Below are positions 1 through 45,537 of a stretch of 45,537 bases of DNA, in pieces. Source of the stretch: a candidate division WOR-3 bacterium (lineage in GTDB: Bacteria; Hydrothermota; Tepidihabitantia; Tepidihabitantales; Tepidihabitantaceae); assembly GCA_965648905.1 (NCBI GenBank), contig CBFGIT010000021.1, forward strand, positions 1 to 45,537. The letters are read 5' to 3'. Within the stretch, counting starts at the first letter, position 1. Each line of letters starts with the position of its first letter. Under the pieces are notes generated by a model, which saw nothing but the letters and a program-made list of their open reading frames with translations, made no database searches and had not been told where the DNA came from. The position numbers were made by a program, and so were the translations under genes.

Positions 1-645
1 CTTGCCCGGGCCTGCAAGACCGCTGGCTGCGCGCTGGTTGGCGGGGAGATTGCGATGATGCCTGATGTCTATCGGCACGGCGACTATGACCTGGTGGGAT
101 TCATCGTCGGCACGGTGGAGCAGGGCCGGATTGTGAACCCGAATTGTCTGGCCCCGGGCGACCGGTGCATCGGGATTCCTTCCACCGGGCTGCACACGAA
201 TGGTTACACGCTCGCCCGCCGCGTCCTCTTCAACAAAGCTGGTCTTGACATTGGTTCTCGTCCGGCCGGACTGAAGGACACATTGGGCAGGGTGCTGCTC
301 AGACCCCACCGGTCCTACCTGAAGACGGTCTACCCGCTGCTGGGCCGCATCAAAGCCCTGGCGCACATCACTGGCGGCGGATTCTACGACAATATCAGAA
401 GGCTCCTTCCGGCCGAGGTGGCCTGTGTCATCAACCGTCGGAGCTGGCGACCGCCGCCGGTCTTCCGCCTCATTCAGGAACTGGGCGACGTCCCTGAGCA
501 GGAGATGTACCGCACGTTCAACATGGGCATGGGCATGGTGCTGATGGTTTCGCCGAATCAGGCAAAGCCGGTGCTGTCGGCAATTCCCGGTTCACGCCTC
601 ATCGGCCGGCTGGTCCGAGGCAGCTACGGCGTTGTCATTGTCTAG
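1..645 (+). CDS. purM: Phosphoribosylformylglycinamidine cyclo-ligase (AIR synthase), 5'-truncated by window edge
   Basis: Frame open from base 1 (LARACKTAGCALVGGEIAMMP); motifs STGLHTNGYTL, AHITGGG, EMYRTFNMGMG. Confidence 0.95.
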   Translation, partial: LARACKTAGCALVGGEIAMMPDVYRHGDYDLVGFIVGTVEQGRIVNPNCLAPGDRCIGIPSTGLHTNGYTLARRVLFNKAGLDIGSRPAGLKDTLGRVLLRPHRSYLKTVYPLLGRIKALAHITGGGFYDNIRRLLPAEVACVINRRSWRPPPVFRLIQELGDVPEQEMYRTFNMGMGMVLMVSPNQAKPVLSAIPGSRLIGRLVRGSYGVVIV

Positions 646-666
646 CCGCCGGCGGTCCGTGTCCGG

Positions 667-695
667 TTGACAACGTCCGCCCCCGAGTCTATGCT
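667..695 (+). promoter_or_regulatory. Sigma70-type promoter for HNH/nrdG-like genes
   Basis: TTGACA-N17-TATGCT in intergenic DNA. Confidence 0.7.
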
Positions 696-755
696 TTGAC
701 GTCATGATGCTTCTGTTTGTACCGTGGCTCGTGATGGTGACGTCGGGAGACCGGT

Positions 756-1586
756 ATGCTATGGCACTATAGCTGCCCTGAGTGCGGTCAACCTCTCCAG
801 GTAGAGTGGGACCACTCCCGAACCGAGCGGACCTGCGGCCACTGTCACAAACGTCACTACCCGCCTACTCCGGCCGAGGACCATCTGGCCTACGTTGGGT
901 CTGACCGCTGGCCCAAGGAAATTGAAGAAGCCGTCATCGCGCTCCGGGGCGACGCTTGCTCGGTGCCCGGTTGCTTTCACATGTACACGACGCTCGTACA
1001 CCGCAAGCCCGAGTCGCAGGGCGGCCACACGTCGGTTGACAACCTGTTGCCGATGTGCGCCCACCACGCACGGGAGAAGGGCCAGCAGGACTACACCGAG
1101 TGGCTGCGGACGCTCGCCAAGGCCGGAGACTCTCAACCGACCGTGGAAATCACCCTCACCGCGCTCCACCGGGACGAACCCTCGACCGCGACCCGGGTCG
1201 AAGTCCGGCGCGGCACCAACTTCTGCCAGACGATCGCCGAACACAATGAGCAGGATGTTGATGTTCCTCCAGACTCGCGTCTCGTGTTCGACCGGCTGTT
1301 CATCCCTGGCCCGGCCCACTGGCTTGTATTCAAGTACGACTGGCATTTCATCTCAGGTGAGACCTGCGGCGTTATCCTGACCGCGTGGCCGGCCAGCGAG
1401 AAAGCCGGGCCGAGGCATGCCTTGGCCGCAAACAGCCACCAACGCCGGGATGGCGAATCCGGCTCGTCACGCCTGGAGGTGCGCATCCGGCCCGAGACCG
1501 AGGAAGTCTGGCATGTCGCCGTGTTGCTCAAGTGCTCGGACGGAGTTCTGAACCTCAACCGGTATGTCCTAGCTGCCGCCGACTGA
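756..1586 (+). CDS. Zn-ribbon + HNH-like domain protein with uncharacterised C-terminal domain
   Basis: CPECG..CGHC ribbon; CSVPGC..VHRKPESQGG..DNLLPMCAHH..KG resembles HNH; GGGAG RBS. Confidence 0.7.
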   Translation: MLWHYSCPECGQPLQVEWDHSRTERTCGHCHKRHYPPTPAEDHLAYVGSDRWPKEIEEAVIALRGDACSVPGCFHMYTTLVHRKPESQGGHTSVDNLLPMCAHHAREKGQQDYTEWLRTLAKAGDSQPTVEITLTALHRDEPSTATRVEVRRGTNFCQTIAEHNEQDVDVPPDSRLVFDRLFIPGPAHWLVFKYDWHFISGETCGVILTAWPASEKAGPRHALAANSHQRRDGESGSSRLEVRIRPETEEVWHVAVLLKCSDGVLNLNRYVLAAAD

Positions 1587-1640
1587 TGAGCAGCACGCGC
1601 CTTGGCCGGCCCTCGTCCCAGATGCCATGAGGCTGTTCTG

Positions 1641-2345
1641 ATGCGCATCGTCGGGTTCATCGAAACTTCGCTCGTTGACTGGGACGGCAGACTCGCCTCG
1701 GTCATCTTTGTTGGCGGCTGCAACTTCGTCTGTCCATTCTGTCACAACTACCGGGTCGCGGATGACGACTCCGGTCTGACCGCACTCGACTGGGAAACGA
1801 TCCAGGTTGCGCTCATCCGCAAACACAACTGGATTGACGGTTTAGTCGTGTCCGGGGGCGAGCCGCTCCTCCATCCCGAAGTTTTCTCGCTCTGTGCCCG
1901 GGTCAAGAGCCTCGGGTTCAAACTCAAGCTCGATACCAACGGCTCGTTTCCCTATCCGCTCAAGCGACTCATCGATGCCGGCATGGTCGATGCAGTAGCA
2001 ATGGACATCAAGACCACGCTTGACGATCGGTATACACTTGCCACCGGCCGCACGGTTGACCTTGCCCCGATTCGTCGCACCGTTCGGCTGCTGCTTGAGA
2101 CCGGTCTTGAGCACGAGTTCCGCGCCACGCTCGTCCCCGGTCTTCTCAACCCGGAAGATATCCCGATGATCGGTGCGGCCTTGTCAGGAGCACAGAAGGT
2201 TGCACTCCAGCACTTCGAGTCCGCCAACGCCCGCGTCCCGGGAATCGCCGGAGGCCGGAACTACACCCGCGCCGAGGCCGAAGCAATGGCCGAAAGCCTT
2301 AGGCCGTTCGTCAAGAGCGTGATACTGCGCGGCAAGTTCGCCTGA
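1641..2345 (+). CDS. nrdG: Anaerobic ribonucleotide reductase activating protein-like radical SAM enzyme
   Basis: SLVDWDG, GCNFVCPFCHN (CxxxCxxC), SGGEP, KLDTNGS, AMDIK; start moved to ATG 1641 (MRIVGF). Confidence 0.8.
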   Translation: MRIVGFIETSLVDWDGRLASVIFVGGCNFVCPFCHNYRVADDDSGLTALDWETIQVALIRKHNWIDGLVVSGGEPLLHPEVFSLCARVKSLGFKLKLDTNGSFPYPLKRLIDAGMVDAVAMDIKTTLDDRYTLATGRTVDLAPIRRTVRLLLETGLEHEFRATLVPGLLNPEDIPMIGAALSGAQKVALQHFESANARVPGIAGGRNYTRAEAEAMAESLRPFVKSVILRGKFA

Positions 2346-2977
2346 AACTGCAGTCCGAAAACCCTCTCGAAGGCGGTGACCACTGCGGGCCGGACTCGGT
2401 CGGCTCTCCCCTGCTCCTGTTCGACCGAAGTCATCGTAACCTGCGCCATCCCGCAAGGGTTTATCAGGCGGAAGCAGGTCAGGTCGGTCGTCACATTCAG
2501 GGCAAAACCGTGCCGTGTGACCCAGCGTTTCACCGCGATGCCGATTGAGGCGATCTTGCGGTCTTCGACCCAGACACCGGTCAGGCCCTCCCGCACATGA
2601 GCTGCGACACCAACCTCGGCCAGCGCGGTAATCAGAGCCCGTTGCAGACCATCAACAAACGGCTTGACTCCGGCAAGACCCCGGGTCAGTTCGAATATTG
2701 GATACCCGACGAGTTGTCCGGGTCCGTGAAACGTCACGTCTCCCCCACGCTCTACCCGGTGCAGCGCCACCCCGGCCCGTAACAGCCATTCTTCCGAGAC
2801 AAGGACATTCTCTGGCCGGGCCGAACGACCTAGGGTGATAACCGGCGGATGCTCGACCAGCACCAGGGTGTCTGAAATCTCACCGCCGACTCTCATCTCC
2901 CACAAGCGGTGCTGGAGGTCAAGACCGCGACCGTAGTCAGTGAGACCAAGAAGGTTGACGAGGAACCCTGCTGGCAT
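2261..2977 (-). CDS. lipB: Lipoyl(octanoyl) transferase
   Basis: EHPPVITLG, ERGGDVTFHGPGQLVGYPI, KIASIG, HGFALN, INPCG. Confidence 0.95.
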   Translation of the reverse strand: MPAGFLVNLLGLTDYGRGLDLQHRLWEMRVGGEISDTLVLVEHPPVITLGRSARPENVLVSEEWLLRAGVALHRVERGGDVTFHGPGQLVGYPIFELTRGLAGVKPFVDGLQRALITALAEVGVAAHVREGLTGVWVEDRKIASIGIAVKRWVTRHGFALNVTTDLTCFRLINPCGMAQVTMTSVEQEQGRADRVRPAVVTAFERVFGLQFQANLPRSITLLTNGLRLSAIASASARV

Positions 2978-2998
2978 GGCGCGCCAGGTCGGTTTCGT

Positions 2999-4390
2999 CT
3001 ATTGCCGGTTGATGACGTGCACCGCTCGGCCGCAGGCGGCCTCGGCCGCCTCCGAGAGCAGCTCGCTCATCGTTGGATGCGGATGAACGACCCGGCCCAG
3101 TTCCGCGGCAGTCAGTCCAAGCTCAACCGCGACCGCGGCCTCGCCAATCAGTGCGTCAGCCTGCGGGCCGACAATCGACACACCCAGGACCTTGCCGGTC
3201 GGCTCTTCCACGACCATCTTACACAGACCCTCACTGCGGCTCAAAGTGAGCGAACGCCCAACCGCGGTCAGGGGCACGCGCCCAACTCTGACCTTTCGGC
3301 CCTCGGCAGTTGCCTGTGCCTCGGTCACGCCCACGGACGCGACCTCAGGGTCGGTGTAGACGCAGGACGGCACGGCCTTGAACTTCCACGGTCGGCCCGA
3401 GCCCAGCGCGTCGGCCAGACTCGTGGCCTCGGCCATCGCCTTGTGTGCAAGAAGCAGACCGCCGCGCACGTCGCCGATGGCATAGACGGATGGAGACCTC
3501 GTGCGGTACCGACCGTCGGTCTTGATGAAACCCCGCGAGTCGGTCTCGACCCCGGCCGCTTCCAGATTCAGCCCGTCGGTGAGTGGCGTCCGGCCGACCG
3601 CGAGCAGGACGCGGTCCGCCTCAACCGCCTGCACTTCACCGTTCTGAAGATAGCGCACCGTGCCATTGTCAACCGCCTCAACTCTGACACCAAGATGGAA
3701 CTCAATCCCCTCACGCACTATCGAGCGCTGCAGACTGACAGAGACTTCACGGTCCATCCCAGGCAGAACCTGGTCAAGCAATTCAAGCACGACGACTCTG
3801 GCGCCCAGGCGGCTGAAGATAGTGGCAAACTCCAGTCCGATTGCTCCGGCGCCAATGATGACGATGCGGCCGGGCAACTCAACCAGATTCAACGCACCAT
3901 TCGAATCGATGACGAACCGGTTGTCCGGAACAATGCCGGGCAGCACTGCAGGCTTCGACCCGGTGCAGATGACAACGTTCTCGGTCTCAAGCTCAAACTC
4001 AGACCCGCCCGGCAACATGACCCGGAGGTGGCGTTCGTCCCGAAAGCTCGCACGGCCGCCCACGGTCTCGACCCGATTCGACTTGAGCAGGTATTCGACT
4101 CCGCGCACCAGTCGCTCGACCACCCGCGCTTTCCAGCCGTACAAAGCAAGAAAGTCTAGTTCCGGCGGAGCGAACACCATGCCCATGGACCGGGCCTCGG
4201 CTGCCGCTCGCTTGATGCTGGCCGCGTGCAGCAGGGCCTTGACCGGGATGCATCCCCAGTTCAGGCATACACCGCCGACCCGGTCCTGTTCGACCAGAAT
4301 CACCCGCTTACCCTGCTGTCCGAGTCGGATGGCGGCTGTGTATCCGGCCGGCCCCCCGCCGACAATCGCGACGTCACACAGTCGGCCCAT
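2999..4390 (-). CDS. lpdA: Dihydrolipoyl dehydrogenase
   Basis: GGGPAG FAD motif, GGVCLNWGCIP redox disulfide, GAGAIGLE, HPHPTMSE; start at ATG 4390. Confidence 0.92.
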   Translation of the reverse strand: MGRLCDVAIVGGGPAGYTAAIRLGQQGKRVILVEQDRVGGVCLNWGCIPVKALLHAASIKRAAAEARSMGMVFAPPELDFLALYGWKARVVERLVRGVEYLLKSNRVETVGGRASFRDERHLRVMLPGGSEFELETENVVICTGSKPAVLPGIVPDNRFVIDSNGALNLVELPGRIVIIGAGAIGLEFATIFSRLGARVVVLELLDQVLPGMDREVSVSLQRSIVREGIEFHLGVRVEAVDNGTVRYLQNGEVQAVEADRVLLAVGRTPLTDGLNLEAAGVETDSRGFIKTDGRYRTRSPSVYAIGDVRGGLLLAHKAMAEATSLADALGSGRPWKFKAVPSCVYTDPEVASVGVTEAQATAEGRKVRVGRVPLTAVGRSLTLSRSEGLCKMVVEEPTGKVLGVSIVGPQADALIGEAAVAVELGLTAAELGRVVHPHPTMSELLSEAAEAACGRAVHVINRQ

Positions 4391-4457
4391 AATCAAAGCC
4401 TGGTTCCCGCCGGCCGACTGCTGCGACCGGCTTGCCCGGCGCACCCGGAACCCGGCG

Positions 4458-5609
4458 CTACCACGCCGTCCCCTTGATAAGCTCGGAGGCAATGACCAGC
4501 CGCTGAATCTGGTTCGTCCCTTCGTATATCTGGGTGATTTTCGCGTCGCGCATCATCTTCTCGACCGGATAGTCCTTCATGTAGCCGTACCCGCCCAGAA
4601 TCTGCACCGCGTCGGTCGTCACTTTCATCGCCGTGTCCGACGCCAGAACCTTGGCCATTGAAGCGATGGCTGAGATATTCTTCATGCCTGAATCCGCCGC
4701 CCGTGCCGCCTGGTAAATGAGCGTGCGCGAAGACTCGACCGCGATCGCCATGTCGGCGAGCATTAGCTGCACGGCCTGGAAGCTGGCAATCGGCTGGTCG
4801 AACTGGACCCGCGTCCGGGCGTACTCCAGGGCCTCGTCTAGTGCTCCGGCCGCAATGCCCAGTGCCTGAGCACCGACTCCGGGCCGGGTCCGGTCGAAAG
4901 TCTTCATCGTATGTACGAACCCGAGCCCTTCCCTGCCGCCGACGAGATTGGCCGCCGGAACCCGGCAATCAGTGAAAATGAGCTCCGCGGTCTTGGAGCA
5001 ACGGATGCCCATCTTGTCTTCAATCTTGCCGAAAGTGAAGCCGGGGGTGCCGTCTTCGACGATGAAGGCCGACAGGCCGCGCGCGCCCTTGGCCGGATTG
5101 GTATTGGCGATGACCGTGTAAACCTTTGCCACGCTGCCGTTGGTGATGAACTGCTTGGTTCCGTTGAGCACGTAGTAGTCGCCCTGCTTTACCGCGCGCG
5201 TCTTGACGTTGGAGGCGTCGGACCCGGCACTCGCTTCGGTAATCGCGAAGGCGGCAATCTCGCCCGCGGCCAGACGCGGCAGGTACTGCTGCTTCTGCTC
5301 CTCGGTTCCACCGAGAATAATCGGGAACGTCCCCAGCCCGCATGCCGCATAACACAGCCCGGCAGCCCCGTCCACGCGGCACAGCTCCTCGACGACCAGG
5401 CACATTTCCATGATACCGCCGCCCAGTCCGCCGTACGCTTCCGGGATGTAGACCCCCATCAGTCCCAGTTCGGCCAGTTCCTTCATAATCGCGTGCGGAA
5501 ACTCGCCGGTCTTGTCCAGCTCGGCTCGCACTGGCTTCATCTTCTCCTGGGCAAACCTGCGAGCCAATTGCTGAATCTCCTTCTGCGTATCGGTAAGAAA
5601 GTAGTCCAC
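4458..5609 (-). CDS. Acyl-CoA dehydrogenase
   Basis: AFAITEASAGSD, LNGTKQFITNG, GGYGYMKDYPVEKMMRDAKITQIYEGTNQIQR. Confidence 0.95.
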   Translation of the reverse strand: MDYFLTDTQKEIQQLARRFAQEKMKPVRAELDKTGEFPHAIMKELAELGLMGVYIPEAYGGLGGGIMEMCLVVEELCRVDGAAGLCYAACGLGTFPIILGGTEEQKQQYLPRLAAGEIAAFAITEASAGSDASNVKTRAVKQGDYYVLNGTKQFITNGSVAKVYTVIANTNPAKGARGLSAFIVEDGTPGFTFGKIEDKMGIRCSKTAELIFTDCRVPAANLVGGREGLGFVHTMKTFDRTRPGVGAQALGIAAGALDEALEYARTRVQFDQPIASFQAVQLMLADMAIAVESSRTLIYQAARAADSGMKNISAIASMAKVLASDTAMKVTTDAVQILGGYGYMKDYPVEKMMRDAKITQIYEGTNQIQRLVIASELIKGTAW

Positions 5610-5648
5610 AGTTCTCTTCTCCTTGGTCCGGGTTTGTGCTTCTGGTGG

Positions 5649-6662
5649 CTAGCTGCCGGTCCGACCGAGTCTCATCTTCACGTCCGTCGCCACTCGCTCG
5701 AGCGCCGGCAGCATCCGCGCCGCGGTACAACGGTAGAACTCAAGCGAACGGCCAATCGGGTCATCGACCTCTTCGTCGGCGCTGCCGGCGAATGACCGGA
5801 GCAGACGAGTCCGGGTTGCAGCCTCAGGCAGAATCTCGACCACGCGCTCTCGATGATACCGGTCCATGACCAGGACGAGGTCAGCGGCTCGAATCAATTG
5901 CACGGTAAGCTGCTGGGCGCGGTGCCGGCTGATGTCGGCGTCGTGCTCACCTGCGACCTGCACTGCCAGGGCGGTCGGGCTGTTGCCGACCGGCGCGTCG
6001 GTACCGGCCGAGTAGATGAAGACCGGTAACCCGGCCAGCATCCGGCTCAACATGCCGGCGGCCATCGGACTGCGGCAGGAGTTGCCGGTGCAGACAACGA
6101 GTACCGAGAACGCCACGCCCGGCCCGAGGCTGACCAGTCGTCCCAGTTCATGTTCAATGTCCAGTATCGCCGACTTTCCCCGTCTGTCAACTCTGGCAGG
6201 TGAACAGGTCAGGTCGATCACGGTCGGCCCGGGCTGCCATGGCTCGCGCGCACTCACCACAACTTCCGCATCGTCTCCCAAGTCATCAATCACTTCGGTG
6301 AATTCGACGTTCTCGGGCGCGAGACCGAACCAGATCGACCCCAACCGACGCAGCAGTTCAACTGAGAGCGGCTCGGTTGCCAGGCCGACACGACCCGCAT
6401 CCAGCCTGCCGACCACCGGACCGGCAAGAATTCGCCGCACCGCCGAATCCGTCGGTGCAGTCAGTTGGACCAAACTCGGTTCGTCAACAAGTCGGCAGGC
6501 CGGGCCAAATCTGGCGAATCCCGGTTCTGTGTCCGGGTTCCGGGTCAGTACGCAGTAACCGCCCAGCATAGGCACAAGTGCCAGACCATCGGACCAGCGC
6601 CGGGCGACCTCGGCGGCGACCCGGGAAGCGTTGTCAGACTCAAGTCCCAGGAACCTGGTCAG
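5649..6662 (-). CDS. Degenerate Sua5/YrdC-like domain fused to low-molecular-weight protein Tyr/Arg phosphatase; start uncertain (CTG 6662 or GTG 6575)
   Basis: C-terminal VCTGNSCRSPMA P-loop and DPIG; N-terminal GPTVIDLT..RRG resembles YrdC C-terminus. Confidence 0.75.
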   Translation of the reverse strand: MTRFLGLESDNASRVAAEVARRWSDGLALVPMLGGYCVLTRNPDTEPGFARFGPACRLVDEPSLVQLTAPTDSAVRRILAGPVVGRLDAGRVGLATEPLSVELLRRLGSIWFGLAPENVEFTEVIDDLGDDAEVVVSAREPWQPGPTVIDLTCSPARVDRRGKSAILDIEHELGRLVSLGPGVAFSVLVVCTGNSCRSPMAAGMLSRMLAGLPVFIYSAGTDAPVGNSPTALAVQVAGEHDADISRHRAQQLTVQLIRAADLVLVMDRYHRERVVEILPEAATRTRLLRSFAGSADEEVDDPIGRSLEFYRCTAARMLPALERVATDVKMRLGRTGS

Positions 6663-6668
6663 ACAGCC

Positions 6669-7937
6669 CTACGCTTTCTTCATTCTCAGAGCGCGCGCAC
6701 CGATGTCTCGACGATAGAACATACCGGGAAAGCTGACTTTCCCGAGCGTCTCGTATGCCCGGTCCCGAGCCTGCGTAAGGGTCAAGCCGAGACCGGTGAC
6801 TCCGAGCACACGGCCGCCGTTGGTCACCAGTCGGCCACCATCGGCTCTGGTTCCGGCGTGGAAGATGACCACTTCCGCAGGCTGGTCAGGCGGACACGTG
6901 ACTGTGTCGCCCCGCTGGTAGGAGTCAGGATAACCCTGGGCAACAGCCACCACGCAGAGCGCGTGCCGGTCTGACGTTCTAATTTCCTGACCCGCCAGTC
7001 TGCCCTCGATGCACGCCATGCTCAGCTCGACAAGGTCGGTCTCGACCAGTGGTAGCACTGCCTGGGTCTCCGGGTCGCCGAACCGGCAGTTGAACTCAAG
7101 CACCCGAACGCCCTGATTCGTCATCATGATTCCGGCGTAGATGGCCCCGCGATAGTCAATCCCTCGGCGCTGTAGACCGGCAAGCAGCGGCTCGAACACC
7201 TGCTGCTCGACCTGACGGGCAACCTGCGCGGTCACCAACGGCGCCGGCGCGTATGCGCCCATGCCACCGGTATTGGGTCCCTGGTCGTCGTCAAGCAGCC
7301 GCTTGTGATCCTGCGACGGCGGAAAGAACCTGAAGGTGGAGCCATCACACAAACCGATGATTGACGCCTCCTCGCCCTGGAGATACTCCTCGACCACGAC
7401 CGTGAGTCCGGCCGGACCAAACCGGCTGCCGGAAAGCATCCCGGCCAGCGTCTGCTCGACTTCTTCGTGTGTCCGGCAGATGACCACGCCCTTACCGGCT
7501 GCCAGTCCTGCGGCCTTGATAACGAGCGGCAGCGGCTGAGTCCGCGCGTAATCCCGGGCCCGGGCCAGGTCATCAAACACCTCGAACCGGGCGGTTGGTA
7601 TACCCTGTTCCTGCATCAGGTGTTTGGCAAAGGCTTTGTCGCCTTCAAGCTGCGCACCGGCCCGGTCTGGCCCAAACAAGACAAGGCCGTGCTGGCGGAA
7701 CCGGTCAGCCACGCCCGCGACCAGTGGAATCTCAGGACCAACGATTGTCAACTCGACCTTTTCCCGACGGCAGAAAGAAACCAGCGCCGGGGCGTCGTTG
7801 ACATCGAGAGGCTCACACGAGGCGATACGACCGATGCCGCCATTGCCCGGGATGCAGAAGACCCTGTGGCCGTGTCGGGCGAGATGCCAGACCAGGGCAT
7901 GCTCTCTTCCGCCCGAACCGAGAACGAGGACTCTCAT
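6669..7937 (-). CDS. purD: Phosphoribosylamine-glycine ligase
   Basis: LGSGGREHAL, GLAAGKGV, QDHKR, GPNTGGMGAY, EFNCRFGDPETQ, TNGGRVL. Confidence 0.97.
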   Translation of the reverse strand: MRVLVLGSGGREHALVWHLARHGHRVFCIPGNGGIGRIASCEPLDVNDAPALVSFCRREKVELTIVGPEIPLVAGVADRFRQHGLVLFGPDRAGAQLEGDKAFAKHLMQEQGIPTARFEVFDDLARARDYARTQPLPLVIKAAGLAAGKGVVICRTHEEVEQTLAGMLSGSRFGPAGLTVVVEEYLQGEEASIIGLCDGSTFRFFPPSQDHKRLLDDDQGPNTGGMGAYAPAPLVTAQVARQVEQQVFEPLLAGLQRRGIDYRGAIYAGIMMTNQGVRVLEFNCRFGDPETQAVLPLVETDLVELSMACIEGRLAGQEIRTSDRHALCVVAVAQGYPDSYQRGDTVTCPPDQPAEVVIFHAGTRADGGRLVTNGGRVLGVTGLGLTLTQARDRAYETLGKVSFPGMFYRRDIGARALRMKKA

Positions 7938-8506
7938 CGTTCGCTGGACCGGCCCAGTCCGGCGCGCTGGACCGCAGCGGCCCAGCTTCCGAAGTAGCGG
8001 ACGCTGGCCGCATGCAGGGTCCGATACCGCCGGCGCACCTCCGCGGTGGTCTGTAGTGACATACCCTCCTTGTGCATTCGTCTAATTTCGTCAAGGATTG
8101 CTGCCCGCGACCATTGACGCTGGCATCTGATCTTGGAGTAGTCCAACCCGGCGGCCTTGATTGCCCGGGCCCATGACCCGATGTGCTCGGTCGCAGCCCC
8201 AGCCAGTCCCCCGTGATTACGCTCGACCCGACTGACGTTCAGCGGCTCACCTGCTGCGTACAATTCCTTGATTCGGGCGATGACCTTGTCCCGGTTCCAG
8301 ACGTACTTGCGGCGGTACTGCTCGTAATCCAGCCCTGCGGCCGACACCGCGGCGTCCCAGCCGCCGGCATACTTCCGGCCGGCGTAGATTAGTGATGGAT
8401 AATGCCGGGCAACGAACCCGGCATTCAGCGGCTCACCGCGCCGGTGCATCGCTTTGATTGTACGGACGACCTCTTCTTTCGACCATTTCCTGTAAGGACG
8501 CGACAT
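7934..8506 (-). CDS. Basic protein of three ~60-aa helical repeats (W..E.V...I....GEPL...Y.G.W..A...AGL), similar to homing-endonuclease-associated repeats
   Basis: Three repeats visible in translation; GGGAGGT RBS before ATG 8506; ATGA overlap with purD. Confidence 0.75.
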   Translation of the reverse strand: MSRPYRKWSKEEVVRTIKAMHRRGEPLNAGFVARHYPSLIYAGRKYAGGWDAAVSAAGLDYEQYRRKYVWNRDKVIARIKELYAAGEPLNVSRVERNHGGLAGAATEHIGSWARAIKAAGLDYSKIRCQRQWSRAAILDEIRRMHKEGMSLQTTAEVRRRYRTLHAASVRYFGSWAAAVQRAGLGRSSER

Positions 8507-8522
8507 CGTTACCTCCCAGAGA

Positions 8523-8550
8523 ACTCTACACCAGGCTCGGGCAATGTCAA
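8523..8550 (-). promoter_or_regulatory. Sigma70-type promoter for repeat-protein/purD/lpdA operon
   Basis: TTGACA-N16-TAGAGT. Confidence 0.6.
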
Positions 8551-8679
8551 CCTGTTCATCGTCATCCGAGCCGGCGCGGCTGCGACCGGACGACTGCGTC
8601 GCGAAGTTCACCAGGCGTACAGAAGATGCAAGCATCCACAGAACAGCAGACATGGTCCGCGTCGGTCTAAGCTCAGGCT

Positions 8680-8943
8680 GCGAATCGGAAGGCGGCCCGC
8701 AGAGCGGCCCTTGAAACGGAGTGGCAAGCGACTCGCAAAGCGACTTTGACTGCGCACCTGAGAGCGCAGTGCTGAGCCAGGAGCAGAGCCGGAAGGACTG
8801 CACCTCTGGTCACGGCAGTCACCGGGCCCTAGGCCGCGCCTGCCTGAGCCGCAGCGCAAGCCGTAGGCAAAGCGACGACGATAGCGCTTGAGAGTTCGCT
8901 CAGGATAGCGCTTTCGGGGACGGTATAGGGAACCACTCCCCCG
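8680..8943. repeat. Degenerate 12-nt phased array, 22 units
   Basis: 21 of 22 consecutive 12-mers have C at position 2 and 16 begin GC; the rest of each unit is variable. Confidence 0.75.
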
Positions 8944-9136
8944 GTGGGTTCTGGATTCTGCCTCTCTTTCGACTAACTTCATGATACTCAAATGGTTGAG
9001 TTCAGATGCCGGCCAAGCAGCCACTATGTTGTTTGGCTAAGTGACCCGTGAGTCGCTATCTGTGAGCCATGCCAAGACTGCTCACAGCCAGACAAGGTCG
9101 CCGCGTCTGTCCTGTTGTCAGAGTCAGCAGAGTCGG

Positions 9137-10477
9137 TTACTCAATCCACTCGACGTCGGTAAGGCCCAGGTCTTCTTTGGTCACGTTGCCCATGATGACC
9201 ATGACGTAGTTGCCCGGAAACAGCCGCTCATGGGCAGCCTGGTTGACCTGTTCAAGCGTGACCGCCCGGACTTTGTCCGGGAACTTCTCAAGCCAGTCGA
9301 TGCCGTAATGATAGAGCTCGACCGTCTGGGCTGACTGGAGCTTGCCGCGGTTGGAGCTGTAGGTAAGCGGGAAGCTGCCGGTGTAGTAGTTGTGAGCCTT
9401 AAGCAGCTCGGCCTTGTTCGCGCCCGCATCGTGCATCAGCACGATTTGGGAGAACATCCTTTGGATGGCTTCCCTGGGTCTTGCGGTCTGAACCGAGGCG
9501 CGGAACGCACCGGGCAGGAGTCGGCGGTCAAAGTAGCAGCGGACGTCATAGGCAAGCCCGGCCTCCTCGCGCACCGCGAGTCCGAGCCGAGAAGACATTG
9601 CTCCGCCGCCGAGGATGTACGACATCAGCCGAGCCGGAATCAGGTCAGAATCAAGCGCACTGATACCGGGGTGGCCGAACGTAACATACGTCTGATTCAT
9701 GTCCGGCCGGGTAATGAGTTTCACCCGCAGGCGCGCAGGTATGGCGGGTGAGCCGGACCCAGGCGCCGGTATTGTGCCCGGCTGCCAAGCCCCGAACCGC
9801 TTCTCAACCTCATCCAGCAGCACCGCACGTTCAACGTCGCCGACCGCGACGACGAAGCAGTTGTTCGGTCGGAAAAAGGTCTGGTGAAACGCCACCATGT
9901 CTGCGACCGTGATTCTGGGCAGAGAAGACGTATCGCCACCTGACGGTCGTCCGTAAGGATGGTCCCCGAAAAGAAGGCGGTTGAACTCGTCATCAACCAC
10001 TGCGCCCGGGTTGTCGAGTCGGCGCCGTGCACCAGCCAGAGTCTGGCCGCGCAGCATTGTGAACTCGGCCGTGTCGAAGCGCGGATAGAGCACGGCCTCA
10101 GCCCCGATGTCCAGGCCCGCGGCGAGGTCTTTGGCAAGCAGGCGCAGGGACACGCTGGCCGCGTCATAGTCAGCACCGCCGTGTAGTTCAGCGCCAAGGT
10201 ACTCGATGAGCGCGGCCATCGAGTCCGCCGTCATCGTGCGTGTACCGCGGGTGAGCATCTGGGCGACCAGGCCGGCCGTGCCAGCCTTGCCCGGCGGGTC
10301 GAAAGCAGCACCGGACCGGCAGACCAGCGACAGGTCCACAATCGGCAACCGATGGTCTTCATAGGTGATAACAACGAGGCCGTTAGGCAGGGAATCACGG
10401 TACAGAGGAAGGGCGAAGGAAAAGTGCAGAATGCAAAGAGCAGAAGGCAGAACGACGAGTAGCGAACGGCGTGTCAT
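9137..10477 (-). CDS. M16B peptidase, non-catalytic subunit
   Basis: LPNGL, FDPPGKAG, lacks HXXEH, SRL..VRE..GLAY motif; signal peptide. Confidence 0.9.
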   Translation of the reverse strand: MTRRSLLVVLPSALCILHFSFALPLYRDSLPNGLVVITYEDHRLPIVDLSLVCRSGAAFDPPGKAGTAGLVAQMLTRGTRTMTADSMAALIEYLGAELHGGADYDAASVSLRLLAKDLAAGLDIGAEAVLYPRFDTAEFTMLRGQTLAGARRRLDNPGAVVDDEFNRLLFGDHPYGRPSGGDTSSLPRITVADMVAFHQTFFRPNNCFVVAVGDVERAVLLDEVEKRFGAWQPGTIPAPGSGSPAIPARLRVKLITRPDMNQTYVTFGHPGISALDSDLIPARLMSYILGGGAMSSRLGLAVREEAGLAYDVRCYFDRRLLPGAFRASVQTARPREAIQRMFSQIVLMHDAGANKAELLKAHNYYTGSFPLTYSSNRGKLQSAQTVELYHYGIDWLEKFPDKVRAVTLEQVNQAAHERLFPGNYVMVIMGNVTKEDLGLTDVEWIE

Positions 10478-11790
10478 GGCTGCTCCCTTCGCTCAGATAC
10501 GAGCAGACCGACGGTGCGGTTGTCCTCATGGAGATGGGCGCGGCAGTAATCGCGCACCTGCTCTTTGGTAACCGAGGCGAGCAGCTCCCGCTCCTTCAGG
10601 AACCAGCGCCAGTCGCCGTGCAGGATGTAGGACGTGGCCAGAAAGTAGGCCATGTCTGAAACGTCATCGCGGCTGAAGACCTCGTCGGCCGCAAGCTGGT
10701 TGCGGACCCGCTCCATCTCCCGATCGGTGGCGAGTTCGGTCTTGAGGCGCTCGACCTCATCGTAGACCGCAAGCTCGACTGCCGGGATAAGGCTCTCAGC
10801 TTTGGGAACCACGTAGACCAGGAAGATACCCGGGTCCAGGCTCACCCAGGTCCAGGCGTTCACCGAAGTAACAAGTCCGTCCTTGACCACGAGCCGCTGA
10901 TACAGACGCGAGTTGCGGCCGCCGGCAAGGATGCTGGCCGCAACGTCGCCAACCGCATAGGTCGAGTCTCGCGTACCAGGTATGGGGAATGCGATGGCAA
11001 GCAGAGGAACCGACACGCGGCGGCGCACAACCACGCGACGCTCACCACGCTGCTTGGGTTCGACGTCGTAGAAGTCAGCGCGCTCGACCGGGCTGCCCTT
11101 GAGCCGGCCAAAGTATTTCTCAGCCCGGGAGCGAACGTCAGCCGGGTCAACGTGGCCGGCCACGACCAGGACGGCGTTGGCCGGGTTGTAGTACTTGTGG
11201 TACCAGTCACGCACCGGGCCGATGGTGTAACGCCGCACGTCATCGGACCAGCCGATCGTCGGGTTCCGTTGCGGGTTGGCGAGATATGCGGTCGCTTCGA
11301 AGCTCTCCCAGAAGACCGAGTTCGGGCGGTTGTCGTGGAGACGCCGCTCCTCGGACACGACGCCGTGTTCGGTCGCGAACTCGGAGTCAGGGAAGATGCA
11401 GCGCATCCGTGCGGCCTCGAGTTTGAGTCCGATGTCGTAGCGGTCGCTGGCCAGGTCCTCGTAGTAGCCGGTGTAGAATGTCGAGGTGAAACCGTTGTTG
11501 ACTGCGCCGACCGAGTCGAGGATACGGTCGAAGTCGCCCGGCGCGTAGATGTCCGAGCGCTTGAAGGTCATGTGTTCGAGCATGTGGGACAGTCCGGTCT
11601 TGCCGGTCGCCTCGTCGTAGGAGCCGACCTTGTAGTAGACGTTGACCGACGCAACCGGAGCCGACGAGTCAACATAGACGATGACCTTGAGACCGTTCTT
11701 GAGTTGATACTCGTGAACCCGCGACTCGACCGACGCGGCTACAACCAGGACAGGGAGAAACAGGATTGCTGCGCTGGCTTGGATTCTCAC
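10474..11790 (-). CDS. M16B zinc peptidase, catalytic subunit
   Basis: HMLEH (HXXEH), NGFTS, VVSEERR, YYNPANA; signal peptide. Confidence 0.92.
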   Translation of the reverse strand: MRIQASAAILFLPVLVVAASVESRVHEYQLKNGLKVIVYVDSSAPVASVNVYYKVGSYDEATGKTGLSHMLEHMTFKRSDIYAPGDFDRILDSVGAVNNGFTSTFYTGYYEDLASDRYDIGLKLEAARMRCIFPDSEFATEHGVVSEERRLHDNRPNSVFWESFEATAYLANPQRNPTIGWSDDVRRYTIGPVRDWYHKYYNPANAVLVVAGHVDPADVRSRAEKYFGRLKGSPVERADFYDVEPKQRGERRVVVRRRVSVPLLAIAFPIPGTRDSTYAVGDVAASILAGGRNSRLYQRLVVKDGLVTSVNAWTWVSLDPGIFLVYVVPKAESLIPAVELAVYDEVERLKTELATDREMERVRNQLAADEVFSRDDVSDMAYFLATSYILHGDWRWFLKERELLASVTKEQVRDYCRAHLHEDNRTVGLLVSERREQP

Positions 11791-11793
11791 AGG

Positions 11794-13746
11794 TTACCTC
11801 ACGACCAGGAATCGGGATACGCCCGACTGCTCACGCAGAAAGTAGACACCCGGTGACAGGCACGAGATGTCGTTCAGACCGGCATGGAGACTGAGCACCC
11901 TGCGGCCCGCTGCATCGAGCAAGCAGGTGCCCAAGGTTGACCGCTCACCGCTCGCGGTCTCCAGCAAACTGACAGCACCGCGTGTCAGGGTCTGCCCGGA
12001 AATCTGACGTCTGGCGACTGGCGCAGAGCGTTCCTGAATCCCGGTGAAGTTGACGCCTTCGACCGCGTCGAGGTAGAACGTGCCTGAGGCGGTCAGCCGG
12101 ACGAATCTAACGCTGTCCAGCCCGACCGAGCCCAAGTCAAAGCTGGTCTGGGCGCTATTGGCCGTGCCGAGGTTGGTCCACGGCCCCTGCCACGAGTTTG
12201 CGCCCTGGACGCTGGCTGTCCCGGAGCCGGACGACCGGTAGACCACGAGGTCGGTGCCGTCGCCGTTACGCACCGGCCGGTCCATGTCCAGACAGATGGT
12301 CTTGGTGTTGTCGAGCTGGAACGATACGCCGTCGTTGGGTCCAAGTGCGCGAACCGGATAGGTATGGTTGGAGGTTTCGTTGACGTAACTGCACCAGACC
12401 AGCCGGTAGGCAAAAAGCGGCGCACTCTCGTTCGCAGTCATCTGGACGTCGAGCGTGGCCGATGAGTCGCCCGAGTTCGGAACAACGACGCCGGCGATGG
12501 TCGTATCCAGGTATCCGGGAGCGCGAAATGTGACTGAGTACGTGCCTGGCAGGTAGAACCGGTGAAAGTCGCCGAGCTCAGGATGGTTGTAGCTGGGCCA
12601 GTTGGCCGGACCGACCCAGACCTGGCAGTGAACCGGCAGGCCGGTCGCGGCATCGGTTACTGTTCCATGGATGCCCTGGCCCGCGCGATGAAAGAACTCA
12701 AGCATCGCGGTCCGGTTCCGGTTGAAGGTCGGGTCAATCTCTGAGGCGGGCGGGGTCTTCTGCATGTTCACCTCAATCGACCAGCCCATCATGCCGCAGC
12801 CGTAGTCAAAATCCTTGGTCGAGCCGTTTATCGGGTACATCCCCTGATAACCCTGCCCGTACTCGTAGCCGTTGGGCACGCTGTAGCGCTGAGAAAGGAA
12901 GTTGAGCAGTCGTTTCTCGGGCGCCGAGTCCGGCGAATAACTCCACGGGAACGAGATGTACTCGGTACCGGCGTGAAACGAGACGAACATCACCATCGGA
13001 TTGCGCCCGATATGCGCCAGCACTGAGCGGTTCTCCGGCTCGCTGAAAGCCGATGCGCCCTGTGCGGTCTCACCGCCCCACATCCAGCCCCAGTTCCGAT
13101 TCAGGTCAACGTTGTTGCCGTTGTAACGCATCGCCGCGACGTACCCGTCCGGGTTGTACATCGGCATGAGCCAGATTTCCCTAGTGTTGATGAGCCGGGT
13201 GACGAGTGTATCGTTCCCGTAGTTGTTCAGCAGGTACTTTGCCATCTCAAAAGTCACGGCCCAGGCGATCTTCTCGTCACCGTGGATTGCCCCCTCAAAG
13301 TGAACCGCGGGCTCGTTCTCATGCACCTGGGGATTGTCCGAGAACTTGAGCGCCAGAAGCAACCTGCCGCCGTACGACGTCCCCAATGTCTCCAGCCGAC
13401 AGACTTCCGGGTTGTTAAGGGCAATAGTCTGCATGCTGTCGACAAACGCCTGATACGCAAGATACTGGCCGAAGTCGCAGCCGGTCTCGAAGTTGGCCTG
13501 GTAGACGTCGGTGATGGCCGGAGTGATGACCGTGATGTCAAAACCTCGGGCGGCAAGCGCGGCCTGCTCCGAAACTGCCACCTCAGCCACGATACCTTCA
13601 GCACTGATGTAATCGACAAGTGCGCCGCTCGACTCGACCGTACGCACGTCCGTTCTTGTTGCGTTTCGAATCAAGACGAGGTCACGCGGAGTCGCTGCTA
13701 GAACCACACCGGACAGGAACAGCCAGAGAATAAACAACCTGTTCAT
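11794..13746 (-). CDS. Secreted M14 zinc carboxypeptidase with C-terminal sorting domain
   Basis: IHGDE, NPDG, DLNRN, FSEPE, SFH; C-terminal LSPGVYFL; start ATG 13746 with GAGGAG RBS. Confidence 0.9.
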   Translation of the reverse strand: MNRLFILWLFLSGVVLAATPRDLVLIRNATRTDVRTVESSGALVDYISAEGIVAEVAVSEQAALAARGFDITVITPAITDVYQANFETGCDFGQYLAYQAFVDSMQTIALNNPEVCRLETLGTSYGGRLLLALKFSDNPQVHENEPAVHFEGAIHGDEKIAWAVTFEMAKYLLNNYGNDTLVTRLINTREIWLMPMYNPDGYVAAMRYNGNNVDLNRNWGWMWGGETAQGASAFSEPENRSVLAHIGRNPMVMFVSFHAGTEYISFPWSYSPDSAPEKRLLNFLSQRYSVPNGYEYGQGYQGMYPINGSTKDFDYGCGMMGWSIEVNMQKTPPASEIDPTFNRNRTAMLEFFHRAGQGIHGTVTDAATGLPVHCQVWVGPANWPSYNHPELGDFHRFYLPGTYSVTFRAPGYLDTTIAGVVVPNSGDSSATLDVQMTANESAPLFAYRLVWCSYVNETSNHTYPVRALGPNDGVSFQLDNTKTICLDMDRPVRNGDGTDLVVYRSSGSGTASVQGANSWQGPWTNLGTANSAQTSFDLGSVGLDSVRFVRLTASGTFYLDAVEGVNFTGIQERSAPVARRQISGQTLTRGAVSLLETASGERSTLGTCLLDAAGRRVLSLHAGLNDISCLSPGVYFLREQSGVSRFLVVR

Positions 13747-13819
13747 CGTTTCTCCTCGCCGCGGTCGCCGGGCACGTCCGACAGGCGGACGCGCTCGACC
13801 AGCGGCCGCTTCTGCCGCT

Positions 13820-14188
13820 CTACTTGCCGAGCAGCTCGTCAAGTTTTCGAAGCAGTTCGTCCCGGGTCAGCAGCTTGGTCAGATAGGCATCAGCGCCGGC
13901 CGCCATCGCGGCATCCAGATTCTCCCAGTCGTCCTGGGCAGTAAGCATGATGACCGGAGCGTTGAACGTCTTGTCGGCTTTGAGCGCGGCCAGGACTTGA
14001 TGGCCATTCATCCCCGGCATCTGAACGTCGAGCAGAATCGCGTCCGGTCGATCGACCTTGACCATGCTGAGTGCGGCCTGCCCGTCGCCGGCCTCACTCA
14101 CCCTGTGGCCTGCCGGCTCCAGCAGCTTCCGCACCAGCAGTCTGATACCAGGTTCATCGTCAACTACCAGGATATGTTTGGGGCTCAT
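13820..14188 (-). CDS. Single-domain CheY-like response regulator
   Basis: ILVVDD, LLDVQMPGMNG, IMLTA, YLTK. Confidence 0.92.
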   Translation of the reverse strand: MSPKHILVVDDEPGIRLLVRKLLEPAGHRVSEAGDGQAALSMVKVDRPDAILLDVQMPGMNGHQVLAALKADKTFNAPVIMLTAQDDWENLDAAMAAGADAYLTKLLTRDELLRKLDELLGK

Positions 14189-14195
14189 GGGTCAA

Positions 14196-14224
14196 AGTGT
14201 AGGCGGTGAACCCGGCACAGTCAA
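14196..14224 (-). promoter_or_regulatory. Promoter giving a probably leaderless response-regulator mRNA
   Basis: TTGACT-N17-TACACT, 7 nt before ATG 14188, no RBS. Confidence 0.65.
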
Positions 14225-14256
14225 GCCGGTCAGACCGGTCTCGAACGACGAGGAAA

Positions 14257-14342
14257 TGCCGAAGGTGGGAGTCGAACCCACAAGTCCATCGCTGAACGGT
14301 GGATTTTGAGTCCACTGCGTCTGCCAGTTCCGCCACTTCGGC
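14257..14342 (-). tRNA. tRNA-Leu (CAA), CCA not encoded
   Basis: GCCGAAG acceptor stem, anticodon loop CTCAAAA, long variable arm, GTTCGACTC T-arm. Confidence 0.95.
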
Positions 14343-14380
14343 CCATTGGAATTGCGCCCGGCCCCGATGCCGCCGGCTGG

Positions 14381-14466
14381 ATTGTAGACCCGATGTCTCA
14401 GTCAGTCAAGTCCGCGTTGCCCTTTCTCCAACGTTCTGTTGACTGCCCGAGTCCGGGTAGTAAACT
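14381..14466. promoter_or_regulatory. Divergent promoters for tRNA-Leu (minus) and tryptophanase-like gene (plus)
   Basis: Minus TTGACT-N17-TACAAT (14409-14381); plus TTGACT-N16-TAAACT (14439-14466). Confidence 0.65.
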
Positions 14467-14485
14467 CCTCCAAAGTGATCCTGCA

Positions 14486-16093
14486 ATGAACGAAAACTAT
14501 CTTGACTTCTTCATCGACCGGTTTCGCCGGCTCGACTGCCCGCCCCGGACTCTCGCCGAATACTGCCGGCCTCGGCCCTATCGCAATGCGATTGTCCGGT
14601 TCCGGCCCTGTGCCATGGGCGACTTCGATGAGCGACGAGCCCTCCTGCACCAGGTCGGGCTGAATGTGTTCGGATTTCCGGCTCACAAGATTCCAGGCTG
14701 CGACCTGCTTTCCGACTCCGGGACAACGACGATGACGATGGAACAGTGGTCCGAGCTGCTGCTCGGAGACGAGGCCTATGGTTCGAATCAGGGGTACTAT
14801 GAACTGAAAGAGCAGGTCGTGCGCACGTTCGGCCCATCATGGCAGGAAGCGCCCGGCACCCACGAGACCGTGTTTCTGTTCCACCAGGGTCGGGCTGCTG
14901 AGCACGCGTTGGCGACCGTCCTTGCCCAGGACCTGCTCCCCCATGTCGGCCCGAAGCAAGCATCGGGTCTGGTTGAGCAGCTCAGCCCGGACTTGCGTGA
15001 CCAGGTTCTGAAGAAGGTGTCCCGACCGAAAGATGGCTTCCTTATCATCCCCTCAAATTCGCACTTCGACACTACTGAGGGCAATTTCGAGGCTGCCAAC
15101 ATCGTCCCTTTGAACCTGCCGTGCCCTGAACACCGGAACCGGGACAAAAGCTTCGGCTTTCGCGGCAACATGGACCTGCCCGCACTGTCTGAGATTCTGA
15201 GCAAGTGCCGGCCGCTCGTGCCTTTGGTCTATCTGACCATCACCAACAATACCGGCGGCGGACAGCCGGTCTCGATGGAAAACATCACCCAGGTGGCAGC
15301 TTTAACCCGCAAGCATGGCATACCGTTCTTCTTTGACGCCTGCCGATTCGCCGAGAATGCATGGTTCATCAAACACCGCGAACCAGGCTACGAGACCCGA
15401 CCGGTCCAGGATATTGTCCACGAGATGTTCAAGCACGTAGACGGGTTCCACATCAGTTTCAAGAAGGACGGGCTGGCCAACATCGGCGGAGCACTGGTCG
15501 TCAAACCCGGAGCCGGATTCATAACCAGGTACCCGGCCCTGATCGGCAAGCTCACCGACCACCAGATTATGGTCGAGGGCCACCCGACTTATGGCGGCCT
15601 GGCTGGACGGGACCTGAAAGCAATCGCCCAAGGCTTGCGTACGGTGGTTGACGAGCGTTATCTGAGCTACCGCATCGAACAGGTGCAGCGGTTCGGTGCC
15701 CGGCTGGCCGCGCACGGTGTTCCAATCGTCGAACCGGTCGGCGGCTCAGCCGTCTACATCGAGATGGACGAGTTCTTCGGCACCAACCCGGGATTCCGCG
15801 GCATTGCTTTCACCGCCCTGCTCCTGCTTGCCGGTCATCGACTCTGCGAGCTTGGCGCCTATGCGTTCGGCAAGTTCCGCGCTGGTCAGGAAATCGGCCC
15901 TGACCCGCGCGTCAATAACGTTCGGGCCGCGGTACCGAGGCTGGCCTACGAGGACCAGGACCTGTTCTCTACAGCCGAAGCAGTCAAGGTCCTGCTTGAC
16001 CACCGGGACCGCATTCCTGATGTTCGGGTCACTTATGGCCGGGAATTGAATCTGCGGCATTTCAAGAGCCGCTTTGAGTTCTGTCCACTGTAA
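14486..16093 (+). CDS. tnaA: Tryptophanase-like PLP-dependent beta-eliminating lyase
   Basis: DLLSDSGT, GDEAY, HQGRAAE, FDTT, TNNTGGGQPVS, RFAENA, SFKKD (PLP Lys), LRHF. Confidence 0.75.
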   Translation: MNENYLDFFIDRFRRLDCPPRTLAEYCRPRPYRNAIVRFRPCAMGDFDERRALLHQVGLNVFGFPAHKIPGCDLLSDSGTTTMTMEQWSELLLGDEAYGSNQGYYELKEQVVRTFGPSWQEAPGTHETVFLFHQGRAAEHALATVLAQDLLPHVGPKQASGLVEQLSPDLRDQVLKKVSRPKDGFLIIPSNSHFDTTEGNFEAANIVPLNLPCPEHRNRDKSFGFRGNMDLPALSEILSKCRPLVPLVYLTITNNTGGGQPVSMENITQVAALTRKHGIPFFFDACRFAENAWFIKHREPGYETRPVQDIVHEMFKHVDGFHISFKKDGLANIGGALVVKPGAGFITRYPALIGKLTDHQIMVEGHPTYGGLAGRDLKAIAQGLRTVVDERYLSYRIEQVQRFGARLAAHGVPIVEPVGGSAVYIEMDEFFGTNPGFRGIAFTALLLLAGHRLCELGAYAFGKFRAGQEIGPDPRVNNVRAAVPRLAYEDQDLFSTAEAVKVLLDHRDRIPDVRVTYGRELNLRHFKSRFEFCPL

Positions 16094-16108
16094 ACCAAAG
16101 GAGGCAGC

Positions 16109-17815
16109 ATGTTCGAGATTCTGGCATTCCTCTTGGTCGTGATACCGACCCGCGGCATGGTGATCTCGGTATCAGATGCCGGTGCTTCTGTTCCGAACGA
16201 GAACCGCCTGCATGACACGGTCGTGTCCGTCGCCGGCCCAGCGGCCGACGAGTTGCCCCTCATGCCCGGCTGGCCGGTCAAGGTCTCCAGCGACCCGCAG
16301 TTCGGGCCGTCGCGTGGCGTGGCCCTGGCCGACCTTGACGGCGACGGACGGCTTGAGGTCATCCGCGCTTCAACTGCGAATCAACTGCATGTCTGGAAGT
16401 ACGACGGCACCCCCTTCCCAGGCTGGCCCAAGACCCTGACCGGCATGGGTCAGTACGCTGCTGCCGTGGCCGATGTAGACCGCGACGGCCAGTATGAGAT
16501 CGGCATCACAACCCGGGGCATGACCAGCGGCGGCCGGGTCTATCTGTTTGCCCCAAACGGAACCGTCAAACCCGGCTGGCCCTACTCTGGTCTGGTCGGT
16601 GGCAACTTTGAAGACGCCCCGACATTCGCCGACCTTGACGGCGATGACACCCTGGAGGTGATTGTCGGCGAACGCAACTACCCGATCGGCCACCTGCATG
16701 TGCTTGACCACCGGGGCCGACCCTTTCCGGGCGCGTGGCCATGCTCGCTCGACCATGTACCGGCAACCGGAGCCGCGGTTGGCGACATCAACCTCGATGG
16801 TGTGAAGGAGATCGTCTACTGCTCGTACAGCTCAATCTACGTCCTCCGGCCCGACGGCACGAATCTGCCCGGCTGGCCCCAGGTCAACCCCACGGGCCGC
16901 TACTTCTCCTACCAGTCGCCGGCTCTGGCCGACCTCGACGGCGACGACACGCTTGAGATTGTCGCGGGCATGCACCGCAACGGCGCCTGCTGCGTCTGGC
17001 GCTACGACGGCACCATGCTTACCGGTTGGCCCCGTCCGTTCTCGCGCTGGACCTACTGCCCGCCGACCACAGCCGACCTGTACCGCAACAGTGACCTGAA
17101 AGTGCTGGACGGCCTGGCCGGAATCATGGGTGCGTCGGCTGACGTGCTCTATGCGTTCGACGATGACGGTTCGGGTCTGCCCGGATTCCCTTATCGCGAC
17201 CCGGACGGCGGCTCAGCCGAAGGCGACATTGCTGTTGCCGACCTCGATGGCGACCACGACATGGAGATTATCATTACGAGCAACCTGGTGACCAACGCGG
17301 ACACGGCCGGATATCTGCACGCACTGCACCACGACGGCACCGTGGTTACCGGTTGGCCCCTGCGGCCCCGGGGATTCACCTATCTGAACGGCGCGAGTGT
17401 GGCAGACGTAGACGGTGACGATTCGCTCGACATCATCGCGGTTTCCGCGTACGGCAACTTCATGTGGGTTCACATCTGGAAGACAGGCGTGCCGTTCGAC
17501 CGCATGACCTGGGAGTGGCCGACCTATCAGTTCGACATGTGCCGGACCGGGCTGTACCGGTCAGCTCAAGTCGGCCTTGCCGAACAACCGCGCAATCCAA
17601 GGCCTGCCGGGTTCCTCCCGAGTCCGAGCATCGCCCGACCCGGAACCCGGCTTGCCTGGCCGAAGACGCCGGAACAGGCAACTCTCTTTGACCATGCCGG
17701 TCGGTGCGTCGCTGAACTCGAAAGCAACGCCAGCCTGCGCCTGCCCGGGACACTGAAAGCCGGGGTCTACTTCGTGCGGGCAGACAACCGGACTGCCAAG
17801 CTCGTAGTCAGGTAG
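16109..17815 (+). CDS. Secreted FG-GAP/VCBS repeat protein with C-terminal sorting domain
   Basis: Multiple ADLDGDxxLE(I/V) and PGWP repeats; LKAGVYFVR..KLVVR; AGGAGG RBS. Confidence 0.88.
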   Translation: MFEILAFLLVVIPTRGMVISVSDAGASVPNENRLHDTVVSVAGPAADELPLMPGWPVKVSSDPQFGPSRGVALADLDGDGRLEVIRASTANQLHVWKYDGTPFPGWPKTLTGMGQYAAAVADVDRDGQYEIGITTRGMTSGGRVYLFAPNGTVKPGWPYSGLVGGNFEDAPTFADLDGDDTLEVIVGERNYPIGHLHVLDHRGRPFPGAWPCSLDHVPATGAAVGDINLDGVKEIVYCSYSSIYVLRPDGTNLPGWPQVNPTGRYFSYQSPALADLDGDDTLEIVAGMHRNGACCVWRYDGTMLTGWPRPFSRWTYCPPTTADLYRNSDLKVLDGLAGIMGASADVLYAFDDDGSGLPGFPYRDPDGGSAEGDIAVADLDGDHDMEIIITSNLVTNADTAGYLHALHHDGTVVTGWPLRPRGFTYLNGASVADVDGDDSLDIIAVSAYGNFMWVHIWKTGVPFDRMTWEWPTYQFDMCRTGLYRSAQVGLAEQPRNPRPAGFLPSPSIARPGTRLAWPKTPEQATLFDHAGRCVAELESNASLRLPGTLKAGVYFVRADNRTAKLVVR

Positions 17816-17843
17816 TGCCACAGACGCACAGGCCCGAGCGCGC

Positions 17844-19796
17844 TTGACTGACCGCAGACAACTGCTGCTTGTCGCGCTGCTGGTCAGCGCTGCCGGCCTT
17901 ATCTATCTGCCGACCCTGAGGTACGAATTCACCTGGGACGACCAGATGCTCATCACCGAGAACCGGAACCTGCGTACGGCCAATCCTGCTCAGCTCTTTG
18001 CTCAAACCTTCTGGCCTGACCCGACCGGTGAAGGTTACTATCGGCCGGTCGTCGCTTTGTCGTACTGGGTCGAGCGCCGGCTCTGGGGACTGAATCCGCT
18101 CGGCTTTCATCTGACCAACCTGCTGCTCAACTGCCTGGTTGCCGGTCTTGCCGCCCTGGTGTTGGCGCGACTCCTGGGAAAGGCCCTTTTGGCACTGGTC
18201 GGCGGCCTGCTCTTTGCCCTGCATCCGGCCCATGTTGAGTCGGTCGCGTTCGTCTCAGGCCGCACCGACCTGCTGATGTCGGTCTTCCTGCTCACTGCAT
18301 TCCTTCTTGTCCTCAGGTTCCGCGCGACGCAACGCCCGATAACCGGTATCGGGATTCTCGCCGGGTTCAGCCTGGCCCTGCTCTGCAAAGAGGCGGCAAT
18401 CATGTTCCCCCTGCTCGCGTTCCTGGCGCTTGCTCCCTCAATACGACGGCCAGGCACAACTCGCCAGACCTGGTTTCTCCTCATCGGCATGATTCTCATT
18501 GCTGCTCTCTATCTTGTTGCCCGCTCGCTCATCCTCTCTGGCAAGACCGCAGGCTGGAGCGAGGAAACACCGGTTCAACGTGTGTTCCTGGTCGTGAACG
18601 GATTCGGCCGGTACCTGTACCAGGCAGTCTGGCCGTTCGGACATCGCCTGCTGTTCTCAGATGTCGAAGCGTTTGCTGCCTTCGGCTGGCCGACTCTCGT
18701 CGGGCTGGTCGGGTTCAGTGGGCTGGTCTGGCTGGCCTGGCGCTACCGCGGTCAGGCCCTTGGCCTGGGCAGTACCTTATTCATCCTGTTTGTGCTTCCC
18801 GGGTGCAACCTCTTCCCTATCGGCCTGACCTACTTTGCCGAACGCCTGCTCTATCTGCCGGTCCTGGGTCTAGTCATCCTTGGAGCCGCGGCTGCCGCGC
18901 ACGTCCCCGGACCCGGCCTTCGACGCCTGCTGCTCATAGCAGCAATCATCTATGCTTCGGCAATGGCCTGGGGCACGTTGCGGCGCATGCCGGTCTGGCA
19001 GAACAACGCCACGCTCTACGCGAAGATGGTTCAGGAAGCACCAGACTCGCCCAACGCCCACTACAACTGGGGAACCGAACTGGACAGACGCGGCGATATT
19101 CCGGGAGCCATGGCCGCCTACCGCCGGGCGCTCGAAGCGTCGCCTGACTTTGCCCCGGCCTACAATAACCTTGGTGTCCTGCTCGAACGCACTGGTGACC
19201 GGGCTGGTGCATATCTGGCCTATCGCCGGGCCATGGGCCTTGACTCGACCTATGCCACAGTGCGCTACAACTATGCCGGCGCACTCAAGAGTTCAGGCGA
19301 CCTGGCCGGCGCAACCCGGGAGCTGCGCCGGGCACTCGAACTGCAACCCTTCCTGACTCAAGCCCGGCGCCAACTGGCCCGGCTCTACCTTGATATGGAA
19401 AACATAAGCGCTGCGGTCGAGGAGTATCGTGTCGGACTCGCGCTGGAACCGGACGACGCAAGCCTTCACTACGGACTGGCCGCAGCTCTGCGTGCCAGCG
19501 GTAACCTTACCGCGGCGATTCAGGAGTACGGCCGGGCAATCGAACTCGACCCGACCATGGTCGCGGCTCATAACGACCAGGCCATCGCTCTTGAAGAAGC
19601 CGGAAACCCGGAAGCGGCCCTGCGCGGTTTCAAGCGTGCGGCTGAGCTTGCACCCAATGACCCTTATGTCCACGCCAACCTTGCTGCCATGCTTGAGCGC
19701 ATGGGTCACCATGAGCAGGCCGAAACAGTCTACCAGCGGGTGCTTGAGCTCGCCCCAGACTTCAGCCTTCCCAAGAACTCGCGCGGAAAACCGTGA
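17844..19796 (+). CDS. TMTC-like GT-C membrane glycosyltransferase with TPR repeats
   Basis: FTWDD, YYRP, FHLTN, FALHPAHVESV, KE, AERLLYLP then TPRs. Confidence 0.85.
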   Translation: MTDRRQLLLVALLVSAAGLIYLPTLRYEFTWDDQMLITENRNLRTANPAQLFAQTFWPDPTGEGYYRPVVALSYWVERRLWGLNPLGFHLTNLLLNCLVAGLAALVLARLLGKALLALVGGLLFALHPAHVESVAFVSGRTDLLMSVFLLTAFLLVLRFRATQRPITGIGILAGFSLALLCKEAAIMFPLLAFLALAPSIRRPGTTRQTWFLLIGMILIAALYLVARSLILSGKTAGWSEETPVQRVFLVVNGFGRYLYQAVWPFGHRLLFSDVEAFAAFGWPTLVGLVGFSGLVWLAWRYRGQALGLGSTLFILFVLPGCNLFPIGLTYFAERLLYLPVLGLVILGAAAAAHVPGPGLRRLLLIAAIIYASAMAWGTLRRMPVWQNNATLYAKMVQEAPDSPNAHYNWGTELDRRGDIPGAMAAYRRALEASPDFAPAYNNLGVLLERTGDRAGAYLAYRRAMGLDSTYATVRYNYAGALKSSGDLAGATRELRRALELQPFLTQARRQLARLYLDMENISAAVEEYRVGLALEPDDASLHYGLAAALRASGNLTAAIQEYGRAIELDPTMVAAHNDQAIALEEAGNPEAALRGFKRAAELAPNDPYVHANLAAMLERMGHHEQAETVYQRVLELAPDFSLPKNSRGKP

Positions 19797-21649
19797 CCCG
19801 CCTGCACCCGGCGCTTGTCGTCCTCATCCCGGCACTTGCCGCTGCTCTGCTCTACGCTCCAAGCCTTAAGTTCGGGTTTGTCTGGGATGACCGGGCCCTG
19901 ATTCTTGAGAACCCCGAAATCAGAAGCCCCAACCCTTTCCGGCTGTTCGCTCAGAGCTTCACCCATTCCTGGGCGGTTCGCGGGCTCGGCCCCCATGCTT
20001 ACTACCGGCCAATCGTGACCCTGAGCTTCTGGGACGACCATAAGCTGTGGCGTTTCAATCCATTAGGGTACCATCTGACAAGTACTATCCTGAATGCCGT
20101 CGCCACCGCCGTGGTTGCTGTGCTTGCTCTCCTGCTCTTCCGCTCATTCTGGCCGGCTCTCTTTGTCGGACTCGTCTTTGCCCTGCACCCGGCTCATGTT
20201 GAGTCGGTCGCGTTCGTCTCCGGCCGCACCGACCTCCTGATGAGCCTGTTCCTGCTCATCGCACTGATACTTCTGATTCGTGGCCGAAGCCTGGTCTGGG
20301 CTGCCGTTCTGTTCGCGCTTGCCCTGCTCTGCAAGGAAGCAGCAATCCTGTTCCCGGCGCTGGTGCTGGTCTGCAACCCGGGCCAGAGCCCGCGGCGCAG
20401 ACTGTTGCTGACTGCTTTTGTCCTTGCCGCAGTTGCCACAACATATCTTGCAGCACGGACCATGGTCTTGCGCGGCCCTCAGCCAGCCTGGGGTGACGTG
20501 ACCGCAGCCCAGCGCGTGCTGCTGTTCCTGAACGCGGTCGGCCGCTACGCATTCACAACAGTCTTCCCCTTCTACCACCGGCTCACGTATCCGAACCTGG
20601 TTGAGTTCGCATCTGCAGGCTGGCCCACGCCTGTTGGCCTCTTGACCCTGGCTGCAACCGTGTATGCCCTGTGGCGTGAGCGTAATAGTGCGGTCGGGCT
20701 CGGCTCGGGGCTATTCCTGTTGACGCTCCTGCCCGCCAGCAACCTGTTCCCGCCTGGACCATCGTACCTGTCAGAACGTCTGCTCTATCTGCCGACTGCA
20801 GGTGCAGTGATTGCCATTGTTGCCTTGGTCTGCCGTCTACCCAAGGCATGGTCCCGGCCGGCCGCGATTGCCGGCCTGCTGCTCTGCACAGCCATGACCG
20901 CAAGTGTGCTCTACCGTTTGCCCATATGGAAAGACGAACTTAGCCTTGCCGAGACCATGGTCAGAGAGCGACCGCACGACCCTCAGGCCCGAGGCCAATT
21001 GGGCCGGGCTCTGCTCGAACGCGGCCAGACCCGGTCGGCAATCGACGAACTGCGTACTGCCCTGCAGTTGGACCCGGGCGCGACCGACGCAAGATACGAA
21101 CTGGCCCGCTCCCTTCGAGAGTCGAACGACCTTGCCGGTGCTGAGGCTGAACTCAAAGAACTCCTCCGCCAGAATCCCGACTTCCCCGACGCACACGCTC
21201 TTCTCGGCACGGTCCTGCTCGAACAGGGCGATAACCAGGCGGCGATCGAAGCTCTGAGCGTTGCGCTCAGACAGACACCGAATGACGCCATGCTCCACAA
21301 CAACTTAGGCGTTGCCCTGGACCAACTGGGCCGGGTTGACGAAGCCGAGCAGGAGTTCAGACGGGCACTCGAACTCGCCCCCAACCTTGCCCTGGCTCAT
21401 AACAATCTCGGCGAAGTTCTCCTCCGCCGCGGCGACCAGCAGGCAGCCCTGGCCCAGTTCCGACAGGCGCTCGCTTCAAACCCGGACTACGGATTGGCGC
21501 TCTTCAACCTTGGCCTGCTACATGAAGCCCAGGGCAACCGGGAAGAAGCCTTGCGGGCACTGCTTCGCGCTCAGGAGTTGATGCCCGATTTTTCGGGCGT
21601 TGCCGAGGCGCTCCGGCGCATCCGGTCCCAAAAGCCTTGGGAAAACTGA
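19793..21649 (+). CDS. TMTC-like GT-C membrane glycosyltransferase with TPR repeats (paralogue)
   Basis: FVWDD, YYRP, FALHPAHVESV, SERLLYLP then TPRs; GTGA overlap with upstream gene. Confidence 0.85.
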   Translation: MTRLHPALVVLIPALAAALLYAPSLKFGFVWDDRALILENPEIRSPNPFRLFAQSFTHSWAVRGLGPHAYYRPIVTLSFWDDHKLWRFNPLGYHLTSTILNAVATAVVAVLALLLFRSFWPALFVGLVFALHPAHVESVAFVSGRTDLLMSLFLLIALILLIRGRSLVWAAVLFALALLCKEAAILFPALVLVCNPGQSPRRRLLLTAFVLAAVATTYLAARTMVLRGPQPAWGDVTAAQRVLLFLNAVGRYAFTTVFPFYHRLTYPNLVEFASAGWPTPVGLLTLAATVYALWRERNSAVGLGSGLFLLTLLPASNLFPPGPSYLSERLLYLPTAGAVIAIVALVCRLPKAWSRPAAIAGLLLCTAMTASVLYRLPIWKDELSLAETMVRERPHDPQARGQLGRALLERGQTRSAIDELRTALQLDPGATDARYELARSLRESNDLAGAEAELKELLRQNPDFPDAHALLGTVLLEQGDNQAAIEALSVALRQTPNDAMLHNNLGVALDQLGRVDEAEQEFRRALELAPNLALAHNNLGEVLLRRGDQQAALAQFRQALASNPDYGLALFNLGLLHEAQGNREEALRALLRAQELMPDFSGVAEALRRIRSQKPWEN

Positions 21650-21672
21650 AAGCCCGGACAAGCCGGGCTTTC
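21648..21672. terminator. Hairpin between convergent genes
   Basis: GAAAGCCCGG-ACAAG-CCGGGCTTTC perfect 10-bp stem. Confidence 0.7.
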
Positions 21673-21688
21673 GGTATGCTGATGCGTC

Positions 21689-23107
21689 CTATTCGACCAG
21701 AACCAGCCGCGTGACCTGCTGGTGAGGTCCGGCCGCAAGGCGCAGGTAGTATGCACCGCGGCCCACAGCCTTGCCGTCCTCATCGCGACCGTCCCAGACC
21801 GCTTCGTGCTGTCCGGTCGGCTCCAGCCCGGAACGCAGGGTCCGTACCAGGCTGCCTGAGGCCGAGTACACCCAGAGATTGACAAATCCCGGACCAGCCA
21901 GAGAGTACTGCACTGCCACCCGGCCACGGGCTGGATTGGGCCGGGCCGAGAACCGTCCCAGGGTCAGCGCCCGCCGCTCCTCCAGCCCCGAGACGCGCAC
22001 CACGCGCACCTCGCCGGTCAACAGGTTGTTGGCCAGATTCATGTCCGGCCGGTACGTGCCGACCGTACAGCGGGTTGCAAAAGTACCCAGCTCCAAGGGA
22101 GTCCAGGCCCGCAGCGACGCCGTATCACACCGCCCGGCGGCGAGCACAACAGTCGTGCTCTCAACATAGCTCGTGCCGATGAAGAACTTCACCCTGGCCA
22201 TGTCCTGCAACGTGCCGTTGTTTCGGACCTCAACCATGGGCACGACCGCAACACCTGAGTCAACACTGTCCACCGGTGCCAGAATCGCGGTCACCGCCAC
22301 GTCATAGACGTTCACCGTGATATTCAGGCGCTGCCGGTTGTTACTGCCGACCGCGTCGCCGGCAAGCTCGGTTGTGCAGGTCACAACCGACTGACCGCGC
22401 ATCCGCGGACTCCAGTCCGGGAACTGCACGTGTCGAACCGTACCCGGTTCGTGGTTCGTAACCGTGACGGTCGTGTCGTACTCGGTGCCGATGCGCATGC
22501 GTACCGGATAGGTCTCGACGTTCGACGCGTAGTTGTACACCGAGCAACTCGGCGTAACCACTACGCCTGAATCGAGCGTGCCGGTCGGCGCGGCAATGCC
22601 CATCACGCCGACATCATGCTCAATCTGACCCGGCAGGTACTGCTCGATTATCTGGCGGATGAGCTGCTCGTTGAAGCCCTCTTGGAAGAACCGAATGACC
22701 CCTTCCGGGTCTACGACATAGTTCAACGGGATGTAGCCGTTCTGCCGGTAAATGCCCCAGACCGTGCCGTTATCCCGCAGATAGGGATTGGTATTCTGCC
22801 GGGCATACGACCGGACAATCGACATGTCTTCCGACAGATTGATTGCCAGAGCAACAAACCCCTGATTACGGTAGTCTTCATACATTACGGAAAGGCGCGG
22901 TAACTCCGCGCGGCACTGCGGTCAGCTCGACTGCCAGAAGTTCAGCAGTACGACCCGGCCGGCGTACTCGGTGAGCTGATGGTTCACCCAGGCAGTATCA
23001 GGCAAAGTGAAGTTCGGCGCCTGGTCGCCGACATTCAGCACGGCCAGCGCGGTCCCGGGCAGAAGCCCGGCCAGCGCCAGCACAGCAATACGGACTCCGG
23101 TTCTCAT
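21689..23107 (-). CDS. Exported selenoprotein: TlpA/redoxin (UxxC) + two Ig/CARDB-like domains + FlgD/T9SS-type C-terminal domain (472 aa)
   Basis: ORFs 22922-23107 and 21689-22885 are in frame; reads LLNFWQSS-TGA-PQCRAELPRL; signal peptide; downstream hairpin. Confidence 0.88.
22895..22911 (-). promoter_or_regulatory. Putative bacterial SECIS element
   Basis: GCGCGG-AGTTA-CCGCGC hairpin starting 11 nt after the in-frame TGA (22924-22922). Confidence 0.65.
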
Positions 23108-23158
23108 GTGTCCTTCTTTCGAGCTTGATTATCGTTCGCAGTCCTGCGTCTCGCAACT

Positions 23159-23186
23159 ATTCTAGCGCCAGGTGCGAGCCGGTCAA
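23159..23186 (-). promoter_or_regulatory. Promoter for selenoprotein gene
   Basis: TTGACC-N16-TAGAAT. Confidence 0.6.
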
Positions 23187-23215
23187 GTCCGCGCAGCCGC
23201 CGGAACCCGAACGTG

Positions 23216-23533
23216 AACCACCAAGCACACCAAGGGCACGAAGAGGAAGAAGCCGAATACAGAATGCAAATTGCAGAATGCAGAAGGCAAAATGGCGAAG
23301 AGCGAAGAGCTAACGGCGGGCGGCGCTTACGCGACGGGTGTCAATAATTTCGGCATGTGTCACCGGAATTCCGAGAAGGCAGAATACAGAGTGCAGAAGG
23401 CAAAGGGCAGAATGACGAAGAGCGAGAAGCGAAAGGCGAAGGACGAGTGGCGACCTTGGCGGTCTTGGTGGTTAGTGGTTCGCCTGCGCTTACGCGACCG
23501 GTGTCAATAATCCCGGCATGTGTCACCGGAATT
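23216..23533. repeat. Composite repeat island: heptamer tracts, 48-bp direct repeat (23323-23370, 23486-23533), imperfect inverted repeat
   Basis: 45 of 48 nt identical between copies; GCAGAAT-type 7-mers; AACCACCAAG..CCAAGG inverted pair. Confidence 0.85.
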
Positions 23534-23593
23534 GTCCGACCGCCATTACCCTGCTATGCTGTCCAACGCCAACGACTCAATCCTTGTCGGTGC

Positions 23594-24400
23594 CTAGTAC
23601 AGAATGCCAACTAGACCGATGCCGACGTGTAGCGTCAGGCCGTCCTCTGTTTCGTCGTAATGCGTGAAGCGGTCGAAGACCAACCCGAACTCGAACGGGA
23701 TACCCACGTGCGGAACAACCTGCATCATCACTCCGCCCGATGCCTTGAACCGCATGCCGTTCAGGTCATATGTGGACGAGTATTCATCACTGGTGTGCAA
23801 ACGCGCATAGCCGAAGCCCAGTCCGAAGAACGGCAGGGACTTGCTGCCCGCATCTCCGAACACCGCCACCGCCTTCGGACAGATCGCGAAGCCAGTGTAT
23901 GTGGCAGTAGTAGCGTAGTAGCCGCCGTAGCCGTAGCGCTCATAGGTCACCAAATTGACACTTACCGAGAGGTCAGCACCCAGCCCGATTCCACGTGATA
24001 CGAACATCACGTAACTGGGTGCGAGCGCGAAAAGCACGATCGGGTATTCACCGTACAACTGCCCTGAAAATAGTGCGAACTCCATGGACCCGCCTATCAG
24101 GCTGCTGCCTTGGCCGGAGGCGAATCTGGCCGGGGTCAGCCCTGCCGCCGGACTCACGAACTGCGCCGGCGATGTGACAGGCTGCATGCTGCCCTGACCG
24201 TACTCGACCCTCACGATGTTTGCCATTGGGACATCCAGTCGGCCGTAGCTGGTCTCGAGCAACAGCATGCCTTCCTGCTGCCCTACGATCTTGCCCCGCA
24301 GGGTGCTACCGTCCTTCAGCACAATGGACTGCACCTCCTGTGCGACAAGAGAACTACAAACTAGCACGAGCACTGCCGCGAGTCGGATGCGAGTAGACAT
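23594..24400 (-). CDS. Secreted protein: LKDGS N-terminal domain + probable outer-membrane beta-barrel
   Basis: Signal peptide, AGGAGG RBS before ATG 24400, amphipathic strands ending LHVGIGLVGILY. Confidence 0.75.
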   Translation of the reverse strand: MSTRIRLAAVLVLVCSSLVAQEVQSIVLKDGSTLRGKIVGQQEGMLLLETSYGRLDVPMANIVRVEYGQGSMQPVTSPAQFVSPAAGLTPARFASGQGSSLIGGSMEFALFSGQLYGEYPIVLFALAPSYVMFVSRGIGLGADLSVSVNLVTYERYGYGGYYATTATYTGFAICPKAVAVFGDAGSKSLPFFGLGFGYARLHTSDEYSSTYDLNGMRFKASGGVMMQVVPHVGIPFEFGLVFDRFTHYDETEDGLTLHVGIGLVGILY

Positions 24401-24424
24401 CGTACCTCCTTGTTCCTGCAATCG

Positions 24425-25129
24425 CTAGAATCTCACCTTCAAGCCGACTCGCGCCGAGGCCTCGCCAGCCGGGCAGTCGAGCGCTAGCGCGGTCTGCAAC
24501 CGGTCATGGTAGGGTGCAAAGCGGTACTCAGCGTAAGCCGACTGTGTAGCTCGGTCGAAGTCGAACGCCCAGCCATAGCGCTTGTTGTAGGCATTGAGGG
24601 AAGCGTACGTGTGGACGTACTCAATCAGCCTGAACGGAGCTAGTATGAGTAACGGTGGGAGGTCCGGCGAGCCGTAAGGACCGGCCTCGGCGATTTCCAC
24701 CGCGGTCCATATCATCAGCGGCATGCCTACGCAGAAGTAGCCTGCCGCCCAGCCGTACTCCTCTGCGTAGACCATGCCAGCTCCGGGGATGAGCCACGCG
24801 AAGAAGCACCCCAGGCACGGCTCCTTCTTGGGTTTGACGTGGAACTGGCTTGCCTGCATCTGCTCAGGCGCTGCGCCCGGGAACGCCGTCTGTGGCTGGA
24901 CGGCGCCGCCGGTGGCGTACTCAACCCGGAGCACGTTGGCCTTGGGCACCTCCAGCTTGCCGTAGTCTGTTTCGACCAGCAACATGGTCGCGTCCTGGTG
25001 GACCACGTTGCCACGGATCGTGCTGCCGTCCTTCAGGTAGATGACCTGCACTTCTTGAGCCAGTGCTGCTGTAGAGAGTATCAGCAGCGTTAACAGACTA
25101 CAACCCCAGGTCCCGAGGCTTCGTCTCAT
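24425..25129 (-). CDS. Secreted/membrane protein: LKDGS N-terminal domain + TM2-like segment
   Basis: AAGGAGG RBS before ATG 25129; KKEP..FAWLIPGAGMVY; ends ARVGLKVRF. Confidence 0.75.
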   Translation of the reverse strand: MRRSLGTWGCSLLTLLILSTAALAQEVQVIYLKDGSTIRGNVVHQDATMLLVETDYGKLEVPKANVLRVEYATGGAVQPQTAFPGAAPEQMQASQFHVKPKKEPCLGCFFAWLIPGAGMVYAEEYGWAAGYFCVGMPLMIWTAVEIAEAGPYGSPDLPPLLILAPFRLIEYVHTYASLNAYNKRYGWAFDFDRATQSAYAEYRFAPYHDRLQTALALDCPAGEASARVGLKVRF

Positions 25130-25453
25130 GTTTTCCTCCTTAAGCGTTTCAAGCCTCACAGAGGCGCGGATACGGTTTGTCTCGGTAAGCCGGCCGCGTT
25201 ACCGGCGTACCGGTCATCTTGTCTCTCGCCGACCAGTCCATGCCAGCCCAGCAGCTCAGGTGCCCGACTCTTCCGAGTCGACGGAAGGAAGTGGAACCCG
25301 CTTGCAGGAGACATTCGCTGAATGAGTACGGGTCTGACTATCGGGCTGGCATGCGCGCACGGTCTAGAACCATGAACCTAACTGACACGACCTTACACTT
25401 CCACTCGGGAACTCTGCCGCAGTGTCGATGGCATCCTTGACTGCTCAGTGACA

Positions 25454-26656
25454 TCAGTGCAGCCAATCGAAAGAGCGCCCCTCACTGAACTCCTGCACCA
25501 GCCCGCCGATGTTGTTGAAAGCCAGCGCGACTTTGACGTTGGTCGTGCTGAAATCGTATATCGCGGCGTCGCTCGAGAAGTCCACCCGGAGATAGTCCTT
25601 GTAAGAGAGGGCGCAGCCTACGCAGAGACCGATGCGTCTCAACCTGCCGAGCCCGGGCCCAGTGAGGACGTCGCCGAGTCCGTAGTGATACGTCTGCCCT
25701 GCGTCGTTTTCGAAGACCAGACCGCCACGCTGGCCGGTGAGGTCTTCGAAGTACCCGAGCCGAAAGGTTAGAATCTGGAGGGCCGTCACCTCGATCGCTA
25801 CACTCTTCCACATGTCGCGCAGCTCCTCTCCCAGCTTCCGTCTCAGCGGTTTCTTACCCGTCGAGTCGTAGAACATCCCGACCAGGACCTTGTCCAGTTC
25901 CAACACCGGCCGCATGCGTACAAACCTGTCGCACAGCGTGAAGGACGCGCCGATGCGCAGCGTTCGGGGCAGCGGGTCGCTCTCGCCGTGCTCGTAGTAT
26001 GAGATGTTCGGACCAATGTTCGCGAGGGTTATGCCGAACGAGAGAAAGTGCAGAGGTCTGTACAACACCCCAAAGTCCGCCGCCACCGTGTTCCCGGTAC
26101 CACCACGCTCAATACCCAGTTCGGGCATGACCTTCCAGACCCACTCGGGAACGAGGAAACTGCGGATGTACTTGGCGTTGAGCCCAACGCCAAGGGTAGG
26201 GTGCACACGGACGCCGCCGTGGATGCCGGCGAAGAGGTCGTAGGTTGTGTAACGTCCGAGGAACTCGCCCCGTTCGTTTATCACGTCAGTCTTGCCGGTC
26301 GAAAAGTACATCCAATCCACGCCTGCATTCAGATTCATCTTACTGACCGGCAGTCCGAGGCCGGCACTGCCGTAGTAGTAGTACATCCCCGGGTAGAGAC
26401 CAGGGAGCCATTGGGCGAAAGTCGCGCAGCCGCCAAGGCTCTGTTGGAATCCCAATCCGCCCGCATTCCAGTATGCCGCATCGGCGTCATCGGCCAATGC
26501 GGTCATCGCGCCCGCCAGCGCGGTAGAGCGGGCGGTCGGCCAAACCATCAGGAACACGGCTCCGGGATTCTGCCTGGCGTGCAGACCCGGCGCACTCAGA
26601 CAGACGGCCATTGCGACGAGCGCGGCCATTTGACTCAGCCTCTTTCCCATATGCAT
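25454..26656 (-). CDS. porV: PorV/PorQ-family outer-membrane barrel (T9SS cargo shuttle-like)
   Basis: GAVFLMVWPTARSTALAG..ADDADAAYWN.GGL, QWLP, NIGPNISY..SDPLP..LR.G. Confidence 0.8.
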   Translation of the reverse strand: MHMGKRLSQMAALVAMAVCLSAPGLHARQNPGAVFLMVWPTARSTALAGAMTALADDADAAYWNAGGLGFQQSLGGCATFAQWLPGLYPGMYYYYGSAGLGLPVSKMNLNAGVDWMYFSTGKTDVINERGEFLGRYTTYDLFAGIHGGVRVHPTLGVGLNAKYIRSFLVPEWVWKVMPELGIERGGTGNTVAADFGVLYRPLHFLSFGITLANIGPNISYYEHGESDPLPRTLRIGASFTLCDRFVRMRPVLELDKVLVGMFYDSTGKKPLRRKLGEELRDMWKSVAIEVTALQILTFRLGYFEDLTGQRGGLVFENDAGQTYHYGLGDVLTGPGLGRLRRIGLCVGCALSYKDYLRVDFSSDAAIYDFSTTNVKVALAFNNIGGLVQEFSEGRSFDWLH

Positions 26657-26814
26657 TCTGCCTCCTCAGTTCTGGGGTCGCATGATAGCAGCACTTGCTT
26701 CATGGCATGTCAAGCAGTATGGACGGACATGTGTGATCGCGATCCTGACGATGCAAATCGAAACCGTTGACAACGCCGGAACTGCCGAACTCGTCTGCTG
26801 TCGGTCACGCGGCG

Positions 26815-26843
26815 ATTATAGATGCCCGGGCCGGAGGTGTCAA
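26815..26843 (-). promoter_or_regulatory. Perfect consensus sigma70 promoter upstream of porV
   Basis: TTGACA-N17-TATAAT. Confidence 0.8.
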
Positions 26844-26938
26844 GCAAGGAAAAGGAAGGTGTATTCTTGGACTTGCGCGGACGCCAACTGTTATCGGTGT
26901 TCCCGTCGAGGCCGGGCGGAACATGGCTTCCATTGCGG

Positions 26939-28186
26939 TCATTGTAGTAGGCCGGGCCGGCGTGGCTTGACGACCCGGACCGGGCGAGCTAGGGGCCCGG
27001 CCTTCACCAGGTAGCAGCCGGCCGAAACCTCGGCCGGCCAGACCACGACCCCGGTCGCCGACACCTGCCGGTACACCACCCGTCCGGCAACGTCAGAGAC
27101 CTCAACCGCAGTGCCGGGCTCGACCTGGATGTGCAGCGGCCGGCCAGCAGGCAGCGGGTTGGGAAAGCAGCCCGGACGGCGGTCCGGTGCGGGCGCAGCG
27201 CCGGGCTCAGCCGCCCCGGTGCTGTCGTCGTAGTAGTGCAGCGCGACCGCGGCGCCGGCAGGCGTGTACCCGAACGCCCAGCCGTTGCCGGCAGAACTGA
27301 ACGAAACCGTGAACAGGGGCACATAGGGCGGCGTGGTCGTGAACGGGTCGAGCTTCCACGAATCGCGTTCCATGTGCAGGATTGTGCCGGAGTCGCCGAC
27401 TGCCCATGCCTCGTCCGAGGTGCCGGCCATGCTCAGGCTGTACAAGCGCCGGGTGGTGGGTGAGGGCGCAACTGCCCAGGTGTCCTTGAAGCAACGCAGG
27501 ATGGTGCCGCGTTCGCCTGCGGCCCACCCTTCAGTGTTCGATTCCATGTCAAGTGACCGCAGGTGTTGGGTCGTGGGGCTGCGCATCTCCTCCCAGGTGC
27601 CCTCGCGCCAGCAGAAGATGGCGCCCGAGTCTCCGACCGCGATGCACTTGCCCGGGTAGGTCGCGTACAGGTCGAGCACGACGCGCCGGGTGGTAAGGGT
27701 CGTATCGATGCGCCACGTTCCGTTCTCGAATATCATCACCGGGTGGTGCTGGACCGGCGACGCGCCGCCGGCGAACCCGAGCGTCTCGCACGGGAAGCTG
27801 ACGCCCTGGAGGGTACGGTCAAACGGGTCGGCCTGCTGTTGCCATGTTCCCTCGTGGCGATAGACCACGCCGTCCGGAAAGTTGAACTGCTCGCCCACGG
27901 CCCAGGCCGAGCTGCCGGCGAACGCAAAGTCATAGATAAGCTGGTTGCGGATGGTGTCGGTCAAGATCCAGTCCCTGCCGTCGTAGCGCAGGAAACCGGT
28001 CAGGTACGAGCCGACCGTGGCCGAGGCCCAGCCCAGCGTGTCATTCGCCAGCACGGCACAGCCGACCCGGTAGGCGCAGGGAACCTGATGCCAGCGGGGT
28101 GCGGCCACGCCGATGCCGAGCAGCACCGCCAGCGCGGCAAGCAGCCGGCGGCAGAGAGGCAACACCGTGTCGGTTCTCGCTGTCAT
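26939..28186 (-). CDS. Secreted beta-propeller (YCF48/BNR-like) protein with C-terminal sorting domain
   Basis: Repeats WAVGDSGTIL..W..SPT..L; FPNP..DVAGR..GCYLVK; TTGACA-N16-TACAAT (28221-28194) 7 nt before ATG 28186. Confidence 0.82.
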   Translation of the reverse strand: MTARTDTVLPLCRRLLAALAVLLGIGVAAPRWHQVPCAYRVGCAVLANDTLGWASATVGSYLTGFLRYDGRDWILTDTIRNQLIYDFAFAGSSAWAVGEQFNFPDGVVYRHEGTWQQQADPFDRTLQGVSFPCETLGFAGGASPVQHHPVMIFENGTWRIDTTLTTRRVVLDLYATYPGKCIAVGDSGAIFCWREGTWEEMRSPTTQHLRSLDMESNTEGWAAGERGTILRCFKDTWAVAPSPTTRRLYSLSMAGTSDEAWAVGDSGTILHMERDSWKLDPFTTTPPYVPLFTVSFSSAGNGWAFGYTPAGAAVALHYYDDSTGAAEPGAAPAPDRRPGCFPNPLPAGRPLHIQVEPGTAVEVSDVAGRVVYRQVSATGVVVWPAEVSAGCYLVKAGPLARPVRVVKPRRPGLLQ

Positions 28187-28260
28187 CGTCTTGATTGTAG
28201 GACACGGTCCCGGCTTGTCAAGACCGTGAGGGCTCATGGCCGGGGCGGAGTCAGGACACT

Positions 28261-28336
28261 GAGAGCGAGGAGCAGAGGCAGAAGAGAGCAGAGAATGCAG
28301 AATGCGGAGCGCAGAACGCAGAGTGCAAGATGGCGG
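28261..28336. repeat. Heptamer tandem repeat tract (GCAGAAT-like)
   Basis: gaatgca gaatgcg gagcgca gaacgca gagtgca followed by agatggcg. Confidence 0.7.
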
Positions 28337-28544
28337 AGAACGGACGGCAGGGCGCGATGGCGATGCGGCTGGCCCGGCTTTGGACTCAAGCCGGTCTTCA
28401 GGGTGTAATATTCGTGGTGGCTGGAGTCGATGTTGGAAAGGGCCACTTGTTGGCAGCCGACACCGGGGTCGGCGCGACTCTTGACGTTCTGCCCGGCCGG
28501 TACCGGGCGGTCTGTTTTTCCGGCGGTCTTCACCGCCGGCCGGT

Positions 28545-28807
28545 CTGGGAGGCCGACCGGTAGCCCCACCGGTAGCAGGGCCGGTGACCGGAGTGCGGGC
28601 CGGATTCCTGACCCCAGTGTTGCCAGGATTGGGCGTAGAATTGGTGCGGGGGCTGGTCGCAGGTTGTTGCGGAGACTGGTCGCAGGATTGGTACGGAGGC
28701 TGGTCCCAGGGTTGTTGCGGAGACTGGTCGCAGGATTGGTGCGCGAACCGGTCCCAGGGTTGGTCCGGGAACTGGTGGCAGGACCGGTAGCAGGACCGGA
28801 GGGCCCA
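28545..28807. repeat. 12/24-nt phased tandem array, about 22 units
   Basis: Units YYGGT....RGR, e.g. ctggtcgcagga x2, ttgttgcggaga x2; one 11-nt unit. Confidence 0.85.
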
Positions 28808-28895
28808 GGGGGCCGGGATTTTGGCCGGGTGAAGAAACGGTGCAACGTTTTCGGCGGTTGTTGCAGACTATGTATAGGAGCAGAAGGAAACAGGT

Positions 28896-29240
28896 ATGCA
28901 CGATTCATCCGCAACCGCCCTTCTGGCCGAGTTCCTGGCCGGAATCAGGCTGACCCATGTACTGGCTCCAATGTTTCGAAAGTTGTCCGGGCCGGAGCTG
29001 GCCCGCGAGCTGCGGCGCATCTGGCGGAGGTTCCGAGAGACGGGCATGGAGTCGGGGCTGGCTGAGGTGCTTTCGTGCGGTTTGTATCGAGCGCTGGCAG
29101 CGCGAGAACGATTGGGCGAAGCGGCCGCGGTTGAGGCCGAGCTGCTCATTGTGAAATGGGTGGCCCGGGGTCTGGCCCGCAGCGTGCTCGAGAACATCCG
29201 CACCGGCGTGTTCAACATCGTGCCGCCCTCAAGTCCGTGA
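28896..29240 (+). CDS. Hypothetical helical protein (114 aa)
   Basis: ATG with AAGGA RBS, fills the gap, followed by a strong hairpin. Confidence 0.55.
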   Translation: MHDSSATALLAEFLAGIRLTHVLAPMFRKLSGPELARELRRIWRRFRETGMESGLAEVLSCGLYRALAARERLGEAAAVEAELLIVKWVARGLARSVLENIRTGVFNIVPPSSP

Positions 29241-29267
29241 TTCAGCTTGACAGCACCGATACCAAAC

Positions 29268-29294
29268 CCGGGAGGCGGCAGAGCCGCCTCCCGG
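29268..29294. terminator. Hairpin between convergent genes
   Basis: CCGGGAGGCGGC-AGA-GCCGCCTCCCGG 12-bp stem. Confidence 0.75.
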
Positions 29295-29311
29295 ACTTCC
29301 ATCGGGCACTG

Positions 29312-31567
29312 CTACCGGATGATGACCAGCTTGCCTTTGTCTGGTGTCGAGCCTGAGGCCTGGAGTCGGTAGTAGTAGACGCCGGGCGCAAGACGCCGGC
29401 CACGTTCGTCCGCGCCGTTCCATGTTCCCATGACCCGGGCCCGGGCCCAGAGCCGACCATCACTCCCGAATACGGTCAATTCCTGTTCCTGACCGGTTGC
29501 GAGCGTCCAGGGCCAGCGCGTGACGATTGACGACTGAGTCTTTCCGAGCGAGCCGACCGGTTCGGCAACCGCGGGCGGCGGCGGTGTGCCCTGCCGGACC
29601 ACCAGGGCAAACGGCTGGCGGGAGCTGAACACGTTACGGGCATAGACGCGCACGGTCCACGGGCCGGCCATCGGATAGGCGAGGCGGCAGACCTCTTCGA
29701 CGTTCAGGGTGTCGCTCGTGGCCGGGTTCGGGATTGACTGGCCTTCGTAGAACCGGTTGCCGCGATAGCGGTTGCGGTCCGGGCTTACAAGCTCCAAATC
29801 GAGGTCATTGACAATCGCAACCGCAGCACCGGGCGCAGCCGCAGTATCGGTCCAGGCCAGAGTGACGAGCAGCGGCAGGCGGCGCTCGACGTCAAGGCGG
29901 TACTCATAGTATTCGCCGGTCCCAAGGCCGAGAGTCTCGTCCACGACCGCAAGCTGCATCGAGTCTTCTTCAAAGTGCAGGATGCCCGAGAGGTTGACCC
30001 GGCCCCAGCCGGAAAGCCGGGCCGGCGGCAGTTCGGTCGAGACGTTGGAGTCGGCCGAGGTCACGGCCAGGGCCCGCATCATCGCCGAGCTTAAGAGGCA
30101 GATGCCCCGACTGGTGTCGGGCGTGCCGGTGGGATGCCAGCCTTCCTTGAAGTACTGACGGGCAAGGACCATTGCGCCGCTTGCGGCCGGAGCGGCAAAG
30201 CTCGTGCCGCTGGTCAGGACGTACCGGGACGGCTCAGGCCCGCTTGCGGTATTGACCCCGTCGCCCGGCGCGACGACGTTCGGCTTGATGCGGCCGTCCC
30301 GGGTCGGCCCGCCCGAGCTGGACCGGGCCATCGTGTTGCTCGCCGTACCGTTGCCGGTCGCGCCGACCGTCAAACAGTTCTTGGCACAGGCCGGATGACC
30401 GATGTTGTACGCACCCTGACCGAAGTTGCCCGCGGCCCAGGTCACGAAGAACCACTTATCGCGCCAGCAGACCGCGTCCAGAGTCGCCTCCTCAAGCCGG
30501 TAGTAGCCGAGCGACGTGCTGGTGCCGAACGAGCCGGAGACCTGACGCACCGGCTCCGGCATCCCCTGGCCCAGCCGAACCGTGTCGAGCAGCTCGGTCA
30601 TGTCCGACTCAAGAACATAGGTGCCGTTCTGATTGGCAAGGTCTACGAAGTAAATCCGGCTGTCCGGAGCCATGCCGTCAAAGCGGGTCCGGTTGCCGGT
30701 CACCGAGTCGTCGCCGGCCAGGGTGGCCGCAACTCCGGTGCCGTGATACCCGGCCGCCCCGACATCGCCGAACCGGGCGGTCTTGTAGACCTTGTAGGCC
30801 GCGACCTTACGGTGCTGGGGATAGATGCCGGGCTCGGTCATCGGAAACAACGGGTCGCTGAACATTTCGTGGACCATGTGAATCCCGGAGTCGAACAGGC
30901 CGACAATCATGTTCTGGCCCCGAAGTCCTTTGTACCAGACCCGGCGGCCCGGCTCCTCACCCGGTGTCAGGGGCTGCCAGCCCACCTGGGTCACCCACTG
31001 CACGTCACAGTTGAACGGCTCGAACCGGCCGGCCTGCTGTATCCAGGCAACCGCGTCAAGCCGAACCACTGCCTCGAGCTTGTCCGGGTCAAGCCGGAAT
31101 CGAATCGAGCGGGAGGAGACATCCTCAATCAGACCGCCCAGTGCGACAATCGACTCGGCCACAGGTTCAGGCTCCTCTTCCGGCCACAGGGACAGGATCA
31201 GCTCTTCTGCGAGTACGCCCCTCCCCTGTGCCTCAGGCCCGGCCAACTCAGGCGCGAGCTTGTGAGCGGGAAGAATCGGGGTCACAACCCCGAGCCGGGT
31301 GTCGGCTCCGGCCCGGGCCCGGCAGATGACGTTCTGGTATGCGACGTACCCGACCGGCTCAAACCCGTCGCCGCGCAGTTGGGCCAGACCCTCGGCCCGC
31401 ACCGGCTCAGCCAGATGAACCAGAACATAGCCTTTCCCCGGTTGAGTTACCGCGTCCTGGACCTTTGTCTGGCCAGGGCCTGGCGAGCCGTAAGGCTGAG
31501 TAACGTACGGACGGGCTGGCCCGACCCGGCTGAGGTTCAGGAAGCCGAACACCAGCAGAGTCAGCAC
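29312..31567 (-). CDS. Secreted S8 subtilisin-like serine protease with C-terminal sorting domain
   Basis: Catalytic triad FDSG, HGTGVA, SGTSFAAP; AAGN; NDLDL; WNG.DERG..LAPGVYY. Confidence 0.92.
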   Translation of the reverse strand: MLTLLVFGFLNLSRVGPARPYVTQPYGSPGPGQTKVQDAVTQPGKGYVLVHLAEPVRAEGLAQLRGDGFEPVGYVAYQNVICRARAGADTRLGVVTPILPAHKLAPELAGPEAQGRGVLAEELILSLWPEEEPEPVAESIVALGGLIEDVSSRSIRFRLDPDKLEAVVRLDAVAWIQQAGRFEPFNCDVQWVTQVGWQPLTPGEEPGRRVWYKGLRGQNMIVGLFDSGIHMVHEMFSDPLFPMTEPGIYPQHRKVAAYKVYKTARFGDVGAAGYHGTGVAATLAGDDSVTGNRTRFDGMAPDSRIYFVDLANQNGTYVLESDMTELLDTVRLGQGMPEPVRQVSGSFGTSTSLGYYRLEEATLDAVCWRDKWFFVTWAAGNFGQGAYNIGHPACAKNCLTVGATGNGTASNTMARSSSGGPTRDGRIKPNVVAPGDGVNTASGPEPSRYVLTSGTSFAAPAASGAMVLARQYFKEGWHPTGTPDTSRGICLLSSAMMRALAVTSADSNVSTELPPARLSGWGRVNLSGILHFEEDSMQLAVVDETLGLGTGEYYEYRLDVERRLPLLVTLAWTDTAAAPGAAVAIVNDLDLELVSPDRNRYRGNRFYEGQSIPNPATSDTLNVEEVCRLAYPMAGPWTVRVYARNVFSSRQPFALVVRQGTPPPPAVAEPVGSLGKTQSSIVTRWPWTLATGQEQELTVFGSDGRLWARARVMGTWNGADERGRRLAPGVYYYRLQASGSTPDKGKLVIIR

Positions 31568-31636
31568 CAGCCCGTCCTTCCTTTACTGCTCGCGGCTATC
31601 CGTACCGGTCCATAAGCCCGAGGAAAGTTGGCAGCA

Positions 31637-32707
31637 TCAGAGCTTCAAGATGTCGACAATCGCGGCCGTGACTTCCTTCATGTCGGCCATGGTCAGGTCG
31701 CCCATGTGGGCGATGCGGAACGTCTTCTCCTTCAGGTCGCCGTAGCCGTTCGAGATCTGCATGCCGCGCTTGCCCAGCTCTCCGTTCAAATCCTTGACCG
31801 AGATGCCGCGCGTGTTGGCCACTGTGGTCAGGGTCACCGACTCATAGCCCGGCTCAGGGAAAACCTTGAAGTACCGGCCTGCCCAGTCGCGGGTAAACCG
31901 GGCCATCGCCAGATGCCGCTGGTACCGGTTCTGCATCCCCTCTTTCAGGATGGCGTCGAGCTCCGCATCAAGCGCCCAGAACAAAGACACCGCAGGTGTG
32001 GTCGGGGTCTGGAAGTCTTTCTCGTACCGCTTGAGCATCGCGTCGTAGTCAAAGTAGTAGCCCCGGTCGGTCACGGTCCGGCACTTGTCGAGCGCCCGCT
32101 GAGACACAATCGCCACTGCCAGCCCGGGCGGCAGGGCAACCGCCTTCTGGGACGAAGCAACTACGACGTCAAGCCCAAGTCCGTCGATGTCGAACCAGTC
32201 ACCCATCAGACTGGAGACCGCATCGACCAGAATGAGCACGTCCGGATACTTGGCGCGGACGAGTTTGACGATCTCCTCAATCGGGTTGCGCACGCCGGTC
32301 GAAGTCTCGTTCTGGGTGATGGTCAATGCCTGATACCCGCCTTTGGCCAGCTCGGCATCGACCAGCTCGGGCTTGATTGCCTTGCCCCACTCGACCGCAA
32401 CCGAACCGGCCTGCTTGCCGCACGCCTTCGAGATCTTGAACCAGCGGTCGGAGAACGCACCGTTGACCGTGTGCAGGACCTTGCCCGTAACCACGTTCCG
32501 CAGCGCGCCTTCCATGCAGCCGGTCCCTGAAGAAGTGTACCAGAACACATAGTTCTTTGTGGCGAGGACCTGCTTGGTCTTCTCGACCACGCGCTTGTTC
32601 AGCTCACCGAACTCCTTGGAGCGGTGGCCGATCATCCACTGGGCCTGGGCTTTGAGGATTTCTTCCCGGACCTCGGTCGGGCCGGGAATAAAGAGCTTCT
32701 TGTGCAT
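31637..32707 (-). CDS. Class V PLP aminotransferase (alanine-glyoxylate/serine-pyruvate/phosphoserine type)
   Basis: FIPGPT, HRS, NETSTGV, DAVSS, SSQKAVALPPG, FRIAHMG. Confidence 0.9.
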   Translation of the reverse strand: MHKKLFIPGPTEVREEILKAQAQWMIGHRSKEFGELNKRVVEKTKQVLATKNYVFWYTSSGTGCMEGALRNVVTGKVLHTVNGAFSDRWFKISKACGKQAGSVAVEWGKAIKPELVDAELAKGGYQALTITQNETSTGVRNPIEEIVKLVRAKYPDVLILVDAVSSLMGDWFDIDGLGLDVVVASSQKAVALPPGLAVAIVSQRALDKCRTVTDRGYYFDYDAMLKRYEKDFQTPTTPAVSLFWALDAELDAILKEGMQNRYQRHLAMARFTRDWAGRYFKVFPEPGYESVTLTTVANTRGISVKDLNGELGKRGMQISNGYGDLKEKTFRIAHMGDLTMADMKEVTAAIVDILKL

Positions 32708-33166
32708 CTAACCTCCTGTTGGGGGTTTACGACTATCTGGACTCATGACCGACCTGGGGTCGGCAACTGGCGAATCACCTGTAACCTTGACCAGTACCTG
32801 ACGCCGGCGCGGACCGTCGAACTCACAGAAGAAAACGCCCTGCCAGCGACCAAGCACCAGCCGGCCGCCTTCGACCGGAATGGTCAGGCTCGCACCGACA
32901 AGCACGCTCTTGATATGGGCATCGGCATTGCCTTCGGCATGAGCATACCCGGCCCGGTGCGGAACCAGCCCGGACAAAGAACCGGCAGTGTCTGCGGCCA
33001 CGTCCGGGTCAAACGCCTCGTTTAGGGTCACACCTGCGGTCGTGTGCGGCACATAGACAAGGCAGACACCGGCAACTACGCCGGTTGCGGCCACGGCATT
33101 CTGAACCTGAGGCGTGATGTTCACCAACTCGACGCGGGAACGGGTCGCAACCTCGATACTGACCAT
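32708..33166 (-). CDS. yjbQ: YjbQ/UPF0047 family protein
   Basis: PHTTAG..NE..DPDV, HAEGNADAHIK, LGRWQGVFFCEFDGPR. Confidence 0.9.
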   Translation of the reverse strand: MVSIEVATRSRVELVNITPQVQNAVAATGVVAGVCLVYVPHTTAGVTLNEAFDPDVAADTAGSLSGLVPHRAGYAHAEGNADAHIKSVLVGASLTIPVEGGRLVLGRWQGVFFCEFDGPRRRQVLVKVTGDSPVADPRSVMSPDSRKPPTGG

Positions 33167-33178
33167 GAGTTCAGGCCT

Positions 33179-33207
33179 ATCTTAGCCACGGCCTGACTGG
33201 GTGTCAA
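33179..33207 (-). promoter_or_regulatory. Sigma70-type promoter for yjbQ/aminotransferase
   Basis: TTGACA-N17-TAAGAT. Confidence 0.7.
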
Positions 33208-33226
33208 CCCGCGGCCGCCGCAACGG

Positions 33227-34192
33227 TCAGACGTGGAACTCGACGATGTCCTGGTCGGCCAGGACATGGGCGCGTTCGACCCGCTGGCCGTCATGGCCCT
33301 GGTGGTTCCAGAGCCGCGCATACTGCAGGCCGGCGGCAAAGTCCTTGTGCAGGTGATAGGCAGCATCGACCACGGTCGAGCCGGACTTGAGAATCACCGG
33401 GTCGTTCATGTCCGCGGGCTTGCCCGGCTTCTTGGTGTAGACCCGGATGATACTGAGCGCGGCAAAGACCTGTCGCTTCAGTTCCTCCAGTCCCGCTTTG
33501 GTCTCGACCGATACGAGCAGTACCGGCACGTCGCCCACCAGCTCTCTGAGAACGGCAAGCCGGTCCCGGGCCTCAGGGTCGTCAGCCTTGGTTCCGACCC
33601 TGATGGTCGGCTTGAACGTCAGCTCCGGGTCAGGCGCGACCGCAATGCGGGCGTTGCGCAGCAGCTCTTGAGCCTGCTCGGTAGTTTCAAGCAGGTTGTC
33701 ATCTGCCAGGTCAAAGAGCCAGAGCAGGACATCAGCCGTGCGCATGATGTGGAACAGCCATGCCGGCGACTCAGGTGATACCGGCGGCGTATCCACCAGT
33801 TGAATCTGAATGTCCTCAAACGGCATCATCCCGGCTGCCGGGACGGTCGTGGTGAACGGATAGGCCGCAACCTCAGTCGGCAGACCGGTCAGCTCCCTGA
33901 CCAAAGCCGACTTGCCGCAGTTCGGCGCACCAAAGGCAATGACCTGACCTGCGCCCTGTTTCTCAACGTGGAACCAGTCACCGCGTCGGGCCCCGGCTTT
34001 GGCTCCGCCCGAGAGCTCTTTCTTGAGCCGGGCAATCCGGGTCTTTAGGTCGGCCTGCATCTTCTCGGTTCCTTTGTGCTTGGGAATGGTCTGAAGCATC
34101 TCTTCCAGGCAGACGAGCTTCTCTTCCGGCGCGACCGCGGCGCGGAACTTCTCTTCGGCTTTCTTGAACTCAGGTGATAGGTTGGCCGGCAC
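33227..34192 (-). CDS. DRG/Obg-family GTPase with TGS domain
   Basis: Start GTG 34192 (MPANLSPEF); PKHKGTEK, GAPNCGKS, YPFTT, DTPP, TKAD, C-terminal TGS. Confidence 0.9.
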   Translation of the reverse strand: MPANLSPEFKKAEEKFRAAVAPEEKLVCLEEMLQTIPKHKGTEKMQADLKTRIARLKKELSGGAKAGARRGDWFHVEKQGAGQVIAFGAPNCGKSALVRELTGLPTEVAAYPFTTTVPAAGMMPFEDIQIQLVDTPPVSPESPAWLFHIMRTADVLLWLFDLADDNLLETTEQAQELLRNARIAVAPDPELTFKPTIRVGTKADDPEARDRLAVLRELVGDVPVLLVSVETKAGLEELKRQVFAALSIIRVYTKKPGKPADMNDPVILKSGSTVVDAAYHLHKDFAAGLQYARLWNHQGHDGQRVERAHVLADQDIVEFHV

Positions 34193-34218
34193 GGTTATAT
34201 ATAGCTCAAAACCCGGCC

Positions 34219-34251
34219 AAAAGCAAGAGCCCTGCCAAAGCAGGGCCCTGC
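34219..34251 (-). terminator. Intrinsic terminator after serA-DUF1015-OMP genes
   Basis: GCCCTGC-TTTG-GCAGGGC stem with extension, then TTTT on minus strand. Confidence 0.55.
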
Positions 34252-34267
34252 TGTCTCGCACGAGGAG

Positions 34268-34969
34268 CTAGTCTTTCTTTCTGCGCCTGCGCTCCTGGTC
34301 CATGCCGCCGAATGCGACGTTGACGTTTGCGAAGACTGTGCCGCTCGCAATCTTCGGGCCGTTCAGGAGCTTGTTGCCGTCAGCCATGGTCCAGTCCTGC
34401 CCGGTCGGCGCATAAGTGTACCCGGCCTTGAGCTGGACCCCGACAAAGCTGATTGGCACGTGGACGATGATTTCAGGCGTGAGGGTGAGGCGGGACAGAG
34501 AGACCTGGCTGGTGCGGCCCGGATGAGCAAGCAGACTGTCGAGGTTCTGGACGTCACCCGCCGTCGGCTCCAGGGTCAGGCTGTAGCTCCAGCCGCCGAT
34601 GCCCAGGGCCGGACCCAGGAACAGGTGCTTCATCACCAGGGGCATGTAGCCGACCTCGAAATGGCCGCCGCCGATCTCAAGCCGGCAGCGCGTGTTGTTC
34701 GACGCGATGCTCTGGGTGCCGCCTGCGCCGCTGCCGCCGATGACCACCCGGTTGATCAGCGCATACCCGCCCCCGCCCATCAGCCAGTGCATCGAGCTGA
34801 ACTCGCTGATGTAGCCGTTGCGGCTGAACACCTGGTTCAGGCCATCGACATCGGTCATGCCCACCGTCGGGCCGAAGTAACCGAATCCGCCGCCCCAGGT
34901 GCGGCCGAAACAAACAGCCGGAGCCGCGACAAACAGAACCAGTGCCAGTGCGGCAAACGAACGTTTCAT
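34268..34969 (-). CDS. Hypothetical outer-membrane beta-barrel-like protein
   Basis: Signal peptide, Gly/aromatic alternating strands; AGGAGG RBS. Confidence 0.7.
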   Translation of the reverse strand: MKRSFAALALVLFVAAPAVCFGRTWGGGFGYFGPTVGMTDVDGLNQVFSRNGYISEFSSMHWLMGGGGYALINRVVIGGSGAGGTQSIASNNTRCRLEIGGGHFEVGYMPLVMKHLFLGPALGIGGWSYSLTLEPTAGDVQNLDSLLAHPGRTSQVSLSRLTLTPEIIVHVPISFVGVQLKAGYTYAPTGQDWTMADGNKLLNGPKIASGTVFANVNVAFGGMDQERRRRKKD

Positions 34970-34981
34970 GATGAGTCCTCC

Positions 34982-36256
34982 TTAGACTCGTTCGTACCTG
35001 CCGACATCGAAGAAGACGAGACCAGACACCAGCTTGGGATAGAAGTCGGTCGACTTCTGCGGCATCCGCTCGCCGTGGGCCGCCACCCTGCTCACCTGCT
35101 CGGCACGGGTCGGGTTCAGGAGCAGGGCTGCCTGGTATTTGGACGAGTTGACCGCGGCGAAAGTTGCGGCCGCCTTGCGCTCGTACGCAACGTGGTCCTC
35201 GATTCTCTCCGCCGGCACGCCGAACACGTGCTCGATGATGAGCGAATGCAGGATGGTCACGTCCAGGCCCTTGTAGTCGGCACTGCGGTCCTTGACCAGT
35301 CGGTCAACTGTCTCCGGGCTCGTCAGCCTGAGCAGCCAGGTCTTGCCCGGGCCCAGGTGCATCGCAAACGTGTGGTCAACTGCGCCCCGGGCCAGTTCCT
35401 GCTCGACCGAGTCTGCGGCAATCGGCTGGATTGAGAAGAACTGGCCGAGCTTCGCCAGGGTCGCCTCCGCGTTGAAGTCGCCCAGGTTGTACAGCAGCCG
35501 GTGCGTGGGCAGAATCAGAAGTCCCGGGTCCGCGATGTTGATGAACGCCGCGGTCTTGTACCTCAATGCCGCATTCTGCTCGACCGGGATGGTCGCTTCC
35601 ATCTCTTTCCGGTAGTTGAGTGCGGTCTCATACCGATGATGGCCGTCGGCAATCAACATGGTTCGGTCGGCAAGGAACGACTGCACCGTGCTGATTCGGT
35701 CCGGGTCGGTGATGGCCCAGACCTGCTGGTGCACGCCGTACTCGTCGGTCGCTTCCATGGTCGGCACGCCCTGGGCCGCGAGCGCCGCGTCAACCTTGCC
35801 CTGCGGGTCGTCATAGAGCAGGAAAATCTGCTCGAAGTCCTTCTCGGTGGCGCGGGTCATGTTCAGCCGGTCGGCCTTGGGCTTGGACAGGGTTCGCTCG
35901 TGGGGCAGGATTATGCCTTTCTCGAACTCCTCGACACGAACCACGCCGATAAATCCCCGGCGCACCAGTTTCCGGCCGCCGGTCTCGAACTCCTGCTTCA
36001 GGGCGTAGAACGCCGGGGCCTGGTCGCGGTACAGCGTCCCATCTTTGAGCCAGGCTTCGCAGGTGCGCTTCGATTCGCCGTACGGGTCATGCCCTTTGGG
36101 CAGAATCAGCCGGACAAAGCTCAGATGATGCTTGTCATAGTACGACTTCTGCATTTCCGGGGTTATCTTGTCGTATGGCTGGGTGATGACCACCGAGAGG
36201 TTCGGGACCTTGGCCGGGTTGTAGCGGATCCCGCGGAACGGTCTGACGTCTGCCAT
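34982..36256 (-). CDS. DUF1015 family protein
   Basis: MADVRPFRGIRY, PYD, ILPHERT, IADGHHRYETA, MPQKSTDFYPKL. Confidence 0.92.
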   Translation of the reverse strand: MADVRPFRGIRYNPAKVPNLSVVITQPYDKITPEMQKSYYDKHHLSFVRLILPKGHDPYGESKRTCEAWLKDGTLYRDQAPAFYALKQEFETGGRKLVRRGFIGVVRVEEFEKGIILPHERTLSKPKADRLNMTRATEKDFEQIFLLYDDPQGKVDAALAAQGVPTMEATDEYGVHQQVWAITDPDRISTVQSFLADRTMLIADGHHRYETALNYRKEMEATIPVEQNAALRYKTAAFINIADPGLLILPTHRLLYNLGDFNAEATLAKLGQFFSIQPIAADSVEQELARGAVDHTFAMHLGPGKTWLLRLTSPETVDRLVKDRSADYKGLDVTILHSLIIEHVFGVPAERIEDHVAYERKAAATFAAVNSSKYQAALLLNPTRAEQVSRVAAHGERMPQKSTDFYPKLVSGLVFFDVGRYERV

Positions 36257-36268
36257 GGCGCGGTCTCG

Positions 36269-37171
36269 TTACCTGCCGAGCAGGGCCTTGCGGACTTCTT
36301 CGGCGATGCCGATGCCGGCCCGCTCCTGGCCTTCCTTGGTCTGAGCGCCGATGTGCGGCGTGCCGATAACGTTGGGCAGCGAGAAGAGCCGGAAGTCCTT
36401 GAGCGGCTCAGTCTCATAGACATCAAGTGCCGCAGCCCGGACATGGCCCGACACCAGAGCATCGTACAACGCCGCCTCATCCACGACTCCGCCCCGGGCG
36501 CAGTTGATGATGACCACGCCCTTCTTCATTTGGGCAATCGTGTCCTTATTGATGATGTGCGCGGTCTTGTCGGTCTTAGGCACGTGCAGGGAGATGTAGT
36601 CGGCCTGCTTGAGCAGTTCGGGAAACTCGCACAGCCTGCCTGCGACGCACTCCTTGATGAACGGATCGAACACGACCACGGACATACCCATTGCTACACA
36701 CCGCTTGGCAAGTTCGCTGCCGATGCGGCCTGAGCCGATAAGCCCGAGAGTCTTGCCGTAAAGCTCGGTGCCCTTGAACGCCTTCTTCTCCCATTTGCCC
36801 TCGCGCAGCGACTGGGTTGCCTGGGGAATCGAGCGGGCAACCGAGAGCATCAGGCCCAGCGCCAGCTCAGCCACTGTGACCGAGGTTGCAGCCGGAGTAT
36901 TGACGACCTTGATCGACCGGGCGTCGGCGGCCTTCTTGTCCACATTGTCGAGCCCGACGCCGGCGCGGCCGATGACCTTCAGACTGGTGCCGGCATTGAT
37001 GACATCAGCCGTCACCTTGGTTGCACTGCGCACAATAATCGCATCATAGGCGGGAATCGCCTTAATCAGCTCATCCGGGGGCAGGCCGGGCCGTTCGTCG
37101 ACTTCCAGTCCGGCATCTTTCAGCATCTTCACGCCTTCGGGCGCGATTGGGTCGGTGATAATGACTTTCAT
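36269..37171 (-). CDS. serA: D-3-phosphoglycerate dehydrogenase-like 2-hydroxyacid dehydrogenase (no ACT domain)
   Basis: RSATKV, GRAGVGLDNVD, GSGRIG, INCARGG, LDV..EP, TPHIGA. Confidence 0.8.
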   Translation of the reverse strand: MKVIITDPIAPEGVKMLKDAGLEVDERPGLPPDELIKAIPAYDAIIVRSATKVTADVINAGTSLKVIGRAGVGLDNVDKKAADARSIKVVNTPAATSVTVAELALGLMLSVARSIPQATQSLREGKWEKKAFKGTELYGKTLGLIGSGRIGSELAKRCVAMGMSVVVFDPFIKECVAGRLCEFPELLKQADYISLHVPKTDKTAHIINKDTIAQMKKGVVIINCARGGVVDEAALYDALVSGHVRAAALDVYETEPLKDFRLFSLPNVIGTPHIGAQTKEGQERAGIGIAEEVRKALLGR

Positions 37172-37204
37172 AGTTTGCTCCTTTCCGGGTGGTTCCGGTT
37201 GCTC

Positions 37205-37277
37205 ATCCTAACCAACGCGCAACCAAAGTCAAACACCGGCGACCGACTTTGACCCGGCCGGGTCTTTCTGGTATCGT
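37205..37277. promoter_or_regulatory. Divergent promoters for serA (minus) and M6 protease (plus, leaderless)
   Basis: Minus TTGACT-N16-TAGGAT (37232-37205); plus TTGACC-N17-TATCGT (37249-37277), 6 nt before ATG. Confidence 0.6.
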
Positions 37278-37283
37278 TAGACC

Positions 37284-38915
37284 ATGGAAACAGTGCTGTT
37301 CAGCCGCATCGCCGCGCTTCTCTGCCTTGTCTCGCTGGCTGCCGGCGTCCCATTCCGTCCTGGTCTTGCCGGCCCGGAGCCGCAGTTCCCTCCCGGGGTT
37401 GAGGTGCCGGGCCCGAACAAGCTTGCCGGTTTCGACTACTGCGAGACCGTCACAATCCTGATGCAGTTCCCGGACAACCGGGCCGATACCATTGCCCACT
37501 CTCCGGCCCGGTTCGACTCGATGCTCTACTCGACCGGGGTCTATCACGGTCTCCCCTACCGTCAGGGCAGTCTCAATGACTTCTTCCTTGAGAACTCCTA
37601 CGGCAACTATGACGTGCGCGGCGCGATTGCCGGCAACCGCTGGTTTCTGTCCCAGTACAACTACTCGCGCTACTACGACGGCAACTACATGCTCTCGACC
37701 GGCAGCCAGTTGGCCCGGGAGAACGTCCAGCAGGTAGATGCGGTGATCGACTTCCGTCAGTTCGACCTGAACCAGGACGGCCACATCGACGCGATGTTCA
37801 TGGTTCATGCCGGGCCGGACGGTGCCGACAACGGCAACGTCAACTGCTGCTGGTCTCATGCCATCCCTTACTTCAACTACACGACCAACGACGGCGTGGT
37901 CATCGACGGCGTAACCAACGTGCCCGAGTTCGCGATGGTCACCGAGTCACGCGACACCACGCTCTGCTGCATTGCCGTGATGTGCCACGAGCTCGGGCAC
38001 CTGGTCGGCCTGCCTGACCTGTATCAGAGCGGCCGAACCCAGTGGGGCGTGGGCTACTGGGGTCTGATGGGCTACGGCGCATGGGGCGCGGGCGGCAACA
38101 CACCCTGGAGCCCGTCACACATGGAGGCCTGGTCCAAGGTCACGGCCGGGTTCGTCACTCCGACGGTTGTGACGACCAACCTGTACGACGTGCGCATCCC
38201 GCCGGTCGAGACCGACCCGGTCATCTACAAGGTTTGGCGCAACGGCGCTAATCACGACACCTGCTTCTATCTGGAGAACCGGCAGCAGAAGGGGTTCGAC
38301 TCGCCGCTGCCCGGGCCCGGACTCGCCATCTGGCACATCGACCCGTCACGCAGCGCCTGGTACGACCGGGTTGACATGGAAGAGGACTCGACCTTTCATC
38401 TCGACCACGGGAACGGTGTCCGGCCCGACCCGCACGTCTATCACCAGGAACTCGGCGACACTTCAGATGTCCTGCCCGGAAACTGGAACCGGGTCGCGTT
38501 CGACTCCTCGACCGTGCCCTCGAGCCGGGACCGGAACAGCCGGTCAACCGGAGTCTGCGTCCGAAACATCCGTCAGGTCGCCGACACCATAATCTGCGAC
38601 ATCATCATCCGACCCGAATCGGTCGGAGTCGAAGAGGCATGCCCGGTTCCCGTGCCACATCTCGCCCTGCGGCCCAACCCGGCCCGGCCCGGCATGACCC
38701 GACTCGAACTCGGCCCGATAGGCTCTGTTTCCCCGGGAACCAGAGCAGACCTGGCCGTGTTCAACGCCACCGGCCAGCAGGTCATGGGTGCGGAAGTTCT
38801 GCTCAGCGGCCGGTCGGTGCTGCTCGATTTCCGGTCCCTTGCACCTGGAGTCTACCTGGTCCGGGTCAACTCTGGCACTACCTGCGCTTCAACCCGGCTG
38901 ACCCTGCTGCGCTGA
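37284..38915 (+). CDS. Secreted M6 (immune inhibitor A-like) metalloprotease with C-terminal sorting domain
   Basis: ENSYG, HAG, WSH, HELGHLVGLPDLY, GLMGYG, YLENRQ; PNP..LAPGVYLVR. Confidence 0.9.
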   Translation: METVLFSRIAALLCLVSLAAGVPFRPGLAGPEPQFPPGVEVPGPNKLAGFDYCETVTILMQFPDNRADTIAHSPARFDSMLYSTGVYHGLPYRQGSLNDFFLENSYGNYDVRGAIAGNRWFLSQYNYSRYYDGNYMLSTGSQLARENVQQVDAVIDFRQFDLNQDGHIDAMFMVHAGPDGADNGNVNCCWSHAIPYFNYTTNDGVVIDGVTNVPEFAMVTESRDTTLCCIAVMCHELGHLVGLPDLYQSGRTQWGVGYWGLMGYGAWGAGGNTPWSPSHMEAWSKVTAGFVTPTVVTTNLYDVRIPPVETDPVIYKVWRNGANHDTCFYLENRQQKGFDSPLPGPGLAIWHIDPSRSAWYDRVDMEEDSTFHLDHGNGVRPDPHVYHQELGDTSDVLPGNWNRVAFDSSTVPSSRDRNSRSTGVCVRNIRQVADTIICDIIIRPESVGVEEACPVPVPHLALRPNPARPGMTRLELGPIGSVSPGTRADLAVFNATGQQVMGAEVLLSGRSVLLDFRSLAPGVYLVRVNSGTTCASTRLTLLR

Positions 38916-38931
38916 TGCGGTTCGTCACGGG

Positions 38932-38959
38932 TTGACAATCGCGTTGCTTACCCTACAAT
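38932..38959 (+). promoter_or_regulatory. Promoter for tRNA-Phe/rpsT
   Basis: TTGACA-N16-TACAAT. Confidence 0.75.
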
Positions 38960-38969
38960 TCCCTGCCCT

Positions 38970-39042
38970 GCCGGGATAGCTCAGTTGGTAGAGCACGGGA
39001 CTGAAAATCCCGGTGTCCACAGTTCAATTCTGTGTCCCGGCA
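38970..39042 (+). tRNA. tRNA-Phe (GAA), CCA not fully encoded (followed by CCT)
   Basis: GCCGGGA/TCCCGGC acceptor, TAGCTCAGTTGGTAGAGC D-arm, CTGAAAA anticodon loop, GTTCAATTC T-loop. Confidence 0.96.
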
Positions 39043-39067
39043 CCTTGTGCTAACTACTGGAGGACTA

Positions 39068-39325
39068 TTGGCAAAACGTACCCCATCAGCCCAGAAGCAG
39101 GCTCGCAAGAGCCAGCGCCGCCGGCTGCGCAACCGCAAGCAGCGGCTTGCCCTCAAGACGGCCGTGAAGAAGATTGCTGCGGCCTCGACCAAGGAAGAGG
39201 CGCTCAAGCTCCTTCCTGAGGTCCAGTCGGTCGTGGACCGGTCGGCGCGCCGTCGCATCATCCACCCCAAGGCTGCGAGCCGCCTGAAGTCGCGGGTCAC
39301 CCGGGACCTGGCCTACCTGAAGTGA
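39068..39325 (+). CDS. rpsT: 30S ribosomal protein S20
   Basis: TTG start after GGAGGA; SAQKQARKS..RN, LKTAVKK, IIHPKAASRLKSR. Confidence 0.93.
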   Translation: MAKRTPSAQKQARKSQRRRLRNRKQRLALKTAVKKIAAASTKEEALKLLPEVQSVVDRSARRRIIHPKAASRLKSRVTRDLAYLK

Positions 39326-39393
39326 GCCGCGCGGCCCGGCCGCGGCCCAAACACTAGGGAAACGATACCGCATCGTATCCCGCCGACCCAGTC

Positions 39394-40593
39394 TTGAAAG
39401 TACTCTACATCTGCACCGCGTACCCGAGGTCCGAGCAGGACGTTATCACCCCCTGGCTGGTCGAAACCGTTGACCGACTCCGCCGGAAAGGCATCGACGT
39501 CACGGTCTTCACGTCCTCGTATCGAGGACTCGGGTTCCAGCGTCTGCACGGCACGCCGGTCCATCGGTTCCGCTACTTCTTTCGGAACTGGGAAGACCTG
39601 ACCCACGACGAAACCGCAATCGACCGGGTCAAGAAGGGCCTGCGCTACAAGGCCCTGGCCCTCTGCTACCTCTTCTTCGGCACGATTGCAGCCTGGGGTC
39701 TGGCGCGCCGTGAGCGGTTCGATATCATCCACACCCACTGGCCCCTGCCCCACTGGCTCTTCGGCTGGGCTGCGGCTCAGGCCTGCCGAGGCCGCACTGT
39801 TATCAGCTTTCACGGGGCTGAGTTGATGGCGGTAAGGCACGGCATGAAGCTGCTCCGGCCCCTGCTCTACTGGGCAATCAGGACCTGCGATGCGGTCACG
39901 GCCAACTCAACCCACACGGTCCGGGCAATCCAGGAAATCTACAACCGGCCTGTGACCATTGTCCCCTATGGCACGACCGCGGGTGAGTCCGCCGACGAGC
40001 CTCGTTCTGGCTCGGGCCCGGTGCACCAGTTGCTCTTTGTCGGTCGTCTGGTCGAGCGCAAGGGCGTCCCCTACCTGGTCAAGGCAGCCCAAATCCTGTC
40101 TCGCGACCTTCCGGTCCATCTAAACATCGTCGGCACCGGCCCGGACGAAGACGCGCTGCGCCGCCTGGTTGCCGAGTCCGGCATTGAGTCGCTGGTCACG
40201 TTCCACGGCTTTGTCTCTTCGGCCGACCTGGCTCAGTTGTATCAGAACTGCGATGTGTTTGTCCTGCCTGCGGTCTTTGATGCCAAAGGAGACACTGAAG
40301 GACTGGGCGTGGTTTTGATTGACGCAATGAGCCACCGCCGGCCCGTGGTTGCATCCGGGGTCGGCGGCATCGTTGACCTGGTCATCGACGAGAAGACCGG
40401 GCTTTCCGTGCCGCCGGCTGATGAACAGGCCCTGGCTGCTGCCATCCGGCGCGTCCTCACTGACCGTGACCTGGCCGACCGTCTGGCCCAGGCCGGGTTC
40501 GAGCACATCAGAAAGAACTACTCCTGGGACGCAATCATCAACCGCCTGGAGCGAATCTACTCCCGACTGACCACAGGACCTGACCATGCCTGA
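39394..40593 (+). CDS. GT4 family glycosyltransferase
   Basis: FVGRLVERKG, DVFVLPA..EGLGVVLIDAM. Confidence 0.92.
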   Translation: MKVLYICTAYPRSEQDVITPWLVETVDRLRRKGIDVTVFTSSYRGLGFQRLHGTPVHRFRYFFRNWEDLTHDETAIDRVKKGLRYKALALCYLFFGTIAAWGLARRERFDIIHTHWPLPHWLFGWAAAQACRGRTVISFHGAELMAVRHGMKLLRPLLYWAIRTCDAVTANSTHTVRAIQEIYNRPVTIVPYGTTAGESADEPRSGSGPVHQLLFVGRLVERKGVPYLVKAAQILSRDLPVHLNIVGTGPDEDALRRLVAESGIESLVTFHGFVSSADLAQLYQNCDVFVLPAVFDAKGDTEGLGVVLIDAMSHRRPVVASGVGGIVDLVIDEKTGLSVPPADEQALAAAIRRVLTDRDLADRLAQAGFEHIRKNYSWDAIINRLERIYSRLTTGPDHA

Positions 40594-41554
40594 ACCCGAG
40601 GCCCGGCCCGGTCTCACTCTTCCCCGCTGGCTCAAATACTCACTGGGCGTGCTCGTGGTCGCGCTCGCGTTCTACTTCCTGCTCTCGCGTCTGCTGCGCG
40701 ACTGGAGCCAGATTCCCTTCAGCGAACTCCACTTCTCGCCCTGGCTTCTGGCCCTCTCCCTTGCCGTGCTCATCGGCACTCATCTGCCCCTGGCCGGCTC
40801 AGCCTGGGGCCTTATCCTCAAGGGCCTGGGCGAGCCGCTCGGCCTGGGCCGGGCCATCGCGGTGATGAGCGTGACCCAGCTCGGCAAGTACGTCCCGGGC
40901 AAACTCTGGTTCACGCTCGGCCGCATGTCCCTGCTCAAGAGCGACTCTATCCCGGAAGCCAAGACCATGGTCAGCGTCGTGGTCGAAATCGTCCTCTCGC
41001 TCCTGGCCGCGCTGGTTCTGCTCGGCTGCGCGGTCATCCTCACCCCGCGTGCGCTTGTCCCGGACGCGCTCTATCTTGCCTTCCTGCTCGTGCCGGTCTG
41101 CATCATCATCGTCTATCCCCGGGTTCTGAACCGGGTACTGGGCTACGCCCTGCGCCGACTCAAACAGCCGGTCTTCGAACTCCGACTCACCTACCGCCAA
41201 CTGCTTGCCATCACCGGCCTGTATCTCGCTGACTGGACCCTGCAGGGAGTGGGCAGCTTCATCCTGCTCAACTCCTTCTATCCTTTGCCCATTACCCATC
41301 TGCCGGTCGTGCTCGGCGGCTATGCCATCTCGTGGATGGTCGGATTCCTCGCGCTCGTGGCTCCGGCCGGGCTCGGGATCCGCGAAGGCATCTTCACCCT
41401 GATTCTCAAGATTGTCATGCCCGGCCCGATTGCCATTATCTTCACCCTGCTGACCCGGGTCTGGATGACGGTCAGCGAAGCTGTTGTCGCCCTTGTCTGC
41501 CTGCCGCTGCTCAACCGAAGGAGAAGGAATGAAACCGAAACACAAACCCGGTAG
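40586..41554 (+). CDS. Lysylphosphatidylglycerol-synthase-TM / flippase-like membrane protein
   Basis: GKYVPGKLW, APAGLGIREG, multiple TM helices. Confidence 0.85.
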   Translation: MPEPEARPGLTLPRWLKYSLGVLVVALAFYFLLSRLLRDWSQIPFSELHFSPWLLALSLAVLIGTHLPLAGSAWGLILKGLGEPLGLGRAIAVMSVTQLGKYVPGKLWFTLGRMSLLKSDSIPEAKTMVSVVVEIVLSLLAALVLLGCAVILTPRALVPDALYLAFLLVPVCIIIVYPRVLNRVLGYALRRLKQPVFELRLTYRQLLAITGLYLADWTLQGVGSFILLNSFYPLPITHLPVVLGGYAISWMVGFLALVAPAGLGIREGIFTLILKIVMPGPIAIIFTLLTRVWMTVSEAVVALVCLPLLNRRRRNETETQTR

Positions 41555-44066
41555 ACCGACCCAGAGCCCCAGGCCCGAAGCTCACGGCTCCGGCATCCCG
41601 GCCCTCGGCCCTTCCCTGCCTGAAAAGACCCTGCATCAGGCGATTGTCGTCCTGCTCTTCCTGCTTCCGTTCGTGTTCTACGGCAAGTACCTGTTCGGCG
41701 ACCGGATGCTGTTCGGCACTGACTGGATTGGCGCGGGCGGCTACATGATTCGCGAGTTCATGGCCCGCTACATCAAAGGCCATCACTCGCTCGCCTACTG
41801 GATGCCGGCTATCCTCTCAGGCCAGCCCACCGGCGCGGCGTTCTTTGCCGACATGTTCTACCCGACACTGTTCCTGCGCCTGGTTCTGCCGGTGCACGTG
41901 GTCTGGACCTGGACCTTCACCCTGCACCTTTCCCTTGCCGGCCTGGGCGTCTACCTGTTTCTCAAAGAGCTGAAGGTCGCCGCCATCCCGGCCGCACTTG
42001 CCGGCGTGGCCTACATGTTTGCCGGCAGCCTTGTTACTCTGACCTATGCCGGCCATGACGGCCGGCTTATCGGCTCGGCCCTGGCTCCGCTTGCGCTCTT
42101 TTTCCTGCATCGCGGCATGGCTCGGCGCCAGTTGGTCCAGTTCCTGCTCATGGGTCTGGTCATGGGCCTGCAACTGCTGTCCGGCCACATCCAGAAAGTC
42201 TACTACACCGGCCTTGTGGTCGTCGCCTGGTTCCTGTTCATGCTTATCTCGACCCTGCGCGCCGAAAAGTCGGCGTCGCTCGGCGTGAAACTGGCCGTCT
42301 ACTTTGTCTTGGGGCTCGGGTTCATGACTGCCCTGTCCGCGATTCAGTACCTGCCCATCTACGCCAACATGCCCTATGCCTCGCGCGGTGCCGAGCGCGG
42401 CTACGACTATGCGACCTCATGGTCCATGCCGATAATCGAGACCTTTGACCTCCTCACCCCGCGATTCTCCGGCGGTCTCGAATCGTACTGGGGAAAGAAT
42501 CCGTTCAAGCTGCACAGCGAGTACTTAGGAATCCTGCCCCTGCTCTTTGCCGCAATCGCCGTGTTCCGACGCTGGAAAGACCGGTTTGTCCGGTTCTTCA
42601 CGTTCAGCCTGATTGCCGTTCTGCTCATGGCCTGGGGCGGCAACACCCCCTTCTACTACATCCCCTACTACCTGTTCCCGGGTGTTTCCAAGTTCCGCGG
42701 TCCGGCCATGATATTCTTCCTTGCCGCGCTGATGATTGTGGTTCTGGCCGGGTTCGGACTCGACCATCTGCTCCGCGAGCTGCGCCACGACGAAGAGAAG
42801 AAGACCCGCCGCACCGCGCTCATCGCGGCCGCGGTTGTGCCCGGGCTGTTCATCCTGTTCGGCGCATTCCGAGGCCCGCTTACCCAACTGCTCCGCTCCG
42901 CCACGGTCCAGACCGACCAAAAACTCGCGGCCCTTGAGGCAAACTACCCTCAGCTTGTCTCCGGCCTGCTCTTTGCCTCGGTCCTTGCTGCCATCGGATT
43001 CCTGCTCGCCCATTTCCTGCTTGGCCGCCGCGCCAGACTGCTGCCCCTGGCCGCAATCACGGCCGCAGTCATGGTACTTGACGCCGGGGTGAGCCTCAAG
43101 CTCTGGGACGAGTCCCGAGGCTATATCCGGGGCATGGCTCAGCCGAAAGAGTACTTTGCCGCCGACGACGTGGTCGCTGCGCTCAAGCCCGACACCTCGC
43201 TCTTTCGCGTCCTGCCCATCTCCTTCGAGCGCTCGGACGAAGGTCTGCTCATGTACCACAACATCAGCTCCACCGGCGGCCAGATGCCCAACCCGCTCCA
43301 GAGCTACCAGGACTTTATCGGCGCCGGCCAAAGCGTCATGTTCCAGCCCGGCAACCTGATGCTCCCCGGGTTCATGAACCTGGCCAATGTCAGGTACGTG
43401 GTTGGGCCCAGCCTGCCTGAAGACCTGTCCCGCTACGATGCCCGCTCGCGCCAGTACGCGAACCAGCTCAAAGCCTACTTCAGCCAGCCGATGTTCAGTC
43501 TGGTCCATGCCGGGCCGCGTTACTCGGTCTACCAGAACTCCGATGCCCTGCCCCGGGCATTCGTCGCCACAGGCTACGAAGTCGTCAAAGACAAAGACGA
43601 AGTCATCGCCCGGCTCTCAACCCCCGGCTTTGACCCGGCGGCAACTGCCCTGCTTTACGAGACTCCCGGCGCTGTGCCGCCGGTCTACCAGCCTGGCGTC
43701 GCGCCCTCGGCGACCATCTCATCCTACGACGCCAACCGGATTGCCGTGCGCGCCCGGTCCTTACAGCCGGCCGTCCTTGTGCTGTCTGAGAACTGGCACC
43801 CGGACTGGAAAGCCCTGATTGACGGCAAACCAGCCCCGGTACTCCGGGCCTATCACACCTTCCGGGCAGTTGCCATCCCGGAAGGCGAACACGAAGTCGT
43901 GTTCTTCTACGACCCCCACCACTACCGCACCGGCGGCCTGCTCACCGCGGCATCACTCCTGTTCCTGATTCTGGTCGCTCTTGCCACGGCGAGGAAACAG
44001 CGGAGACATGACCGGACGGTCCGACAATCCGGACCGTATCCCCCGACAGAGGGAGCGGGCTCCTGA
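41529..44066 (+). CDS. YfhO family GT-C membrane protein
   Basis: Start ATG 41529 after GAAGG; SGQP, FYP, SGH, YLGILP, KFRGP, LSENWHPDWKA.IDG. Confidence 0.85.
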   Translation: MKPKHKPGRPTQSPRPEAHGSGIPALGPSLPEKTLHQAIVVLLFLLPFVFYGKYLFGDRMLFGTDWIGAGGYMIREFMARYIKGHHSLAYWMPAILSGQPTGAAFFADMFYPTLFLRLVLPVHVVWTWTFTLHLSLAGLGVYLFLKELKVAAIPAALAGVAYMFAGSLVTLTYAGHDGRLIGSALAPLALFFLHRGMARRQLVQFLLMGLVMGLQLLSGHIQKVYYTGLVVVAWFLFMLISTLRAEKSASLGVKLAVYFVLGLGFMTALSAIQYLPIYANMPYASRGAERGYDYATSWSMPIIETFDLLTPRFSGGLESYWGKNPFKLHSEYLGILPLLFAAIAVFRRWKDRFVRFFTFSLIAVLLMAWGGNTPFYYIPYYLFPGVSKFRGPAMIFFLAALMIVVLAGFGLDHLLRELRHDEEKKTRRTALIAAAVVPGLFILFGAFRGPLTQLLRSATVQTDQKLAALEANYPQLVSGLLFASVLAAIGFLLAHFLLGRRARLLPLAAITAAVMVLDAGVSLKLWDESRGYIRGMAQPKEYFAADDVVAALKPDTSLFRVLPISFERSDEGLLMYHNISSTGGQMPNPLQSYQDFIGAGQSVMFQPGNLMLPGFMNLANVRYVVGPSLPEDLSRYDARSRQYANQLKAYFSQPMFSLVHAGPRYSVYQNSDALPRAFVATGYEVVKDKDEVIARLSTPGFDPAATALLYETPGAVPPVYQPGVAPSATISSYDANRIAVRARSLQPAVLVLSENWHPDWKALIDGKPAPVLRAYHTFRAVAIPEGEHEVVFFYDPHHYRTGGLLTAASLLFLILVALATARKQRRHDRTVRQSGPYPPTEGAGS

Positions 44067-44776
44067 CCGACCGTAAGCCAACCGAGCAGGACATCAAAGC
44101 CTGGTATAACCGGCGCTATGCCGACCGGGGTGTCAACTCGATGCGCACTGCCGACGCGTACCCGGTCTTCCTCGACATCCTCGGAGTTCAGCCCGGACGG
44201 GCTTTGCTCGACATCGCCTGCGGCTCCGGCTATCTGGTCAAAGCTGCGGCTGAACGCGGACTTGCCACTGCGGGGATAGACATCGCCGAAGAAGCGGTCA
44301 AGCTCGCCCGCCAGGTATCGCCCTCATCCGACATCCGGGTCGGCCGGGGCGAACAGCTCCCGTTCCCGGACAACCGATTCGACTACCTCACCTGCATCGG
44401 CTCACTCGAACATTTCCTCGACATGGAACGCGGCCTGGCTGAAATGAAACGGGTCACCAGGCCCGACGCGCTCCTCTGCATCCTTGTGCCCAACTCCAAT
44501 TTCCTGTACTGGAAACTCTCTGGTCACCCGGGCACCGAGCAACAGGACATCAACGAACACCTCATGTCGCTCAAGGAATGGCGCGACTTCTTCGAAAAGA
44601 ACGGCCTGGCTGTCGTGCGCGTGCTTCAAGACCGCTGGCCCATCAAAAAGATTCGGCCCTTTGCCAGTGCCAACCCGCTCAGGATTCTCAGGGGTCTTGT
44701 GTTCAAGCTCGTCTGGTCCATGCTGCCGCTGTCCTGGGCCTACCAGTTCATCTTCGTCCTCCGCAAGCGCGACTAG
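44063..44776 (+). CDS. Class I SAM-dependent methyltransferase; probable CTG start at 44063 (first ATG 44141)
   Basis: LLDIACGSG, LPFPDNRFD, SLEH, VPN; CTGA overlap with YfhO stop and GAGGGAG RBS. Confidence 0.85.
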   Translation: MTDRKPTEQDIKAWYNRRYADRGVNSMRTADAYPVFLDILGVQPGRALLDIACGSGYLVKAAAERGLATAGIDIAEEAVKLARQVSPSSDIRVGRGEQLPFPDNRFDYLTCIGSLEHFLDMERGLAEMKRVTRPDALLCILVPNSNFLYWKLSGHPGTEQQDINEHLMSLKEWRDFFEKNGLAVVRVLQDRWPIKKIRPFASANPLRILRGLVFKLVWSMLPLSWAYQFIFVLRKRD

Positions 44777-44812
44777 GCCGGCAGAGCCGACCGACAGGAA
44801 CGCCGCTCGCTG

Positions 44813-44943
44813 CTCGCCATTCGCCATTTTGCACTTTGACATTTGCACTCTGCACTCTGCATTCCGCACTCTGCATTCTGTACTCTGCACTCTGCATTCT
44901 GTACTCTGCACTCTGCATTCTGCAATCTGCCTTCTGTCTCTGC
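44813..44943. repeat. Heptamer tandem repeat tract (TGCAYTC)n
   Basis: About 15 near-perfect 7-mers: tgcactc, tgcattc, tgtactc. Confidence 0.92.
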
Positions 44944-44984
44944 CTGCTCAAGCTCGCAGGCTAGCCTTTGGGTGTTCGACTGCG

Positions 44985-45537
44985 CTATTTCACCAGCACA
45001 ATCCGGGTAATGCTGCCGGTCTGGGGCCGGACAAAGTAGACTCCAGGCGCGAGTGCGGCCAGGTCGTTTGCGCCGGGCCGAAGCTCCATCACATTGCGAC
45101 CGTCGGAAGTGATGAGTGATGAGTGATGAGTAATGAGCGAAGCGGGCAGATGCAGTACGCCGCGGACGACCGTCGGCGCGGGGTTCGGCATTCGGGGTTC
45201 GGGGTTCGGCGTCTCCTCGACCCCACCGCCGAGAAACTCGATGATGCGCAAGCCGGCATTGTAGTCCGCCACATAGGCATAGTTCCCGGACACGGCCACG
45301 CCATAGGCATCGCCCGGCGTGTTGTAGTACCCGGCCTCATCCGGGCTTTGCGGGTTTGAGACGTTGATGATCCGCAGGCCCTCCCAGACGTCTGCCACAT
45401 AGGCATAGTTCCCGGACACGGCCACGCCACAGGCATAGCCCGGCGTGTTACGGTGCCCGGTCTCAAACGGGCTTTGCGGGTTTGAGACGTTGATGATGCG
45501 CAGACCGGAATCGCCGTCCGCCACATAGGCATAGGTG
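44985..45537 (-). CDS. LVIVD-repeat protein with C-terminal sorting domain, 5'-truncated by window edge
   Basis: [16 protein letters not shown] repeats with 126-nt period; LAPGVYFVR; frame open to window end. Confidence 0.88.

Follow-up and report, generated by a model that had tools for sequence, protein, structure and literature searches.

A minus-strand reading frame of a candidate division WOR-3 bacterium is broken by a single TGA codon, raising the question of whether this codon ends a gene or encodes selenocysteine (Sec) within an exported redox enzyme. The window analysed is a 45,537-nucleotide stretch of DNA (assembly GCA_965648905.1, contig CBFGIT010000021.1). ORF calling with translation table 11 yields exactly two ORFs at this locus, one for a 61-aa peptide and one for a 398-aa piece starting from an ATG at 22885. 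Translation of the minus strand from 23107 to 21689 showed that the only break in the frame is the TGA at 22924-22922 (i.e. residue 62), so that the two predicted ORFs form a single 472-codon frame cut by this TGA alone, as the preliminary description had stated. The two called genes are very probably one gene, predicted to encode an exported selenocysteine redox enzyme of 472 residues. The gene and its putative expression signals are as follows:

21689..23107, minus strand: whole gene, 472 codons ending in a TAG stop, its single in-frame TGA being read here as Sec
22922..22924, minus strand: predicted UGA selenocysteine codon, residue 62, in a conserved column that holds Cys in some homologues
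23111..23116, minus strand: putative ribosome-binding site GAAGGA, 3 nt ahead of the ATG, read from the sequence
23159..23186, minus strand: sigma-70-like promoter match TTGACC-16-TAGAAT, a match to consensus only
21649..21671, minus strand: inverted repeat AAAGCCCGG-CTTGT-CCGGGCTTT followed by a T-rich run, read from the sequence

Motifs resembling AAGGA or GAAGG are also present upstream of most orthologue starts. The inverted repeat is likely to be a terminator common to this gene and the convergent TPR gene; a consensus scan made no terminator call at 21649..21671. When gene neighbourhoods were compared among relatives, the TPR gene was the sole shared neighbour, and this in a same-genus genome only; the comparison revealed no operon, no redox partner and no conserved neighbour beyond the genus.

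Conservation of the interrupting codon was examined in relatives. Each of the 27 Sec-type relatives examined, which span more than 10 genera, had TGA at the same alignment column, and Cys was encoded in three further relatives. TGA occupied this column in 14 of 16 full-length orthologues and in 13 of the 14 short paralogues (redoxin plus tail) that were parsed, the remaining three being the Cys forms. One locus (L056, G018:C91), where one copy has TGA and another does not, was left out of this 27 + 3 count. The full-length orthologues derive from 15 other genomes and exhibit 50-79% identity. Across a sample of the phylum, exactly one in-frame TGA was found in 63 of 72 matched places (44 of 251 genomes), the column itself being checked in 27. 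Protein conservation is equally strong on either side of the TGA, with the upstream 61 codons as conserved as the rest. The preliminary description had proposed a search for Cys-containing homologues and a conserved TGA, and both were found, as three Cys forms and a TGA kept across genera.

If the TGA were a genuine stop, the locus would be a recent pseudogene or would specify two products, the 61-aa peptide and the 398-aa protein from ATG 22885. Table-11 calling gives exactly those two ORFs, and for many relatives a piece of ~400 aa is what public annotation records, but a recent nonsense mutation would leave the TGA unconserved in relatives and is at odds with its retention in 27 loci from more than 10 genera, three other loci having Cys. 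The equal conservation of the upstream 61 codons also argues against a stop, as does the make-up of the 398-aa piece, which would carry a secretion tail and a partial thioredoxin fold with no signal peptide. We regard a genuine stop as very improbable. Sequencing error is excluded because the same TGA recurs in 27 independently assembled loci. A variant code, with TGA specifying an ordinary amino acid, conflicts with the use of TGA as an ordinary stop elsewhere, as this codon ends 478 of the 1082 long open frames of the genome and one orthologue (L026) itself stops with TGA. The SECIS-type hairpin and Sec machinery described below indicate Sec specifically, and a variant code or an assembly or sequencing error is effectively refuted as an explanation.

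A search for selA, selB, selC and selD, suggested in the preliminary description, detected all four functions in the genome: a tRNA-Sec (72 bits, anticodon tca), selA (560 bits), selB (348 bits) and two selD genes, each with a TGA, all of these matches being over curated cut-offs. By alignment, UGA-62 is a conserved codon and corresponds to the nucleophilic residue of a UxxC active site of the ResA/TlpA type, and the prediction that residue 62 is selenocysteine is supported.

Insertion of Sec would involve an RNA element adjacent to the codon, for which the following candidate is present:

22895..22911, minus strand: SECIS-type hairpin, 6-bp stem GCGCGG/CCGCGC with loop AGUUA, from the 11th nt after the UGA

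The arms of this hairpin (GCGCGG-AGUUA-CCGCGC) lie at 22911-22906 and 22900-22895 and its loop at 22905-22901. A 6-bp hairpin with a G-containing loop from 11 nt downstream had been described previously; it is present, and was found to be perfect in all 27 Sec forms, with an AGUUR loop and pairing in 162 of 162 upper-stem cells (27 sequences). The closing pair covaries (G-C, n = 15; U-A, n = 12) and is never mismatched, the 3' change of this pair from CGC to CGA being synonymous. The stretch GCG-GAG-TTR-CCG is fixed at synonymous sites in 27/27 Sec forms and is drifting in the three Cys forms, in all of which the hairpin is degraded (i.e. a G.U pair; a C-A mismatch with a loop change; only 3 of 6 pairs). 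Folding of the single sequence did not distinguish the hairpin alone from shuffled sequence (z = 0.8), and the structural case therefore stands on comparison: the hairpin is beyond chance because it is retained, and covaries, across all 27 Sec forms. Part of this conservation is due to protein constraint, as the hairpin falls within the conserved coding stretch RAELPR. A lower SECIS stem (columns 8-11 with 34-37) was considered and rejected, with 74% of cells pairing and the stem being absent in the window's own sequence. In four other candidate Sec genes of the genome, a 6-bp hairpin occurs 11 nt after the UGA with a GGUC or AGUU loop. One selD locus shows a hairpin of a different type, and the selD loci were left out of the case for the element. 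Judged by comparative evidence, the conserved and covarying hairpin, at its fixed 11-nt distance, is of the bacterial SECIS type, and its clean covariation (G-C to U-A, synonymous) provides an RNA model usable for finding such genes.

Standard annotation had been expected to miss this gene, and public calls for Sec forms do begin 3' of the TGA. These calls are ~400 aa in length and have PF13860 only or no Pfam domain, such that Sec forms appear in the public protein set searched as ~400-aa hypothetical proteins without a redox domain. The full-length public forms that are called have a sense codon at the TGA position, with CxxC in 7 of 9. As Sec forms are shortened in the public set, selenoproteome sizes and surface-proteome functions would be underestimated in WOR-3 and related phyla.

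The predicted Sec residue is located in the N-terminal domain of the protein:

22634..23032, minus strand: ResA/TlpA-like thioredoxin-fold domain, residues 26-158, from Pfam, Foldseek and residue alignment

This domain matches AhpC-TSA (PF00578; 70.9 bits against a cut-off of 26) and Redoxin (PF08534; 51 against 26.6), as was observed for 16 of 16 orthologues. The active-site motif reads NFWQSS-U-PQC-RAELP. Alignment by phmmer to Bacillus subtilis ResA matched U62 with the first and C65 with the second Cys of CxxC, E68 with the conserved Glu and P127 with the cis-Pro position, all four positions being invariant among the 16 orthologues. The earlier claim that the TGA falls exactly at the first Cys of the TlpA motif was thereby upheld, as U62 occupies the position of the attacking Cys in the ResA CxxC. 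In an AF2 model (mean pLDDT 83 for the protein), a predicted helix (residues 63-82) starts directly after U62, and Foldseek comparison with ResA (2f9s) gave a TM of 0.86 and an rmsd of 1.9 A at 28% identity. NCBIfam cut-offs were not reached for ResA (68.2 versus 170 bits), TlpA (36 versus 230) or DsbE (31.1 versus 123), and neither did any NCBIfam selenoprotein-specific model reach its cut-off (i.e. WAxxUGC_long, 25.6/300; PrxU, 19.9/270; TUGYCR, 14.5/100 bits). The protein is predicted to work like ResA/TlpA/DsbE and is an orthologue of none.

A different chemistry would apply if the exported protein were not a disulfide reductase and instead used its selenium as a peroxidase, or as an antioxidant shield, on the surface of an anaerobic cell; selenolate and peroxide would then yield a selenenic acid, which C65 would resolve. 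Sec reacts fast with peroxides, which favours this explanation, as do a faint GSHPx match and a best Pfam match to AhpC/TSA, a family that also includes peroxiredoxins. However, the peroxiredoxin signature PxxxTxxC(U), as quoted in section 7 of the accessible text of PMC13188914, is missing, the residues ahead of U62 being VLLNFWQSS. ResA, DsbE and TlpA are the nearest in sequence and structure, and the Glu that follows the second Cys is likewise of the ResA type. A peroxidase is considered unlikely.

Around the redoxin domain, the protein has a predicted export signal, a stalk and a C-terminal tag:

23042..23107, minus strand: predicted signal peptide, residues 1-22, with predicted cleavage at the A-L-A/V boundary, features read from the sequence
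22310..22612, minus strand: Ig-like (distantly CARDB-like) beta-sandwich 1, residues 166-266, AF2 model
21998..22300, minus strand: Ig-like beta-sandwich 2, residues 270-370, AF2 model
21692..21952, minus strand: 7-strand beta-sandwich tag (FlgD_ig; T9SS-CTD-like), residues 386-472, Pfam and AF2

The features of a signal peptide were read from the sequence, as M-R-T-G-V-R, a hydrophobic core and then A-L-A before V, and agree with the original suggestion; among the 16 orthologues, A22 is invariant and A20 almost so. Two Ig/CARDB-like domains had also been described. Both beta-sandwiches were recovered in the AF2 model, but the CARDB assignment (PF07705) extends to weak matches in 3 of 16 orthologues only (best E 3.4e-4), the window protein having no match at E<=1; the label 'CARDB-like' is applied because of the predicted fold and these weak matches. 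The Ig-like module was found in 67 ORFs of the genome. A role for the conserved Cys of the Ig-like domains as a redox relay was rejected, as these Cys are generic to the module (177/215 and 181/219 copies). The top Foldseek matches of the whole model (i.e. ciliary and complement proteins) were discarded as multi-Ig-domain artefacts with rmsd values of 12-22 A.

The tail matches FlgD_ig (PF13860; 43.2 bits against a cut-off of 27), as do 12 of 16 orthologues, and has seven strands in the AF2 model (pLDDT 87). It is present on 144 ORFs of the genome, with 129 of 145 domain matches ending <=5 residues from the stop. The tail profile matches FlgD structures (E 1.4e-9) and the C-terminal domain (CTD) of Porphyromonas gingivalis PorU (6za2 residues 1061-1138; E 1.5e-4), and the fold matches are generic Ig-like sandwiches (i.e. 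FlgD, C5a peptidase, PorU and PorZ). In four of the 16 orthologues, its position is taken by another tail, which resembles Por_Secre_tail. TIGR04183 scored 16.9 bits on the tail and 18.8 bits at best on the alternative-tail orthologues, both under the cut-off of 23, and PF18962 (T9SS type A sorting domain) matched 2 of 16 orthologues only (E 0.034). The genome contains SprA (456 bits, over cut-off) and two full-length PorU-like genes (357 and 354 bits versus an NCBIfam cut-off of 420), one of which adjoins a PorV-like gene. The PorV-like score was 77.5 bits versus an NCBIfam cut-off of 250, but the PorV-like gene of the window scored 30.5 against a cut-off of 27 for Pfam PorV. For the T9SS-type sorting tail proposed originally, the FlgD_ig match, the extreme C-terminal position and the likeness to the PorU CTD stand, but the tail is under the TIGR04183 cut-off. 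Since the tail does not reach this curated T9SS type A cut-off, surface secretion via a T9SS, predicted from the tail and the SprA, PorU-like and PorV-like genes, is a well-supported inference rather than a demonstration.

A real selenoprotein could also stay in the periplasm, with FlgD_ig as a mere Ig-like module and re-reduction by a CcdA/DsbD-type membrane protein, as for ResA/TlpA. ResA and DsbE, the closest solved relatives, act in the periplasm or at the external side of the cytoplasmic membrane, and the one CcdA/DsbD-type gene of the genome (DsbD_TM) would serve the periplasm, counting against a surface redoxin. The TIGR04183 score and the generic fold matches of the tail point in the same direction. 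Conversely, the tail is extreme C-terminal in 129 of its 145 occurrences, is swapped for a Por_Secre_tail-like tail in 4/16 orthologues and is related in sequence to PorU's own CTD, in a genome with SprA, PorU-like and PorV-like genes, whilst the protein has no membrane anchor and no cytochrome-maturation genes adjoin its gene. A periplasmic location is rather unlikely.

The best explanation, held with good confidence, is one gene for a 472-residue exported WOR-3 selenoprotein that would work as follows. With the ribosome positioned at the UGA, SelB and Sec-tRNA-Sec would bind the hairpin, resulting in Sec insertion. The signal peptide, of the secretory Sec type, would direct the protein to the periplasm, where the type IX secretion system (SprA, PorV-like, PorU-like) would take it over by way of the C-terminal beta-sandwich tag. 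The two Ig-like domains would then form a stalk that carries the redoxin head, attached or released, beyond the outer membrane. The U62 selenolate would attack a disulfide or other oxidised S/Se species of an extracellular substrate, and C65 would resolve the selenenylsulfide as in ResA-type reductases.

To our knowledge, there is no known electron donor for a redoxin outside the outer membrane. A heuristic scan of the genome gave at least eight tail-bearing Sec candidates. Two of these are UxxC redoxins of the present family, another two are UxxC proteins, and four make up a family that has a hairpin of its own, 11 nt from the UGA. We tentatively suggest, as a speculative extension, that WOR-3 may run a T9SS-delivered extracellular selenoproteome in which stalked Sec-redoxins reduce disulfides or polysulfides independently of a donor and are recharged by sulfide or thiols from the surroundings. 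If true, selenium would make a redox enzyme workable where the cellular electron supply fails to reach.

Each part of this predicted selenoprotein can be compared with a known system. The fdhF SECIS of Escherichia coli has an 11-nt spacing and a GGUC loop. The element described here is similarly a coding stem-loop directly 3' of the UGA with an apical G and U, and differs in its short 6-bp stem and AGUUR loop, with SelB binding here only predicted. For the redoxin head, B. subtilis ResA is the best structural and sequence match (rmsd ~2 A), sharing the W-x-x-x-C-x-x-C-x-x-E-x-P active-site region and the cis-Pro loop. Unlike proteins of the ResA/TlpA/DsbE/CcmG type, the protein here has Sec for the first Cys and lacks an anchor and a cytochrome c maturation context; it also differs from ResA in its fused Ig-like stalk and tail and in a score of 68 versus 170 bits, under the subfamily cut-off.

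Among selenoproteins, Table 1 of the accessible text of PMC13188914 places 'Prx-like thiol:disulfide oxidoreductase' proteins (PF00578, UxxC/UxxU) among its high-confidence predictions, and the available part of the GOS survey (PMC2398784) describes 'Prx-like 1' (pfam00578, UxxC, 225 sequences). These share with the protein here an AhpC-TSA domain, a UxxC motif with Sec first, Cys homologues and a thioredoxin-like fold. The present protein has, in addition, a signal peptide, a pair of Ig-like domains and a sorting tag at its C-terminus, the Prx-like families being listed, in the text available, by redox-domain description only. The selenoprotein families of Table 1 are likewise characterised by catalytic domain, and the accessible text of PMC13188914 has no mention of T9SS, FlgD, CARDB, 'signal peptide' or 'secreted'. 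A literature search on selenoproteins with type IX secretion or T9SS returned no relevant paper, by title or abstract, among the matches listed, and a search on WOR-3 with selenocysteine returned no selenoprotein paper by title or abstract among the matches listed.

A precedent for a redox-fold T9SS cargo, by description in the accessible parts of PMC2907840 and PMC3120885, is P. gingivalis HBP35, which has a thioredoxin-like motif, a conserved C-terminal domain and thioredoxin activity, and whose secretion and surface attachment are Por/T9SS-dependent. HBP35 differs in having Cys, in binding hemin, in belonging to a Bacteroidota pathogen and in lacking an Ig-like stalk. The 'unusual location and architecture' ascribed to this protein at the outset can now be apportioned: the redox module is a known kind of selenoprotein, and the surface-display architecture was not found in the papers searched. 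Because the UxxC redoxin is a known bacterial selenoprotein class, what is unusual is the location and architecture. A conserved Sec-redoxin family that serves as secretion cargo would mean that an uncultured lineage of anaerobes carries out selenium chemistry at its cell surface or beyond it.

The minus-strand frame running from the ATG at 23107 to the TAG at 21691-21689 contains a single interruption, the TGA at 22924-22922, and is cut by table-11 ORF calling into ORFs of 61 and 398 aa. With the TGA read through, the product has 472 residues and carries the motif NFWQSS-U-PQC-RAELP. In a phmmer alignment with B. subtilis ResA, U62 and C65 correspond to the first and second Cys of the CxxC motif, E68 to the conserved Glu three residues after the second Cys and P127 to the cis-Pro loop position. 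Frame reading and alignment therefore agree with the preliminary description of two ORFs as one frame broken by a TGA at the first Cys of a TlpA-type motif. On comparative sequence evidence, this is almost certainly a genuine, conserved selenoprotein gene.

Counterparts were sought by searching 41 related genomes in all six frames. Long forms with the full architecture (50-79% identity) turned up in a further 15 genomes, all from the same family. A single TGA was present in 14 of the 16 long forms (window included), at an identical column in all translated copies, and both TGA-less forms read S-T-C-G-H-C. Conservation upstream of the TGA was as strong as downstream. The same genomes contain a short paralogue (i.e. 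redoxin and tail, with the middle domains absent), in which the TGA occupied the same column in 13 of 14 parsed copies and Cys replaced it in one; locus L056 was fetched but not parsed and is excluded from this count. The copy in the window's own genome (L044, C3:95673-96137, minus strand; TGA at C3:95969-95967) encodes a signal peptide and a UxxC redoxin (U-QG-C) joined to the same tail, and lacks the Ig-like domains. The expected conservation of the TGA alongside Cys-containing homologues was thus observed at one column in 27 selenocysteine (Sec) and three Cys forms. A tree of these 30 redoxin domains split long from short forms and placed the Cys forms at two separate positions among Sec forms, requiring at least two changes; this fits repeated Sec-to-Cys replacement, with the root assumed from the paralogue split only. 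Across a phylum sample, 44 of 251 genomes had a redoxin match at E<=1e-20, and exactly one in-frame TGA was present in 63 of 72 matched places and none in nine, the column position being verified in the 27 Sec forms only.

The hairpin described 11 nt after the TGA was confirmed (GCGCGG-AGUUA-CCGCGC, 22911-22895, starting at the 11th nucleotide 3' of the UGA). Folded alone, the window copy was no more stable than shuffled sequence (z = 0.8). As a SECIS-type element, however, it is conserved: a 6-bp stem at the same offset with an AGUUR loop was present in all 27 Sec forms, and 100% of upper-stem cells were paired in their alignment. Five pairs were invariant and the closing pair covaried (G-C in 15, U-A in 12, no mismatches). 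The U-A state, found in one long-form clade and among short forms including L044, involves CGC to CUC (Arg to Leu) in the 5' arm and a synonymous CGC to CGA change in the 3' arm. Synonymous sites of GCG-GAG-TTR-CCG were fixed in every Sec form. In the three Cys forms the peptide was kept (RAELPR in two) while nucleotide sites drifted, the hairpin having a G.U pair in one, a C-A mismatch and altered loop in another and three of six pairs in the third. A candidate lower stem was 74% paired across the alignment and missing from the window copy.

The proposed check for Sec machinery was positive in the window's genome (3.01 Mb, 60 contigs, 99.6% complete), which contains the following:

tRNA-Sec: 72 bits; called SeC by ARAGORN, anticodon tca
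selA: 560 bits
C8:89013-90884: selB, 348 bits
C4:87631-88554: selD copy 1, one in-frame TGA
C8:88040-88942: selD copy 2, one in-frame TGA; directly adjoins selB

As both selD copies carry one in-frame TGA, SelD would itself be a selenoprotein here. TGA is an ordinary stop in this genome, ending 478 of the 1082 open frames that reach at least 400 codons.

The N-terminus has features of a Sec-pathway signal peptide, with the A-x-A site kept in all orthologues. Pfam matches were AhpC-TSA (26-140, 70.9 bits), Redoxin, Thioredoxin_8 and FlgD_ig (396-459, 43.2 bits). The top NCBIfam matches (ResA, TlpA and DsbE) all fell far under cut-off, and none of the NCBIfam selenoprotein-specific models was approached. 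An AlphaFold2 model built on a 16-orthologue alignment (mean pLDDT 83) comprised a thioredoxin fold and two beta-sandwiches (residues 166-266 and residues 270-370), together with a linker of low confidence and, at the C-terminus, a sandwich of seven strands. The two Ig/CARDB-like domains described earlier hold as predicted beta-sandwiches, but the CARDB assignment was weak and found in only 3 of 16 orthologues. In Foldseek, the predicted redoxin head resembled ResA (TM 0.86, rmsd about 2 A, 28% identity). A surface thiol-disulfide reductase is the leading functional prediction, held at about even confidence, and a peroxidase role is a live rival. The genome has one DsbD_TM-type gene, which lies outside this locus.

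The tail scored 16.9 bits against TIGR04183, short of the cut-off of 23. Its profile matched the P. gingivalis PorU C-terminal domain (6za2 residues 1061-1138, E 1.5e-4) and FlgD, and its model (pLDDT 87) superposed on the C-terminal domains of PorU (TMq 0.69) and PorZ (TMq 0.64), with other generic Ig-like structures also among the fold matches. The tail occurs on 144 ORFs of the genome, 129 of 145 copies ending within five residues of the stop. Two unrelated-looking tails were seen among the 16 orthologues: 12 had a FlgD_ig tail, and four (L030, L033, L035 and L036, from G015, G005, G021 and G013 respectively) had at the same place a Por_Secre_tail-like one (LLD-x-x-GR...PG-x-Y), which in one case scored 18.8 bits on TIGR04183; sorting tags have thus apparently been swapped in evolution. 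Although the cut-off of the family model was not reached, the PorU profile match, fold, terminal position and tail exchange argue for a C-terminal sorting tag. The genome also encodes SprA (over cut-off), two full-length PorU-like proteins and PorV-like proteins, one PorV-like gene adjoining a PorU-like gene and another located in the window, 2.3 kb upstream of the gene described here:

25454-26656, minus strand: PorV-like outer-membrane protein (Pfam PorV 30.5 bits, over cut-off; NCBIfam 75.9 bits, under cut-off)

The selenoprotein is very probably T9SS cargo; periplasmic retention is a live rival. Sixty-seven ORFs carry the Ig-like module (up to 16 copies per ORF) and, given the 144 tail-bearing ORFs, the protein body would be the lineage's standard secreted-protein scaffold joined to a redoxin head. 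The predicted secreted or surface proteome is very large for a 3-Mb genome.

The gene stands alone and faces, in convergent orientation, a gene for a TPR/PMT-like membrane protein; no conserved neighbours were found in relatives beyond the same genus. Upstream lies a 480-bp repeat-rich spacer with direct repeats at 23216-23533 (a 48-nt unit, 94% identity, 163-nt spacing; a 64-nt family, three copies) and a 20-nt inverted repeat with arms 218 nt apart. Two signal-peptide ORFs belonging to no family (24425-25159 and 23594-24421) follow the PorV-like gene.

A heuristic scan of this genome alone yielded four paralogous tail-bearing ORFs that appear to form another family of secreted selenoproteins (TGA at C3:118095-118093, C23:28099-28101, C14:53495-53493 and C31:24859-24861). 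Each frame extends upstream through the TGA into a signal-peptide N-terminus ('...NLLVNGDFEQ'), and the motif G-x-U-G-x-x-[WM]-A-[EK]-V is common to all four. In each, the UGA is followed at 11 nt by a 6-bp hairpin (loops GGUC or AGUU, one compensatory stem change). Two more tail-bearing ORFs (TGA at C17:41249-41247 and C18:18745-18747) have a signal peptide upstream of the TGA and UxxC-type contexts, EG-U-AQC and G-U-PYC.

Named database relatives belong to candidate division WOR-3. Among 29 proteins at E<=1e-10, nine cover the redoxin (CxxC in seven, a degenerate site in two); the other 20 (271-407 aa) start after the TGA with PF13860 alone or no domain, as anticipated for a selenoprotein missed by standard annotation. 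In two full-length public relatives, P0007 and P0015, the redox motif U/C-xx-C is replaced by D-PS-S and D-YPD-C; both are possibly redox-inactive derivatives.

Public annotation thus systematically cuts down a selenoprotein of new architecture and known kind. The catalytic module is of a known kind because UxxC redoxin families appear in the examined portions of a 2026 review (PMC13188914), which predicts 'Prx-like thiol:disulfide oxidoreductase' (PF00578, UxxC/UxxU), 'Thiol-disulfide isomerase-like' (cd02966, UxxC), 'Redoxin family protein' (PF08534, UxxC) and a UGC-type TlpA family, and of the GOS survey (PMC2398784), which reports 'Prx-like 1' (pfam00578, UxxC), some domain fusions and predicted secreted protease selenoproteins. 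Those portions contain no T9SS, FlgD or CARDB context, and none of the papers listed for selenoproteins with type IX secretion, or for selenocysteine in WOR-3, was relevant by title or abstract. According to its abstracts, HBP35 of P. gingivalis (PMC2907840, PMC3120885) offers a precedent for T9SS cargo with a redox fold, but differs from the window protein in being Cys-based.
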